Assembly: GCA_963718525.1 (NCBI GenBank) | Contig: OY970355.1 | Location: 32,001 to 96,000, forward strand | DNA length: 64,000 bases | From: Candidatus Dormiibacterota bacterium | Lineage (GTDB): Bacteria > Chloroflexota > Dormibacteria > Aeolococcales > Aeolococcaceae | Direction: 5' to 3' | Part shown: piece by piece, positions 1 through 64,000 of the stretch | Layout of the letters: every line of letters starts with the position of its first letter | Numbering within the stretch: the first letter of the stretch is position 1 | Program-made: the position numbers and the translations under genes | Notes under the pieces: generated by a model | Told to the model about the DNA's origin: nothing | What the model saw: the letters and a program-made list of their open reading frames with translations, nothing else | Databases searched by the model: none

Positions 1-1685
1 GCGGCCACCTGGGGGTTGTTCAGGATCACCATCATGGTGAACTGCGGGTTGGTGGCCGGCATGAACCCGACGAACGAGGCCACGACGTTCGGGCCATAGC
101 CTCCCCCATTCGGCAGCGCCACCTGGGCTGTCCCGGTCTTGCCGGCGATCTCCGCGCTGTAGCCGGGGATCTTGGCGCGCTTGCCCTCGGCACCGGGATC
201 GTTGACCACACCGACCATCATGTGCGCGAGGGTATTCGCAGCGGTGGCCGAGATGACGCGGCGGGTCACGGGGACGAAGGGCGTGGTCTTGCCGGTGTTG
301 GGGTTGACGATGTCATTGACGACGTGCGGCTGCACCCACACCCCGCCGTTGGCGATGGCGTTCACGGCGGCCAGCATCTGCACGGGCGTGGTCACGAGGC
401 CCTGGCCGAACGTCGCCTCGGCGTACTTGAGGGCGCCCCAGGACGAGGAGGGAGCCAGCGGGTTGCTGACCTCGCCGGCCAGGTCGATCCCGGTCGGTGC
501 GCCGATACCGAAGGCGAGGAGGTTGTTGTAGAAGGCGTTCTGCCCCTCCATCTTCATGGCATCGATCGCGCCGTTGTTCAACGAATCGTCGAGCACCCAC
601 TGCATGCTGACGTTGCCGTGCGAGCGCCGGTCCCAGTCATGGATGAGATATCCATCGATGCGCTGCTGCTTCTCGTCGATCACCGTGGCCGGCGTGAAGG
701 CGTTGTTGTTGAGGCCACCCGCGAAGGTGACGACCTTCATGATCGACCCGGGTTCGTATGGCTGGCTCACCGCCAGGTCCCGGAAGTCGGCGATGTTGCC
801 GGATGTGTAGGTGTTCGCGTTGTACGACGGGTACTGCGCCCACGCGTCAATGGCCCCCGTCTTGGTATCCATGATCATCAGCGTGCCCGACGAGGACTTG
901 GATGAGATCACGCCGTCGGCGAGCGCCAGGTCGGCCCAGTACTGCGTTTGCGAGTCGAGCCCGAGCTGCAGGTTATCGCCATTTGCGGCAGGAACCATCT
1001 GCTGCTGACCGAGTACGATGGCGTTGCCGTTGACGTCGGTCAAGGTCAACTCATGTCCATTCACGCCTGACAGGATCGAGTTGTAGTACCCCTCGAGACC
1101 GTACTGGCCGACACCGGCGGCGTTCACGAACCCGAGCAGGTTCGCCGCGAAGGAGTCACCCGGAACGGGTGAGGGCTCGTAGACGGTCTGCTCTGATGGG
1201 ATTGTCCCCAGGCCACTGAGTCCGAGCGCCTGGAGCTTGTCGTTGACGTCCTGGGACACACCCTTCGCGAGGTAGTCGAATTGGTTGGGCTGATCCAGCA
1301 CACGCAGCACCTGCGCCGAGGTGACCTGTAGGATCGGGGCGAGCATCCCCGCAACCTGGTCGCGATTGGCGGCGGGGATGAGGGCCGGGTCGGCGAACAC
1401 GTCGAACACCTGGACATTGCTCACCAGGACCCGCCCATTCCGGTCGAGGATCACACCGCGCGTCGCGTGCAGCGTGATCGATGTCGTGTGCGACGCGGCG
1501 GCAGCGTGCGCGAGCGCCTTTCCCTGGATGATCTGGACCTGGATCAGGCGGCCGAACACCGCGGTTGCCATGGCGAGAAAGGCGAGGACCAACCAGAGCC
1601 CGCGCCGGCGCAGATCGGGTCCGTCAGTGAAGGCGTGCGCGTGCGCGGATCGTGCCGATCCCGGCGATCGGCGACGCGGGTTCAT
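1..1685 (-). CDS. ftsI: Class B penicillin-binding protein (FtsI/PBP3-like transpeptidase), 3' end outside window
   Basis: Translated by hand from ATG at 1685 (ATGA overlap with the ftsL stop): N-terminal TM helix, RGVILDRNG, YEPGSIMK (SxxK), SLN (SxN) and IAGKTGTAQ (KTG), all in one frame. Position in the dcw cluster agrees. Confidence 0.93.
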   Translation of the reverse strand, partial: MNPRRRSPGSARSAHAHAFTDGPDLRRRGLWLVLAFLAMATAVFGRLIQVQIIQGKALAHAAAASHTTSITLHATRGVILDRNGRVLVSNVQVFDVFADPALIPAANRDQVAGMLAPILQVTSAQVLRVLDQPNQFDYLAKGVSQDVNDKLQALGLSGLGTIPSEQTVYEPSPVPGDSFAANLLGFVNAAGVGQYGLEGYYNSILSGVNGHELTLTDVNGNAIVLGQQQMVPAANGDNLQLGLDSQTQYWADLALADGVISSKSSSGTLMIMDTKTGAIDAWAQYPSYNANTYTSGNIADFRDLAVSQPYEPGSIMKVVTFAGGLNNNAFTPATVIDEKQQRIDGYLIHDWDRRSHGNVSMQWVLDDSLNNGAIDAMKMEGQNAFYNNLLAFGIGAPTGIDLAGEVSNPLAPSSSWGALKYAEATFGQGLVTTPVQMLAAVNAIANGGVWVQPHVVNDIVNPNTGKTTPFVPVTRRVISATAANTLAHMMVGVVNDPGAEGKRAKIPGYSAEIAGKTGTAQVALPNGGGYGPNVVASFVGFMPATNPQFTMMVILNNPQVA

Positions 1686-2179
1686 CGACCCGTACCGCTC
1701 CCGCCGAAGGCGCCATCAAGGGCGCCCACCAGCTGCTGCAAGGCGCTGTTCGTGTCGCTCCCGGTCAGCTGTTCCGCGGGAGGCGACGTGATCACCGTGT
1801 TGGGCGCAGCGGCGACGAATCCCCACTTTGCAGCCGGGCGCATGCCCATCTCCTGCGCTGCGGCGATGATCCGCTCGGACAACTCGAGGCGCGAGAGCTC
1901 GGCGTTGAGCTGAGAGTTCTGAGCGACAAGTTGTTGCTGCTGCGACGCGAGCCGCGTCGCCTGATACGTGGCAGTCGTGACGTGCGCCGTCTGGTTGACG
2001 TAGGCGACGCCGATTCCCGCGGCGACCGCGATCACCGGCAGCAACGGCAGCGGTGTGCGTGGTCCGCCGCGGCGGATGCGAAGCCGCCGAACCAGCGGCT
2101 CGAAGGGGACGTCGTCGACGCCGGCAGCCGTCGGAGTCGACGCGCGGTCGACGCCGTGTGCGAAACGCAAATTGGGCAC
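1682..2179 (-). CDS. ftsL: FtsL-like cell division protein (TM helix plus coiled coil)
   Basis: Lies between rsmH and ftsI. TM segment followed by a heptad coiled coil and ERIIAAAQEMGMRP; GGAG upstream of the GTG start. Confidence 0.75.
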   Translation of the reverse strand: MPNLRFAHGVDRASTPTAAGVDDVPFEPLVRRLRIRRGGPRTPLPLLPVIAVAAGIGVAYVNQTAHVTTATYQATRLASQQQQLVAQNSQLNAELSRLELSERIIAAAQEMGMRPAAKWGFVAAAPNTVITSPPAEQLTGSDTNSALQQLVGALDGAFGGSGTGR

Positions 2180-2260
2180 TGCCCTGGTCTCCAGTGGTGA
2201 AACGTTGAGTGGGACGATGGAGGGGCACCCGACGGTGCCGGCCGGCGAACGCGGGGTGGC

Positions 2261-2291
2261 GGGGGGAGCCGCGCCTGGCGCGGCTCCCCCC
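2261..2291. repeat. Perfect 15-bp-arm palindrome between rsmH and ftsL
   Basis: GGGGGGAGCCGCGCC-T-GGCGCGGCTCCCCCC, read directly from the sequence. Confidence 0.9.
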
Positions 2292-2329
2292 TGGGGCGCG
2301 AAGTGAGGCGAAAGCGACTGAGGCGCTCG

Positions 2330-3346
2330 TCACCCCTCGGTGGCGAGCTTCTCCGCAACCCGCAGACGGGCCGAGCGTGACCTCGGGTTCGTGGCAAGTT
2401 CGGCCGGATCCGGCCGAATCACCTTGCGGGTGAGGAGAAAAAGAGTGGCCCGGTGGACGCAGGTGCAGTGGGGCTGTTGGGGCGGACAGACACAATTCTG
2501 AGCTGCGACGTGGAGTGCGTTCTTGACAAGGGTGTCCTCGAGAGAGTGAAAGGAGATGACCCCAAGACGCCCACCGGGCCGGAGGATGCTGATTGCTGCC
2601 TGCAGACCTCGTTCGAGGCTTTCCAGCTCGTGATTCACCGCGATGCGGAGCGCCTGGAATGTGCGCGTCGCCGGATGAATCCGCTTCGGCCAGAACCGCC
2701 GAGGCACCACCTGCTCCACGAGCTCACGGAGCTGCGTGGTGGTGGTGATCGGCGAGTGCTCTCGTGCTCTGACGATCCGGTTGGCGATCGATCGTGCGAA
2801 TCGCTCGTCGCCGTAGTCTCGGATCATCGATGTCAGCTCGTCCGCGGTGAGCGAGTCGACGAGATGGGCGGCGGTCATGCCGGAGCTCGGATTCATGCGC
2901 ATGTCGAGCGGCCCGTCGAAGCGGAAGCTGAAACCACGGGCCGGGTCGTCGAGCTGGAGCGACGAGATGCCGAGGTCGAAGACGACGACGTCCGCTGCCG
3001 TCACGCCGGTGGCGTGGACGATGGCCTCGAGGTCGGCGAAATCACCCTGGACGATCTCGACGTCGTCGCGGCCGCCGAGGCGGGCGCGGCCAGCGTCGAC
3101 AGCGCTCTGATCGCGATCGATCGCGATCACCCGGCCGCCCGGGGAGACGCGCTCGAGGAGCGCGGACGTGACCCCGCCGGCGCCGAACGTGGCGTCGACG
3201 GCAATCTGCCCGGGCCGGGGCTGCAGGCTCTCTATGAGGGGTGTGAGAAGGACCGGCCGGTGGCCCGCGCCGTCAGGCGACGGGATACCGGGCGTGGCGC
3301 CGTCGCGAGTCCCCGTGCCGGCCACGAACAACAGGGGGATGGTCAT
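2330..3346 (-). CDS. rsmH: 16S rRNA m4C1402 methyltransferase RsmH (MraW)
   Basis: HRPVLL, DATFGAGG, DLGISSLQLD, RGFSF, PLDMRM, HPATRTFQALRIAVN and NPRSRSARLR motifs. Confidence 0.97.
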   Translation of the reverse strand: MTIPLLFVAGTGTRDGATPGIPSPDGAGHRPVLLTPLIESLQPRPGQIAVDATFGAGGVTSALLERVSPGGRVIAIDRDQSAVDAGRARLGGRDDVEIVQGDFADLEAIVHATGVTAADVVVFDLGISSLQLDDPARGFSFRFDGPLDMRMNPSSGMTAAHLVDSLTADELTSMIRDYGDERFARSIANRIVRAREHSPITTTTQLRELVEQVVPRRFWPKRIHPATRTFQALRIAVNHELESLERGLQAAISILRPGGRLGVISFHSLEDTLVKNALHVAAQNCVCPPQQPHCTCVHRATLFLLTRKVIRPDPAELATNPRSRSARLRVAEKLATEG

Positions 3347-3373
3347 GTGGCTCTGCGAATCCGTCTGGGGCGC

Positions 3374-3829
3374 TCACGCCGGAGACGGAGATGCGGACGT
3401 GCCGCGCTGGTGCACCAGGTCCCAGACCTGGGTGAACTCGTCGGGGTCCAGCTCGGATTGCTGGTTCCAGATTTCCTCGGCGGTGATCTCGACGCCGGTG
3501 TCGAGCCCGACGAAGACAGCCATGTCGGCGATCTGGGCGAAAGCCCGGTGGTGGCCCGAGAGGAGCAGGCGACCCTGCGCGTCGAGCTCGAAGGGGTAGC
3601 TGTTGCCGGTGAGCCGGCGCATGAACCGCCGTTCCTGGGCGGGCGTCTCAGCGGTGCGACGGAAGAGCTCCTTCTGGATCGCCCACTCATCGGGGGGCCA
3701 GATCATGAGACGCCGATCCGGCCCTGGGGCGACCACGCTGCCGTCGGGAAGGAATCGGCGCAGCGGGGCAGGGATCGCTACCCTTCCCTTCTCATCGACA
3801 TGGTGCCGGTAGGTTCCACAGAACGTCAC
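3374..3829 (-). CDS. mraZ: Division/cell wall cluster transcriptional repressor MraZ
   Basis: Two DxxGR motifs (VDEKGRVAIP, LDAQGRLLL). Start placed at GTG 3829 behind a GAGGTG RBS, because the longer ORF start lies inside the operator. Confidence 0.95.
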   Translation of the reverse strand: MTFCGTYRHHVDEKGRVAIPAPLRRFLPDGSVVAPGPDRRLMIWPPDEWAIQKELFRRTAETPAQERRFMRRLTGNSYPFELDAQGRLLLSGHHRAFAQIADMAVFVGLDTGVEITAEEIWNQQSELDPDEFTQVWDLVHQRGTSASPSPA

Positions 3830-3881
3830 CGGAACACGCACCTCGACTCGCGCCTGCTCGAGCCTCTCCGTCGTCACGTCG

Positions 3882-3911
3882 GTTTCCCCACTACTCACCA
3901 CTTTTCTCCAC
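3882..3911 (-). promoter_or_regulatory. MraZ operator (dcw boxes): three GTGG direct repeats at 10-nt period
   Basis: Minus strand reads GTGGAGAAAA-GTGGTGAGTA-GTGGGGAAAC just upstream of mraZ, matching the known MraZ box architecture. Confidence 0.85.
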
Positions 3912-3922
3912 CGGCGCGCCGA

Positions 3923-3951
3923 ACCCTAACACCTGTGTGGTGAGGCGTCAA
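3923..3951 (-). promoter_or_regulatory. Sigma70-type dcw promoter
   Basis: TTGACG-17 nt-TAGGGT on the minus strand, immediately upstream of the MraZ boxes. Confidence 0.75.
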
Positions 3952-3991
3952 CGCAAACAAATGTACGCATCACGCCTGCGCGGAACGGTCG

Positions 3992-4699
3992 TCAGACGTC
4001 GAATCGAGGCGTTTCGTTGAGCAGGGTGGACAGGTCGGCTCCGCCGGTGACCTCGGTGGGATCGCCGCCTCGCCGGAAGAGGAGCGCCCCACCTGTCCCC
4101 CGGAGGTGCATCGCCGGGCCGTCGACCTCCAGCCAGCTCTGCTCGCGAAGCGCAATGACACAGGCGTCGTTCTCCTCGAGGAACTCCCGCAGACGCTCCT
4201 CGCGGGTCTCGCCGATGCGTGCCTCGGGCGGTGGCGGATCGATGTAGTGGGGGTTGATCTGGAAGGGCACCAGGTCGAACGCCGCGAAGCTCGGCGGCTG
4301 CACGATGGGCATGTCGTTGGTGGTTCGGATCGTCGGGCATGCGACGTTGGCTCCCGCGCTGGCGCCGATGTACGGGACGCCACCGTCGATCGCGGATCGA
4401 ACGGTCTCGATCAACGAGAGTCGGTGCAGCGCGTTGACCAGCCGGAAGCTGTTGCCGCCGGTCACGAAGATCGCCTCGGCGGCCGCGATCGCCGCTTGGG
4501 GATCGTCAGCGGCATGGATCCCGGTGATCTCGACACCCTCCGGTGCGAGCCACTCCTGGAATCGCTCGGTGGCGCGATCATGGTCGCTCTGCGCGTACGG
4601 GATCATCACCGCCCGGCGTGCGCCGCGCAGATGCTCGACCACCGATGATCGAGCGGATCTGGCATCACCGCCGGCGTGCAGCAGCAACCGTCTGTGCAT
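3992..4699 (-). CDS. pepE: Dipeptidase E (peptidase S51)
   Basis: GGNSFRL, GASAGAN (catalytic Ser), RTTNDMP, FQINPHY and GETREERLREF motifs. Start approximate (4699 or 4714). Confidence 0.93.
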   Translation of the reverse strand: MHRRLLLHAGGDARSARSSVVEHLRGARRAVMIPYAQSDHDRATERFQEWLAPEGVEITGIHAADDPQAAIAAAEAIFVTGGNSFRLVNALHRLSLIETVRSAIDGGVPYIGASAGANVACPTIRTTNDMPIVQPPSFAAFDLVPFQINPHYIDPPPPEARIGETREERLREFLEENDACVIALREQSWLEVDGPAMHLRGTGGALLFRRGGDPTEVTGGADLSTLLNETPRFDV

Positions 4700-4759
4700 G
4701 AGCGCGATCTCCATGGCGAGGGTGGCGTGGACGAGCAGGCCCAGAGGATAAACTCGAGT

Positions 4760-5137
4760 GGCAAGCCGGCCAGACGGTCGCGGACGTTCGCGTCCGAGGA
4801 AAGTCCGGGCTCCGCAGAGCAGGGCGCTGGGTAACGCCCAGTCGGGGTGACCCGAAGGAGAGTGCCACAGAAAAGACACAGCCCCGGATCCGTCCGGGGC
4901 AATGGTGAAATGGTGGGGTAAGAGCCCACCGGCGGCCGGGTGACCGGCCGGCCAGGTAAACCCCGCCCGGAGCAAGGCCGAACAGAGACCGAGCGCTTCG
5001 GCGCTCAGGAGTTGCTCGCTCCCCGTGTCTCAGGTGGGCCGCTCGAGGCGCCGGGCAACCGGCGTCCCAGATGGATGACCGTCCCTCGCCTGCCGCGCAG
5101 ATGAGGACAGAACCCGGCTTATCGGCCGGCTTGCACT
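4760..5137 (+). ncRNA. rnpB: RNase P RNA, bacterial type A
   Basis: GAGGAAAGTCCGGGCTCC and ACAGAACCCGGCTTA universal motifs; P1 pairing of GCAAGCCGGCC (4761-4771) with GGCCGGCTTGC (5124-5134); TAAACT -10 at 4749-4754. Confidence 0.98.
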
Positions 5138-5141
5138 TCCT

Positions 5142-6038
5142 TCACGAGCCCAGCAGCTGTGCGACTGTCGCCTCGCCGTTGCTCAGCAGCCCCGCCGCCG
5201 GCAGCCGTTGCAGGAGCTCACGCCAACCCGGTTCGCGCGTGGCGATATCGGCGAGCAGTGCCTTTCCGTCCTCCACCCGGCCCGCGTCGGCCATGAGAAT
5301 CGCCGCCCAGAAGGTCGCCTCGTCGTTGCCGGTGAGGAGCGTGCGCGCCTGCTCGTACGCCTCGAGGCTCCCACTCATGTCTCCTGCGACCTGTCGCTGC
5401 TCGGCGATCTCCATGCGCTGGTAGCCACGATGCACGCAGAGCAGACGCCGCAGCTCACCGAGCGGGTCCTGCGCATCGTCGACGCGCAGGTCGACGACGC
5501 GATCCTGCCATGGTTGGCCGGAACTTGAGGCCCTGACGATCAGCATGGCCGCCGACTGACGGCCGCGGATGTCCCCGCCGGCCGCTTCGGCGGCATCGAG
5601 GGCTGCCATCAGCCGATCAGCAAGGTCGCCACTCGTTGCGCGGTACGCCTCGAGCATCGCCGGCCAGACCTCCGGGCCGCGCATCATGTTCGCCTGGCAC
5701 GACACCGCGTCGCCGGTCACGTGTCCGGCGGCCGCAATGCACTGGTCGCCGGTGTGCACGGCGACACGTCCCGCCGCATCGACGAATGCAACCTGGCGGT
5801 GGCGCTGGTCGGAGTCCGCACTGGTCAGCGCTGCAAGCGCGGTCGCCGGGTCGACGCCGAGGCGCATGAGCGCCAGGCCTCGGGGCCCGTATGCTGGCTC
5901 CGCAATCGACTGCGTCGCGATCGCGCCGACGCCGGACTCCGCCCAGGTGACGACCGACCCCACCGAGAACCAGTGCGATTGCACAGCGACGCCCAGGTCG
6001 CCGGTCTGCGCGTCTCGCGCCACGATCGAATAGGTCAT
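5142..6038 (-). CDS. DUF1028 (Ntn-hydrolase-like) protein with C-terminal TPR-like helices
   Basis: MTYSIVARD...LGVAVQSHWFSVG, GAIATQS and AGGDIRGRQSAA motifs, then a helical TPR-like tail. Confidence 0.88.
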   Translation of the reverse strand: MTYSIVARDAQTGDLGVAVQSHWFSVGSVVTWAESGVGAIATQSIAEPAYGPRGLALMRLGVDPATALAALTSADSDQRHRQVAFVDAAGRVAVHTGDQCIAAAGHVTGDAVSCQANMMRGPEVWPAMLEAYRATSGDLADRLMAALDAAEAAGGDIRGRQSAAMLIVRASSSGQPWQDRVVDLRVDDAQDPLGELRRLLCVHRGYQRMEIAEQRQVAGDMSGSLEAYEQARTLLTGNDEATFWAAILMADAGRVEDGKALLADIATREPGWRELLQRLPAAGLLSNGEATVAQLLGS

Positions 6039-6481
6039 TGCGCCCTGCCTCCGCCGCTGCGAGCGGCCATGATCCGCTGTGTCTCCTCCACCGCGAGGCT
6101 GTCAACTCGTTCGTTGCCAGGGTGGCCGCTGTGGCCGCGAACGTGCTCGAAACGAACCCGAGAGTCGACGAGCGGGTCGATGGTCGGATAGAGGTCGAGG
6201 TTCTTCTTGCGCTTCCACGCCCGGGTCAGCCAGTTGATGACACCGAGACTATCGGTGCGCACGACGATCCGCCAGGAGGGGTCGTCACCGATACGCGCTC
6301 GAATGCGGCGCAGGGCTTCCCGAACCGCCTTCAGCTCCTCGCGATTGTTGGTCGTCTCGATGTCGCCGCCTGCGTCCTCATCGACGCCGCCGTCAGGCCA
6401 CTCGATCCGGTAGGCCCACGCCCCGGCACCCGGGTTCCCGGAGCATGCTCCGTCGGTGTACGCAATCACCGTCGCGGTCAT
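6035..6481 (-). CDS. rnhA: Ribonuclease HI
   Basis: YTDGACSGNPG, TTNNREEL, TDS and HVRGHSGHPGNERVDSLA motifs. ATG 6481 overlaps the upstream stop. Confidence 0.95.
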   Translation of the reverse strand: MTATVIAYTDGACSGNPGAGAWAYRIEWPDGGVDEDAGGDIETTNNREELKAVREALRRIRARIGDDPSWRIVVRTDSLGVINWLTRAWKRKKNLDLYPTIDPLVDSRVRFEHVRGHSGHPGNERVDSLAVEETQRIMAARSGGGRAQ

Positions 6482-7173
6482 GGCGCGAGGATGCGATCGC
6501 AATTCGCGCACTGCGTCAGCCCGGTGCCGGTGCGCACCGCGCGCCGCTCCTCGTTCGACACCGGCATGTGGCAGCCCGCGCAGAACTCGCCCGCGAGATG
6601 GGTGACGGCCGGACGCCGATGAGCCGCAATCCGTTCGTAGAGCGAGAGATCGGCAGGGTCCACATCGGCGCGCACAGCATCCCGTTCGGCAGTGAGCACC
6701 TGGCGCTCTGCGGTCGTCGCCGCAAGACGTGCACGCAGTGGCTCGATCGCGCCGCTGCGCTGCGCTTCGCGCTCGGCGAGATTTGCGGAGACGTTCTGCA
6801 GCGTCGCGAGCGATCCGTCAACCTCCTCCATGCGTTCGAGCGCGGCGTCCTCGGCTGTCGACAATCTGCTGCGCATCGCGTCCAGCTCGCGCTGCATCTC
6901 CATCAGCTCGGCGGGGTTGCGCACCGTGCCGCCGTAGAGTTTCCGGTCCAGCTCTCGAATGCGCTCCTGGAGCGAGGCGGCCTCGAGCTCGGCGAGCCGT
7001 GCGCTCGCGCCGAGCTTCTGATGTTCGTCGCGGGCTGTGGCTTCCGCAGCCCGCATGCGATCGAGTTCCGCATCCCCTTCCAGTGATGCCTGGACGCCGG
7101 CGATGTCATGGGTGAGGGTCGCGATTCGATCGTCGATCTGCTGCAGGCTCAGGAGCGCCGACGCGCGACTCAT
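6478..7173 (-). CDS. Coiled-coil protein with C4-type zinc ribbon (DUF164/CT398-like)
   Basis: LQQIDDRI start, long coiled coil, then CAGCHM and CANCDRIL. Confidence 0.88.
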   Translation of the reverse strand: MSRASALLSLQQIDDRIATLTHDIAGVQASLEGDAELDRMRAAEATARDEHQKLGASARLAELEAASLQERIRELDRKLYGGTVRNPAELMEMQRELDAMRSRLSTAEDAALERMEEVDGSLATLQNVSANLAEREAQRSGAIEPLRARLAATTAERQVLTAERDAVRADVDPADLSLYERIAAHRRPAVTHLAGEFCAGCHMPVSNEERRAVRTGTGLTQCANCDRILAP

Positions 7174-8198
7174 GCGGCCGCCTCGTGCGACACGCGCACC
7201 AGCTGTTCCAATGAGCGTCGGGCGGCGCCCGAATCAATCGATTCCCTGGCTACGGCAATCCCGTCGACGAGCGTCGTGACCGCATCGGCCGCTACCAGGA
7301 CCGCGGCGGCGTTGAGCAGCACGACGTCACGGCGCGGTCCGCGTTCGCCGTCGAGGAGGGATCGGATCGTCTCCGCATTGGTGGCCGCATCCCCGCCGCG
7401 AACGGCGTCGAGCGGCGCCGCCTCGAGCCCGACATCCTGTGGATCAAGCACGAATGCGCGAACCCTCTTGGCGGTGACCTCGAAGCATTCGGCGGGACCG
7501 GCGACGCCGAGCTCGTCGACGCCGTCGGGTCCCGTGAACACGAGCGAATGGACGTGTCCCAGTCGACGCAGCACCTCCGCCATCAGGGGCGTCAGCCGGG
7601 CGTTTGCAACGCCGAGCGCCTGGTGGCGCACCCGAGCAGGGTTGGCGAGCGGCCCGAGCACGTTGAACACCGTCCGGATCCCGAGCTCGCGGCGGACAGG
7701 AGCGACATGACGCAACGCGGGGTGAAAGTCGGGTGCGAACAGAAATCCGATCCCGGCCTCGACAACGCATCGGCGAACTCCCTCCGGCGAAAGCGAGATC
7801 ACCACACCGAGTGCTTCGAGGACGTCGGCGCTTCCGCATCGTGATGACGCGGCGCGATTGCCATGCTTGGCAACGGGACACCCGGCACCAGCCGCGACCA
7901 GCGCCGCTGCGGTCGAGATGTTGAAGGTCCCCGCAGCATCGCCACCGGTCCCACACGTATCGACCGCCTCGACAGGCAGTGAGACCGGCGTTGCGTGATC
8001 TCGCATCGACTCGACCATGCCGGCGAGCTCGTCAACGGTCTCACCCTTGGTGCGCAGGGCGGCCACGAGCGCTCCCACCTGAGCGGGTGTCGCCTCCCCC
8101 TCCATCATCGTGTCCATCACCGCACGTGCTGTCCCGACATCCAGCGAGCGCAACGTCACGATGGTCTCGAGTGCCTGCCGCATCGTCTCCTCGCCCAT
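7170..8198 (-). CDS. trpD: Anthranilate phosphoribosyltransferase
   Basis: DTCGTGGD, FNISTA, KHGNRAASSRCGSADVLEALG, FLFAPDFHPA, RTVFNVLGPLANP and GVDEL motifs. Confidence 0.96.
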   Translation of the reverse strand: MGEETMRQALETIVTLRSLDVGTARAVMDTMMEGEATPAQVGALVAALRTKGETVDELAGMVESMRDHATPVSLPVEAVDTCGTGGDAAGTFNISTAAALVAAGAGCPVAKHGNRAASSRCGSADVLEALGVVISLSPEGVRRCVVEAGIGFLFAPDFHPALRHVAPVRRELGIRTVFNVLGPLANPARVRHQALGVANARLTPLMAEVLRRLGHVHSLVFTGPDGVDELGVAGPAECFEVTAKRVRAFVLDPQDVGLEAAPLDAVRGGDAATNAETIRSLLDGERGPRRDVVLLNAAAVLVAADAVTTLVDGIAVARESIDSGAARRSLEQLVRVSHEAAA

Positions 8199-8251
8199 GG
8201 CGGGCGACGGTAGCACCGAGCGTGAGCAGCGCGATCCATATACTCGGATGG

Positions 8252-9058
8252 ATGACCGCGCGCACCCTGGCTCCCTTTGATCCCGACGTCGTCCGGCCGT
8301 GGCACCTCGGCAACGGGCAGCGGGGCGCCCTGCTGATCCATGGGTTCGCGAGCACGCCGCCGGAGTTACGCCGTCTTGGCGAGACCCTCGCGGCGAACGG
8401 GTTCCGGTGTTACGCGCCCGCGCTCCCGGGTCACGGGACGACGCCGGAGGACCTCGAGCGAACCCGCTGGCAGGACTGGGCCGCGTATGTCGCGGCGGCC
8501 TTTGACGAGCTCGCTGCGGAATGCGGCGACGTCGTCGTCGCCGGTCAGTCGATGGGCGGTGCGCTCGCGCTGCACCTGGCGGCACACGACCTTCGTGTCC
8601 GCGCCGTGGCCACGCTCGCCGCGCCGATCTGGTTGAGCGGTCCGCTGCCTGCCTTGCTCCCGCTGATCAAGCGGGTGGTGCGCTGGCACCGCACGGGCGA
8701 CGATGTCGACCTGTGGCATCCCGACGCGGTCGAGGAGTTGTACAGCTATGGCATCCGGCCGACGCGCAGCATTGACGAGCTTCGTCGACTGTGCGCCGCG
8801 GTGCGCAAGGAGCTTGCCGAGATCCGGGCTCCAGTGCTGGTCGTGCACGGGGAGCGGGATCGATCCATCGATCCGCGGTGCGCCCGCGAGATAGCGCGCC
8901 GCCTGGTCGGCAGTGAGGAGGTGCGGCTGCGGCTGCTCCCGCGGAGCGGTCATGCCATCTCCGTCGACGTTGATCGCGACAGCATCAACGCAGAGATCCT
9001 GCAATGGTTCGAGCGCTTCGCACGGCTGGCGCAGGCCCCTGCGACCGCAGGACGATGA
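8252..9058 (+). CDS. Alpha/beta-fold carboxylesterase / monoacylglycerol lipase-like
   Basis: LIHGF, PGHG, GQSMGG nucleophile elbow, HGERD and SGH. Leaderless start after TATACT. Confidence 0.88.
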   Translation: MTARTLAPFDPDVVRPWHLGNGQRGALLIHGFASTPPELRRLGETLAANGFRCYAPALPGHGTTPEDLERTRWQDWAAYVAAAFDELAAECGDVVVAGQSMGGALALHLAAHDLRVRAVATLAAPIWLSGPLPALLPLIKRVVRWHRTGDDVDLWHPDAVEELYSYGIRPTRSIDELRRLCAAVRKELAEIRAPVLVVHGERDRSIDPRCAREIARRLVGSEEVRLRLLPRSGHAISVDVDRDSINAEILQWFERFARLAQAPATAGR

Positions 9059-9059
9059 G

Positions 9060-9350
9060 TCAGCTGGAATCGCGATCGGATTCCAGCAGCCGCGCTGCGA
9101 GCGCCGGGTCGATCACTGGATTCTCGAGAGGTCCCGCATCGAGATCTCGATGACGCTTCGACGTATGGCGTTGTGGCGCCTGGCTGGTTTCGCGCGCCGC
9201 GTCACGGATGACATCACCGCAGCCGGCACAGCGGAGCACCGCGGCCGATGTTCCCCTGCCCGCATATTCGCGGTGCGAGAAGCGCAGCTCACCGCCACAG
9301 TGCGCGCAGCGCCGCCGCGGCTTGGCTTCGCGCGGAGTCTCGGCGTTCAT
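9060..9350 (-). CDS. Small hypothetical zinc-ribbon protein (CAHC...CAGC)
   Basis: 96 aa with two CxxC pairs; TACGCT hexamer 7 nt before the ATG. Confidence 0.6.
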   Translation of the reverse strand: MNAETPREAKPRRRCAHCGGELRFSHREYAGRGTSAAVLRCAGCGDVIRDAARETSQAPQRHTSKRHRDLDAGPLENPVIDPALAARLLESDRDSS

Positions 9351-9400
9351 GCAATCAAGCGTACGGCCTCGAGCGCGTGGACGGCATGGGCGCCGGCCGG

Positions 9401-9982
9401 ATGACGATCCCAGAGTTGATCGTGGATCGTTTACGCGCAGCGGTGCGCGCTCCGCGCGTTGCGCTGACGGCGCCGCCGGATGACCTCCGGCCGGCGTCGG
9501 TGCTGCTCCTGTGCGACCCGCGGACCGCCGGCGTGCCGCTGCTTTTCGTGCTCCGCTCCGAGGAGCTTCGCCAGCACCCCGGTCAGATCGCGTTTCCGGG
9601 TGGCGGCGCGGAAGCCTCCGACGCCGACGCGGTGGCGACCGCGCTGCGCGAGGCTCGAGAAGAGCTCGGCATCCAACCCGAGAACGTCGAGGTGCTCGGT
9701 TTGCTCTCTCCATTCTCGACGGTGGTCTCCGGTCGATGGCTCACGCCCGTCGTGGGGCTGCAGCGGACGTCCATCGACTTCAGGAGCGACGACTTCGAGA
9801 TAGCGGAGTGGTTTCGCATCGATCTCGCGGAACTCCTGGTGGCACCGCATACCGTGCGCGACATCGAGCGCAACGGCATGCGCGGCCGCGTGCACTATTA
9901 CGAGGCGTCAGGCCGCGTCATCTGGGGTGTCACCGGAGCAATCCTCCACGAGCTCCTCGAGCGCCTCGGCAGAACCGACTGA
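9401..9982 (+). CDS. Nudix CoA pyrophosphatase (NudL/Nudt7-like)
   Basis: LRQHPGQIAFPGG, TALREAREELG and IWGVTGAIL motifs. Confidence 0.9.
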   Translation: MTIPELIVDRLRAAVRAPRVALTAPPDDLRPASVLLLCDPRTAGVPLLFVLRSEELRQHPGQIAFPGGGAEASDADAVATALREAREELGIQPENVEVLGLLSPFSTVVSGRWLTPVVGLQRTSIDFRSDDFEIAEWFRIDLAELLVAPHTVRDIERNGMRGRVHYYEASGRVIWGVTGAILHELLERLGRTD

Positions 9983-9985
9983 CCG

Positions 9986-10630
9986 TCAAGCGGCGGCAGC
10001 GACGATCTTCTGGTCCTGCGCCGCCGCGACGGCGGCGGCGAATGCCGGCTCAACGGGCGCCGCGGAGTTGACCACCAGCACCACCGCCACGACATCGCCC
10101 TCCTGGAAGGCGACGCCGACTTGACTGTATCCTTCAAGGGTTTTCCCCACAAACTCATCAGCCTGGCAACCGAGGGTTGGCAGCGATGCTGAGCTCGTGA
10201 TGCTCGCGAACTGTGTCTTCGCCGCCTCGCGAAACTGCGGATAATCGGCGGTCGCCGACTGTGTCGACGCATCGAGAACGACATCAACCTCGACGCGATA
10301 GGTGTTGGCAACATTGGCAAAGCCACGTTGATCGGTGTTCGCTGCCCCGTGCATCTCGCCGTCGCTGATCTGTTCGAGCGACGGCCCTCCCGAAGGAAGG
10401 TCGCTGACCGTGAGCGTGAGCTGGGTGACCGGAGAGATGGTGGAGCTGACTTGAGGATTCGCACACGCTGATGAAGATCCGGATGGGGTTGCCGATCCCG
10501 GCGGAACGGCGGTCGTCGGATCCGGCGCCGTGGGGACGACCGTTGCGGGGGCGCCACAGGCGCTCATCGCCGCCACCAGCGCGCAGGCGCCGATGACCAC
10601 AGTTGTACGCATGGAATTGCTCGCTTTCAT
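9986..10630 (-). CDS. Hypothetical lipoprotein
   Basis: Signal peptide ending AAMSAC, a Pro/Ser/Thr-rich linker, then a globular domain. Confidence 0.7.
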   Translation of the reverse strand: MKASNSMRTTVVIGACALVAAMSACGAPATVVPTAPDPTTAVPPGSATPSGSSSACANPQVSSTISPVTQLTLTVSDLPSGGPSLEQISDGEMHGAANTDQRGFANVANTYRVEVDVVLDASTQSATADYPQFREAAKTQFASITSSASLPTLGCQADEFVGKTLEGYSQVGVAFQEGDVVAVVLVVNSAAPVEPAFAAAVAAAQDQKIVAAAA

Positions 10631-10666
10631 CGCCCCTCACGATCACCGTACCACACGGTCCCCGAA

Positions 10667-11320
10667 TCAGCGGTACCGCGGATGCACCACAAACGGGTTG
10701 GCGCGCATCTCCTCGCCGACGGTCGTGCGCTGTCCGTGGCCCGGGTAGACGACTGTTTCCGGTGGGAGCGTGTAGATGCGGTGCTCGATGGAAAACATGA
10801 GGGCGGGCCACGATCCGCCGGGCAGATCGCAGCGACCGACGCCGCGGTTGAAGAGCGTGTCGCCGGAGAGCAGGTCGGGTCCCACCCGGAAGCAGACCGA
10901 CCCGCGGGTATGACCCGGCGTGTGCACCACCTCGATGTCGAGGTCGTGCCAGCGAAGCACGCCGCCATCCACGAGGTCCTCCTCGCACACGACATCCGGG
11001 AGGTCGTCCGGGACACCCGGGAGGTAGTGGACCGCTTCGAGTTGCTCGCGGTCATCTGGATGAATCGCGGCCTCACATCCAAATGCGGCCTTGATCGTCG
11101 GGACACCACTGACATGGTCAGGATGGCCATGGGTGAGCAGGATGCGATCACAGCGCAGTCCACGTTGCTCCATCACCGCGAGCGTCTGAGGATGCTGCAA
11201 ACCCGGGTCGACGATCAGCGCGTCGTTCGTGTCGCGGCGCCGGAGCACGTAGCAGTTCTGATCAAACGTCGGGTCGACAACGATCGCCAGTTCGACGAGA
11301 TCTCGGAGCGTATCGGTCAC
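10667..11320 (-). CDS. MBL-fold metallo-hydrolase (glyoxalase II/YcbL-like)
   Basis: THGHPDH, HTPGHTRG, SGDTLF and YPGHG motifs. Confidence 0.92.
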   Translation of the reverse strand: MTDTLRDLVELAIVVDPTFDQNCYVLRRRDTNDALIVDPGLQHPQTLAVMEQRGLRCDRILLTHGHPDHVSGVPTIKAAFGCEAAIHPDDREQLEAVHYLPGVPDDLPDVVCEEDLVDGGVLRWHDLDIEVVHTPGHTRGSVCFRVGPDLLSGDTLFNRGVGRCDLPGGSWPALMFSIEHRIYTLPPETVVYPGHGQRTTVGEEMRANPFVVHPRYR

Positions 11321-11331
11321 GGCTGAAGAGG

Positions 11332-14019
11332 CTAGGCGGGGTTTGCGTTGATCGGCCCCAGGACATCCGAAGCCGTGATCGGAAGCACGAACCCGGCGCC
11401 GTGACGTTCACGCCGTCGCGGTGCGTCCGACTCCACGAGCGCTCGTACGAGCACCTCTTCGACGTTGTCAACCGGGACCACCTCGATGGCATCAAGGATT
11501 TCCTTGTCGATCTCGTAGAGGTCGCGCACGTTCTTCGCAGGCAGGATGAAGGTCTTCAACCCGGAACGGTGCGCGGCGAGCAGCTTGTCCTTGACGCCGC
11601 CGATGGGCAGCACCTTGCCGCGCAAGGTGATCTCGCCGGTCATCGCGAGGTCGCGGCGCACGCGGCGACCCGATGCCACAGACACCATGGCGGTTGCCAT
11701 GGTCACACCGGCCGAGGGTCCGTCCTTGGGGATCGCGCCTGCAGGAACGTGGAGGTGGATCGCGTGGGTATCGAAGAAGTCTCGGGGAGCTCCGTACTCG
11801 ACCGCGTGAACCTTCGCCCACGACAGCGCTGCCCGGGCCGATTCCTCCATGACGCTGCCGAGCTGTCCGGTCAGCACGAGGTCGGGCTTCGTCTCGATGG
11901 CGAGTGCCTCGACGGTCACGATGTCGCCGCCGACCTCGCTCACCACAACGCCGGTCACGGCACCGATCTCGTCCTGCTCGTGCGCTTCGCCGTAATCATG
12001 GCGTCGAGGTCCGAGCAGGTCGGACAGATCCTCGGGGGTGATCACAACGGGCGGCGTGGCACCAGCGGCGAGCTTGCGCGGCACCTTGCGTGCGACCTCG
12101 GCGATGGTGCGGTCGAGCTGCCGGACGCCGGCCTCGCGCGTGTATCCGTGCAGCATGGCGACGATGGTTTCGCGTGGGATCTGCAGCTCGCTCTCGTCGA
12201 GGGAGTGCTGATCGCGCTGACGCGGAACCAGATGGCGCTCGGCGATCTGCACCTTCTCCTGCTCCGTGTATCCGGTGATGCGGATGATCTCCATACGATC
12301 GCGGAGCGGCGGGCTGATCGTCTCAGCGATGTTCGCCGTGGTGATGAACAGCACCTGCGAGAGGTCGTACGGGACCTCAAGATAATGGTCGCTGAACTCC
12401 CAGTTCTGCTCCGGGTCGAGAACCTCGAGCAGGGCGGCGGAAGGGTCGCCGCGGAAGTCGGCGCCGACCTTGTCGATCTCGTCGAGCATGATCACGGCGT
12501 TGCGTGTTCCCGCCGTGCGCATCGATTGGATGATCCGTCCGGGGAGCGCACCGATATATGTGCGCCGATGACCACGGATCTCTGCCTCGTCACGGATCCC
12601 GCCAAGGCTCATCCGCACGAACTTGCGGTCGAGGGCTCTTGCAATGCTCCGACCCAAAGACGTCTTGCCGACGCCTGGGGGGCCTACGAAACACAGGATC
12701 GGGGTCTGCAAGGTTCTTCGCTTAGGAGCGGTCGCGTGTGCGGCGGGTTCGGCAGGTTCGGGGGGTGACTCGGGAGCGGGTGGCGACTCAGGAGCGGGTG
12801 GCGACGCGGGGGGAAGCGCCGATCCGTGGCTGGGCGCCGAGATGGTTGTTCCCAGAACGGACGACGATGTGGAGTCAGACCCAGCCTCGGAGCGGCGAGG
12901 GGTCCCCGCGTCGACAGGACCCGCGCTCTCCGACTCCGCCTTCAACCGGATACGGTCGCGGACCGCGAGCCACTCGAGCACTCGGTCCTTCACTTTGGTG
13001 AGGCCGTAGTGGTCTTCGTCGAGGATTGCGGCGGCGCGGTCGATATCCAACGTCTCGGCGGGGGGATCGACCCAGGGGAGGTCGAGGAGCCAGTCGACCC
13101 ACGTGCGGACCATGCCCATCTCCGGAGAGGCGCTGGGGATTTGTTCGAGGCGGTGGACTTCCTTGAGGACGCGCTGCTTGACGTTGTCGGGCATGCCGGC
13201 CTTCTCGACGCGCGCGGATAGGTCCTCGTCATCCTCACCGGCGTCGTCGAGCTCGGAAAGTTCTTTGCGGATGGCGCGGAGCTGTTCGCGGAGGATGTGC
13301 TCGCGCTGCGAGTTGTTGATGGTCTTCTGGACGTCCTCGTGGATTTTGGTGCGCAATTGCGCGACCTCGACCTCGCGCGCAAGCAGCGGAATGAGCTTGC
13401 GCAGACGGGTGACGGCGTCGGTCTCCTGCAGCAGGGCGACGCGATCGTCGAACCCGAAGTCAGGGCAGGTGCTCGCGATGTCGGCGATGAGCTCCGGTTG
13501 GGAAGCGCGCGCCATCGCGACCGCGGTATCCGCCCCGACCTGAGCGCCCGCGTTAACGTATTCGGCGAACAGCGTTCGGACCGACCCGAAGAGCGCATCC
13601 ACCTCGGTTCCTTCGACAGGCTCAACGGGGATGGGCGTGACGGTCGCGATCCACGCGTCGCCCGAGGCGTCGAAGGCGTCGATGCGCACGCGCTCCTTGC
13701 CCTCGACGAGCGCGTGGGCGCCCCCTCCGGGCAGGCGCCGGAATGCGCCCACATGCGCGATGACCGCGATGGTGTGCACGTCGTCGATGGAGGCGTCGTC
13801 GCGCTCGGCATCGCGCTGGATCGCCAGGACGACTTTGCCGTCTCCGTTGACCGCCGCCTCGAGGGCCGCAACTGACCGGGGCCGCCCAGCGGCTAGCGGC
13901 GCGAGCTGCGAAGGAAACACCACGTTGTCCCGAAGCGGGACCGCCGGAAGTGTCATCGACGCGGGTCCTTCCACGGTCGAAAGGGGATCAGCGGACACCG
14001 GTGGATCGACGTCGGGCAT
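11332..14019 (-). CDS. lon: ATP-dependent Lon protease with a low-complexity insertion
   Basis: Lon N domain, GPPGVGKTS, HRRTYIGALPG, LDEIDK, PKDGPSAG (Ser) and GGVKDKLLAA (Lys). Start placed at ATG 14019, 6 nt after TATTCT. Confidence 0.97.
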   Translation of the reverse strand: MPDVDPPVSADPLSTVEGPASMTLPAVPLRDNVVFPSQLAPLAAGRPRSVAALEAAVNGDGKVVLAIQRDAERDDASIDDVHTIAVIAHVGAFRRLPGGGAHALVEGKERVRIDAFDASGDAWIATVTPIPVEPVEGTEVDALFGSVRTLFAEYVNAGAQVGADTAVAMARASQPELIADIASTCPDFGFDDRVALLQETDAVTRLRKLIPLLAREVEVAQLRTKIHEDVQKTINNSQREHILREQLRAIRKELSELDDAGEDDEDLSARVEKAGMPDNVKQRVLKEVHRLEQIPSASPEMGMVRTWVDWLLDLPWVDPPAETLDIDRAAAILDEDHYGLTKVKDRVLEWLAVRDRIRLKAESESAGPVDAGTPRRSEAGSDSTSSSVLGTTISAPSHGSALPPASPPAPESPPAPESPPEPAEPAAHATAPKRRTLQTPILCFVGPPGVGKTSLGRSIARALDRKFVRMSLGGIRDEAEIRGHRRTYIGALPGRIIQSMRTAGTRNAVIMLDEIDKVGADFRGDPSAALLEVLDPEQNWEFSDHYLEVPYDLSQVLFITTANIAETISPPLRDRMEIIRITGYTEQEKVQIAERHLVPRQRDQHSLDESELQIPRETIVAMLHGYTREAGVRQLDRTIAEVARKVPRKLAAGATPPVVITPEDLSDLLGPRRHDYGEAHEQDEIGAVTGVVVSEVGGDIVTVEALAIETKPDLVLTGQLGSVMEESARAALSWAKVHAVEYGAPRDFFDTHAIHLHVPAGAIPKDGPSAGVTMATAMVSVASGRRVRRDLAMTGEITLRGKVLPIGGVKDKLLAAHRSGLKTFILPAKNVRDLYEIDKEILDAIEVVPVDNVEEVLVRALVESDAPRRRERHGAGFVLPITASDVLGPINANPA

Positions 14020-14048
14020 CCGTAGAGAATAGCCGGGCACTTCCGGGG

Positions 14049-15095
14049 TCAAACGTCGATCCGCAGCCCTGTCTCCCAATCGCGACGCCATGCAGCCGCG
14101 TAATAGGCCGCCGCAGCCGGGTGCTCAACCCGCATCGCCACCTCCCAGTTGCCCCCCAGGCCTGTTTCGCTCCAGTTCGCCGAGGAGACCACGACCGCTC
14201 CGTCGGCGACCAACCCCTTGGCGTGGCCGGAGGTCGACCGGGCCGGGTCCATCCGCCGGACCGGGAATTCGAGAGCGGCCAGCCGACCGGCGTCGCGCGG
14301 ATCGGGCACACCGCCGATCAGCAGCGCGCACGCGACGCCGCGAGAGCATGCATCAGCCATCCTCTCGAGCAGGTCACGAACGGGCGGAACTTCGGGGCGT
14401 GCGTATGGGACGGTCACGAGCACGCGCCGTCTGGCCCTGCTGATCATCATTCCCAGGGTCGCCGCGATTACGGATCCGCCGATGATGAGACCGAGCCTGC
14501 GCCGGCGAGCGCACACCACCCGCGGTCCAATCTGGGGCATCGGGGTGCCGATCGACGGAATGGTCGGGTGATCAACCGCCGCGTGCGCGGTGGCAGCCCA
14601 CCAGGGCGGAGGTGCCGTCGCCTTTGTCCAATGCGCGTCAAATGCGTCAAGCGCAGTGCCGTGGAGCTGCCTCGAGCGCGCTGCCGTGACCCACCACTCG
14701 CGCGTCCCGGCGAGCGGGGCGCCTGCGGGAGGCAGGCGAAGGTGGCGATCTCGGGGCGCATCCCGCCAGATGAGGTTCCCCGTCCCGACGGCCACCGTCG
14801 AGTCCACGATCAGCAGCTTCCCGTGGGAGCTCTCCGCTCCCACCCCCGCGACCCTGCATGCTCCGCCGGCCGCGGACAATGCGCGCGCGGTCGCCGCGTT
14901 GCCATCGGACACGTGCGCGTCGAGCACCAGCCGGACGCGAACGCCACGTTCGGCTGCGCGAACCAGCGCCCACCGGTACGAGGGGCCGACCTCGTAGACC
15001 GCCGCGTCGATGCTGTGACGTGCATCGCGCAGGAGCTTCATGAGCACCGTCCCGGCCGAATCGGGGCCGAGCGCACAGGTGGCGATCGTCCTCAT
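14049..15095 (-). CDS. Phospholipase D-superfamily protein with two HKD motifs
   Basis: HGKLLIVD...GTGN and HAKGLVAD...SSANWS; no TM helices seen. Confidence 0.82.
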   Translation of the reverse strand: MRTIATCALGPDSAGTVLMKLLRDARHSIDAAVYEVGPSYRWALVRAAERGVRVRLVLDAHVSDGNAATARALSAAGGACRVAGVGAESSHGKLLIVDSTVAVGTGNLIWRDAPRDRHLRLPPAGAPLAGTREWWVTAARSRQLHGTALDAFDAHWTKATAPPPWWAATAHAAVDHPTIPSIGTPMPQIGPRVVCARRRRLGLIIGGSVIAATLGMMISRARRRVLVTVPYARPEVPPVRDLLERMADACSRGVACALLIGGVPDPRDAGRLAALEFPVRRMDPARSTSGHAKGLVADGAVVVSSANWSETGLGGNWEVAMRVEHPAAAAYYAAAWRRDWETGLRIDV

Positions 15096-15195
15096 GCCAT
15101 GGCCGCATGGAGGTGGGGTGGCACGGGAAAACGCTATGCGCGGGGTACAGCCTCGAGACGCCCGATCATCGACCTGCGGCGGCCGAGCCGCGAAC

Positions 15196-15729
15196 TCATG
15201 CGGAGGCGGGGCCGACCCTCGCCGAGAGCTTCGCCAGCTCCTCGTGATGCGCCTTCACATGTGTGACAACGTCGTCGAGCACTGTGTCCTGCGCCTGGAG
15301 ATGCGCCTGCAGTTGCAGGCATTCGCTGAGGATTGCCTCTGCGTCCTTGTAGGTCTGCTCGGAACGCTTGTCTGCCGCTTTGCCCTGGATGTTCTGCCCC
15401 ACGATGATGATCGGCAGCAGGACCAACTGGATGAAGGTCTGCGCAATCCATGCCACGATGACGATCGCCTGGCCGCTCTGAATCGCCGACGGCAGTGAGA
15501 TCAGTGCGATCAACGTGAAGATGTACGCACACCACATCGTTCCCACGACCGCGGTGATGATGAGCGCGACTTTGCCGTTGACACCGACCCGCTCGTCGTC
15601 GACCTTCACCGGCTTCTCCCGCGCGCGCTGTGCGATGCGCGGGTGGGGTCGGTGCTGAAAAAGCTCCCCAACCTTGGGGATGGCGACCGGATGATGCACC
15701 GGTTGCACGGGTTGGTCGGTCATCGTCAC
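15196..15729 (-). CDS. DUF1003-like membrane protein
   Basis: Two TM helices, QLVLLPIIIVGQN motif and a coiled tail; GAGGAG RBS. Confidence 0.75.
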   Translation of the reverse strand: MTMTDQPVQPVHHPVAIPKVGELFQHRPHPRIAQRAREKPVKVDDERVGVNGKVALIITAVVGTMWCAYIFTLIALISLPSAIQSGQAIVIVAWIAQTFIQLVLLPIIIVGQNIQGKAADKRSEQTYKDAEAILSECLQLQAHLQAQDTVLDDVVTHVKAHHEELAKLSARVGPASA

Positions 15730-15821
15730 GTCTCCTCACAGCGAGCGCTCCGAGTTGGCGCCCGATCTGGCGATATCGTGAATGATGCGAAAGGAATTGA
15801 GTGCAGTACGGAGCTCGCCGG

Positions 15822-16523
15822 TCACGCGCGACGCCGCAGCATCGCCGGCGGGCGCGAGCGTCGCAGGCTCCAGGCCGGCTGGCGTTCGACGAATTCATAC
15901 ATCGCCGCAGGTCGTCCGGGGCCGCCTTTGGCCAGCGTGCCGGTGGCGCGCACCAGGCCGGACTGCTCCAGCTCGCGGCGGAAGTTCGACGGCTCGTAGG
16001 TGACGCCGCTGATCGCCTCGAACACGCGTCGCGCCTGCGGCATGGTGAAACGCTCCGGCAGGAGCCCGACTGCGATGTTCGACCACCAGAGCTTTCCACG
16101 CAGGCGTTCGACTGCGTCGACGACGATGCGTGGGTGGTCGAAACCCAGCGGCGGGAGCGCGTCGACCGGCTCCCAGCGGGCGCTGGACTCTTCTGCCCGC
16201 AGCACGGCCGCGTCGATGAGCGCGAGGTACGCGACCGTTGGGATCCAGCCGCGCGGGTCGCGCTCCGGATCGCCATAGGTCTCCAGCTGCTCGAGGTAGA
16301 CGGCCCCGACCCCGGTCTTCTCTGTGAGCTTGCGCTGGGCGGTCTCCTCGGGCCGCTCCGTCGGGCTCATGAAGCCTCCGGGGAGGACCCATGTACCCGC
16401 AAAAGGCGCCTCGACCCGCTGCACCAGCAGCACGTGAAGGCGCCCGGACAGTGGGGCGAGCACAACGGGAACCGCATACATGCCTGCCGGGGCCGGAAAG
16501 CCGGACGAATTGACGGCTGTCAT
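15822..16523 (-). CDS. nrtR: NrtR-family regulator (Nudix domain plus winged helix)
   Basis: WVLPGGF, YLEQLETYGDPERDPRGW, LGFDH, LLPERFT, SNFRR and GRPAAMY motifs. Start uncertain (16481-16592). Confidence 0.88.
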   Translation of the reverse strand: MTAVNSSGFPAPAGMYAVPVVLAPLSGRLHVLLVQRVEAPFAGTWVLPGGFMSPTERPEETAQRKLTEKTGVGAVYLEQLETYGDPERDPRGWIPTVAYLALIDAAVLRAEESSARWEPVDALPPLGFDHPRIVVDAVERLRGKLWWSNIAVGLLPERFTMPQARRVFEAISGVTYEPSNFRRELEQSGLVRATGTLAKGGPGRPAAMYEFVERQPAWSLRRSRPPAMLRRRA

Positions 16524-16590
16524 GCCGGCGGCGGCACCGGCGTCTGCACGTGGTGGCATCGCGTTCGATTGTGGCGACGCGCTAGGCTGC

Positions 16591-17425
16591 ATGTCGATGG
16601 AGAGCGGGAATATCGCCACGGCGGAACAGTTCCGCGCCGCCTACCGAGAGATCTTCGCGGATGTCGGCGCGCTGGCACATGGCCTCGACGATCAGCGATC
16701 GATGCTGGCGACCGGCTGCCCCGGCTGGACCGTGCGGGACCACGTCGCGCACATCACCGATATCGAGAGCATCCTGATCGGGCGGCCGCGAGTTCGAGCA
16801 CACCGTGCCGGAAGGAATGCCGTACATCCGCAACCAACCAGGGGCGTTCATGGAGATCGGCGTCGATGCCCGCCGGGGCGTCCCCCTTGCGGATCTGCTC
16901 GCCGAATTTCGAGACGTGACCAAGGAGCGGATGGCCCGTCTCGCGACCCTCGAGGATGCGCAGCTCAACAAGATGGGCCGTGGGCTCTTCGGCGAGGCGA
17001 AGGTCCGCTCCATCCTGGCCATCCGGGTCTTCGATCTCTGGGCCCACGAGCAGGACATCCGCCGCGCGCTGCGCGAGCCGGGTGGGCTCGGCGGCGTCGC
17101 AGCAGCGCACAGCCGGGAGCGGATGCTCATGGGCGCGGGAAACGAGCTCCAGGAACGGATCGCGCCGGCCGCGGGGACGGTGGTCGTCTTCGACGTCACG
17201 GGAACGGGCGGAGCACTCCGGGCGATCAGCTTCGACGGCGGAGGTGGACGCGCCGGAGCGACGGTGCCCGGCGCCCCGACGGCGACGCTGCGCCTCGACC
17301 TGCCGACCCTGACCGTCCTCGCCTGCGGCCGTCAGGATGACCCCGATGCGCGCTCGCGAGTTGTCGTCGAAGGTGACCAGAACATGGGAGCGCTCGTGCT
17401 CGAGGACCTGGCGGTCACGCCGTGA
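16591..17425 (+). CDS. MDMPI / DinB-superfamily actinobacterial protein, split by a +1 frameshift near 16790
   Basis: CPGWTVRDHVAH in the first frame; RVFDLWAHEQDIRRAL and an SCP2-like C-terminus in the next frame. Confidence 0.82.
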
Positions 17426-17931
17426 CTCTGCGGGTACTCAGCGCGGCATTCATGGCCATGCTGATGCTCGCCGGCTGCGGGCTGCAGCAGGATCTGTCCT
17501 CGGTGCCCAACCTCGGCAATGGGCCGACCGGACCGGCAACGGCGATCAGTGCCCCGACGCTGTCGGGCACGCCGTTCAGCTGGTCGTCCACGCACGATCA
17601 CGTCGTGGTGCTCGACTTCTGGGGCTCATGGTGCGGTCCGTGCAACGCCGAACAGCCGGATCTCAACAAGCTCGCAGCACAGTGGATGCCGAAGGACGTC
17701 ACCTTCCTCGGGGTGGACGAGAACGAATCGAGCGCGAACGGCGCCGCCTATGAGCTGCATTACGCTGTGCCGTTTCCCAGCGTCAACGACGCCAGCGAGG
17801 TCATCGCCTCGGAGTACAACGTGATCGAACCGCCGACGGTGATCATCATCGACAACAAGGGCAACATCGTCGACCGCTTTCTGGGGACGCTGACCGGCGT
17901 GAGCGCCGACCTGACCCGCCTGACCGGATGA
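17422..17931 (+). CDS. TlpA/ResA-family thiol-disulfide oxidoreductase lipoprotein
   Basis: Lipobox LAGC, LDFWGSWCGPC and PPTVIIID motifs. Confidence 0.9.
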   Translation: MTLRVLSAAFMAMLMLAGCGLQQDLSSVPNLGNGPTGPATAISAPTLSGTPFSWSSTHDHVVVLDFWGSWCGPCNAEQPDLNKLAAQWMPKDVTFLGVDENESSANGAAYELHYAVPFPSVNDASEVIASEYNVIEPPTVIIIDNKGNIVDRFLGTLTGVSADLTRLTG

Positions 17932-19143
17932 GCCAGGTCACGGTCTACGGCGCCCCCTGGTGCCCGGACTGCAAACGAGCCAAGCGCTTCCTGGCGGAGC
18001 AGCGAGTTGCCTATGAGTGGGTGGACATCGACCAGGACGCTGCCGGGCTCCGCCATGTCGAGGAATTGCAGCAGGGTGGCCGCACGATCCCGACCATCGT
18101 CTTCGACGGTACCGATGTGCGCATCGACCCGACCAACGAGGAGCTCGCCCGCAAGCTCGGGCTGACGCTCGAGGCGAAGCGGAGCTGCTACGACCTCGCG
18201 ATCGTCGGCGGCGGACCCGCCGGACTCTGCAGCGGCGATCTATGCGGCGCGAGAGGGCATCGATGCCGTGGTCGTCGAGCGCAGCGGGCTCGGCGGTCAG
18301 GCAGGCGTGACCGAGCGCATCGACAACTATCCCGGGTTTCCGGATGGCGTCGGTGGAGCGGATCTCGCCGAGCGCTTCATCGCCCAGGCTCGTCGCTATG
18401 AGGTCGAGCTGCTCAGCGCGGTGAGCGTCGAGCACGTCGCCCCGGACGGAGCGGTGTCCGGCGATATCTGCGTGCACCTGGCGAGCGGGCAGGAGATCGA
18501 CGCGCACGCGGTGCTGATCGCGTCGGGGTCGTCGTATCGCCGCCTCGGCGTTCCCGGCGAGGAAGAGCTCATCGGCGCCGGCGTCCACTTCTGCGCCACC
18601 TGTGACGGCCCCTTCTACCGCGGGGCCGAGGAGCTTCTCGTCATTGGTGGCGGAAACTCGGCGCTCGAGGAGGGACTGTTCCTGACGAAGTTCGCCACGC
18701 GCGTCCGTATCGTGCAACGCGAGCCGGAGCTCACCGCCTCTCACCTTCTCCAGGACCGGGTGAACAACGACCCACGCTTCGTGGTGCATCGCAACACCGA
18801 GGTCGTCGAGTTCGCCGGCAAGGGCCGCCTCGACTCGGTGCGACTTCGCGATCGCGAGACCGGCCAGGAGCAGGTGGTGACGCCTCGGGCGGCGTTCGTC
18901 TTCATCGGTCTCGATCCCAACACCGGATTCCTTCGCGGCAGCGTGGATCTCGATTCCCGCGGTTTCGTGGACGACAAGGGCGGCTTCACGACCTCCGTTC
19001 CCGGAGTGTTCGCCGCCGGCGACGTCCGCCGTGGCTCGACCAAACAGCTCGGGTCGGCGGTGGGTGACGGCATCGCGGCGCTCCTCGCGATCCGCGAGTA
19101 CCTCGAGGCACACCACGAGGTCGCCCGGCACTCAGAGGACTGA
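17928..19143 (+). CDS. Glutaredoxin-like domain fused to thioredoxin reductase, +1 frameshift near 18225
   Basis: YGAPWCPDC...TIPTI followed in frame by DLAIVGGGPAGL; the next frame carries IDNYPGF, HFCATCDG, IGGGNSALEE and FAAGDVR. Confidence 0.87.
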
Positions 19144-19155
19144 CCAAGCCCCTGG

Positions 19156-19197
19156 TTGCGTCGAACATGCGGCGTGCTATAGTGCGTAGCGCAATAT
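19156..19197 (+). promoter_or_regulatory. Promoter with overlapping inverted repeat (candidate PadR operator)
   Basis: TTGCGT-16 nt-TATAGT with extended TG; ATAGTGCG-TAG-CGCAATAT imperfect palindrome overlapping the -10/+1 region. Confidence 0.55.
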
Positions 19198-19905
19198 GGA
19201 AATGCGCACTCAGCCAAAGGACATGGTGGCGATCACCACCCTCGGCCTGCTCAGCGAGCAGCCCTGCCACCCATACGAGCTTCAGCGCCTCCTGAAGGAG
19301 CGTCACAAGGGGTACGCGGTGGGCAAGACCCGCAGCCTCTACCGAGCGATCGAAGAGCTCGAGGCGGCGGAGTACATCGAGCCCCTCGAGACCAGCCGGG
19401 AAGGCCGCCGTCCGGAACGGACGGTCTACCGGATCACGCCGGAGGGGCGTGAGGAACTCGAGAACTGGCTCGCCGATCTGCTCTCCACGCCGGTCGACGA
19501 GACCCCAGTGTTCAGGGTCGCTGTGGGGCTCCTCGGCTACATCACCCAGGAGCGAGCCGAGGCCGCGCTCGCGACTCGCGTCGTGAGCCTGCGCGCCAGG
19601 GTCTCTGCGCTCGATGCCACGCTCAAGATGGCCCAGGACGATCTCGGCCTGCCGAGACTCGTCCTGCTCGAGCTCGAGCACGCGCTGGCCCTGGCCACCG
19701 CCGAGATCGACTGGATCCGCTCCATCACCGCAGACATGCAGCGAGGCGTGCTCGTCTGGAACGAGGACCTGATCAGAGCGCACTTCGAGGCGATGCACGC
19801 GGCCGATGCCGAGCGTCGCAACCGGCACCGAGTGAACCATCTTGCGAAGCTGCTGCACCGGCCTGGACAGGAGCACCCAGCAGACATCAACGGGAAGGAG
19901 CAACC

Positions 19906-19909
<4 letters not shown>
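19196..19909 (+). CDS. PadR-family transcriptional regulator
   Basis: HPYEL, SLYRAIEEL and GRRPERTVYRITPEG motifs plus C-terminal dimerisation helices. Confidence 0.92.
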
Positions 19910-20850
<941 letters not shown>

Positions 20851-20862
20851 GAGGGAGCCGAC

Positions 20863-21624
20863 ATGAAGATGCTCAGAGACACGTGGCTGATGTTCCAGCG
20901 CTATCTCATGGTGTTCCTGCGTAACCCGGCGTGGGTTGTGATCGGCGTGCTGCAGCCCGTGCTCTACCTGGTGCTGTTTGCGCCGCTGCTGAAATCACTC
21001 ACGGAGACCCCCGGGTTCCCCTCCGGAGGCGCGTACAACGTGTTCGTTCCCGGTCTGCTCATCCAGCTCGGACTTTTCGGCGCGAGCGGCGTCGGCTTCG
21101 GTCTGATCGCGGAGCTGCGCGCCGGCGTGATCGAACGGTTCCGGGTGACACCGGTGAGCCGCTTCGCGCTGCTGCTCGGGCGCGCGCTTCGCGACATCCT
21201 CACGCTCGTGGTGCAGTCACTGATCCTGCTCCTGCTGGCAATTCCATTCGGTCTGCAGCCGACGGTCTCGGGCGTGTTCGTCATGCTTGGACTGGTTGCG
21301 CTCATCGGGCTCGGCATGTCGTCGCTCGCGTACGCCGCCGCGCTCGCGCTGAAGAGTGAGGACTCGTACGCTCCCCTGATCTTCACGCTGTCACTCCCGC
21401 TGCTGCTGCTCAGCGGCGTGCTGCTCCCCCTGCAGCTCGCACCCCAGTGGCTGCAGCACATCGCGCAGGCGAACCCGCTCTCGTACGCGGTCACCGCCGC
21501 GCGCGATGTGTTCAACGGACACGGCGCGGACCCCGATGTCTTCAAGGGCCTCGCGATCATGGCCGCGCTGGCGGTCGTGGGAGTCATGATCGGGGCTCGC
21601 CGGTTCAGCAGGGCCATCGCCTGA
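20863..21624 (+). CDS. ABC-2 type permease (DrrB-like)
   Basis: Six TM helices, FVPGLL, ERFRVTPVSR and NPLSYAV motifs. Confidence 0.92.
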   Translation: MKMLRDTWLMFQRYLMVFLRNPAWVVIGVLQPVLYLVLFAPLLKSLTETPGFPSGGAYNVFVPGLLIQLGLFGASGVGFGLIAELRAGVIERFRVTPVSRFALLLGRALRDILTLVVQSLILLLLAIPFGLQPTVSGVFVMLGLVALIGLGMSSLAYAAALALKSEDSYAPLIFTLSLPLLLLSGVLLPLQLAPQWLQHIAQANPLSYAVTAARDVFNGHGADPDVFKGLAIMAALAVVGVMIGARRFSRAIA

Positions 21625-21643
21625 GCTCAGCGGCCGAGGCGTC

Positions 21644-21659
21644 CTGACCGGCCGGTCAG
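21644..21659. terminator. Palindrome between convergent genes (possible bidirectional terminator)
   Basis: CTGACCGGCCGGTCAG is a perfect 16-nt palindrome; no U tract. Confidence 0.35.
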
Positions 21660-21665
21660 ACCGGA

Positions 21666-22055
21666 TCAGCCGGTGAGGGCGGGGGCGTCCTCGAAGCACG
21701 AGCGAACCACGGCCCCGAGCCCCGGCAGGCTGAACGGCTTGGTGATCAGGTGGTTTGCGCCGGCGAGCCGAGCGCGTTCCACGTCCTTGTCCGAGGAGAG
21801 CGACGTGAACACGAGGACCGGCATCGTCTGCGTGCTCGCCTGCGAGCGGATATGCCGGCAGACCTCGATCCCGTCGACGCCGGGCATCATCACGTCGAGG
21901 ATCGCCAGGTCGAACGTCTGGGTCTCGAGCATCGCGAGGGCCTCGCTGCCGTCCGATGCCTCGCACACCTCGAATCCTTCCATGCTGAGATACAGCCCGA
22001 CGACATGCAGCAGTCGTGGCTCATCGTCAGCAAGAAGGATGCGCTGCTGGGTCAA
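21666..22055 (-). CDS. Stand-alone response regulator receiver domain
   Basis: ILLADDE, ILDVMMPGVDG and ITKPF motifs; no output domain. Start approximate. Confidence 0.88.
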   Translation of the reverse strand: MTQQRILLADDEPRLLHVVGLYLSMEGFEVCEASDGSEALAMLETQTFDLAILDVMMPGVDGIEVCRHIRSQASTQTMPVLVFTSLSSDKDVERARLAGANHLITKPFSLPGLGAVVRSCFEDAPALTG

Positions 22056-22255
22056 GGGATGCGGCCTCCCGGGCGCGTGGACAGGTGCGTCATCGCAGTA
22101 TCGAGCGCCAGAACGATCTGATCTCGGCGACCATCGTTCCGTCACCGGGTGGAGACATATGCGGCCGACCCCGGCGATCGCCGGCGCCGCTGTGCCGGAT
22201 GATGTGTGCATGGCGGCCGCATCGTCGCGTGATCAGCGCGGAGGCGTGAGCGCTC

Positions 22256-23680
22256 ATGCCTGAGCCCGAGGCGCCCCGGCACCACACCCCGCGGATCCTC
22301 ACGGAACCTCGCCGTCCGGCTCGCATCCGAGAGCTCCACTCGGCGCCCTGGCTCGCGGTGGGGACCGTGTGCGTCGGCGCCTTCATGGGCCAGCTCGACG
22401 CGAGCATCGTGGCCACGGCGCTTCCCGTCATCCGCACCAACCTACACGCATCCATCGCAGGTGTCGAATGGGTGGTGCTGGTCTACGTGCTCGTGCTCGC
22501 CGGATCGGTCGCAGCGGTGGGCAAGATCGCCGATCGCGTCGGCCGGAAGCTCCTCTACACGTATGGCTTTGCCATCTTCGTCGCCGGCTCGGCCGCGTGC
22601 GCGCTTGCTCCATCGCTCGGTTTGCTGGTGCTCGGGAGACTCGTGCAGGCGATCGGGGCGGTGATGCTGCAGGCGAACTCATACGCGCTGATCCGCGACG
22701 TCCTGCCCGCCTCGCGGCTCGGCGCCGGGCTCGGTATTCAGGGCGCTGCACAGGCTGTGGGGCTCAGCGTCGGGCCCGCACTCGGCGGAGCGCTCACTGC
22801 GCTCGGTGGCTGGCGTCTCATCTTCCTCGTCAACGTGCCGATCGGCCTGGTCGGGCTGGTGCTGGGGTGGTTCCTGCTGCCGAGGAGCACGCACCTCGAC
22901 CGGGAGAGCCGCATCGACCCATCCGGGACGCTGCTGCTCGCCGCGATTCCCTCCGCGCTCCTTGCGGCGCTGTCCTTCGCCGCGCAGCGCGGAACGCGGG
23001 AGTGGGTCGAGCCGGGGCTGATCGGCCTGACCGGCGTGCTCGTGATCGCGGCCGTGGCCCGTCAGCGGCGAGTTCCGGGATCGGTCATCGACGCGGCCCT
23101 GGTCCGCGTGCCCGCGTTCGTGGCGGGCGTCAGTGCGGCACTCCTCTCCTATGTCGTGCTGTTCGGCTGCCTGGTCGCCGTCCCGTTCTTCCTGGAGAAG
23201 TCGCTCCACGTCGGGCCTGCGGCTGCGGGGCTCGAGCTCAGCGCGCTTCCCGTGACGCTGGCGCTGGTCGCACCGCTCGGCGGCGCCATCCGGGACCGGG
23301 TCGGCCCGCGCGTACCGACCGCCTTCGGCATGCTGCTCACCGCCGGAGGCATGGCGCTGCTCGCCGTCTCGGCGACCCGGACAGATCTCACCGTTGCGGC
23401 ACTGGGGATCGCGGGCGCCGGGATGGGACTGTTCGTCGCCGCCAACAACGCCGCGACCATGTTCGCGGCTCCTGAGCAGCGGGCCGGCGCCGCGGGAGGG
23501 CTCCTGAACATGGCCAGGGGTCTCGGCACGGCGCTGGGGGTGGCGCTGACATCGCTGGTCTTCGCCTCGGGGCGCGGCATCACGTCGGTCTCCCTGGTGC
23601 TCGTCGCTGTGGCGATCCTCGCGGGGATCATCAGCGTGACGTGGTCGAGCCCGGTGGTACGAGCGGCGTCAGCCGCCTGA
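22256..23680 (+). CDS. MFS transporter, DHA2 (EmrB/QacA-like)
   Basis: LDASIV, GKIADRVGRK motif A, GPALGG and WRLIFLVNVPIG motifs. Confidence 0.93.
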   Translation: MPEPEAPRHHTPRILTEPRRPARIRELHSAPWLAVGTVCVGAFMGQLDASIVATALPVIRTNLHASIAGVEWVVLVYVLVLAGSVAAVGKIADRVGRKLLYTYGFAIFVAGSAACALAPSLGLLVLGRLVQAIGAVMLQANSYALIRDVLPASRLGAGLGIQGAAQAVGLSVGPALGGALTALGGWRLIFLVNVPIGLVGLVLGWFLLPRSTHLDRESRIDPSGTLLLAAIPSALLAALSFAAQRGTREWVEPGLIGLTGVLVIAAVARQRRVPGSVIDAALVRVPAFVAGVSAALLSYVVLFGCLVAVPFFLEKSLHVGPAAAGLELSALPVTLALVAPLGGAIRDRVGPRVPTAFGMLLTAGGMALLAVSATRTDLTVAALGIAGAGMGLFVAANNAATMFAAPEQRAGAAGGLLNMARGLGTALGVALTSLVFASGRGITSVSLVLVAVAILAGIISVTWSSPVVRAASAA

Positions 23681-24736
23681 GCCGCCGGTGGCCGGATACC
23701 AGTGGCTCGGCCGCGCGTCGTCACGACGCACCCGGCCCGAGCTCTCGAGAAGCACGAGGTGCGCGAGGGTCTCGCCGATCGCGGCGCGACGCATGTAGCC
23801 GACGATCTGCGACCAATCGCGGGACCACCGCAGCTTTAGGGTGGCGTCCCAGCAAGTGAGCCCCGGTGTGGCGCAGACAGCGGCGTAGGTCTCGTCGAGG
23901 CGGGTGCGGTGATGGTCGAGCAGCTCGTCGACTCTCACGTCGAGGCCTCGGAAACGCCATTCGTGTGCGGGCATCACCTCGTCGACGCCGAGATCGCGGA
24001 CCCGGCGCAGCGCATCGAGGAAGTCGGCAAGCGGGTTCACGCGCTGCTGCACGTGCACACCGACGCTCGGGCTGATGCGCGGGAGCACGTGATCGCCGCT
24101 GAAGAGCAGCTGGTGACCGCGATCATGGAAGCAGACGTGCCCAGGCGAGTGGCCGGGGGTGTGCAGCGCGACGAGGTCCCATCCCGGCACGGGCACGTGG
24201 CCGCGATCCTCGAGGAGGACGTCGGGCTGGATGGCGGCCACGAGCTCGCGAACACCCATCGACGCACCGGTGAGGGGCGCACGCATGTCGTCCGGCACTC
24301 CGGCATCGACGAGCAGGGCATCCATGTCGGCGAGCAGCCCCTCGATGCCGAGGCCATAGCGATCGGGAATGAGCGCCGCATCCGCCGGATGCAGCGCAAC
24401 CCACGCTCCCGACGCCTCACGCAACCGACCAGCGAGTCCGTAGTGGTCGGGGTGAATGTGGGTGATGAGAATCGCTCGGACATCCCCAGGTGTGTACCCG
24501 GCACGCGCCATGCCGGCCACCAGGGCGGCCCAAGCCTCCTCGGTGTTCCATCCCGTGTCGATGACCGCCGCCCCGCCCTCGGACTCGAGCAGGTAGACGA
24601 GCACGTAGCGGAGCGGATTGTCGGGCAGCGGGACCGGGATCGACCAGAGCCCGGACCGAACCTGCTCGACCTCCGGTAATCCCACCGATTCCCAGGAACG
24701 GCGCTGAGCGATTCCGGTGACTTCGATCCCGCCCAC
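23669..24736 (-). CDS. MBL-fold metallo-hydrolase with C-terminal winged helix
   Basis: THIHPDHYG, TPGHSPGH, SGDHVLP and PAH motifs. Confidence 0.9.
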   Translation of the reverse strand: MGGIEVTGIAQRRSWESVGLPEVEQVRSGLWSIPVPLPDNPLRYVLVYLLESEGGAAVIDTGWNTEEAWAALVAGMARAGYTPGDVRAILITHIHPDHYGLAGRLREASGAWVALHPADAALIPDRYGLGIEGLLADMDALLVDAGVPDDMRAPLTGASMGVRELVAAIQPDVLLEDRGHVPVPGWDLVALHTPGHSPGHVCFHDRGHQLLFSGDHVLPRISPSVGVHVQQRVNPLADFLDALRRVRDLGVDEVMPAHEWRFRGLDVRVDELLDHHRTRLDETYAAVCATPGLTCWDATLKLRWSRDWSQIVGYMRRAAIGETLAHLVLLESSGRVRRDDARPSHWYPATGGSGG

Positions 24737-24744
24737 AGACGGGA

Positions 24745-25599
24745 TCAGCCGGCCGTGTCGAGGGGATGTGCCGCGAGATGCTCGAGGAAGAGATCCGCAA
24801 CGTCATCCCAGTGTTCGTCGGGGATCCAGTGCGATCCACCCTCGAGCTCGAGCAGGTGATAGTCGCCCGTACAGTGCTCGGCGGTGAGCTCGGTCGCCTC
24901 ACGAGAGAACACCGGGTCGTGGTCGCCCCAGACGTGCAACACCGGGACACGGACCGGGGCCGTGTGCGAACGCTCGGTGCCGAGCGCCCGGTACCAGTTG
25001 AGCGCTCCCGAGGGACCCACCTGGCGCAGCGCCTCAATGTCGCGGTGCGCGTGTGCCGGGCTCAGGCCGGTCGCGGTCAGGAGCGACTCGGCGACGACCC
25101 CGCCCGCTGCCTCGAAGAGGGATTCCGGGACGAGCGGCAGCCGGAGGACCGGGATGTACGCCATTCGCAGGCGCTGCTGCGGTCCCCGGAGCGCCTGGCG
25201 CAGCGCTGCGCTGTGTGGCGTCGATACGGCGGTGAGGGACGCGACCGCCTCCGGATGCTCGCCGCCAAGAGCCCATGCGACGGTCCCACCCCAGTCATGG
25301 CCGGCGACGTGGAATCGGTCCCTGCCGAGAGCGGCGGCGATGCCCAGGACGTCCGCGCAGAGCTCGGACACCCTGTACGCTTCGACGCCCTCGGGGCGCG
25401 CGCCCTCGCAGTACCCGCGCTGGCTCGGCGCGACGGCGTGAAACCCGGCGTCCGACAGCGACGCCAGCGCGTCGTGCCAGCACGTGCCGGTCTGCGGAAA
25501 TCCGTGGAGTAGGAGCACGAGCTCACCAGCGGCGGGACCCGCGGTGAGCGCGTCGAAACGCATGCCCCGTGCCGCTATGGTCGTGCGCCTCACCGCCAC
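24745..25599 (-). CDS. Alpha/beta hydrolase, epoxide hydrolase-like
   Basis: LLHGFP, GHDWGG (Asp nucleophile), LNWYRA and SHW motifs. Confidence 0.9.
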   Translation of the reverse strand: MAVRRTTIAARGMRFDALTAGPAAGELVLLLHGFPQTGTCWHDALASLSDAGFHAVAPSQRGYCEGARPEGVEAYRVSELCADVLGIAAALGRDRFHVAGHDWGGTVAWALGGEHPEAVASLTAVSTPHSAALRQALRGPQQRLRMAYIPVLRLPLVPESLFEAAGGVVAESLLTATGLSPAHAHRDIEALRQVGPSGALNWYRALGTERSHTAPVRVPVLHVWGDHDPVFSREATELTAEHCTGDYHLLELEGGSHWIPDEHWDDVADLFLEHLAAHPLDTAG

Positions 25600-25662
25600 T
25601 GCGAATGGAGCGTAGCAGGCAGCAATGACTGACGATCCGCGTGCGGGCTCGCTTCATGCACC

Positions 25663-26469
25663 ATGGCCGCGATGCCGGAACCGCTGTTCACTCCCAACAA
25701 GCGCGGCTACGTGCCGAGTGACGATGCCCGGGGTCCCTGGGATCGCAGCGCCATGCACGGTGGGCCGCCCGCGGCGCTCATGGCCGCTGTCATGGAAGCG
25801 CTGCCGACCGAGGCGCCGATGGCCATCGTCCGGACCACTGTGGAAATCTTCCGCCCGGTGCCGCTGCGCCCCGTCGAGGTGGCCGCGCGAATCGAGCGCG
25901 AAGGCCGCCGCGTCCAGATGCTGATGGCAACGCTCACCGACGGCAACACCGAGCTGTGCCGAGCCACGGCGTGGCGCATGCGCATTGCCGACCTCGATCT
26001 CGGCGAGCAGCCCGCACCCGAGGTGCCGTTCGCCGGACCCGATGACTCAATTGCGCACGTTCCGGAGAGCGACGATCCTGCATTTCATCGCACCGGGATG
26101 GAGATGCGTTACGCGCGCGGGTCCTTCGAGGACCAGGGGCCAGCGACCGTATGGATGCGCCTCGCCGTGCCGGTCATCGCGGGCCAGACGCCGACACCGC
26201 TGCAGCGCGTGCTCGCCGCCGCCGATTTCGGCAATGGTGTGTCGGCGGCACTGCCGTGGGGACAGTTCCTGTTCATCAACACCGATCTCACCGTGTATCT
26301 GCATCGCCAGCCGGAAGGCGAATGGATCTGTCTCGACGCCAGCACCGACGTCGACGCGCACGGCGTCGGCGTCGCTCACAGCAGGCTCTACGACCAACGC
26401 GGTACGGTCGGCCGCTCGCTGCAGGGCCTGTTCATCGACCGAGTGCGGGTGACGCCACCGCACGCCTGA
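25663..26469 (+). CDS. Double hotdog-fold thioesterase-family protein
   Basis: GPWD..MHGGPP, AADFGNG and FINTDLTV motifs. Start at 25663 or 25672. Confidence 0.88.
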   Translation: MAAMPEPLFTPNKRGYVPSDDARGPWDRSAMHGGPPAALMAAVMEALPTEAPMAIVRTTVEIFRPVPLRPVEVAARIEREGRRVQMLMATLTDGNTELCRATAWRMRIADLDLGEQPAPEVPFAGPDDSIAHVPESDDPAFHRTGMEMRYARGSFEDQGPATVWMRLAVPVIAGQTPTPLQRVLAAADFGNGVSAALPWGQFLFINTDLTVYLHRQPEGEWICLDASTDVDAHGVGVAHSRLYDQRGTVGRSLQGLFIDRVRVTPPHA

Positions 26470-26474
26470 CGGTG

Positions 26475-27188
26475 TCAGGGGCCGAGCAGGCTCGCAACCC
26501 GGGGGTCGTCGCGAATGGGCTCGATGTCGGCATCGTCGAGCGCGTGCGCGCGCAGCCCCGGACGGCTCCGAAGCGCCGCGCGCAGCAGTGGCAGCGCGTC
26601 GTCGGCATTGCCATTGCGCGCGAAGAAACAGGCGAAGTTGTAGTCGGCGACTGGCTGGTTCTCGGGGAACAGGTCGGAGTCGAGCGCATGACTCCACGTC
26701 GCCGCCTCCTCTGCTCCGGTCGGGTCGCCGTGCTCGACCGCCCAGTAGCCGAGGTGCTGCGCAACATGGCCGTGACCATTGCCCGGCACGACAAGCCACA
26801 CCGGGCCACCGTTTCCGGAGCGCTCTCGCAGCAAGTCCGCATCGCTGCAGGCGCGAACCGCCTCAATCAGTGCGGCGTAACTCGCAGCCGCGGCCGTACT
26901 GACGGCGGCTGCGGAATCCTCGCGATGCACCTCGTAGATCTCTGCGTTGCGGGCGTCGAGGTCGCTGTCGGTGCTGGGTCCCTCGTATGGCAACTCCAGG
27001 CGCGCGGCGTCGAGCACGCCCACAGCGTGCTCGCGCCATGCGTTGAGATGCGCGATGTTGTCCTTCGCGGTCCAGAGACCGGGCTCGTGCGATGGCGAGT
27101 CGTCGCACAACCCGAGCAACACGGACTCCTTCGTCTGCGCCGCCTCGAGCGACTGCACGAGACGGTCCCGGAGCGACTCGCCAGTCAC
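26475..27188 (-). CDS. DinB-like four-helix domain plus C-terminal TPR
   Basis: WTAKDNIAHL and HVAQHL (DinB-type His residues); YNFACFFA...AL..DADI TPR tail. GTGA overlap with the TM0106 stop. Confidence 0.72.
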   Translation of the reverse strand: MTGESLRDRLVQSLEAAQTKESVLLGLCDDSPSHEPGLWTAKDNIAHLNAWREHAVGVLDAARLELPYEGPSTDSDLDARNAEIYEVHREDSAAAVSTAAAASYAALIEAVRACSDADLLRERSGNGGPVWLVVPGNGHGHVAQHLGYWAVEHGDPTGAEEAATWSHALDSDLFPENQPVADYNFACFFARNGNADDALPLLRAALRSRPGLRAHALDDADIEPIRDDPRVASLLGP

Positions 27189-30100
27189 GCGGAGAGGATA
27201 ACCTGGCCCGGCAGGGCAGCGCTCCACGGCTCGGCCATCTCCACGAAACGGCACAACGCGTTGACGAGTTGCATCTGCTCCGGCGTGTGGCAGCGTGCGC
27301 GCAGCAACTCGGGAGAGCAGACGAGCACGGACAGCCCGCGCGCTCGCGACACGGCCACGTTGAGACGGTTGAGGCTGAACAGGAACTCAAGGTTGCGTGG
27401 CAGGTCCTCAACGCTGGATGTCGCCATCGTGAAGATGCTGACGGCAGCCTCCTGCCCCTGAAAGCGATCCACTGTCCCGACCCTCGCGCCGGATGGCAGG
27501 GTCTCGACCAGGCACGCGACCTGGGCGTTGTACGGTGCGACGACCACGATGTCGTCGAGCGACAGCTGCCGCACATCACCGGAGTCGTCTCGCCATGCAG
27601 CGCGCGTCAGATGGTCGAAGATGGTGCGGACTCGTTGCGCCTCAGCGTCGGAGCGAACCCTGTCGCCCTGGTGATCGACGAATGACGTACGCAGGCCGGT
27701 GATCGGAGAGCGGTGCAGCAGCACCGCCTGTGTTGCGCACTGTGGTTCGGACCCGAGCCGTCCCTCGTAGAACGACCGCGACACGAACGCAGTGACGTTC
27801 GGGTGCATCCGCCACGTGAGGTCGAGGAGCACGCCTCGATCTGGAGCGATCGTCACGTCGCCGCCCAGGAGGTGATCGAGCGCCGAGACGCCGACGCCCG
27901 CCGGGTGGCTCCCCTGGAGTGGTTGCGCCAGCTGCCGCGGATCACCGACGAGGACGAGGTTGCGGCCGGCACGCGACACTGCCAGCACATCCGCGAGTGA
28001 CATCTGGCCGGCCTCATCGACGATCAGCGTGTCAAGTGCGCCCTCGAGCTGCGGACGCGAGAAGAGCCACGCCGTGCCTCCGATGACATCCACGCTGCCG
28101 TCGGCGAGAGCAGCATCAACCATGTCGTTACCGCGTGCGACCTTGATCGCCGGGGTGCTGATGCCATCCGATTGACGGTGTTGCATCCGAACGTCGAGGC
28201 CAACCGAGGGTGCGAGCTCCTCGATCTTCGCAAGCAGCGTTCGAATCGCGTTGTGACTGACAGCGGTGACGCCGATCGGGCCTCGCCGCCTGGCGATCAA
28301 CGCGAGCACCGCGAGTGCGGCCATGTGGGTCTTGCCCGCGCCGGGTGGACCCTGCACTGGAAGGCATCCCTCCTGCAGTCCGAGGATGAGACGGATTGCG
28401 GCCTCCGATGCGGACTCGCCGGGCTCACGGAGCGCACAATCCACGCCGGAGCGCAAGCGTGGTGGAACGCGCATCAGCAGGTCACGTCCAGCGCGATTCG
28501 GGCCGGTCGCGTTCGGCCCGTTGGCAACAACCCAGCGGCCGAGATCGAGGAGCGACTCCTCCTGAGCATCGGTCGGGATCGGCTTGGACGGGATCAGAAA
28601 GCGAACGGCGCCTCGTTCGGCCTGGCCGGCGGTGCGTGACAGCGTGATCGACCCGCGCGCGGAGTCGAGGTAAGTGACCTCGCCGGCAGTGGGTGCGCGA
28701 CCCACCTCGCAGTGAGGATCAAGCGGCGTGTCGCCGAGACCGATGCGATGTTCCTGGGGCTCGAACCCGTACCGCTCGATGATGCGCCGCGCTTCAACGT
28801 GCGAGCCGATCATCTCGAGCGGCCCGAGCGCATACGTGTCGCGCTCGAGTTCCTCGGGACTCATCGCGAGCTGGTCGTAGTGCCGCCACCAGTTCACCTT
28901 GTTCTCACGCCGGTGGTATGACAGCAGCGGTGCGAGCAACCACCTCGCCCGCTCGACATCGGTCTGCACCTCAGGATCCGCCGGCAGACCGTCGATCAGT
29001 GCCGCAGCGATCTCCTGGGTCGCGACGATCTTGGTGCGGAGGTCGTCACCCACGTCGCGGTCGACGATGGGCGGCCGCTGGATCGGAGCGCCGCGAAGCT
29101 GCTCCTCCTCGACGCGACGCGCCTCGAGCCAGTCGCGCAGCTGCAGCGTTGAGATGCAATCGCGCTCGTTGTACATCGCAATGTCGTCCAGCAGCGTCTG
29201 GTCGCCAGTGCCACTCTGCTCGCGGCTTGTCAGCCAGCGCTCGTACACCACCATGCTCCCGGCGGCATCCGCGACCGATTCCTCGCGAGCGGGCATGTAC
29301 AACCGCTCCACCTTCTTCAGCGAATACGAGTCGGTCGACAGCCGCACACCCTGCCGCACAACGCGATAGAGGTCGACGAGCACGTCGTTGCGGAGCAGCC
29401 GGTCCACCTCTTCCTCGCGGGTGCCGTGACGGCTCATCAGCCGGCGCAACGCGGTCTTCTCGTATGCCGCGTAGTGGTAGATGTGCATGCTGGGATGGCG
29501 ATCGAGCTGCTCGATGGCATGGTCGACAAAGCCCTCGAACGCACGCCGTTCCTCGGCGTCGTCATGACCCCACCACGCTCGATAGGTTCCCTGCGCATCC
29601 ACGGCACCGAAGAGGTATTCAAGGGGAACGTCACGCGCGAGGCCATCGCCCTCCATGTCGAAGAAGATGTCTCCGGGCGACGGCGCCGGCAGCGCGCAGA
29701 GCCCACGACCCACCTCCCACGCATCGAGCAGCTGATGTCGCGGCACGCCGTCCGGGTGAGGACCTCGGTGCTGCAGCGCCGCTTGGGCACGCAGCTCACT
29801 GAAGGTCCCCGGGCTCATGCGTGGAGGTGCCTCGGTATCGTCGGACACCTGCGCAAGTGCCGTCATGGTGGCGATGCCCGCTGTCTTCAGCGCGAGCACC
29901 TGGCCAGACCGCATCCGCGCGACCTGCGACAGATGGTCGTCACGTTTCCGCTGCGCGGCGCAGCGGGCCGCGAAGCCGCACACACCGCAGTGCTCGACGG
30001 GGTCCGGGTACGTATCGCCGACGCGGGCGAGCATCGCGGACTCGAAGTCGAGCTTCACGCCCGCGTGGTAGGCGGAGAACTCGTCGACTCCATACGAGTG

Positions 30101-30649
30101 CTGGATCCCGTCACCGAGGATCACCTGCATCTGCGCGGGTGGCGTCCCCTGGAGCCGCCGGAGGTGCGCCGAGTACTCGCAGAGCTGGAGGATCGCCTCA
30201 GAGCGGACCCGTCGGGCGAGCTTCGCATCAGCGGCTTCGTACGCCCACGCCCAGCGCGCGCTCGGAGTTTCAACTCGGAGCAGGAAATCGGCGCGACCCA
30301 TCCAACGGCCGTCGAAGAACGTCGGCTGATAGATCACGTCGTAGCCCTCTGCCATCGCCGCAAGCGTCTCGGCCTCGAGGGCGGCGAGCTCGTTCGCGCT
30401 GCTTGCGAACCGATCGAGGTCGTCCTCGAACGCCTTGACGCTCATGCCTTGTGCCCGAAGCAACTCGAGATGGTTGCGCTCGTGCCCCGCTCCGAGCGTT
30501 GCGAGCACCTCGCTCAGGGCTGACCGATCGGCGGGGATGACCTCGCCGCCCGCGACGCGTCGCTTCAGCGTGACCAGGTGACCGCACGCGAGGTAGTCGC
30601 ACAGGTCCGTCGCCGTGTAGACGGGGCAACCGTCTTCCAGGTAGCGCAT
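27185..30649 (-). CDS. TM0106-family RecB-like nuclease / RNase H-like / SF1 helicase fusion
   Basis: GRADFLLR...DAKLAR (PD-(D/E)xK), FFDMEGD, HYAAYE, YSLKKVE, YNERDC, QGPPGAGKT, DEAGQ, GDPRQL, APYNAQ, GTVDRFQGQE and NRLNVAVSRA motifs. Confidence 0.93.
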   Translation of the reverse strand: MRYLEDGCPVYTATDLCDYLACGHLVTLKRRVAGGEVIPADRSALSEVLATLGAGHERNHLELLRAQGMSVKAFEDDLDRFASSANELAALEAETLAAMAEGYDVIYQPTFFDGRWMGRADFLLRVETPSARWAWAYEAADAKLARRVRSEAILQLCEYSAHLRRLQGTPPAQMQVILGDGIQHSYGVDEFSAYHAGVKLDFESAMLARVGDTYPDPVEHCGVCGFAARCAAQRKRDDHLSQVARMRSGQVLALKTAGIATMTALAQVSDDTEAPPRMSPGTFSELRAQAALQHRGPHPDGVPRHQLLDAWEVGRGLCALPAPSPGDIFFDMEGDGLARDVPLEYLFGAVDAQGTYRAWWGHDDAEERRAFEGFVDHAIEQLDRHPSMHIYHYAAYEKTALRRLMSRHGTREEEVDRLLRNDVLVDLYRVVRQGVRLSTDSYSLKKVERLYMPAREESVADAAGSMVVYERWLTSREQSGTGDQTLLDDIAMYNERDCISTLQLRDWLEARRVEEEQLRGAPIQRPPIVDRDVGDDLRTKIVATQEIAAALIDGLPADPEVQTDVERARWLLAPLLSYHRRENKVNWWRHYDQLAMSPEELERDTYALGPLEMIGSHVEARRIIERYGFEPQEHRIGLGDTPLDPHCEVGRAPTAGEVTYLDSARGSITLSRTAGQAERGAVRFLIPSKPIPTDAQEESLLDLGRWVVANGPNATGPNRAGRDLLMRVPPRLRSGVDCALREPGESASEAAIRLILGLQEGCLPVQGPPGAGKTHMAALAVLALIARRRGPIGVTAVSHNAIRTLLAKIEELAPSVGLDVRMQHRQSDGISTPAIKVARGNDMVDAALADGSVDVIGGTAWLFSRPQLEGALDTLIVDEAGQMSLADVLAVSRAGRNLVLVGDPRQLAQPLQGSHPAGVGVSALDHLLGGDVTIAPDRGVLLDLTWRMHPNVTAFVSRSFYEGRLGSEPQCATQAVLLHRSPITGLRTSFVDHQGDRVRSDAEAQRVRTIFDHLTRAAWRDDSGDVRQLSLDDIVVVAPYNAQVACLVETLPSGARVGTVDRFQGQEAAVSIFTMATSSVEDLPRNLEFLFSLNRLNVAVSRARGLSVLVCSPELLRARCHTPEQMQLVNALCRFVEMAEPWSAALPGQVILSA

Positions 30650-30888
30650 CAGCGCATCATCCTGGCTCGCCGGCTCGTGCGGTCGCGCGGCAGCGGCAGG
30701 ATGAGCTGCCGGCCGGCCTGGCGAACGAGCGATCCGATCCGATCATTCGGCGCCCCACTGGGCTGCGGTGACCGTGCCGGCACAATCACGAAACGTTCGC
30801 CGTGGGAGGCGAGCAGGCTCTGCGCTCGCCGCAGGTACGCTCCCTCGCCGGCGCCGGCATCGACGGAAACCGAGTTGTCTGCATCCAT
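30649..30888 (-). CDS. Small hypothetical protein (79 aa) coupled to TM0106
   Basis: Stop overlaps the TM0106 ATG (TGATG); start lies 6 nt after CATCGT, like other leaderless genes here. No recognisable family. Confidence 0.4.
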   Translation of the reverse strand: MDADNSVSVDAGAGEGAYLRRAQSLLASHGERFVIVPARSPQPSGAPNDRIGSLVRQAGRQLILPLPRDRTSRRARMMR

Positions 30889-30894
30889 GCCCTG

Positions 30895-30935
30895 ACGATG
30901 CGCGTCACCGACGACAGGTGCCTGTCGCGTACGGT
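30895..30935. promoter_or_regulatory. Divergent promoter pair sharing the palindrome CGACAGG-TG-CCTGTCG (candidate WYL-regulator site)
   Basis: Palindrome at 30912-30927. Minus strand: TGTCGT-10 nt-CATCGT-6 nt-ATG. Plus strand: TACGGT-6 nt-GTG of the GNAT gene. Confidence 0.55.
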
Positions 30936-30941
30936 TTGCTG

Positions 30942-31469
30942 GTGCCTGACGAGATCGAGATCCGCCCCATTCGCGAATCCGAATACGCGGCGGCCGGCGA
31001 AGCGACCGCACGAGCCTATCGTGAGTTCCTGACACCCGACAGGCCGGGGTTCGCGGCGTACGTGGCGCGCATCGCCGATATCGGTGCTCGCGTGAACCAC
31101 GCCACGGTCCTGGTGGCTGTCATCGAGGGCGTGATCGCCGGATCCGCGACGCTCGAGATCGAAGCGCGCGTCTCACCGACGACCGCCCAGCCGCTCGAGC
31201 CGGACGAGGCGCACCTCCGCATGCTCGGAGTGAGCCCTCACCTTCGCGGCCTGGGGATCGGGCGCCGCCTCGTCGACGCATGCATCGAGGTGGCTCGCGA
31301 ACGCGGCAAACGGCGGCTCACGCTGGACACGTCTCCGGTGATGCGGGCAGCGCAGCGGATGTACTCGACGATGGGATTCACGTCGACCGGTGAGCGCAGC
31401 ATGCCCGACGGCGGCGTGCTCCTCGGCTACACCATCGATGTCCAGTCCGTAGCCCCGGCGACCCGCTAG
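30942..31469 (+). CDS. GNAT-family N-acetyltransferase
   Basis: LRMLGVSPHLRGLGIGRRLV acetyl-CoA motif and AQRMYSTMGF. Confidence 0.9.
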   Translation: MPDEIEIRPIRESEYAAAGEATARAYREFLTPDRPGFAAYVARIADIGARVNHATVLVAVIEGVIAGSATLEIEARVSPTTAQPLEPDEAHLRMLGVSPHLRGLGIGRRLVDACIEVARERGKRRLTLDTSPVMRAAQRMYSTMGFTSTGERSMPDGGVLLGYTIDVQSVAPATR

Positions 31470-31478
31470 GCTCGTCCC

Positions 31479-32477
31479 GTGCCAGGCGTGTACGAGAAGG
31501 GAGAGAAGGAGCTTCGAGTCATCAAGCTCTTCGCGCGGCTGTGCGAGACCGAGGTCGGACTGACGACCCGGCAGCTCGCCGAGGAGCTCGAGGTAAATGC
31601 GCGCACGGTGCAGCGCTACGTCGCGACCCTGCGGGACAACGCGGGGATCGACGTCGAGGAGGCCGGAGGACGCTGGCGGATCGGCAAAGGGAGCCTGCTG
31701 CCGCCGCTGCAGCTCGACCACTACCAGGCCACGCTCCTGCTGGTGGCCGTGCGCCTGCTCCAGCAGGTGCGTCCCGAGCAGGACCCGGCCCTTGTCGGCG
31801 CGCTCGCCCACCTGTCTCGAGCGCTCAGCGTCCCGGTCGTCAGCGAATATCTTCGCCGGACCCTGGCCGCCGCCGAACGCCAGCCTGCCGACAGCGAGCG
31901 GCTCAAGGTGGAGCGCACCGTCATCGACGGTTTCGTGCTGCATCGCGAGATCGAGGTCCGGTACGTCGACGCCAAGGGCAACGAGACGCGTCGTGATCTC
32001 CGCCCCTATTTCATCCAGCCGACGGCCGAAGGGCGGCACATCTACGTGTTCGCGCTGGACTCGGTTTCGCACGAGGTTCGATCCTGGCGGCTCGACCGGA
32101 TCCGCTCCGCTCGCCTGCTGCCCACGACGTTCTCGGTCCCGACCGACTTCGACATCGACACGGTGCTCGGGGCCGCGTGGGCGATCTGGCAGGGTCCGGG
32201 TGGCGACCGTGTGGTGCTGCGCTTCTCGCCCGAGGCGCGCCAGTGGGTCGATGAGAGCCCATGGCCCGCCCACACGCAGCGCCTCGACCTGCCCGGCGGC
32301 GGGATCGAGATTCGACTTGACGTCACGGGCGAGGTCGAGATGCGCCCATGGTTGATGCGCTGGGGAGCCAACGTCGAGGTGCTCGAGCCGGCGTCGCTAC
32401 GCCGCCACATCGCGGAGTCGCATGCGGCCGCGGCGGCACTGTACGCGTCGAGTCCAGGCAAACGGGGTAAAACGTGA
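31479..32477 (+). CDS. HTH-WYL-WCX transcriptional regulator (PafB/PafC/DriD-like)
   Basis: [22 protein letters not shown] domain ([20 protein letters not shown]) and WCX ([18 protein letters not shown]). Confidence 0.93.
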
Positions 32478-32902
32478 GCACCATGGAAGACAAGGTCACC
32501 CTCACCGACAAAGTAACCCTCACGGACGACGAGTGGCGTCAGCGCCTGACGCCTGAGCAGTATTCGGTCCTTCGCAAGGCGAGCACCGAGCGCCCCTTCA
32601 CCGGGCAGTACGTCCACGTGGACGATAAGGGCGTCTACAAGTGCGCCGGCTGCGGCGCCGAACTGTTCAGCTCGGACACCAAGTTCAACTCCGACACGGG
32701 CTGGCCGAGCTTCTTCGCTCCGCTCACTGACTCGGCGGTCCAGGAGCATCGGGACTGGAGCATGGTGATCCCGCGCACGGAGATTCGCTGTGCGAAGTGC
32801 GGCGGTCATCTCGGCCACGTCTTCCCGGACGGCCCGGAGCCCACCGGTCAGCGCTACTGCATGAACTCCTGCGCGCTCAAGCTGGAGAAGTCGGCGGGCT
32901 GA
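32474..32902 (+). CDS. msrB: Peptide-methionine (R)-S-oxide reductase
   Basis: [37 protein letters not shown] and RYCMNS motifs. Confidence 0.97.
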
Positions 32903-34941
32903 TGCCGCCCGGGCCCTCGCCTCGGGCTCGCGCGGTCCTCGAGCAGACCTTCGGATTCGCGGACTTCCGGCCGGGACAGGCCGATGTCGTCGCGGCCACC
33001 GAGTCTCGGCGGGACGTGCTCTTCGTGGCACCGACCGGCTCGGGGAAGAGCATCGCGTACTGGGTGCCGGGGATCGCGGGTGGCGGCCTCACCATCGTGG
33101 TGTCTCCGCTCATCGCGCTGATGGTCGATCAGGTCGCACGGCTGATCGAGCTCGGTGTCCCGGCCGCGTGCCTGCACAGCCAGGTGTCAGCGGCCACCCG
33201 CGCTGAATCGTTGCGCGCGGCCGCAGCCGGCGAGCTGCGCTTCCTCTATCTCGCCCCGGAGCGCCTCGGCGCTCCCGGGTTCCTCGACAACCTCAGGAAC
33301 CTCACGGTCGATCGCTTCGTCGTCGACGAAGCGCACTGCATCTCGAGCTGGGGCCACGACTTCCGTCCCGATTACAGGCGGCTCGGCGACGCCATCGCCG
33401 CCTGCGGCCGGCCACCGGTCGGCGCATTCACCGCAACGGCAACGCCGCGGGTGCGCGACGACATCGCCGCCAGCCTCGGCCTGCAGATGCCAGTCGAGCG
33501 CGTCACCGGGTTCGTGCGCGACAACCTGACCATGTCGGTGGTTCGCTGTCGGGGGGCCGCGGACAAGCGCGACGCACTGCTGAGCCTTGTGCGCCGCGGC
33601 GAGGGCCGTGCGCTGATCTACTGCGGGAGCAGGCGCAGCACCGACGAGGTCACGGACCTGCTCGCCGGCGCAGGGGTCGCGGTGGCCGCCTATCACGGCG
33701 CCGTCGACGGGGATACCCGGCAGGCCGTCCACGAAGGGTTTACCGCCGGCAGGCTCCAGGCGATCGTCGCCACGTCCGCATTCGGCATGGGGGTTGATTT
33801 CCCGGACATCCGCAGGGTCATCCACCACGATTTCCCCGGGAGCCTCGAGGAGTACTACCAGCAGGCGGGTCGCGCCGGGCGGGATGGCGAACCATCCGAA
33901 TGCATCCTCCTGTACTGCCCCGCCGACCGTCAGCTCCAGGAATTCTTCATCGAGCAGGCCTACCCCGAGCGAGATGCCGTCCGCGCCGTGTATCGCGAGC
34001 TCCTCCGCGAGGGCAGGGATGCCATCGAGGACTGGCAGGCTCGTGGGGTGGCGGTCAACGCGGCTCGCGCCGCGCTCGATCTGCTCCGGCGAACCGAGGT
34101 GGTGCAGCCCGACGGCAGCATTCGACGCCTCACCGGGCCGCCGGTCGACTTCGAGGAGCAGACGCTGCTCAAAGCCAACGCGTACGCGCGCGTGAACCAG
34201 GTCATGGAGTACGCGGCGTCACGTGGCTGCCGGCATGCACGCATCGCGGACTATTTCGGCGAGCAGGGCGTGGCCCGGACGTGCATGGCGTGCGACAACT
34301 GCCTCGACAGCAATCGTGCGTCGTACATCGCAGTCGAGAGTGCCCACGTCACTGCGGCGCTCGGGTGCGTGGCGCGCTTCGACGGTCACCTTGGCGGCGT
34401 TCGCATCGCATCGATCCTGCGTGGTTCCACGGATGCCTGGACGGCTTCGCGCTCGTGGGTCTCGGACCTGCAGTGGTTCGGCGCGCTCCGCGGCTGGGAG
34501 CTGGAAACCATCCGCGGGTTGCTCGAGCGGCTGGTCGAGCTCGACTGCATCACTCGTGGACACGGCGAGAAACCAACCCTTGGCATCACGCTCCGTGGCA
34601 CCGCTGTACTGCGCGGCGAGGAGAAACTCGATGTCGACGTGCGTGCCGCACGGTCGCCGCGCAGAGGCTCCCGAAGTCCGGCAGCCGCGACAGCGGGGGC
34701 GACGATGACGCCCGATGTTGCCGCACGGTTCGAGGCGTTACGGAGCTGGAGGCTGGAGGTGGCTCGACGCACGCAGGTGCCGCCGTACGTCGTCTTTCAC
34801 GACAGGACGCTGGCCGAGATCGCACACCGCCGGCCGTCGTCAGCCGCGTCGCTCGCGGCAATTCCCGGGGTTGGACCGGCCAAGCTCGACCGCTATGGAG
34901 AGTCCCTACTTGCGGTTCTGTGTGACGGTGGTGAGTCCTAG
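32902..34941 (+). CDS. recQ: ATP-dependent DNA helicase RecQ with RQC and HRDC domains
   Basis: FRPGQ, PTGSGKS, VDEAHCISSWGHDFRPDY, TATAT, AFGMGVD, QQAGRAGRDG, Zn-binding CR..CDNC and HRDC VPPYVVFHD. Confidence 0.96.
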   Translation: MPPGPSPRARAVLEQTFGFADFRPGQADVVAATESRRDVLFVAPTGSGKSIAYWVPGIAGGGLTIVVSPLIALMVDQVARLIELGVPAACLHSQVSAATRAESLRAAAAGELRFLYLAPERLGAPGFLDNLRNLTVDRFVVDEAHCISSWGHDFRPDYRRLGDAIAACGRPPVGAFTATATPRVRDDIAASLGLQMPVERVTGFVRDNLTMSVVRCRGAADKRDALLSLVRRGEGRALIYCGSRRSTDEVTDLLAGAGVAVAAYHGAVDGDTRQAVHEGFTAGRLQAIVATSAFGMGVDFPDIRRVIHHDFPGSLEEYYQQAGRAGRDGEPSECILLYCPADRQLQEFFIEQAYPERDAVRAVYRELLREGRDAIEDWQARGVAVNAARAALDLLRRTEVVQPDGSIRRLTGPPVDFEEQTLLKANAYARVNQVMEYAASRGCRHARIADYFGEQGVARTCMACDNCLDSNRASYIAVESAHVTAALGCVARFDGHLGGVRIASILRGSTDAWTASRSWVSDLQWFGALRGWELETIRGLLERLVELDCITRGHGEKPTLGITLRGTAVLRGEEKLDVDVRAARSPRRGSRSPAAATAGATMTPDVAARFEALRSWRLEVARRTQVPPYVVFHDRTLAEIAHRRPSSAASLAAIPGVGPAKLDRYGESLLAVLCDGGES

Positions 34942-34986
34942 GCGGTCGCTACCCGATAGATCAGCAGGACGAGCTTCACCGCATCC

Positions 34987-35466
34987 TCAGCGTACGGCCT
35001 TTTTCACAAGCGCCGTGATCTTTGCCTCTTCGGTGGCAGTCAATTTGGTGAGCGCGTACTGAATCGGCCACATCGCGCCGTCATCGATCTTCGCCTTGTC
35101 GCTGAAGCCGACCGTCTGATATCTGACCTTGAACTTTCCGGCGTTCTGGAAGTAGCAGATGACACTGCCGTCCTTGGTGTAGGCGGGCATTCCGTACCAG
35201 GTTTTCGGTGCCAGGTTCGGCGCCGCGGCCGTGATCAGCGCATGAACCTTTTTTGCGATGGCCCGATCCGGCTCCTGCATCCTGGCGATCGCCGCGAGCA
35301 AGTCGGTTTCGCCATCCGCCCTGGCCGCCTCCGCCTTCAGCTCCCGGACGCGCTCGCGCGCCGCGGCCTTCTCTTCAGGACTGAATCCTTTTGACGCTGT
35401 AGCGTTCGCGGTTGTGCGCTTTGCGGGTTTCTGCGTGCCTTTGGTCGTCGTTTTGGTTGGCGCCAT
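34987..35466 (-). CDS. DUF1801 / YdhG-like protein
   Basis: PKTWYGMPAY, FQNAGKFKVRY and MWPIQYAL motifs; GGAGAGGAG RBS. Confidence 0.85.
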   Translation of the reverse strand: MAPTKTTTKGTQKPAKRTTANATASKGFSPEEKAAARERVRELKAEAARADGETDLLAAIARMQEPDRAIAKKVHALITAAAPNLAPKTWYGMPAYTKDGSVICYFQNAGKFKVRYQTVGFSDKAKIDDGAMWPIQYALTKLTATEEAKITALVKKAVR

Positions 35467-35583
35467 CAATCGCGCTCCTCTCCATGGTTTGACGAGAACA
35501 CCTTGAGTGTATGGACCCGGACGAGCATGCGCTCGACATCCACCTCACGCGCATCCATCATGAGCAATTGCCCCAGTAGCGGG

Positions 35584-36090
35584 TCAGGAAATAGGGTCGG
35601 CGACCTCGTTGAGGGACGGAATGTTGCATGTAGCAGCGATTCCCCGCCGCGAGAAATACTTCTGGTGGTAGTCCTCGGCGTCCCAGAACCGTGCCGCCGG
35701 CACAATCTCGGTGACGATCGGGCGCCGGTAGCGCCCCAACTCGTCCATCCGCTTCTTCGACGCGACCGCGGCAGCCTCCTGCTCCGGTGAGTGGAAGAAG
35801 ATCACCGACCGGTAGTTGTCACCGACGTCGGGTCCCTGGCGGTTCAACTGCGTGGGGTCGTGATTCATCCAGAAGATGTCCAGCAACGTGTCGTAGCTGA
35901 CACGTGCGGGGTCGAACGTCACCTCGACCGCCTCCGCGTGCCCGGTGCGATGCGAGCACACCGCCTCATACGAGGGCGCCTGCGTGAAGCCGCCCGTGTA
36001 GCCGACCTTGGTCCGGGTGACGCCGTCGACCTGTTCGAACACCGATTCCACGCCCCAGAAGCATCCCGCACCGAATGTCGCAGTTTCCAT
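35584..36090 (-). CDS. msrA: Peptide-methionine (S)-S-oxide reductase
   Basis: GAGCFWG, TGHAE, HDPTQLNRQGPDVG and AEDYHQKY motifs. Leaderless ATG 6 nt after CATACT. Confidence 0.97.
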   Translation of the reverse strand: METATFGAGCFWGVESVFEQVDGVTRTKVGYTGGFTQAPSYEAVCSHRTGHAEAVEVTFDPARVSYDTLLDIFWMNHDPTQLNRQGPDVGDNYRSVIFFHSPEQEAAAVASKKRMDELGRYRRPIVTEIVPAARFWDAEDYHQKYFSRRGIAATCNIPSLNEVADPIS

Positions 36091-36123
36091 GGTGCGAGTA
36101 TGCCTCGATCCCACCTCAGCCAA

Positions 36124-37404
36124 TCACGAGGCCGAGAGCGCCAGCTTGACCTGCCCGGTCGCATACACCGGCGGCCAGACCACGACGCTCTGACGAGGCG
36201 CCTGCCATTGCCACACCACCGCAGCCGCCCTGGTGTTCTGCCCGAGCTGGCCGGGGGCGGTCGAGAAGAGCACGCCGCCGCCGTTGGGGAGGCTGCCGCT
36301 CGGCAGATCGAGCGCACGCGCCGCAGCGGCGATGCTCTGCGCGCCTCCGTCTCCCGCACGTTCGAGGACGTCGGCAAAGAGCACCCAGGCTGCGCTGAAG
36401 CCGGCGATTCCCTCCTCGTCGGGCGCCGCCTGTCCGGTGTGCTGCTTCCAGAGCGCCGCGAATCGGTTGTAGAGCGCCCTCGCCTGAGGATCGAGGGCGC
36501 CCGGGTTGAAGTTTCCCTGGGGACGATCAGAGGCGAACACCCCGACCGCGGCCGAGCCGAGGACGTTGCCGAAGTCCTGGTCGCACTGCGCCATGGTCGT
36601 CCCCATGAACACCTTCACCTGCAGTCCCGCAGCGAGGAATGCCCGGCGAAACGCGATGCCGTCCTGGATGTGCGACGACAGCACGAGAATGTCAGGCTTC
36701 TCAGCCGCGAGCGCCCGCATCACCGGCGCCCAGTCGGGCGTGTAGGGGTTGTAGACGAACTCACCGGCGATGCTCAGCCCTCCGGCCTGGAGCGCGCTGC
36801 GCGTGGCGTCGGCAACCGAGTGGCCGTACTCGTCATCCGCCGTGACGAAGGAGACGCGAATCTTGTCGATGGGGACGCCCATCCGCGGCACCAGCTCGTC
36901 GAGCATGAACGTCCCGGAGTTGGCACCGAGCTCGGCACCGTTGACTCCGACGCGGAAGATCAGGGGCGATCCCTGTCCGGTCACCCGGTCGGCGACAGCG
37001 CCCGTCTCCCAGTACACCAGGCCGGCGCCCGATACCGCGGCCGCGGCCGGGATCGACAGCTGCGACGAGTATGCGCCAATCACGACAGGAACTCCGTCGT
37101 TGCGCAGGCTCGCAACGGCAGCGGGAATCTGCGCCTGGTCCTCGACGTCACGCACGTCGAGCGAGATCGGGCGGCCGGCGATGCCACCCGCTGCGTTGAC
37201 CATCGCCGCCGCGAGTGAGGCCCCGAGGTACTCGTCGGTCGAGCCGGGCGCCGTGCTGCCGGACAGCGGGAAGATCGCCCCGATGCGCAGCGGAACGGGC
37301 CCCGCCGCTGCCACCGCCGCACACGCCGCGGCGAGCAGGGCGAGGATCAGAGCACCGACCAAGCCGAACGAACGGGTGCGTGCAGCGCGGGGCTCCCCTG
37401 GCAC
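36124..37404 (-). CDS. Branched-chain amino acid-type ABC substrate-binding protein
   Basis: Signal peptide, LRIGAIFPLSG, VNAAGGIAGRPI, IGAYSS and QWQ...VVWP motifs. Confidence 0.87.
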   Translation of the reverse strand: MPGEPRAARTRSFGLVGALILALLAAACAAVAAAGPVPLRIGAIFPLSGSTAPGSTDEYLGASLAAAMVNAAGGIAGRPISLDVRDVEDQAQIPAAVASLRNDGVPVVIGAYSSQLSIPAAAAVSGAGLVYWETGAVADRVTGQGSPLIFRVGVNGAELGANSGTFMLDELVPRMGVPIDKIRVSFVTADDEYGHSVADATRSALQAGGLSIAGEFVYNPYTPDWAPVMRALAAEKPDILVLSSHIQDGIAFRRAFLAAGLQVKVFMGTTMAQCDQDFGNVLGSAAVGVFASDRPQGNFNPGALDPQARALYNRFAALWKQHTGQAAPDEEGIAGFSAAWVLFADVLERAGDGGAQSIAAAARALDLPSGSLPNGGGVLFSTAPGQLGQNTRAAAVVWQWQAPRQSVVVWPPVYATGQVKLALSAS

Positions 37405-37464
37405 CGGCCGATCTTAGCCCGCGACGCCGCGTCGCGGCGTCCAGCAGGTGGCCGGGTGCCCGGG

Positions 37465-38235
37465 CTATCCGGTCGTGTCCCCCATCAGGGTGACCAGTTC
37501 GTCGTGGAGCAACCCGTTGGTCGTGATCACGTTGCCCGAATCGATGCGGACGGCGCCGTCGAAGTCGCTGAATCGCCCGCCGGCCTCCACCATGATCACC
37601 TGGGTCGCGGCGACGTCCCATGGGTTCACCCACGCCTCCACGGCCACGTCGATGACTCCTTCCGCGACCAGCATGTGGGACCAGAAATCACCGAATGCGC
37701 GGACCACACGGGCGCGCTCGAGCACCGTGCGGAAGCCGCGCTCGCCACGCCGCGTCGCGAAGTCACGCACGTCGGTGCACGACACGTACGCGTCCTCCAG
37801 GGTCGAGGTTCGCGAGACGTGGATGCGCTGCCCCGAGCCCATGTACGCACCCTGACCGGTGGCCGCCCACCAGCGGCGCCCCAATGCAGGCGCCGAGACC
37901 ACGCCACACACCGCGCGGTCGCCGCGCATGAGCGCGATCAACGTTGCCCAGACGGGGACGCCATTGGCGTAGTTCACCGTCCCGTCGATGGGATCGATGA
38001 TCCACCGCCACTCCGCGTGACCTTCTCCGCCGAATTCCTCGCCCACGATCTCCTGACCCGGGCGTAGTCGCCCCAGCGCGTCGCGGAGCGCCTGCTCGGT
38101 GGTGCGGTCCGCGTCGGTCACCGGCGTGCTGTCCGGTTTCGTGTCGACGCGCAGGTCAGGGGCGCGGAAGCGCGCCGACGTGATCGCATCGGCGATGTCG
38201 GCGAGTTCCAGCGCGACCTCGAGGTGGGATGACAT
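37465..38235 (-). CDS. hisN: Histidinol-phosphatase, inositol monophosphatase family
   Basis: KPDSTPVTDADR, GEEFG, DPIDGT, VWATLIAL, RRWWAA, GDFWSHMLVAEG and WDVAA motifs. Confidence 0.85.
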   Translation of the reverse strand: MSSHLEVALELADIADAITSARFRAPDLRVDTKPDSTPVTDADRTTEQALRDALGRLRPGQEIVGEEFGGEGHAEWRWIIDPIDGTVNYANGVPVWATLIALMRGDRAVCGVVSAPALGRRWWAATGQGAYMGSGQRIHVSRTSTLEDAYVSCTDVRDFATRRGERGFRTVLERARVVRAFGDFWSHMLVAEGVIDVAVEAWVNPWDVAATQVIMVEAGGRFSDFDGAVRIDSGNVITTNGLLHDELVTLMGDTTG

Positions 38236-38300
38236 CCGAGCGCATAGTGTCGCGATCCGCGCCGGCCCGTGCTCGACCGCCGCGCCAATACCATGCGTGG

Positions 38301-38999
38301 ATGGCCGGCACCACGACATCCTTCGCGATCCCCGCCAGCACGGTTGCGATGCTCCGCGATGTCGAAGGTGGGGTCGAGGTCTGCATGCTCCGCCGTCCGG
38401 CTCGAAGCAGCTTCGCCGCTGGCGCCTTCGTCTTTCCGGGTGGTGCGGTCGACGCTGCCGACGGTGCGGACGATCAGGCCTACGCGGTCGCCGGTGTCCG
38501 CGAAGTGCTCGAGGAGGTCGGCATCCTCATCGGTGGACCCGCACCGGGTTCCGCATCGGGCGACCTCGCCGCGCGGATCAGCGCCGCTCGCTCGAAGCTG
38601 CTCGCGGGCGGGAGCCTCAACGATGTCCTGCGCGAGAACGACCTGGTGATCGCCACCGATCAGCTCATCTACATCGGGCACTTCATCACGCCACCGAGTG
38701 AAGGCCGCCGCTACGACGCGCGTTTCTTCGCGCTTGCGGCGACAGGCGATCAGGTCGTCCGGGTGCATGCGGCGGAGGCGGTCGAGGGTGGCTGGCACCG
38801 TCCCGAATCGATGCTCCGCCTCGAATACCCGGCGCTGATGCCCCCGACCCGAATGCTGTGTCACGAGTTCGCTCGCCTGGGGTCGGTCGACGCGATCCTG
38901 GGGACGCTTGGCGCGCACCCGATCGAGGTGACCGACATCACCCCGAAGGTCGTCGAACGATGGATGGGCCTCCACCGCGAGCAGGGGGCTTCCTCTTGA
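38301..38999 (+). CDS. Nudix hydrolase (Nudt19-like)
   Basis: VFPGGAVD...REVLEEVG, ITP...RYDARFF and MPPT motifs. Confidence 0.85.
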   Translation: MAGTTTSFAIPASTVAMLRDVEGGVEVCMLRRPARSSFAAGAFVFPGGAVDAADGADDQAYAVAGVREVLEEVGILIGGPAPGSASGDLAARISAARSKLLAGGSLNDVLRENDLVIATDQLIYIGHFITPPSEGRRYDARFFALAATGDQVVRVHAAEAVEGGWHRPESMLRLEYPALMPPTRMLCHEFARLGSVDAILGTLGAHPIEVTDITPKVVERWMGLHREQGASS

Positions 39000-39808
39000 A
39001 GGCACCCACCCGGGTCCTCGCGCCCAACCCGTCGGTGTTCACCGGTCGGGGCACGAACACATACCTCGCGGGCGACGAGTCGCTCGTGTGCATCGACCCG
39101 GGACCTGATGATGACCGGCACCTGGCCGCCATCATCGCGGCCGCCGTCGAGCGGCCGGGCCGGATCACCGCGATCGCGCTGACGCATTCACACCCGGACC
39201 ACCGCCCCCTGGCCATGCGCCTCGCAGCAGAGACCGGCGCCCCGGTGTACTGCTTCGATCCGTCTGCTGGAGAGGAGAACGCCACCAAGGTGGTCGACGG
39301 CGAGGTGCTTCGGCAAGGTGACCTCGAGCTGATCGCAGTGCACACGCCCGGACACACTCGCGACCACCTCTGCTTCTTCGACCCGCACGCACGCGCGCTC
39401 TACTCCGGCGACCACATCCTCAACGGCACCACGTCCGTCGTCCACCCCGGCGACGGCGACATGTCGGACTACATCGATTCGCTGCGGCGCGTGCAGGCAC
39501 TCCAACCGCTGACCATCCTCCCCGGCCATGGCGAGCGTGTCGACGACGCCCGTGCGCTGATCGACGAGTACATCGCCCACCGGCTCGAGCGTGAGGCACA
39601 GGTGATCGCCGCCGCCCGGGGACGGACCGCATTCACGCCGATGGACCTCGTGCCCGCGTTGTATGTGGGCTACCCGGTTGAGGTGTACCCGCTCGCGGCG
39701 TGGACGGTCCAGGCGCACCTGGACAAGCTGGTACGCGACGGCCTGATCGATCGCCTCGACGACGGGGCAGCCACCGAAACGCCTCGATACCTCGCAACCC
39801 CGGCGTGA
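38996..39808 (+). CDS. MBL-fold hydrolase (LACTB2-like) with C-terminal winged helix
   Basis: APNPS..TG.GTNTY, THSHPDH, TPGHTRDH, SGDHIL and PGHG motifs. TTG start overlaps the Nudix stop. Confidence 0.88.
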   Translation: MKAPTRVLAPNPSVFTGRGTNTYLAGDESLVCIDPGPDDDRHLAAIIAAAVERPGRITAIALTHSHPDHRPLAMRLAAETGAPVYCFDPSAGEENATKVVDGEVLRQGDLELIAVHTPGHTRDHLCFFDPHARALYSGDHILNGTTSVVHPGDGDMSDYIDSLRRVQALQPLTILPGHGERVDDARALIDEYIAHRLEREAQVIAAARGRTAFTPMDLVPALYVGYPVEVYPLAAWTVQAHLDKLVRDGLIDRLDDGAATETPRYLATPA

Positions 39809-39811
39809 CGG

Positions 39812-40984
39812 TCAGCGCCGCCGAACCTTTCCCAGGGCAGTGCGATCGAGCTGATCGACGATGATCAGTTCACGCGGGAGCTTGTGCCGAGCGATCGTCT
39901 CGGCAGCGTGCTCGCGCAGGGACTCGAGCGTCGGCGGGTCGGAGCGGCGCCGGGGCACCACCCGCACCACGACTCGCTGTCCCCACTCCCGGTCGGGGCT
40001 CCCCGATACAAGCACAGACGCCACGGCGGGGTGGCTCGAGAGGACGGACTCGACCTCCGCCGGCCAGATCTTCTCGCCCCCACTCACGATCACGTCGGCC
40101 AGCCGTCCGTGGACGCGCACCGTTCCATCGCTTCCAACCTCGCCCGCGTCGCCGGTGCGCAGCCAGCCGCCGGGCTCAAACGCGGCAACCGAAGCGGCTT
40201 CATCGAGCCGATAGCCGCGCATCAGCGTCGGTCCGCGAATGAGCAGCTCGCCCCAGCGCGCGGCGCGTACCTCCACCCCGGCAAGCGGCCTGCCGGCGTA
40301 GACGACACCGCCGCACGTCTCGGTCATGCCATAGGTCGCCACGACCCTCACTCCGGCGTCAGCCGCCCTGGTGACGAGGTCCGCATCCATGCCGGAGCCG
40401 CCGACCAGGATCGCCCGGAAGCGCCCGAGATCGGCGCGGGCATCGAGCAGGCGCATGAGCTGAGTCGGGACCAGCGAGGTGAATCGGACGTCGCCAAGCC
40501 GGGTGACGACGGATCGGGTGAGGCGCCGGCGGAACGTGATCGGCGCGCCGAGCAACAGATGACGCTCGGGCACGAGGAGGCCTCCGATGTGCGCAAGGGG
40601 CAGGCAGGAGAGCCACCGGTCCTCGGGGCGCGCATCGATCGCAGCCGCCGACGCTGCGACCGCGGCCTCCAGGGCAAGCGCCGGAAGCTCGGCAAGCCGT
40701 GGCTGCCCCGACGTTCCCGACGTGGCGATCACCACGGCGACGTCGGGGTCGATCGCAATGCCGTCGAGACGGCGAACTCCGTTCTCGTCGGCGATCACGG
40801 TGGGCTGGGAGATGTCGACGAGCGCGGCGCGCTCTGGACCGGACGATCGGAGATCGATCGGAAGAATCGCCGCTCCCACCCGGCGGGCGTGGCGGAGGAC
40901 CGGCAGCCACCCGGCGCCCGGCTTGAGCGCCACGGCCGCAAGGTCGCCTGCACGTAGCGCGCGACGAAGATCGGAAGCGGTCAT
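39812..40984 (-). CDS. menE: O-succinylbenzoate-CoA ligase (short form)
   Basis: [36 protein letters not shown] and ALGK motifs; located in the men cluster. Confidence 0.88.
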
Positions 40985-41061
40985 CCGCCGAGCGTAGCGC
41001 GACGCCCGTCCCGACCCTGGCGGGCTACCATCGAGAGCGATCGATTCGAGTTCATCGTGAG

Positions 41062-41887
41062 GTGCATGTCATCGTGGAGTGGGTCGCGGCCGGCGAGTGG
41101 GAGGACATTCGCTACGACACCGCGGGCGGCATCGCCAAGCTCACCATCAATCGCCCCGAGGTGCGCAATGCATTCCGGCCCACGACGCTGTTCGAGCTGA
41201 ACTCGGGCCTTCGAGATGGCCCGCGACGACCCGGCGATCGGGGTCATCGTGCTCACCGGCGAGGGAACCAAGGCGTTCTGCTCGGGGGGCGACCAGCGCG
41301 TTCGCGGCGACGACGGCTACCGTGATCCCGCGGGCGTCGGCCGGCTCAACGTGCTCGATCTACAGGTGCAGATCCGGCGCCTGCCCAAGCCGGTCATCGC
41401 CATGGTGGCCGGCTACGCGATCGGCGGCGGCCATGTCCTCCACCTGGTTTGCGACCTCACCGTCGCCGCCGACAACGCGCGCTTCGGCCAGACCGGGCCC
41501 AAGGTCGGCTCGTTCGACGCCGGGTACGGGGCCGGGCTTCTCGCCCGAACCATCGGGCTCAAGCGTGCCAAGGAGATCTGGTTCCTCTGCGAGCAGTACG
41601 ACGCCGCCACCGCCGAGCGCTGGGGACTGGTCAATCGGGTCGTGCCCCTGGACAGGCTCGAGGAGGAGACGGTCGCGATGTGCAACCGCATCCTCGAGAT
41701 GAGCCCGCTCGCGCTCCGCCTGCTGAAGGCCGGCTTCAACGCCGACACCGACGGACTTGCCGGGGTGCAGCAGCTCGCCGGCGACGCCACCCTGCTCTTC
41801 TACATGAGCGAGGAGGCCCAGGAAGGTCGCGACGCCTACGTCGAGAAGCGCAAGCCGGACTTCGCGAAGTTTCCCCACAGGCCGTGA
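41062..41887 (+). CDS. menB: 1,4-dihydroxy-2-naphthoyl-CoA synthase, +1 frameshift near 41205
   Basis: [12 protein letters not shown] in the first frame; [29 protein letters not shown] and EAQEGRDA in the next frame. Confidence 0.95.
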
Positions 41888-42783
41888 TCGCCGAGGCGGC
41901 GCCCAGGCCGGGTCCGCTCGCCGTCTGGTGGATCGGCGCGAGACCGCGAACCCTGGTGGCGGCGATCGTGCCCGCGCTCGTCGGGGCGTCGTGGGCAGGA
42001 CGGAACGCGATCTCGATCCCGCGCTCGTTGCTGGCACTTGTCGTGGCCGTCGCGCTGCAGATCGGCGTGAACTACGCGAACGACTACTTCGACGGAGTCG
42101 GCGGTGTCGATACCGCTGCACGCATGGGGCCGCGCCGCATGGTCGCGTCGGGACTCGCGCCCCCTCGTGCCGTTGCGGCGGCGGCGATCGTGATGGTGAG
42201 CATCGCCGCTGTTGCGGGCATCGTCCTCGCCGTGCTCACCACGCCGTGGTTGATCGCCGCAGGTGCTCTGTCGGTGCTCGCGCTGGTGCTGTACTCGGGG
42301 GGCCCGAGGCCGTATGCGGCAAGCGGTCTGGGCGAGGTCGCCGTCTTCGTGTTCTTTGGGCTCGTCGCAACCTGCGGCACGGCATTCGTTCAGCAGGTTC
42401 GGCTTGATGCGAGCGTGCTCTGGCTCGCGGTCCCGGTCGGGTTGCTGGCGTGCGCGCTCCTCATGGTCAACAACCTGCGCGACATTCCGACCGATACCGC
42501 GGTCGGCAAGCGCACGCTCGCGGTTCGCGTCGGGGCGGAACGAAGCCGGAGCCTGCTCATCGCCACCGTGCTCACCGCGCTCGTGCTCCCGTCGGTCGGT
42601 GCACTGGTGCGTGAGCTCCCGTGGACCGTCGCGGTGACATTGGTGATCCTCCCACTCGCGGTGGGGCCACTCCGGGTGATCCGCACCGCCGAGGGTCGCG
42701 CGCTCGTGCCCGCGCTCATCGGCATCACACGGCTCCAGCTGATCTTCGGTGTCGTGCTCGCCGGGGCGCTGCTCGCATCGTGA
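41884..42783 (+). CDS. menA: 1,4-dihydroxy-2-naphthoate polyprenyltransferase
   Basis: [19 protein letters not shown] and NNLRDIPTD...GKRTLAVR motifs. Confidence 0.95.
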
Positions 42784-43637
42784 GGCGGCTCCGCTTCAGC
42801 ATCGCGCTGCGCCACCCGGTGATGGGCGTTACCACGCGCAGCGGGTATCTCATCGAAGGTCCGGCGGGATGGGGCGAGTGCTCGCCGCTGCCGAGCTGGA
42901 ACGAAGCGGAGCGCGACGCGGCCGAGCGGTCGGCACTCGAAGCCGCAACGTTGCCGTTCCCCGCCGCCGTACGCCATCGCGTCGGCGTCAACGCGATGAT
43001 CCCGCGCGTCGCGCCCGACGTGGCCGCTGAGCTCGCGCTCACCTCTGGATGCGGCACCATCAAGATCAAGGTCGGGGACGGCGAGTCGGTCGACCGGGTG
43101 GCCGCGGTCCGTTCCGCATGCGGACCCGCTGTGCGCATCCGTCTCGACGGGAATGGTGCCTGGGATGTCGAGACCGCGCTCCGCATGCTGGCGCGACTCG
43201 CCGTCTATGACATCGAGCTCGCAGAGGACCCCGTCGCATCGCTCGAGGAGCTCGCGACGCTGCGCGGCCGCGCCGGCATGCCCGTGGCGGCCGAATCGTG
43301 CATCAGAACGACGGACGACGCCCGTCGTCTCAACCAGCTCGAGGCCGCGGATGCAATCGTGCTCAAGCCGCAACGCATCGGCGGGGTGCGCGAGGCACTG
43401 CGGGCGGCCGACGCCGGCGGCGTGCCGGCGATCGCGTCGAGTGCTCTCGAAACATCTGTCGGACTCGCCGCGGTTGTCGCACTCGCCGCATCACTGCCCG
43501 ACGCGCCATTTGCACACGGCGCCGGCACGGCGCTGCTGCTCGCATCCGACGTCGTCGCCGACCCGCTCATCCCCGCCGACGGCTGGCTGATACCGCGCAG
43601 ACCATCCGTGGACCAGCAGCTGCTCGTTCACGCATGA
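42780..43637 (+). CDS. menC: O-succinylbenzoate synthase (short actinobacterial type)
   Basis: GWGECSP, KIKVG, RLDGNGAW, EDP, AES, VLKP and SSALETSVG motifs. Confidence 0.9.
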   Translation: MRRLRFSIALRHPVMGVTTRSGYLIEGPAGWGECSPLPSWNEAERDAAERSALEAATLPFPAAVRHRVGVNAMIPRVAPDVAAELALTSGCGTIKIKVGDGESVDRVAAVRSACGPAVRIRLDGNGAWDVETALRMLARLAVYDIELAEDPVASLEELATLRGRAGMPVAAESCIRTTDDARRLNQLEAADAIVLKPQRIGGVREALRAADAGGVPAIASSALETSVGLAAVVALAASLPDAPFAHGAGTALLLASDVVADPLIPADGWLIPRRPSVDQQLLVHA

Positions 43638-45350
43638 CCGATCCCGGCGAAGGCGACATCGCGCTCGCGTGTGTCACGACATTGCTCCACGAGCTCGTCC
43701 GGGGCGGTGTCGAACACATCTGCATGACGCCTGGATCGCGATCAACGCCGATCGCAATTGCAGCGGCTCGTCATCCCGGGATCACCCTGCACGTGCACGT
43801 CGACGAGCGGTCGTCGGCATTCTTCGGACTGGGAATCGCCGCCGCGTCGGGACGGCCGGTGGCGATGTTCTGCACGTCAGGAACCGCAGCCGCAAACCAC
43901 CTGCCCGCGGTCGTCGAAGCGAGCATGGCGCGTGTGCCGATCATCGTGATGACCGCCGACCGGCCCCCCGAGCTGCACGGTGTCGGCGCCAATCAGACCA
44001 TCGATCAGCAGAACCTGTTTGGCGGTTTCGTCAAGTGGTTCTGCGACACCGGCGTGCCTGTTGCAGGTGAATACGAACGTCATCGCTGGTCGCGAATCGG
44101 GGTCCAGGCGATCGACCAGTGCGTCCGCCTTCCTCCGCCAGGGCCGGTGCATTTGAATCTGCCCTTTCGCGAACCGCTGCTGCCGAGCGACAACGCGATT
44201 GACGTTCCCCCGGTTGATGACACGCCCGCCACGCTGAGAGACTCAGCCGCATCGCGCATGCCCGCCTTCCTCCGCGAGGTGAGCACCGGCCACAGGGTGG
44301 CGATGATCGCGGGGCGTCTGCGGGTCGCGCCGTCCGGGCTGGTCGAAGCGTGCGCCGAACGAGGCTGGCCGTTGCTCGCCGAGCCACTTTCGGGACTTCG
44401 CAACGCGGGTCGGGGCGGCGCACTCTCGGCGGGGACGTTGCTCGCCGCCGATGCGGACTTCCGGGAGCGCCACCACCCCGATCTCATCATCCAGGTCGGT
44501 GCGGCTCCAACTTCGCGCGGTGTGCAGGAGTTGGTCCGAAGCGCCGACCGGCTGCTCATCGTCGATCCGGATCAGCTGGTGGCCGATCCCGATCGTCGCT
44601 CCACGCTGACCGTCCACGACGATCCGTCCGACGTCGCGGCTGCGCTGCATGCAACCACGGCGTCACTTCCAGCAACGCGACCGCAATGGCTCGACGAGTG
44701 GCACGAGGCCGATCGAGCCGTGCGCCACGCCGTTGACGCGCTGCTCGAACTCGTGGGACGAGGCCTTCGAGGGACGGGTCGCGCGCGACGTCGCTGCTGC
44801 AATCCCGGACGGCGGGGTGCTCGTTGCGGGATCGAGCATGCCCGTTCGCGATCTCGACATGTACATGCGCCCGCGCGACGGCCTGCGAGTTCTGGCCAAT
44901 CGTGGCGCCAGCGGCATCGACGGCCTGGTGTCGACAGCGTTCGGCGTCGCCGAGGTCAGCGGCCCGACCTACGCGCTGCTCGGCGACCTGTCGATGCTCC
45001 ACGATGCATCGGGGTTGCTCTGGGGCGCGCGACGCGGCCCGGGGGCCGTGCTCGTGGTCGTCGACAACGACGGCGGAGGTATCTTCTCGATGCTCCCGCA
45101 GGCATCGCTGCCGGATGAAGAATTCGAGCTGCTGTTCGGAACGCCGCACGGGCTCGACCTCGAGGCCATCGCACGTGCCGCCGGCATCGGTGTACGCACA
45201 GTCGACCGCGCCGGCGTCGTGATCCCGGCGATTCGCGAAGCGGAGACCTCGGGTGGCGTGCAGATCGTCAGAGTTCGGGTGGATCGCCGGCGCGCGGTCG
45301 AGTTGCGCGCCGAAGTGTCGCGCGCCGTCTCGACCGCGCTCGCCCCCTGA
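43634..45350 (+). CDS. menD: SEPHCHC synthase MenD, +1 frameshift near 44750
   Basis: [36 protein letters not shown] and GPVHLN; the next frame carries [23 protein letters not shown] and NDGGGIF. Confidence 0.95.
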
Positions 45351-45357
45351 GCGGCGC

Positions 45358-46542
45358 TCAGTCCTGGGCCGGCTCCACTCCGAGGGCACGAAGTCCGACC
45401 CCGAACTTCGCCTCTGTCTCGAGCTCCTCCGAAGCGGGCTCCGATCCCGCCACGATCCCGGCGCCGGCGTGGAGCCGCGCGGTCGACCCTGAGACCTCGG
45501 CACAGCGGAGCGTCAACGCCCACTCCCCGTCGCCCTGGGCGTCGACCCACCCCACGAGCCCGGCAAAGAAACGGCGGTCGAAGGTCTCGAGGCGGGAGAT
45601 CAGCGCTGCGGCGGACGCCTGCGGCGTCCCGCAGACCGCGGGGGTGGGATGGAGTGCCGCGGCGATGGTCAGGGCGTCAGGAGCGTCGGGTTTGAGCGTT
45701 CCCTTGATGGCGGTGTGGAGGTGCCAGAGGGTCGCCGTCGAGGTCAAGCCTGCCTCCCCATCGACGGCGAGGTTCGAGCAGAACGGCGCCAGCGCATCTG
45801 CCACCGCCTCGGCCACCAGGCGGTGCTCGCGCTGCTCCTTGACGGCGTTGAGCAGGTGGCCTGCAATCTCACGGTCCCGCGTCCGATCCAGGGATCGCCG
45901 CGCCGTGCCCGCCAGCGGATCGCTGAACACCTTTCGTCCCTTTCGCCGGACGACGAACTCGGGCGAGGCGCCCACCAGGTGCGAGGCGCCTCCGGGAAGT
46001 GCCACGAGGAACACGAACGCTCCGGGCTCTTCGGAGTTGAAGCGCCGTGCGACCAGGCGAGGAGCGATCGGTTCGTCGGCTTCGACGAGCAGGGTTCGCG
46101 CCAGGACCACCTTTTCGACTTCCCCCGCGGCGATCGCCTCGAGCGCGAGCTCGACCGCGGCCTCGTATTCGACGGGGAGCGGTTCGGGCACCAGCGCGGT
46201 GACCGTCCATCCGGGAGGCGGCACACCCTCGCCGCGCGCGGGCACGCCACGGACCACTCGCTCGGGGACGTGCAGCATCGCGTCGCAGCTGCCTGCATAC
46301 GGCAGCGCCCCCAAAGCGATCCCGAGCCCGTGGCTCTCGCCAAGCGCGTCCTGAGTCAGCGCTGCGGCGCGACCCACGTGGTCGGGGCCGGCGCTCACGT
46401 GGATGCCGCGAGACTCACCCGCGGCGGCGAGACCGTACGTTCCGTGCTGGAGCACCACACCCGACCCGTCTCGGTACCACTCGAAAAGGTCGCCGGCGGC
46501 TGCCGTGGCGGGGAGACCCGGCGCAGGGCGGACGGCGCTCAC
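45358..46542 (-). CDS. menF: Isochorismate synthase
   Basis: KVVLAR, GASPE, PLAGT, KEQREH, WHL, LHPTPAVCG, LRCA and AGAGIV..S motifs. GTG 46542 overlaps the menG stop. Confidence 0.9.
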   Translation of the reverse strand: MSAVRPAPGLPATAAAGDLFEWYRDGSGVVLQHGTYGLAAAGESRGIHVSAGPDHVGRAAALTQDALGESHGLGIALGALPYAGSCDAMLHVPERVVRGVPARGEGVPPPGWTVTALVPEPLPVEYEAAVELALEAIAAGEVEKVVLARTLLVEADEPIAPRLVARRFNSEEPGAFVFLVALPGGASHLVGASPEFVVRRKGRKVFSDPLAGTARRSLDRTRDREIAGHLLNAVKEQREHRLVAEAVADALAPFCSNLAVDGEAGLTSTATLWHLHTAIKGTLKPDAPDALTIAAALHPTPAVCGTPQASAAALISRLETFDRRFFAGLVGWVDAQGDGEWALTLRCAEVSGSTARLHAGAGIVAGSEPASEELETEAKFGVGLRALGVEPAQD

Positions 46543-47228
46543 CGTCTGACCCCGATCAGCAGTTGCGCGGCACCCATCCCCAACTGCACCCGCCGGACAC
46601 GAGTGAAGCCGGCATCCGTGAGCAGCCGCACGAGCTCGTGGGGCGGCGGGAGATACGCGGTCGATGCCGGCAGGTATTCGTAGGCGCGACGGTCGGAGAG
46701 CAGCCCACCCACTCTCGGGACGATCCGGCGGAAGTAGAGTGAGTGCATCCGGCGCACAAGGGGGTTCGGCGGCTCCGACACCTCGAGGAAGACGGCGCGC
46801 CCGCCCGACCGGATCACACGCCCGGCCTCGCGAAAGCACTCGGCGATGTCCACGACATTGCGGAGGGCGAAGCCGCTGATCGCTCCGTCCACCGCACCGT
46901 CGCGCAGCGGCAGCCGCAGGGCGTCCGCACGGAGCAGCGGCGCCGAGGTGTGCGCCTTCGCGAGCATGCCCGCGGCCATGTCGACTCCGACGGCACGCAG
47001 CCCGAACCGGCCGGCGAGCCTGCACAGATCCCCGGTCCCGCACCCGAGGTCGACGACGCGAGCTCCGGGTTCCAGGAGGAGCTCGCGCACCGCCCGACGG
47101 CGCCAGCCCGCATCGAGCCCGAGGGTCATGACACGGTTCACCAGCTCGTAGCGAGGCGCGATGCGGTCGAACATCTCCTCGACGGCTCGCGCCTTCCGCT
47201 CGCCGATGGGAAGTTCGGCCGCGGTCAC
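46539..47228 (-). CDS. menG: Demethylmenaquinone methyltransferase (MenG/UbiE)
   Basis: MFDRIAPRYELVN, DLGCGTGD, FALRNV and AYEYLPAS motifs. Confidence 0.92.
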   Translation of the reverse strand: MTAAELPIGERKARAVEEMFDRIAPRYELVNRVMTLGLDAGWRRRAVRELLLEPGARVVDLGCGTGDLCRLAGRFGLRAVGVDMAAGMLAKAHTSAPLLRADALRLPLRDGAVDGAISGFALRNVVDIAECFREAGRVIRSGGRAVFLEVSEPPNPLVRRMHSLYFRRIVPRVGGLLSDRRAYEYLPASTAYLPPPHELVRLLTDAGFTRVRRVQLGMGAAQLLIGVRR

Positions 47229-47337
47229 GAATCCACTCTAACAAGCGCTCCCCACACGGCGAGCCCGATGGGCCCACGGTTCGGCACGGTACGGAGTCGT
47301 TCGCCGCCGACGCGGACTTCGTCTACCCTGGCACCCA

Positions 47338-48111
<774 letters not shown>

Positions 48112-48133
48112 CACCATCCTCCGGCGCTGACCG

Positions 48134-50672
48134 ATGCTCGGCATCAGCCTGCGAAGCCTGCTCTCCCACAAGCTCCGGCTCGCGCTCACCACGATTGCGG
48201 TCATCCTCGGCGTCTCATTCGTCGCAGGCACGTTCATCCTCACCGACACGATCAACGCAACCTTCACGAGCATCTTCGCGACCGCGAATGCCGGTGTTGC
48301 GGTGACGGTGCACGGGCGCCCGATCGCGGGGCAGTCAGGCGGCATCGGCGGCGGTCAGAACCATCCAGTCCCCACCTCGCTGCTCGCTACGGTGCGATCG
48401 GTTCCCGGAGTCCAGAACGCCGTCGGCAGCCTCTTTCGCGAAGGTGCGACGCTGATCGGGCACGACGGCAAGCCGATCGGCGGCAACGGGCCGCCGACAT
48501 TCGGCGCCAGTTGGATCACCGACAGTGCCATCTCCCCGTATCACCTGCGCAGCGGCACGGCCCCGACGCAGGCGACTGACGTCGTCGTCGATGCCGGCAC
48601 CGCGGCCCAGAACGGGCTTGCGGTGGGGCAGTCGCTGCCGATCGTGTTCCTCGGAGGAGTCGAGGAGCACTTCACGATCACCGGCATCGCCGGGTACGGA
48701 TCGTCAGACAACCTTGCCGGGGCAACGATCGCGCTGTTCACCGAATCCACCGCGCAGCGAGTGCTGGAGGGTCAGAACAAGTACGACAGCATCCTGGTCA
48801 GCGCGCAGAGCGGAGTCACGGACGTCGTGCTCAGAGAGCACATCGCGGCGGCGCTGCCCAGCTATGCGGTGGCGGAGACCGGGCAGCAGGCGGCCGCGGC
48901 CGCGGAGCAGAGCACCGAGTTCGACCATCAGCACGTTCATCGGCACGCCACTCCTCGTCTTTGCCTTCATCTCGTTGTTCGTGGGCAGCTTTCTCATCAT
49001 CAACACCTTCAACATTCTCGTCGCGCAGCGCACCCGCGAACTGGCGCTCCTGCGCGCGCTCGGTGCCACGCGAGCCCAGGTGATGACGTCCGTGCTGGTC
49101 GAGGCGGCGGTGACCGGGTTGGTGGCATCGATCCTCGGCTTCGTTGTCGGCATCCTGATTGCGCGAGCTCTGCTGTCGGTCTTCGGCTCGGCCTCGACGG
49201 GCGCAGTGACGTTGCTGCCGCGCACCTTCATCATCGCGGTGCTCGTCGGCACGATCGTCACCGTCATCGCCGCAAGCCTGCCGGCGCGACGAGCGACGCG
49301 CATCGCGCCGGTCGCCGCGCTCGCGGAAGCGCTCCCTGAGACCCAGCCGCTGCCGCGACGCCGGATCGCGGTTGGTCTGGTGATCTTCGTCATCGGGTGC
49401 GCCGCCCTGGTGATCGGACTCTTCACGTCCGCCGGATCCAAGCTGCAGCTCATCGGCGCCGGCTTCCTCGGGGTCTTCCTCGGAGTTGCGCTGCTCGCTC
49501 CGTTGCTGGTCGTGCCGGTCGCGACGGTGCTCGGTTGGCCGGTGGCCCGCATTCGCGGAGCACCCGGGATCCTGGCCGGGCAGAACGCGAGGCGCAATCC
49601 GCGCCGCACGGCGCTCACCGCCGCCGCATTGATGATCGGGCTCGCGCTGGTGACCTGTGTCGCCGTGCTCACCAACTCGGTGCGCGTCTCCACCAACGAT
49701 GCGATCGAAGGCGCATTTCGCGCGGACTTCATCGTGTTCACGCAGGGCCCGGACTTCAATACCCAGGCGGCGCAGGCCCTGCAACAGGACCCCCGCCTCC
49801 GCGATGTCACCGAGGTGCGCGGCACATCGGTGATCATCAAGGGAAGTTCGCAGGGTATCGCCGCCATCGACCCCGCCAACCTCGGCAGCGTCCTCACCCT
49901 GAGCATGGTGTCGGGAGCGGCGTCCTCGATCGCCTCGACGAACACGGCGATCGTCGACTCCACGGAGGCGGTCGCCTCCGGTGTGCACATCGGTCAGCTC
50001 GTGACCTTCAACTTCCCGCAGGGCGCAAACGTCCCCGTCCGTATCGGAGGCATCTATACCGCCAACGCACTGGTGAGCGGGTACGTGGTCTCGCTCGCGA
50101 CGATGGCGCCGAACGTGCCGACGGCGCGTGACTCCATCGTGCTCGCCAACGCCGCAAACGGGGTGTCATCGAGTCAGGCGGAACGGGCGCTCCACCAGGA
50201 TGTGCACGCGTTTCCGCTGTTGATGGCGATGAGTCGCGCGCAGTACCGTACGTTCGTGGGCGCGTCGCTGGACAGCTTCCTCAATCTCATCTACACGCTC
50301 CTGGCATTCGCGATCATCATCGCCGTCCTGGGCATTGCAAACACGCTGATCCTCAGTGTTCTCGAGCGCACTCGCGAGATCGGCCTGTTGCGGGCGCTCG
50401 GGATGACACGCTCACAGACGCGGTCGATGGTCCGCTGGGAGTCGGTCATCATCTCGCTCCTCGGAGCCGCGCTGGGCCTGGCCGTCGGGCTGGGCCTCGG
50501 CGTCGCCGTGAGCGGGTCGTTGGGCGCGCTTGGGATCACCGAGATCGCGGTCCCCGGCGAGAACCTGATCGTCTACGCGATCATCGCGGGAGTGTTCGGT
50601 GTCGTTGCCGCCATCTTCCCGACGATTCGCGCATCACGCGTCGACATCCTTCGCGCAATCACGACCGAGTAG
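48134..50672 (+). CDS. FtsX/MacB-like ABC permease (duplicated domains), +1 frameshift near 48918
   Basis: RLALT..AVILGVSFVAGT in the first frame; QRTRELALLRALGA and ERTREIGLLRALG in the next frame. Confidence 0.9.
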
Positions 50673-50679
50673 GCCTTCG

Positions 50680-51777
50680 TCAGCGCGTTCGCTGCCGCGC
50701 CGCTGCGCGTTCCCAGCGCTGCTCGATGCGCCCGAATCGCCATATGGCGAGCGCCCCTGCCCAGGTGATCACGAACAGCCCGACGATGATGAAGCCGGCC
50801 TCGTTGATGTTGAAGCTCGACATGAAGGCCCAGAACCCACCGGAGAGGTTGAGCTGAGCCGCGAGCAGTCCAAAGATCTCGATGGTGCCGATCAACATCG
50901 CGACCGCAACCGAAAGACCCGTGATCGTGATGTTGTAGTAGACCTTGCGCACCGGCCTCGAAAATGCCCACCCGTAGGCGAAGTTCATGAAGGAGCCGTC
51001 GAGCGTGTCGAGGGTGGCCATGCCGGCTGCGAAGAGGATCGGCAAACTCAGCACCGCGTACCAGGGAAGTCCGGCGGTCGCGGCGCCGGCCGTGGCAGCC
51101 AGGAGCGCCACCTCGGTGGCGGTGTCGAAGCCAAGCCCGAAGAGCACACCAACCGGGTACATCTGCCATGGCTTGCGGATCGAGCGCATCAGCTTGCCGA
51201 AGAACCGTGTCATCAGCCCGCGCGCGTTCAGCTGCTGTTCGAGTTCCTCGTCGTTGTACCGACCGCGGCGCATCTCGAGGAAGACCTTCACGATCCCGAC
51301 CAGGATCACCAGGTTGAGGAATGCGATCAGGTACAGGAAGATGCCCGACACCAGGGTTCCGATGATCCCCCCGAAGGTCGCGACGGTCGAATTCGGGCTG
51401 CTGAGCTGACCGATGATGGCCCGGGCGGCGAACGTCAGCCCGATCCCGAGGCCGAACACCACTGAGGAGTGGCCGAGGGAGAACCAGAACCCGACGGAGA
51501 GGGGACGCTTGCCCTCGGACATGAGCTTGCGGGTCGTGTTGTCGATCGCCGAGATGTGATCCGCGTCAAACGCGTGGCGGAGGCCGAGGGTGTATGCCGT
51601 CACGGCGACCCCGATGCCGAGGAATTTCGAGTGCTCGGGGAGGATGGCGATGATGAACACGCCCCATCCGACGACGTAGAGGCCGATGATGAAACCAGCC
51701 ATGCCGCCCACCCGAGCCCACTCCCGGGGGGTTAGCGCACCGCGGATCCGGGCCAGGCGAGACGCCGTCGCGGCCAT
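50680..51777 (-). CDS. NiCoT (HoxN/NixA-family) nickel/cobalt permease
   Basis: Signature RHAFDADHI, FSLGHS, GLGFDTATE and RKVYYN motifs. Confidence 0.96.
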   Translation of the reverse strand: MAATASRLARIRGALTPREWARVGGMAGFIIGLYVVGWGVFIIAILPEHSKFLGIGVAVTAYTLGLRHAFDADHISAIDNTTRKLMSEGKRPLSVGFWFSLGHSSVVFGLGIGLTFAARAIIGQLSSPNSTVATFGGIIGTLVSGIFLYLIAFLNLVILVGIVKVFLEMRRGRYNDEELEQQLNARGLMTRFFGKLMRSIRKPWQMYPVGVLFGLGFDTATEVALLAATAGAATAGLPWYAVLSLPILFAAGMATLDTLDGSFMNFAYGWAFSRPVRKVYYNITITGLSVAVAMLIGTIEIFGLLAAQLNLSGGFWAFMSSFNINEAGFIIVGLFVITWAGALAIWRFGRIEQRWERAAARQRTR

Positions 51778-51906
51778 GGGCTTCCTCCTCAGGGTCCTTC
51801 CACGTCAGCCGCTTCAGGATATCAAAACGCGACCAGCATGCAACAGCGAACAGCAGCCAGGTGCGTTGTCCAGGCGATGGTGCGCGGCGGCAGCTATTCT
51901 TGGAAC

Positions 51907-52362
51907 ATGAGCAGCACCGTCGATGAACTGGTCGCCCAGCTCAGGGATGGCGGTTCGCGTGTCACGACCGCCCGGCGCCTGGTCCTCACCGCGCTGGTGA
52001 GCGGGGCGCACCATCCGACCGCCGAGGAGTTGCTGGTCGAGGTGCGGACCCTCGCGCCCGACGTCCACGCCTCGACGGTCTATCGAAACCTCGAGGAGCT
52101 CGAGCGGCTCGGGGTCGTGGTGCACACCCATCTCGGCCACGGGCCGGCGACCTATCACCTGGCGACCGAGGCACATGGACACCTCGTCTGTGAGATGTGC
52201 GGAGCCACCCTCGAGGCGCCCGAGGACCTGTTCGAGGCGATGGCTCAGGGCGCAAAGCGCCGCCTCGGGTTCGAGCTCCGCCCGTACCACTTCGCGGTGC
52301 TCGGCGTCTGTGCCGAGTGCGCTGCAAGTGCCCGGGAGGCAAAGGCTCCGTCAGTGGGCTGA
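51907..52362 (+). CDS. Fur-family metalloregulator (possibly nickel-responsive)
   Basis: RVTTAR, HHPTAEE, STVYRNL, HGHLVCEMCG and CAEC motifs; divergent from the NiCoT gene. Confidence 0.93.
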   Translation: MSSTVDELVAQLRDGGSRVTTARRLVLTALVSGAHHPTAEELLVEVRTLAPDVHASTVYRNLEELERLGVVVHTHLGHGPATYHLATEAHGHLVCEMCGATLEAPEDLFEAMAQGAKRRLGFELRPYHFAVLGVCAECAASAREAKAPSVG

Positions 52363-53289
52363 CCGCTCCCCACCCGGCACGAGGCGCTCGACTCTCAGGT
52401 ACTCCGCCGGCGCGTGGTCAACCTGAAGGGTCGTGTGCTCGACGTGGAAGCGCTCCTCCAGAAAGCGCTCCAGCTCGAGACGGATCGCATGGCAATCGTC
52501 GTTGGGATGCACCAGCACGTGGGCGGAGAGCGACGGGAAGCCCGAGGTGAGCTCCCAGACATGCAGGTCGTGGACGTTGACCACGTGCGGGTGTGCGGCG
52601 AGTGCGCCACCGATCACCTCCGGGTCCAGGTCGGCCGGCGACGCCTCGAGGAGGACCCGGCCCGCCTTGCCGAGCAGCCGGACGCCGGCGTACACCATGA
52701 GCCCGGCAACCACCACGGAGGCGATCGCGTCTGCGCGTTCGAAGCCAGTCGTGACGATCACGACGCCGGCGATGAGCGTCCCGATGAGCGCATAGAGATC
52801 GGTGAGGATGTGCCGAAAGCTCGCCTCGATGTTGAGGCTGCGCCGATCTGCGTGCGAGAGCTGTCGGGTGACCGCGAGGTTGACCGCGATACCGGCGAGT
52901 GCGATGACGATGACGGCGCCGCCCTCGACGGGCAGTGGCGCCGCCAGGCGGAGCACGGCCTCGAACACGAGGACCGCCGCGAGCACCAGGAGCGTCGCAC
53001 CGCTGATCAATGCACCGAGCACCTCGGCTCGCTTGAGACCGAAGGTGAGGCCACCCTTCGGCGGCCGTTGGGCGAGGCGCAGCGCGACCAGCGAGACGCC
53101 GAGCGCCGCAACGTCGGTGAGCATGTGCGCAGCGTCGGAAAGGAGGGCAAGAGACCGGGCGACGACCGCGACCGCGACCTCGAGTGCGATGAAGACCCCG
53201 ATCAGGCAGAGCGCGGCGACCAGCGGCCACTCATCGCCGCGCGGAGCGGCCTCCGGATGGGCCGGGTCAGGCCCGTGATCGTGCATCAC
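52351..53289 (-). CDS. Cation diffusion facilitator (CzcD/ZitB-like)
   Basis: SLALLSDAAHMLTD, TFGLKRAE, HILTD, HDLHVW and HTTLQ motifs. Confidence 0.95.
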   Translation of the reverse strand: MMHDHGPDPAHPEAAPRGDEWPLVAALCLIGVFIALEVAVAVVARSLALLSDAAHMLTDVAALGVSLVALRLAQRPPKGGLTFGLKRAEVLGALISGATLLVLAAVLVFEAVLRLAAPLPVEGGAVIVIALAGIAVNLAVTRQLSHADRRSLNIEASFRHILTDLYALIGTLIAGVVIVTTGFERADAIASVVVAGLMVYAGVRLLGKAGRVLLEASPADLDPEVIGGALAAHPHVVNVHDLHVWELTSGFPSLSAHVLVHPNDDCHAIRLELERFLEERFHVEHTTLQVDHAPAEYLRVERLVPGGERSAH

Positions 53290-53295
53290 CTCACC

Positions 53296-54126
53296 CTACT
53301 CCGCAGTTCGGGGAGCCACGGCCCACCACACGGTGACGACGGGTTCGATCGGCGGCTTCACGGACCAGAACGCGCCGTCGTGCACCAGGCGTTCGCCGAG
53401 CGCGTCGGCGACCTCTGCATCCTGCGCAGCGTTGAGGCAGAGGCGGCGGCGAATCCACGCAACCGCATCCTCGCGTCGCTCGAAGCCTCCGGGTCGTCGC
53501 GATGAGACCTCGGCGTGCCTGCGCGCCGGCAGTCCGATGTGTCGGAGCACGGCGACAACGTCATTGGCGTCCGGACGATTCGGGCGCGGCAGTGCATGAA
53601 ATCGCCACCACAGATCCGCCATCCACGCGGTCGGGTGCCGGCTGGTGATCTCCATGACAACGCGCCTGCGTGCATGGGTCGACAGCGCCAGGGCAAACGG
53701 AGCAAGGTCGGCGACGTTGTACGCGACGTGATTGCAGACCACGACGTCGGCCTCCGGCGCGCGTTCCGCCACGGCCGGCCACTCGCCTTCGATGGTCCGA
53801 GCCGTGACCCCGCGACGGCGCGCCTGAAGCGTGAATTCGGCGAGCATTGCAGCGGACGAGTCGACGCCGGTCACCAGCGCGCATCGCGGCCCGAGTGGCA
53901 GCGATGCCGATCCTGCGCCAACGCCGACATCGAGGATGGTGCCTCCAGCCGGCAGCGCATCAAGCGCTCGACGATTGGAGTAGGAAAGGTCTCCGGACGT
54001 CGCCAGCTCGGCTCGCGAACGGAAGAGTGCCGTGGGGAATCCCCATGGTGACTCTGGGGCGGCGGTGAGGATGGCGTCGGGCAACGCCCACTCGCGCATC
54101 GCTGTTCGCCATCCTTCTGCGTCCAC
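53296..54126 (-). CDS. Class I SAM-dependent methyltransferase
   Basis: LDVGVGAG and ADVVVCNHVAYNV motifs. Start approximate. Confidence 0.82.
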   Translation of the reverse strand: MDAEGWRTAMREWALPDAILTAAPESPWGFPTALFRSRAELATSGDLSYSNRRALDALPAGGTILDVGVGAGSASLPLGPRCALVTGVDSSAAMLAEFTLQARRRGVTARTIEGEWPAVAERAPEADVVVCNHVAYNVADLAPFALALSTHARRRVVMEITSRHPTAWMADLWWRFHALPRPNRPDANDVVAVLRHIGLPARRHAEVSSRRPGGFERREDAVAWIRRRLCLNAAQDAEVADALGERLVHDGAFWSVKPPIEPVVTVWWAVAPRTAE

Positions 54127-54206
54127 ATATCGATGATGAGCGAAGGCCCCTTGCGACGCCAGCCGCAGCGGCAACCTCAATCGAGAGACGCCGGAGTGTC
54201 CTTTGG

Positions 54207-54509
54207 TCAGAGGGCGTGCACCGCGGCTGCCGTGGCGCATGCGGCAATCACGACAACCAAGAAGGGCGCACGAATCGACACCAGGATCACCGCCACTGCC
54301 AGTCCGGCCGCACGCGAATCCAGCACCAGATGGTTGCCGGTGGCGAACACCGCGACGGCGATCAGCGCGCTCAGCAAGGTGACGGGGAGAGCTTCAAGAG
54401 TCCGCTGCGCCGGCTTCGTCTCCAATAGACGCGTTGGCACGACGAATCCCGCGAGCTTCAGCGCTGCGCACCCCGCCGACGCGATGAGCACTGCGAGCCA
54501 GAGCTTCAT
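54207..54509 (-). CDS. azlD: AzlD-family membrane protein
   Basis: 100-aa hydrophobic ORF (LKLAG, LPVTLLSAL, DSRAAG, RAPF) coupled to azlC. Confidence 0.85.
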   Translation of the reverse strand: MKLWLAVLIASAGCAALKLAGFVVPTRLLETKPAQRTLEALPVTLLSALIAVAVFATGNHLVLDSRAAGLAVAVILVSIRAPFLVVVIAACATAAAVHAL

Positions 54510-55225
54510 CGGTCGAGCACCAGGAGCAGTGCAACCGCCGTCAGGCCACCGATGAGAATCGGCGCGCCGACCGGTACGACCGGGACCGTGACCAGGGCGA
54601 TGAGCCCCGCGCCGAGCGCCACCAGACGCATGCGCGCGGTGTTGAGGCGGGGTCCGAGCAGTGCGATGAAGGCGGCCGGACCCGCAACATCGAGACCCGT
54701 CGCCGCAGGCGAACCGAGCGCGTTGCCCACCAGAGCGCCCGCAATCGTCGATGCGTTCCAGAGCACGTATACGCTGAGCGCGGTCGTCCAGAACGCACGC
54801 GCCGAGTGGCCGCCTCGTGCTTCGCTCACCGCCATCGCGGTGCTCTCGTCGATGGTGACCTCCGCCATCAGGAAACGCCGCCAGCGCGTGGGACGCAGCA
54901 GGGTATTGATCCGCGCCCCATACAGGCCGTTGCGCACGCCGAGCAGCAGCGCCGTCCCCACCGCCGAGAAGTACGACCCGCCAGCGCCGATGATGCTGAC
55001 CAGCGCGAACTGCGATGCGCCGGAGAAGAGCACCAACGACAGCACACACACCTGCAGCAGGCTCAGGTGTGCTTCGACCGACACCGCCCCAAACGACAGC
55101 CCGAACGGCGTGACGCTCACACCGATGGTCAGCGCGCGATTGCGAATCCGCCGTTCTGCGGACTGGAGCGTCGCCGCGTCCGGCGGGTCGTCTTGAAGCT
55201 GGTCATTGCGCGGGGGCTGGGACAT
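54506..55225 (-). CDS. azlC: AzlC-family branched-chain amino acid exporter
   Basis: FGLSFG, SLVLFSGASQF, RNGLYG and TIDESTA motifs. Confidence 0.92.
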   Translation of the reverse strand: MSQPPRNDQLQDDPPDAATLQSAERRIRNRALTIGVSVTPFGLSFGAVSVEAHLSLLQVCVLSLVLFSGASQFALVSIIGAGGSYFSAVGTALLLGVRNGLYGARINTLLRPTRWRRFLMAEVTIDESTAMAVSEARGGHSARAFWTTALSVYVLWNASTIAGALVGNALGSPAATGLDVAGPAAFIALLGPRLNTARMRLVALGAGLIALVTVPVVPVGAPILIGGLTAVALLLVLDR

Positions 55226-55295
55226 GCGGCAGCGCAAGCCTAGGCAATCCGCCGGTCCGCTGAGCCCGTGGAAGCGACGCCGCCGGGGAGCATGA

Positions 55296-55343
55296 CGTCA
55301 AGATTTCGGTGAACTTGACGCCGGAGTGCTCATCCTGCACAGT
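55296..55343 (+). promoter_or_regulatory. Promoter with inverted repeat over the -35 element, upstream of the TauE/SafE gene
   Basis: CGTCAAG-11 nt-CTTGACG; TTGACG-17 nt-CACAGT. Confidence 0.5.
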
Positions 55344-55390
55344 AATGCGAGAGCGTCAAACGCGGCAGGGGACTCGGGAGGGACGCGGGG

Positions 55391-56353
55391 GTGCATATCG
55401 ATCTCTATGTGGCGCTGGCTGGGCTGATCGTCGGTTTCGCCGTGGGTCTCACCGGGATGGGCGGGGGTGCGCTGATGACCCCGATCCTGGTGCTGCTCTT
55501 CGGCATCGCACCGCTGGCCGCGGTCTCGAGCGACCTGGTGGCCTCGCTGATCATGAAGCCGGTCGGCGCCGCGGTCCACGCGGGCCGGGGCACGGTGCGC
55601 TGGAACCTCGCCGGGTGGCTGGCGATCGGGTCGGTGCCCGCGGCGTTCCTCGGCGTGGTCTTCCTGAAATCGATCGGGCACGGGACCCGGGTGCAGACCG
55701 TGGTGAGCATCGCGCTCGGCATCGTGCTCCTGATCGCGGTCATGGCCCTGCTCCTGAAGCTGTACCTCGATCACCGCAACGGCACGTCGCGCGGGGACGA
55801 GCGCCTGGTGATCAAGAAGCTGCCGACCCTGGCGATCGGTGCGTCGATCGGCTTCATCGTGGGCATCACCTCGGTCGGCTCGGGGACCCTGGTGATCGTG
55901 CTCCTGCTCTTCCTCTACCCGCGCCTGCGAGGCTCGCAGATGGTCGGCACCGACCTCGCCCAGGCGATCCCGATGGTGGGCTCGGCGGCGCTGGCGCACA
56001 TCGTCTTCGGCGACTTCAAGCTCGGCCTGACGCTCTCGATCCTGATCGGGAGCATTCCCGGGGTCCTGATCGGTGCGAGTGTCTCGTCGTACGCGCCGAC
56101 GGCGTTCCTGCGCGGTGCGCTGGCGGCGGTGCTGCTGGTCTCCGGGCTCAAGCTGGTCAACGTGCCGACCCTGGCGATCGGGGTGGTGCTGCTGGTCTCG
56201 GTGCTGGTGCTCGGCGCCGCCTGGCTCTACGTCCGCGCGAGTGGCCGGACCCTCCGCGAGCTCTCCGGCGAGAGCAATCAGCATGGGCTCACGGCGCGCG
56301 ACTTCTCCGAGGAGCCGGCGATGCAGCCGGCCGGCTCGCTCACCGAGGCATAG
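55391..56353 (+). CDS. TauE/SafE (TSUP) sulfite exporter-family protein
   Basis: GLTGMGGGALMTP, AVSSDL, GITSVGSG and VGTDLAQA motifs. Confidence 0.93.
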   Translation: MHIDLYVALAGLIVGFAVGLTGMGGGALMTPILVLLFGIAPLAAVSSDLVASLIMKPVGAAVHAGRGTVRWNLAGWLAIGSVPAAFLGVVFLKSIGHGTRVQTVVSIALGIVLLIAVMALLLKLYLDHRNGTSRGDERLVIKKLPTLAIGASIGFIVGITSVGSGTLVIVLLLFLYPRLRGSQMVGTDLAQAIPMVGSAALAHIVFGDFKLGLTLSILIGSIPGVLIGASVSSYAPTAFLRGALAAVLLVSGLKLVNVPTLAIGVVLLVSVLVLGAAWLYVRASGRTLRELSGESNQHGLTARDFSEEPAMQPAGSLTEA

Positions 56354-56374
56354 CCCGTCCGGTCACACCCGCGC

Positions 56375-57193
56375 TCAGACGGAGGGCGGTCCGCTCCTGA
56401 GGCGATCCCGAATCTCGAGCATTCGCTCGTCGCTGTGGTGTGGCATCGCCCAGCGGGTCTCGAGCCACCACGTCGCGCCGGCGTCTGCCCACGGGCGCAC
56501 CCGCGCCGCCGCGGCAGCAGGACCGCCGGTCGCGGACTCGCCGTCGATCACCACCTCGAGATCGTCACGCCCTCGCTCGGCGAGCCAGGCGCGCATGTCG
56601 CGAACATCGTCCGGTGAGCCGTCGCGACCGGGAATCTCGATCTGCGGGACCACGCCGTCGCAGCGCAGCACGCGCCGCATCGATTTCGGCCTCGGCCACA
56701 CGCCCGCAACCCAGATCGGGATTCGCGCCTGCACCGGCCTGCCGACCTCGGTGAGGTCGGTGCGATCGCACTCGTAGTGGTAGTGCCTGCCGTGGTACTT
56801 CGTCCCACCGTCCCACAATGTCCGGATCAGGTCGATGCCCTCATCGAGGTACTCGGCCCGCATCGGCAGATCGATGACCTCGCCGGTGAGCGGCAGGTCC
56901 GTCGCGATCGCGCCGAGCCCGACGGTGAGGATCGCTCGCCCGGCGGAGAGCTGATCGAGCGTGGCAACCTGGCTGGCCACCTTCCACGGACGCCGCCACG
57001 GCAGCGGGGTCAGCAGCGTTCCAAGCATGACCCGGGTGGTCCGCGCCGCCATGGCCGCCAGCAGGGTCCACGCGTCGACGCCGTACGCGGCCTCCCAGAC
57101 GAAGACGCCGTCCCACCCCGACTCCTCGGCCACGATCGCCTGTTCAAGTTGCTGCGTCGCCGTCCCACCCGGGAGGACCACTCCGAACTTCAT
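56375..57193 (-). CDS. LLM-class (luciferase-like) flavin-dependent oxidoreductase
   Basis: AEESGWDGVFVW, TPLPWRRPWKVA, LDQLSAGR and IPIWVAG motifs. Confidence 0.92.
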   Translation of the reverse strand: MKFGVVLPGGTATQQLEQAIVAEESGWDGVFVWEAAYGVDAWTLLAAMAARTTRVMLGTLLTPLPWRRPWKVASQVATLDQLSAGRAILTVGLGAIATDLPLTGEVIDLPMRAEYLDEGIDLIRTLWDGGTKYHGRHYHYECDRTDLTEVGRPVQARIPIWVAGVWPRPKSMRRVLRCDGVVPQIEIPGRDGSPDDVRDMRAWLAERGRDDLEVVIDGESATGGPAAAAARVRPWADAGATWWLETRWAMPHHSDERMLEIRDRLRSGPPSV

Positions 57194-57282
57194 GCTCTCG
57201 CTCCGTGTGTCTTCCTGGACCGCCGCCGCGCCCCCAAAGCCGTGCGCCGGCCCCTTTTCGCGTAGCCGACCGTATAACCGAT

Positions 57283-58461
57283 ATGCGGAGGACATCGCTC
57301 GGACTGCTCGCCGTCGTCGCGGCGACGGCGATTCTGGCTTCTTGCTCGCTTCCCGGCGTCTCGACGAGCCCGACGGCCGCATTCACACCCACCCCTTTGC
57401 CCTCGACCGCGCCGACCGCGACGCCGGTCGTCTGCACCAACCAGAGCGTGCTTGCCACCTGGAGTCTCGATCGGCTTGCTGAGCAGACCCTGGTGATCCC
57501 CGTCGCTGAAACAAACGTCGCGGCGGTGACCTCGGAGGTCGCTGCCGGCGCCGGTGGCGTGATCCTCTTCGGGTCGTCCGCGCCATCGACCCTGTCCACC
57601 AGCCTGCGCACGCTCGCCGCCGCCGCAGCCGGCGGCGTCGCCCCCTTTGTGATGACCGACGAGGAGGGAGGCGCGGTGCAGCGCATGGCGAACCTGGTCG
57701 GCTCGATGCCTTCGGCGCGGCAGATGGCCGCCACGATGTCGCCGGCGCAGATCCGTCAGCTCGTCACCGCTGTCGCCCTGCGCATGCATGCCGCCGGCGT
57801 GACAATGGACCTGGCACCGGTCCTCGATCTCGACAACGGTCAGGGACCGAACAACCGCGATCCGGACGGCACCCGATCGTTCAGCCTCAATCCCACCGCG
57901 GCGGCGGCAGACGGAATCGCCTTCATGCAGGGGCTGCAGGCGGGCGGCATCGTGCCGGTCGTCAAGCACTTCCCGGGGCTCGGTCAGGCGTCGGGCAACA
58001 CGGACGTCGCGCCCGCGAGCACCCAACCGTGGAGCTCGCTGCAACGCGCCGGCCTGCTCCCATTCGAGAGCGCACTTGCGTCCGGCGCTCCTGCGGTGAT
58101 GATCGCCAATGCAACGGTCCCCGGTCTCTCGGCGCTTCCGGCGAGCATCTCGCAGGTGGTCATGACCACCGTGCTGCGCGACCAGCTTGGGTTTCAGGGC
58201 TTGGTGATGACCAACTCGCTTTCCGCCGGTGCGCTCGCCCACATCGGCTATTCGGTTCCGAAAGCGGTGGTGGCAGCGATCTCCGCGGGTGCCGACATGG
58301 TGCTCTACACGGCGGCAGCCGCGCAGGTGGCGTCACTCACCAGCGCAACTGTGGCGGCTCTGGTTGCGGCGGTCAACGCCGGCACGCTCACCCGCGCGCG
58401 TCTGACAGGAGCTGTCGCGAACGTCCTCGTCGCAAAGAACGTGCACCTCTGCGCCGGCTGA
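57283..58461 (+). CDS. GH3 (NagZ-like) glycoside hydrolase lipoprotein with altered catalytic residues
   Basis: Lipobox ILASC, TDEEGGAVQR, APVLD, RSF, KHFPGLG, LLPF, LRDQLGFQGLVMTNSL and AGADM motifs. Confidence 0.88.
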   Translation: MRRTSLGLLAVVAATAILASCSLPGVSTSPTAAFTPTPLPSTAPTATPVVCTNQSVLATWSLDRLAEQTLVIPVAETNVAAVTSEVAAGAGGVILFGSSAPSTLSTSLRTLAAAAAGGVAPFVMTDEEGGAVQRMANLVGSMPSARQMAATMSPAQIRQLVTAVALRMHAAGVTMDLAPVLDLDNGQGPNNRDPDGTRSFSLNPTAAAADGIAFMQGLQAGGIVPVVKHFPGLGQASGNTDVAPASTQPWSSLQRAGLLPFESALASGAPAVMIANATVPGLSALPASISQVVMTTVLRDQLGFQGLVMTNSLSAGALAHIGYSVPKAVVAAISAGADMVLYTAAAAQVASLTSATVAALVAAVNAGTLTRARLTGAVANVLVAKNVHLCAG

Positions 58462-58501
58462 GCATTCGACCGGTTTCCGGCGCTCGACCCGTAGAAAGAG
58501 T

Positions 58502-58899
58502 GTGACACCCGCCGCCGCGCAGTCTGACCAGCCGTGGTCAACTGCAATGATCGATCAGCATCTCGACGATCGCAGCGTGAGCTTTGAGGCTGAATTAAGG
58601 CCCCTGCTCGGGGTTGCGATGCGCCTCGCCACCGCGCTGCGCCTCGAGCGGAATGACGCCGAGGACGCCGTGCAGGAGGCGGCGCTGCGGGCGTGGAGGT
58701 CGCGCCGGAACCGGCGGTCGGGGACGGACCTCCGTCCCTGGTTTCTCGCGATTGTCGCCAATCAATGTCGCGAGACTCGCCGCGTTGCTGGGCCTCCGTT
58801 CTTCGTTTCGCCGACCCGCCCGAGCGAGCGACCGTCGCTGCCATCGACGCAACGGGAAGCCTTGACATGGCCACGGCGCTGCGCTCAAGGGCTACGTGA
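58502..58899 (+). pseudogene. Truncated ECF sigma factor (region 2 only)
   Basis: DAEDAVQEAALRAW...LRPWFLAIVANQCR; frameshift near 58780; sequence stops at LDMATALR, where region 4 should begin. Confidence 0.75.
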
Positions 58900-59240
58900 A
58901 CCTCCAGGGAGTCATCGGCGGGCGAGTGGTCCAGCTCGGCGTCACACACAGCGCGGGCGGTCCGCTGCTCAACAACAACAATGGCACCCTCCCGATGGTG
59001 CGACTGCTGTTACTGCGTCCCGGTGGGACTGCGTATGTCGCATTCGAGGACTCCGATGTCCCCAACGGCCCAACACCGTGCTCGTCGACGCAGACGTTGC
59101 TGATCACCCCACCGCAGGGCGGCCACTCCGTATCGCTGACCGGCACACCGGTCTCGTTGTGTGGCGGTTTCCGCGCCAAGCTCTGGATCGATATCGCGCC
59201 GGTGAGCGGGACCCCGTACTACAACACCAAGATCGCCTGA
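58881..59240 (+). pseudogene. C-terminal fragment of a DUF4232-like extracytoplasmic protein
   Basis: ALKGYVNL...LLRPGGTAY...C...LLITPP...C pattern; no signal peptide or N-terminus. Confidence 0.5.
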
Positions 59241-59377
59241 CCGGACTCTTCCGGCCTGGCGCCCGATCGTGATTGCGTACGTCGGCGCGGGGGCGGGGAT
59301 CCTGCGCAGCGCTGCTAGGATGGGCCGCCTGCATCGCCGCATCGGTGGCACGGACCGATATACGACGGGGGTGATCG

Positions 59378-60166
59378 ATGATCCACGGTGCTGTACGGAT
59401 TGCGTCTATCGCGCTCGTGAGCAGCGCGCTCGCAGTAACCGTCAACGCGCATCCGGCGAGCGCGGCTCACGCTGTCCTGCACCAGGATCAGCCGAGGTCG
59501 CCGTCATCACGCAGCGGCGCCTGGTGGGGAATCGACACCGTCGGCAACGTGCAGACGGGCAACATCATTGCGCAGACCAGGACGGACCTCGGCGCGCCGC
59601 AGTTCGTGGGGCGATATCTCATCTACAGCACCGAGCTTTCGAGTGCCGAGGCCGCATACATCCATCAGCAGGGGCTCTCGATATTGCTCATCGACGATCC
59701 GAATCGCGCGTTCACCTCCGGATCCACCGACGCGCAACAGGCAATCGGGCAGGCTCGCGCGCTCGGCGTCGCTCAGGGTGTCGCGATCTTTCGCGACGTC
59801 GAAACGAGCGATCCCATCTCCGCGACATACATCGGCGCATACACGGCCGCCTTCGCGGGCTCGGGATACGTCACCGGCTTCTACGAGAATCCGATCAACG
59901 GCGCATTCTCCGGCGCGTACTGCTCGCTGGTTGCCAGCAATCCAGCCGCGGTGAAAGGTGTCCTGCTCTTCTCAAGCGAGCCCGAGCACACTGGCAGCGA
60001 TCCTCACCGCGCGGCTCGGCCGCACTATGGACCGAACGTTCCGCCGTGCGCCAACCACACAGCCGCCTGGCAGTACCTGGAACGCGGACTCTTTCCCCCG
60101 GGGACCTGGCCCAACGTCGACGTCGACGAGCTGCCGTCGCGTTTCGCGCACGTGCTCTGGGCCTGA
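59378..60166 (+). CDS. Secreted DUF1906 / GH25-like putative peptidoglycan hydrolase
   Basis: Signal peptide ending ASA, GIDT, VGRYL, LSSAEA, G..DAQQA..QARALG, IFRDVE, WQY and VDVD motifs. Confidence 0.78.
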   Translation: MIHGAVRIASIALVSSALAVTVNAHPASAAHAVLHQDQPRSPSSRSGAWWGIDTVGNVQTGNIIAQTRTDLGAPQFVGRYLIYSTELSSAEAAYIHQQGLSILLIDDPNRAFTSGSTDAQQAIGQARALGVAQGVAIFRDVETSDPISATYIGAYTAAFAGSGYVTGFYENPINGAFSGAYCSLVASNPAAVKGVLLFSSEPEHTGSDPHRAARPHYGPNVPPCANHTAAWQYLERGLFPPGTWPNVDVDELPSRFAHVLWA

Positions 60167-60200
60167 TCACAGCTGACCGGACCGGCCCCCGGCGCACGGA

Positions 60201-60434
60201 CTAGCAGTCCGCGCAGGGGGTCAGATCGGTCGGGGCGCCATCGCCGGCGCGGCGGTAAACGAGCACGACATCCCGGGGAGCCCAGAAGGCTGTCCAGGCC
60301 CGGGCAAGGCGTCCCGGACCGAGGAGCCGGCGGCGCTCGCGACGCTGCTGGGCGCGAGTCCGAGCCATTATCGCGCTCATCATGTGCTCCTGCTCGGCAA
60401 CCTGAGCCATCTCGAGAAGCTGGGGTCCATTCAT
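60201..60434 (-). CDS. Small hypothetical protein (77 aa) ending in CADC
   Basis: GGAGG RBS and a near-consensus promoter upstream; no recognisable family. Confidence 0.62.
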   Translation of the reverse strand: MNGPQLLEMAQVAEQEHMMSAIMARTRAQQRRERRRLLGPGRLARAWTAFWAPRDVVLVYRRAGDGAPTDLTPCADC

Positions 60435-60453
60435 CGTTGTGTCCTCCGTTTGA

Positions 60454-60528
60454 GTAACCATCCAAAGTGGTTTACTGGTAACAGTGTATCGCGCCGTGCA
60501 TCACTTGTCAAATGCTTATACTGGTAAC
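60454..60528. promoter_or_regulatory. Divergent control region: minus-strand promoter flanked by two 29-bp direct repeats
   Basis: TTGACA (60511-60506)-17 nt-TACACT (60488-60483); repeats at 60454-60482 and 60500-60528 both end TACTGGTAAC. Confidence 0.7.
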
Positions 60529-60554
60529 GATGATGACCGAGGGAACGCCCTGAC

Positions 60555-61127
60555 ATGAGCGGCACGGACCACCGCGACCCGGCCCCCGGATCGCTCGCTC
60601 TCGTACAGAAATTCATCAACAGCACGGAGATGCCGGACGGCGAGGACGAGCTGCGCAGCGCCGCCCTGGCTGAGCGTTGGTTGCGCGACGTGGCCGGGAC
60701 CGATCTCACGGTGTCGGACCGCGATCTCGGCCGGCTGGTCGCCACACGCGAGGCGCTGCGGGATCTGCTCGAGGCACACACAGGTGAGAACGTCGATCCG
60801 ACCGTGGCTGTGAGGCTCGAGAAGCTCCTCGGTCATGCGCCGCTGCGGCCGATCGTCAGCGCACGGGGAGCCACCCTTGCAGTCGACTGCCGGGGGGTCG
60901 ACAGCTTTCTCGGGATGGTCTCGACCGCGATCGTCGAGGCGACGCTGATGGGCACATGGGAGCGCTTCAAGGTCTGCCGCGCCAACTCGTGCCGTTGGGC
61001 CTTCTATGACCACTCCAAGAACGGCCGTGGCTGTTGGTGCTCGATGCAGGTCTGCGGTTCTCGGGAGAAGGCCAAGACCTATCGGGCCCGGCAGCGCGCT
61101 GGGACGGGGCAGCCGCAACCGGGCTGA
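60555..61127 (+). CDS. CGNR zinc finger / ABATE domain putative transcription factor
   Basis: LVQKFINS...WL, REALR and RFKVCRANSCRWAFYDHSKNGRGCWCSMQVCGSREK motifs. Confidence 0.93.
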   Translation: MSGTDHRDPAPGSLALVQKFINSTEMPDGEDELRSAALAERWLRDVAGTDLTVSDRDLGRLVATREALRDLLEAHTGENVDPTVAVRLEKLLGHAPLRPIVSARGATLAVDCRGVDSFLGMVSTAIVEATLMGTWERFKVCRANSCRWAFYDHSKNGRGCWCSMQVCGSREKAKTYRARQRAGTGQPQPG

Positions 61128-61133
61128 CCGCCG

Positions 61134-62789
61134 CTACAGCTCGGCGACGATCTCCTTCGCGGCACGCTCGCCCGTCTCGATGGCGCCGTCGAGGAACCCC
61201 TGGTTGTTGATCGACGTGTGCTCGCCGGCGAAGTGGACCCGTCCCTGGGGCGCAGCGGCGATCGGACCGTAGGTCGCGTACTGGCCGACCTTGTAGAACG
61301 AGTACGCACCCCTGACCCATGGATCGCGAGCCCAGTGATCCTCGTAGGCGGCGCCGGTGAACGCGTCGCGGGTGCCGGGAAAGATCGGGTCGATTCGATC
61401 GAGGAACCAGCCGACGTCCTTCACCGGGGAGGGTCCGTGGGCCCCACCGGTCAGCGTGTCGCGGCCGGTGCTTGCGCCGGGGAACGCAAGCAGCAGCGCG
61501 GGGGCGCCATGCCGGCCACGTGGGACGGAGTCGTCCCAGCAGACGTCGAAGCTCTGCCAGTCGGTGTACGCAACCCCGTTGAACCCGTGCCGCGCCCAGG
61601 TCTTCTCGGCGACCTCGACGTGGATCTTTGCGTTGGATCCCATGCCGAAGGTGTCGACGACCCGAACCTTTCTCGCGTCGAAGCCGGCTCGGTTCAAGTC
61701 GACTTCGCGCAGCAGCGTGAACGGCAGCGCGAGCGCAACATGGTCCGCGACGACGTCGGTCGTCGTCCCGTCGACCTCGAACGTCAGCGTGTACGACCCG
61801 TCGCTGTTCTCCCGGAGCGCGACCAATCGGTGACCGAGCCGCAGCGTCTCTGCGGGGAGTTGCGCGGCCATGCCGTGCACCAGCTGATCGTTGCCACCGA
61901 CGATGTGCCACTTCTCGTCGTACCCGGGCAAGGGGTCGAGTGATGTGCGCGGGTTCACCCCGGTGAGCCCGATCAGGTCGAGTGCCGATTGATCGCCCGG
62001 ATCCCCACCGTTTTCGGAGACCGTGTTGGCGAGCATCAGCCGGCCGAACCGCGATGCGCTGCCGATTGGTGTCTCATCCAGCCATTCCGGCGCCGAGAGA
62101 CCGTCAAGACGCGCGAGGCCTGGCTCGGTGTTCGATTCCGTGACCGCGTCATGAAACGCCTTGTAGCCAAAGGCCCGCCAGTCGTTGCTCGCCTCCGCGT
62201 ACGTGTAGTAGGCGCCGTCGAACCAGTACACCTCGGGCAACCCCTGCAACTCGCCACCGTTGTAATCCTCGAGCTGCAATCCGAGCTCCGCCGCAAGGTC
62301 GAGAGCCGCGTACTGGTTCGAGTCGATGAACGCTCCGCCGTGCTCGGTGATCAATCCATTCGAGAAGTAGTCACGCAAGGTCCAGCAGCGGCCCCCGATA
62401 CGCTCCGCGTGGCCTTCGTAGAGGGTCGAGCGGATGCGATGGCGTGTCCACAGCAGATGGCTGCAGCGCAGGCCGGCCAGCCCAGCGCCGACGACGGCGA
62501 TGCGTGGCATCTGGCCCGTCGACGTGGAACGCGCCGACGCCAGCACCCGGGTCGCCGCGGGCCCGAACGCCACGCCTGCGCCCGCGAGTGCGGCACCGCC
62601 CAGGAAGCGGCGGCGCGATACGGGCCGGTTGAGCACCGTCCGCTGCTCGAGTTCCTCGAGAACCGCATCGACGGGAAGCCTGCGTGCGTCCGCCAATGCA
62701 TTGAGCGCAAACAGGCGCCGGAGGTTCGCGGTCAGCTGCGTCCGCGCCGACTGCCTGCCACGAGCGTAGCCCGGGTAGCGTTCCCTCAC
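61134..62789 (-). CDS. Flavin monoamine oxidase-family protein with a Tat-like motif
   Basis: SRRRFL, VVGAGLAGL, RIGGR..T, EHGGAFI, RGAYS, HFAGEHTS and GFLDGAIETGERAA motifs. Confidence 0.9.
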   Translation of the reverse strand: MRERYPGYARGRQSARTQLTANLRRLFALNALADARRLPVDAVLEELEQRTVLNRPVSRRRFLGGAALAGAGVAFGPAATRVLASARSTSTGQMPRIAVVGAGLAGLRCSHLLWTRHRIRSTLYEGHAERIGGRCWTLRDYFSNGLITEHGGAFIDSNQYAALDLAAELGLQLEDYNGGELQGLPEVYWFDGAYYTYAEASNDWRAFGYKAFHDAVTESNTEPGLARLDGLSAPEWLDETPIGSASRFGRLMLANTVSENGGDPGDQSALDLIGLTGVNPRTSLDPLPGYDEKWHIVGGNDQLVHGMAAQLPAETLRLGHRLVALRENSDGSYTLTFEVDGTTTDVVADHVALALPFTLLREVDLNRAGFDARKVRVVDTFGMGSNAKIHVEVAEKTWARHGFNGVAYTDWQSFDVCWDDSVPRGRHGAPALLLAFPGASTGRDTLTGGAHGPSPVKDVGWFLDRIDPIFPGTRDAFTGAAYEDHWARDPWVRGAYSFYKVGQYATYGPIAAAPQGRVHFAGEHTSINNQGFLDGAIETGERAAKEIVAEL

Positions 62790-62879
62790 GTCCACCCCCT
62801 GGATTGGTGACGATTCCTCGGCTGCAGGATAGCCAACGCACATGCGTCACGCAGGCGTTCGCCGGCCCTCCGTGTGTCG

Positions 62880-63737
62880 TCAGACCTCGCGGCGGTGAAG
62901 GCTCCACGCGGTCAGCGCCACGATCGCCACCACCCAGCACAGCGTCCACCCGAGGAACGCAGCGGACGGCGGCGACTGGACGAAGAACGGATTGCCGGCC
63001 CGCTCGGTCGTCGCCCCGAGCACGGTCCTGTACAGCACGGGCTCGAGCTCGTAGACGGAGCCACGCCAGAGCGCGTCGGTGGGCAGAAGCAGCTGGCTGA
63101 TGGTTCCGGCGTTCTTGATCGCGTTGCTCCCGAAGACATCACCGATGGCGCCGGCGATCCCGCCGATCCACGCGAGGAAGAACAGCACGAGGCTGATCAC
63201 CCCCGCCGTCATGCCGGACAGCCGCGTGCTGATCAGCAGCGCGAGGGACATGACCACGATTCCCTCGCCGCTCAGATACAGCGCCAGGCCGACCGGACCC
63301 GGCGGGACGTAGCTCGTGGTGAACCCAACAACCGTGAGCTCGAGCGCCGTGGTGGCGGCGACATAGATGACGATGAGCGCGGCAAGACCGAGCCACTTGC
63401 CGAGGACCACCTGGTACCTGCTCAGGGGTCGCGCCAGCATGGACAGGGCCACCCCCGACTCCAGCTCGCTGGAGATCGCGGGCGAGGCGACGACCACAGC
63501 GCTCAGGGCAAGCACGGCACTGAACATGAACTCGACCAGGACGAGGACCTGCGAGGTCGCCAGGTGCAGCTCGGTGCTGGGGATCGGGCTCCCGTCGGGG
63601 TTGGTGAGGGTGGTCAGATGTTGAAATCCCCAGCCTGTGAGCCCGATCACGATCACGGTGAGGATGGCGAGCGCCAGCAACAGCTTCCTGCGCGCGGCCT
63701 CACGAATCGTGAGCCGCGCGATGGTCAGCGCTGCCAT
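62880..63737 (-). CDS. ABC-2 type transporter permease
   Basis: LTIREAARRK and ELESG..LSMLARPLSR..VVLGKWLG motifs; six TM helices. Confidence 0.9.
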   Translation of the reverse strand: MAALTIARLTIREAARRKLLLALAILTVIVIGLTGWGFQHLTTLTNPDGSPIPSTELHLATSQVLVLVEFMFSAVLALSAVVVASPAISSELESGVALSMLARPLSRYQVVLGKWLGLAALIVIYVAATTALELTVVGFTTSYVPPGPVGLALYLSGEGIVVMSLALLISTRLSGMTAGVISLVLFFLAWIGGIAGAIGDVFGSNAIKNAGTISQLLLPTDALWRGSVYELEPVLYRTVLGATTERAGNPFFVQSPPSAAFLGWTLCWVVAIVALTAWSLHRREV

Positions 63738-64000
63738 CTCGCGTGCTCGGCATCGAGGAGCGCCAGGAACCGCTCCTCGAGCGTCTGGCGCACCGGCTCC
63801 ACTGCGTACACTCTCGCCCCGCTCGCCACGACCTCGGCCACCAGCTCGGGGACCAGATCGACGTCGACGCCATCGACGACGAACCACCCTTCGTGCTCGG
63901 CGAGTGCGCCACGGCGCGCGAGTGCGGCCCTCCCCGTCTCGTTCAATCCGGTGAGACGCATCCGAACCCCGCCGGTCCCGAGCAGCTCGTCGAGACGTCC
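63725..64000 (-). CDS. C-terminal end of an ABC ATP-binding subunit (5' end outside window)
   Basis: GRLDELL...VYAVEPVRQTLEERFL tail overlapping the permease start. Confidence 0.75.
   Translation of the reverse strand, partial: GRLDELLGTGGVRMRLTGLNETGRAALARRGALAEHEGWFVVDGVDVDLVPELVAEVVASGARVYAVEPVRQTLEERFLALLDAEHARWQR

Follow-up and report, generated by a model that had tools for sequence, protein, structure and literature searches.

Introduction

The locus analyzed here is closest to three described regulators, PafBC, SiwR and DriD. PafBC of Actinobacteria pairs PafB with PafC in a heterodimer, whose genes adjoin pafA. It recognizes the non-palindromic motif tGTCgg(N10)tA(N3)T, so that a GTC element at -28 to -23 is followed by 10 nt and a -10 box, while a -35 element is lacking (PMC8635444, PMC6789036, PMC8682763). 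Its regulon includes adnAB-like, lhr and recA genes, mycobacterial adnA and lhr being PafBC-dependent (PMC8682763), many targets are leaderless, and LexA coexists with it. SiwR of Mycobacterium smegmatis is a single wHTH-WYL-WCX protein that forms a homodimer, senses ssDNA through arginines of the WYL domain, and binds an imperfect palindrome of 19 bp; this lies in the -26 region of a divergently transcribed operon with a DinB_2 gene, the regulator gene being on the opposite strand (PMC10693628). DriD of Caulobacter crescentus is described as a homodimer that binds a palindrome with CGAC and CTGTCGC half-sites and activates recA and its own gene; its promoters retain -35 and -10 elements, and the target for which it is best known is a cell-division inhibitor (PMC9186387). 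A further point of comparison is the nuclease-helicase Bad of Geobacillus, which like DNA2 combines an N-terminal RecB-type nuclease, a four-cysteine Fe-S staple and a C-terminal SF1B helicase within about 1150-1250 aa (PMC7430649); DNA2 partners RecQ-family helicases in end resection.

Here, a window of 64,000 nucleotides from a Candidatus Dormibacterota metagenome-assembled genome (MAG) was analyzed, in which a WYL regulator gene stands divergent to an operon with a TM0106-family nuclease-helicase and a DinB-superfamily protein. As judged from sequence, the locus belongs to a real WYL DNA-damage regulon, which appears ordinary in kind but undescribed, a variant of the PafBC/SiwR/DriD theme. 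Literature searches on Dormibacterota DNA repair found nothing on this system, and among the matches listed for WYL and Chloroflex* only the SiwR paper was relevant, while the supplements of PafBC regulon studies may list a TM0106-type gene.

Organization of the Locus

All seven genes that the sequence-only reading had named were found with their domains in Pfam and NCBIfam searches and by direct reading of the sequence (Table 1). The left arm (79-aa ORF, TM0106, DinB-TPR) and the right arm (GNAT, WYL, msrB, recQ) diverge from a control region of 53 bp (30889-30941), in agreement with the roughly 50 bp given before. The overlaps were likewise confirmed from the sequence, namely TGATG between the 79-aa ORF and TM0106 (30647-30651) and between msrB and recQ (32900-32904), and GTGA between the TM0106 stop and the GTG start of DinB-TPR (27185-27188) and between WYL and msrB (32474-32477). 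The gene starts adopted for DinB-TPR, GNAT, recQ and the small ORF give shorter frames than the longest ORFs and were accepted because of the overlaps, the relatives and the promoter geometry. msrA does lie about 650 bp past recQ, as had been noted, but on the minus strand, behind a DUF1801-like minus-strand gene and after another one, and hence outside the right arm; it forms a separate transcription unit without an operator site.

Table 1. Features of the locus and its surroundings, in window coordinates.
Feature	Position	Strand	Remark
DinB_2 + TPR_END protein, 237 aa	26475-27188	-	last left-arm gene
TM0106-family nuclease-helicase, 1154 aa	27185-30649	-	TIGR03491 match
79-aa protein	30649-30888	-	first left-arm gene
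leftward -10-like hexamer CATCGT	30895-30900	-	6 nt before ATG at 30888
operator palindrome ACGACAGGTGCCTGTCGC, 18 bp	30911-30928	.	consensus GCGACA-N6-TGTCGC
rightward -10-like hexamer TACGGT	30930-30935	+	6 nt before GTG at 30942
GNAT acetyltransferase, 175 aa	30942-31469	+	first right-arm gene
wHTH-WYL-WCX transcription factor, 332 aa	31479-32477	+	HTH_11, WYL, WCX
MsrB	32474-32902	+	SelR, TIGR00357
RecQ-family helicase, 679 aa	32902-34941	+	five Pfam domains
DUF1801-like gene	34987-35469	-	between recQ and msrA
msrA	35584-36123	-	643 bp past recQ
minus-strand gene preceding msrA	36124-37404	-	

The WYL Regulator

The regulator carries HTH_11 (residues 13-60, 28.4 bits), WYL (147-212, 37.2 bits) and WCX (244-319, 63.6 bits) in one chain, all above the Pfam cut-offs, which is the architecture of the wHTH-WYL-WCX class with its single chains of about 320-340 aa. 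The nearest solved structure is DriD (8tp8, E 2.7e-8), whereas the similarity to PafC is remote (7p5x, E 3.5e-5). Five of the six key ssDNA-binding residues listed for DriD (PMC9186387; numbering of the 8tp8 chain is native + 20) are identical in the HMMER alignment to 8tp8, where Y168, R178, Y192, R204 and R207 align with Y162, R172, Y189, R201 and R204, and R176 with T170, adjacent to R171. All five equivalents are invariant or nearly so in 32 orthologues. As in SiwR, which comes from a different phylum, ssDNA would be sensed through WYL-domain arginines. The locus has no second WYL gene, the only paralogue in the genome lying 3.19 Mb away. PafBC proper, with adjacent pafB and pafC at the pafA/Pup-proteasome locus and a non-palindromic site, was not found here, since the locus has one WYL gene, GNAT and msrB as neighbors, and a palindromic site.

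A Conserved Operator Palindrome

The sequence-only reading had paired the WYL regulator with one shared control region, and the stretch 30895-30935 indeed contains a conserved palindrome and both -10 boxes. The window operator reads aCGACA-N6-TGTCGC, with one mismatch to the consensus, and recurs in 47 of 49 related loci as 31 distinct 22-mers, in which the half-sites are constant while the spacer varies. At 18 bp it is close in length to the SiwR palindrome, both lying between the -35 position and the -10 box, and it has CGAC...CTGTCGC half-sites in common with the DriD operator oligonucleotide, in which, however, they are 1 bp closer (CGAC-N7-GTCG, against CGAC-N8-GTCG here) (PMC9186387). 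In a PWM scan of the 3.34-Mb genome the window site ranks first with 27.6 bits, the best null hit reaching 20.9 bits, and is followed by sites of 23.0, 22.3 and 21.1 bits, barely above the null maximum, of which one, upstream of an integrase fragment, is without canonical promoter geometry.

Exact consensus sites number 0 in this genome, whose sites carry one mismatch. Counted against the same pattern read backwards, they number 27 versus 2 in five other genomes, 98 versus 1 in 24 genomes of the genus, 119 versus 17 in 30 family genomes with a WYL orthologue and 15 versus 3 in 16 family genomes without one, and 0 in 15 genomes of sister-family genera without the orthologue; the compared genomes are kin and these counts are not independent. 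The palindrome accompanies the WYL gene through three different neighborhoods, and among distant loci a site is found near the gene in 42 of 46 (the four scored without a site lack the upstream DNA), though the neighboring genes change (TM0106, Lhr, others). In two related loci (L076 and L078) about 1.7 kb are inserted between the arms, the operator staying with the TM0106 arm and the GNAT arm losing it. We propose the palindrome as the putative binding site of a WYL dimer, similar to DriD on its palindrome; a different protein could bind it, and the genome encodes a second WYL paralogue.

Promoter Geometry of the Two Arms

In 75 of 77 promoters, which belong to five different genes, a spacer of exactly 10 nt separates TGTCGC from the nAnnnT -10 box downstream, whereas TGTCGC-N10-nAnnnT has a chance rate of about 0.03 per position at this base composition. 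In the leftward arm this spacing is seen in 46 of 47 orthologous promoters, with the start codon 5-8 nt beyond the -10 box in 46/46. Counted from transcription starts deduced from the leaderless start codons, the operator would occupy -40 to -23 of the leftward operon, and a -35 hexamer would fall in the N4/N6 spacer, which is not conserved. Weak -10 boxes (cAnnnT) mark the leftward promoters, and the rightward box is of the good TAnnnT type. The PafBC-type arrangement (GTC element at -28 to -23, N10, -10 box, no -35) is hence present leftward and lacking rightward, and the leftward promoter differs from those of DriD, which are described as retaining both elements. The N10 geometry occurs in 0 of 47 loci for the GNAT-WYL-msrB-recQ arm, where a TAnnnT-type box lies at offset 1 from the palindrome in 37/47 loci and never at offset 10; in the window it lies 1 nt from the operator.

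The two -10 boxes of the control region are 29 bp apart, and the operator reaches into both promoter cores. As only the left arm has the activator geometry (46/47 versus 0/47) and the boxes are so spaced, the arms are not equivalent and their co-induction appears unlikely. The earlier comparison with SiwR and PafBC proved apt, with a palindrome near a divergent DinB_2 operon and the same N10 promoter spacing. As in the SiwR description, the palindrome lies in the -26 region of a divergent DinB-superfamily operon, with the regulator gene on the opposite strand; here, DinB_2 is the third gene, has a TPR end domain, and comes last behind the nuclease-helicase and the 79-aa protein.

Other Genes Headed by the Operator

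In other Dormibacteria the palindrome also stands at the head of adnB-like, lhr, recA and recJ genes. The adnB-like gene has a site in 13 of 30 family loci, this genome included, and none in the other 17. recA has one in all four genomes of one genus and in G041, in 4/30 family loci and in 0/30 Chloroflexota-wide loci; recJ has one in two genomes, and lhr in 10 loci, this genome's lhr being without a site. The regulon is therefore patchy and lineage-variable. Since the operator heads DNA end-processing genes elsewhere in the class, a DNA-damage-type regulon is indicated, and the proposed link of the locus to end processing is supported, whereas its link to methionine-sulfoxide repair is weak, resting only on the position of msrB after the regulator gene. 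The genome also encodes a LexA system. The targets, the leaderless genes and the coexisting LexA recall PafBC, from which the regulon differs in being small and lineage-variable, and that DriD activates recA and its own gene is counted as a likeness (PMC9186387). SiwR is reported as a regulator of adjacent genes, whereas the operator here is reused at the adnB-like gene and, in relatives, at lhr, recA and recJ.

Proteins Encoded in the Two Arms

The 79-aa ORF has a GC3 of 0.78. In 43 of 45 related loci it is intact and starts 18-23 nt past the operator 22-mer, and M1, Y18, A22, L25, R56, Q61, L62, L64 and P65 are invariant in 21 sequences. We regard it, on these sequence features, as a real conserved gene, probably on a leaderless mRNA; searches gave no Pfam or NCBIfam family and no Atlas lead. 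Beta-clamp-binding hexapeptides are of the QLSLPL or QLxLxL type and lie in an extended region. The 79-aa protein carries QLILPL, a clamp-binding-like QLxLPL motif that holds four of the invariant residues (Q61, L62, L64, P65), and in E. coli epsilon QLSLPL serves as a clamp-binding motif of increased strength (PMC3664792).

TM0106 matches TIGR03491 with 252.8 bits (cut-off 97.45), as well as RNase_H_2, AAA_11 and AAA_12 of Pfam, and is laid out as a RecB/Cas4-type nuclease, an RNase H-like exonuclease domain and an SF1B (Upf1/Dna2-like) helicase, the closest solved helicases being Upf1, Sen1, DNA2 and IGHMBP2. Among 18 sequences the cysteines C22 and C221-x2-C224-x5-C230 and the nuclease residues D121/E138/D141/K143 and Q155..Y159 are invariant, as are the helicase motifs Walker A (767-774) and DEAGQ (878-882). 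RecB motifs, a C...CxxCxxxxxC staple and an SF1B helicase are thus combined as in Dna2/Bad/AddB-type enzymes, and the protein is predicted to be a Dna2-like Fe-S nuclease and SF1B helicase, similar to Bad and DNA2 also in size. The likeness is one of architecture: in TM0106 an additional RNase H-like domain (PF13482) is set between nuclease and helicase, and Bad is described as rare, whereas the TM0106 family is common, with at least 7872 members at E<=1e-30 (of 8000 candidates scored). A search on TM0106/TIGR03491, judged from titles and the beginnings of abstracts, found nothing on the function of the family. DinB-TPR scores 31 bits against Pfam DinB_2 as the longest ORF and 30.1 bits in the 237-aa form (cut-off 24.8), and 48.3 bits against NCBIfam TPR_END_plus (cut-off 32).

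In the right arm, GNAT matches Acetyltransf_1 of Pfam (64.3 bits) and no NCBIfam equivalog at its cut-off, and MsrB matches SelR of Pfam (170.2 bits) and TIGR00357 (177.2 bits). RecQ has DEAD, Helicase_C, RecQ_Zn_bind, RQC and HRDC domains, all above the Pfam cut-offs, and hence the core, Zn-binding, RQC and HRDC parts of a RecQ helicase; it exceeds the subfamily cut-off (TIGR00614, 364.5 versus 219.8 bits) and falls under that of the stricter recQ equivalog (TIGR01389, 543.1 versus 640.2 bits). A recQ gene at the locus is a further parallel to DNA2 with its RecQ-family partners.

Conservation of Gene Order

The WYL-msrB-recQ order, for which conservation had been made the check, is kept in 35/35 loci at the genus level and in 0/21 of the 55-68% group, and the same counts apply to recQ after msrB alone, so that the expected synteny holds within the genus and not beyond it. 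The linkage of msrB reaches further: it lies at most 150 nt after WYL in 36/36 genus-level loci and 7/27 of the 55-68% group, and within 3.5 kb in 16/21 of the latter. recQ linkage is thus confined to the genus, while that of msrB is family-wide. GNAT is directly upstream of WYL in 36/36 and 8/23 loci, and DinB-TPR is behind TM0106 in 31/33 and 4/20, respectively; since 16 of the 20 loci in the 55-68% group lack it from this operon, DinB is not a conserved core target. GNAT, WYL, msrB and recQ were matched in 19/19 genus loci, and unrelated flanks (metallo-beta-lactamase, alpha/beta hydrolase, thioesterase) are equally syntenic in the genus wherever the fetched stretch or contig reaches.

Discussion

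We infer binding, direction of regulation, signal and enzyme roles from these data, and consider it likely that the WYL protein is a homodimeric ssDNA-sensing activator of the PafBC/SiwR/DriD kind. Its dimer would bind the palindrome and place the proximal half-site TGTCG(T) at -28 to -23 of the leftward promoter, 10 nt upstream of the weak CATCGT, where a -35 element is predicted to be absent. Upon DNA damage, ssDNA on the WYL domain would enable the dimer to bring in, or adapt, the housekeeping RNA polymerase, giving a leaderless mRNA for the 79-aa protein, the Dna2-like nuclease-helicase and DinB-TPR. On the other side, the operator would span -31 to -14 and abuts the good TACGGT -10 box, and hence the GNAT-WYL-msrB-recQ arm is most likely basally expressed and autoregulated, its promoter competing with the leftward one instead of being co-induced. 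The regulon of this genome would add an adnB-like gene for a UvrD/PD-(D/E)XK helicase-nuclease, which diverges from a Sir2 gene, as well as one small leaderless gene without known function, and elsewhere in Dormibacteria it would take in lhr, recA and recJ, operating beside the LexA system.

The activator reading draws on analogy and on the lack of a -35 element; a repressor of the CapW/BrxR type could likewise occupy a fixed operator over the -35 region. Such a repressor would sit on both promoters and be released or loosened by ssDNA, so that both arms are de-repressed together, in line with the assumption of the sequence-only reading; ssDNA-sensing WYL repressors are described (PMC11662680), the operator overlaps both promoter cores, and the good rightward TAnnnT box needs no activator. 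We nevertheless hold this to be unlikely, as a -10 spacing exact to 1 bp in 75 of 77 promoters is typical of protein-polymerase contact and matches the activator grammar described for PafBC (PMC8635444), the -35 position is taken by a non-conserved spacer, the leftward -10 boxes are weak, and DriD, the closest solved relative, is an activator. Another view, that there is no functional module, the gene order being simply inherited and the palindrome having nothing to do with WYL as a generic repeat or a structural element, is very improbable and largely refuted: although the unrelated flanks are as syntenic in the genus as the module, and recQ joins it in the genus alone, the palindrome tracks the WYL gene through three neighborhoods, is found in promoters with a constant distance to the -10 box, and keeps its half-sites while the spacer varies. 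Its enrichment likewise goes with the orthologue, yet genomes without one have 15 sites against 3 in the control.

An anti-phage module, an option raised by the sequence-only reading, in which WYL guards a Mokosh/Dpd-like nuclease-helicase effector with a RecQ/DpdF-like helicase, seems extremely unlikely. In PADLOC the helicase part of TM0106 matches MkoA (E 7.6e-43), RecQ matches DpdF (E 8.7e-161) and the WYL protein matches Cas-associated WYL models, and defence systems are described as often flanked by WYL regulators (PMC9186387); however, these matches are at the domain level, and PADLOC found no complete known system at the locus, nor an adjacent one of the kind that goes with BrxR/CapW. 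Moreover, RecQ has the complete domain set of a housekeeping enzyme, RQC and HRDC included, the block is passed on vertically along with metabolic flanks and does not resemble a variable island, and recA, recJ, lhr and adnB-like genes are headed by the same operator.

Returning to the activator reading, it can be widened to a LexA-parallel homodimeric WYL response with PafBC grammar and with the leaderless TM0106 operon as its chief, damage-induced target, in which the 79-aa adaptor would deliver TM0106 to the beta sliding clamp via QLxLPL, and TM0106 and RecQ, across the operator from each other, would be the bacterial counterpart, in this genus, of the eukaryotic Dna2-RecQ (Sgs1/BLM) resection pair. 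We advance this tentatively and regard it as doubtful; if true, the PafBC-type -26/N10/-10 grammar may predate or span the Actinobacteria-Chloroflexota split.

The analysis provides a testable regulatory model, comprising operator, promoter grammar and target list, for how a widespread uncultured soil lineage responds to DNA damage, and it would extend the PafBC-type "-26 element" promoter design past Actinobacteria, to a homodimer on a palindrome. The TM0106 family would gain a physiological context as a damage-induced Dna2-like enzyme, with the small clamp-motif protein, DinB-TPR, GNAT and RecQ as candidate partners.

Architecture of the Locus and Its Left-Arm Proteins

The genome of the window is a single contig of 3.34 Mb, and the window has a G+C content of about 68%. 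All seven genes described in the sequence-only reading, with their domains and gene overlaps, are present according to sequence and domain searches, and they form two arms separated by 53 bp (see table). msrA lies on the opposite strand to recQ, behind another minus-strand gene, hence it is a member of a separate unit and not of the right arm. A 475-aa plus-strand ORF over msrA (35791-37218), for which the family search returned nothing, is dismissed as a shadow ORF, its GC3 being 0.68 vs 0.85 for the minus-strand gene, and the minus-strand ORF at 36124-37404 (426 aa, GC3 0.85, signal-peptide-like start) is likely a real gene. Within the arms, a scan for consensus promoters and terminators gave one promoter-like and two terminator-like sites, which does not exceed the shuffled expectation.

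Features of the locus and of a conserved small protein linked to its operator (window coordinates unless prefixed; L, related locus; C1, contig of the window's own genome)
Feature	Position	Strand	Remark
79-aa ORF	30888-30649	-	first gene, left arm
TM0106 nuclease-helicase	30649-27185	-	left arm
DinB_2+TPR_END	27188-26475	-	last gene, left arm
Operator palindrome	30911-30928		between the arms
GNAT	30942-31469	+	first gene, right arm
HTH-WYL-WCX	31479-32477	+	right arm
msrB	32474-32902	+	right arm
recQ	32902-34941	+	last gene, right arm
msrA	35584-36123	-	preceded by a further minus-strand gene
Conserved small protein	L129:4065-4364 (= C1:2832764-2833063); L170:2541-2879	+	also unboxed ORFs in L164, L159

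TM0106 consists of a RecB/Cas4-type nuclease carrying a C...CxxCxxxxxC iron staple motif, a PF13482 RNase H-like domain in which acidic residues are conserved, and an SF1B helicase whose motifs are intact, i.e., the Dna2/Bad architecture plus one additional exonuclease-like domain (PMC7430649). The 79-aa ORF is a genuine gene: it is retained in 43/45 loci and encodes a helix conserved as Y-x3-A-x2-L-x5-ELF as well as a QL-x-LP motif that is invariant. The latter matches the strong clamp-binding hexapeptide QLSLPL (PMC3664792, in excerpt), and this match offers clamp binding as a lead only; a search of the ESM Atlas brought up nothing for the protein. DinB-TPR and the targets of SiwR are both DinB_2-type. 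One TM0106 homologue, P0229 (1290 aa), is a natural fusion of the nuclease-helicase to a C-terminal GNAT domain (residues 1192-1270). The functional link between GNAT and TM0106 that this fusion may indicate is weak; the fusion occurs in one protein, whose GNAT domain shares only 33% identity with the window GNAT over 94 aa (E 0.002).

Gene Order in Related Loci

Gene order was compared across 77 loci from Candidatus Dormibacterota/Dormibacteraeota MAGs, fetched by a profile of the WYL protein. GNAT, WYL, msrB, and recQ were each matched in 19/19 genus loci examined, as were the metallo-beta-lactamase, alpha/beta hydrolase, and thioesterase flanks wherever the stretch or contig reaches; synteny by itself says little about a functional module. 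The full WYL-msrB-recQ order holds where WYL identity is at least 77% (recQ follows in 35/35), but not in the 55-68% group (0/21). There, msrB is found within 3.5 kb of WYL in 16/21 loci, upstream GNAT and upstream TM0106 in 8/23 each, and DinB-TPR in 4/20. Below 55% identity, none of seven loci has msrB, recQ, GNAT, or TM0106 as a neighbor, and none of five has DinB-TPR.

The Operator Palindrome and Its Distribution

From the alignment of GNAT upstream regions, an 18-bp palindrome, the putative operator, with the consensus GCGACA-N6-TGTCGC was obtained, which reads ACGACAGGTGCCTGTCGC in the window. It is kept in 47/49 loci; the half-sites stay the same, while the spacers differ, giving 31 distinct 22-mers. 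The exceptions are two loci, L076 and L078 (about 7970-9460). In both, an insertion of ~1.7 kb separates the small-ORF/TM0106 arm from GNAT; the palindrome still precedes the former arm and is missing before GNAT, the upstream sequence of which differs. When 46 more distant loci (681 kb) were scanned with an operator weight matrix (PWM), a WYL-adjacent site was found in 42, the remaining four being without upstream DNA. The gene beside the operator in many of these encodes Lhr (1500-1680 aa, DEAD_assoc and Lhr winged-helix domains) and not TM0106, while in some others the operator lies directly 3' of the WYL gene. The Lhr-linked loci (L100:9322-9996, L106:9309-9986, and others like them) carry, in place of GNAT, a 224-aa protein that matches DUF1345 below threshold, and an M20 peptidase gene between WYL and msrB.

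Exact sites outnumber the control, i.e., the same pattern read backwards, by 27 to 2 in five other genomes and by 98 to 1 in 24 genus genomes (1-7 sites per genome), and both are absent (0 and 0) from 15 genomes of sister-family genera without a WYL orthologue. Within the family, 119 sites vs 17 controls were counted in 30 genomes with an orthologue (profile E<=1e-97) and 15 vs 3 in 16 genomes without one, a contrast between kin that amounts to a few evolutionary events and not to 46 independent trials. The leftover excess in orthologue-less genomes could be due to incomplete genomes or composition. The window's own genome holds no exact site; its top PWM scores are 27.6 (the window site), 23.0, 22.3, and 21.1 bits, where the null reaches at most 20.9. 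Two genus genomes have a WYL gene that is split over frames or stop-bearing (G006:C2:2116957-2117950 and G012:C7:79526-80524), which either a sequencing error or a recent decay might explain, and despite this they retain six and two exact sites, respectively.

The WYL Regulator and Promoter Geometry

The regulator comprises HTH_11, WYL, and WCX domains, and among solved structures it comes closest to those of DriD (E 2.7e-8) and PafC (E 3.5e-5). Five of the six key ssDNA-binding residues of DriD are identical in the regulator and conserved in 32 orthologues, and the DriD operator oligonucleotide has the same CGAC and CTGTCGC half-sites, placed 1 bp closer than here (DriD residues and oligonucleotide from PMC9186387). 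PafBC proper was rejected as an identity, since a single gene is present, the site is palindromic, and the paralogue is 3.19 Mb distant.

In the PafBC consensus, tGTCgg(N10)tA(N3)T, the GTC element takes the place of the -35 box at -28 to -23, and the spacing from TGTCGC to the -10 hexamer is the same here (PMC8635444, in excerpt). SiwR likewise requires the -26 region, inside a 19-bp palindrome (PMC10693628, in excerpt). An nAnnnT hexamer starting exactly 10 nt after TGTCGC, read from the site towards the gene, is present in 46/47 small-ORF/TM0106-arm, 12/13 adnB-like, 10/10 lhr, 5/5 recA, and 2/2 recJ promoters. The start codon follows 5-8 nt past the hexamer in the TM0106 arm (46/46), lhr (10/10), and adnB-like genes (11/12), a distance which implies that these mRNAs would be leaderless; the window minus strand reads TGTCGT-N10-CATCGT-N6-ATG(30888). 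Tested in both directions, the canonical geometry occurs in exactly one direction at three of the four best own-genome sites and at 17 of 22 sites elsewhere. The palindrome GCGACACGTCGATGTCGC, identical in two genomes (L154:2501-2518 and L162:2501-2518), precedes a holin-X-like gene that neighbors PBP and MerR genes, and is probably another regulator's site, because it lacks the N10/-10 geometry in both directions.

On the GNAT side, the N10 hexamer is found in 0/47 loci, and in 37/47 a TAnnnT box sits at a distance of 1 nt from the palindrome (TACGGT at 30930-30935 in the window, 6 nt before GTG), hence the operator spans -31 to -14 of this promoter; the two -10 boxes are 29 bp apart. This geometry suggests that the left arm would be the activated target, and that the right arm, with the regulator's own gene, would be basal and autoregulated, competing with the left promoter. 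Co-induction of both arms, as had been proposed, goes against this promoter anatomy (46/47 vs 0/47), which likewise lends no support to the proposed coupling to methionine-sulfoxide repair.

Predicted Members of the Regulon

Further targets were sought around 22 exact sites outside WYL loci in five other genomes. The genes found are recA and recJ (two genomes each), TM0106, an adnB-like gene (UvrD+PD-(D/E)XK) divergent from Sir2, and, in three genomes, an operon in which an SMC-like ATPase is joined by a YbjN-like protein and by unknown proteins; the rest are small unknown genes, and a few sites are intragenic or beside tRNA-synthetase, RelA, or SecG genes. The unpublished genome G044 (= G129) supplies the L154 site, a recA site, and one of the recJ pair, and the unpublished G144 supplies one g55 adnB-like site, yet each class is also backed by published genomes, recJ then by one (G041). 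The adnB-like gene has the operator at its 5' end in 13/30 family loci, including all five genus genomes and the own genome (C1:1740609), and lacks it in the other 17. recA carries it in 4/30 family loci, all from one genus, and was rejected as a general target; a Chloroflexota-wide draw, far wider than Dormibacteria and used as negative control only, gave 0/30. lhr was rejected as an own-genome target, as no PWM match of at least 6 bits lies nearby. From these counts, the regulon appears to be small and lineage-variable, comprising mostly DNA end-processing and recombination genes. Mycobacterial adnA and lhr depend on PafBC (PMC8682763, in excerpt), and LexA is also encoded in the own genome.

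A LexA-box-like GTAC-N4-GTTC was seen by eye ~60 nt downstream of the recA operator (L205, L207, L209, L210, L157), and recA of the operator-bearing genus may be under dual WYL/LexA control by analogy to mycobacterial PafBC/LexA recA. The own-genome recA (C1:2411616-2412402, minus strand) is matched as two overlapping fragments whose frames differ (residues 60-262 and 1-65), owing either to a frameshift or to misassembly.

In four genomes, each of another genus, a canonical operator/-10 pair is followed by a small conserved protein that is predicted to be leaderless (65-112 aa, N-terminus V[IL]DAxxRFLRxNPEL; see table). Its own-genome neighbors are PadR and RibD_C genes, Pfam gave no match for it, and among regulon members only the WYL locus may be kept more widely. 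Pfam likewise returned nothing at E<=0.05 for the remaining operator-linked proteins that are small or unknown. An operon with one or two operator sites recurs in three or four genomes (L168:1587-6357, L172:1119-4581, L161:1571-4122, L128:4784-9929), encoding an SMC/AAA_21-like ATPase, uncharacterised 130-aa and 420-450-aa proteins, and a YbjN/TY-Chap3-like protein, with an ARPP-1 protein in L128.

Alternative Readings and Significance

Three other readings were weighed against activation by the WYL protein. The protein could instead act as a repressor, which is considered unlikely beside a promoter geometry that points to an activated left arm. The arrangement could also be gene order inherited as such; this pure synteny is contradicted by the operator data and is improbable. 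Least plausible is a defence module, for which the PADLOC matches are at domain level only. The sequence-only reading thus stands in its observation of genes and overlaps and in part of its interpretation, with co-induction and methionine-sulfoxide coupling left unsupported.

By analogy, the module would work like SiwR/PafBC. What is new here is such a SiwR/PafBC-like module in a lineage that has gone unstudied, and with targets that are uncharacterised.
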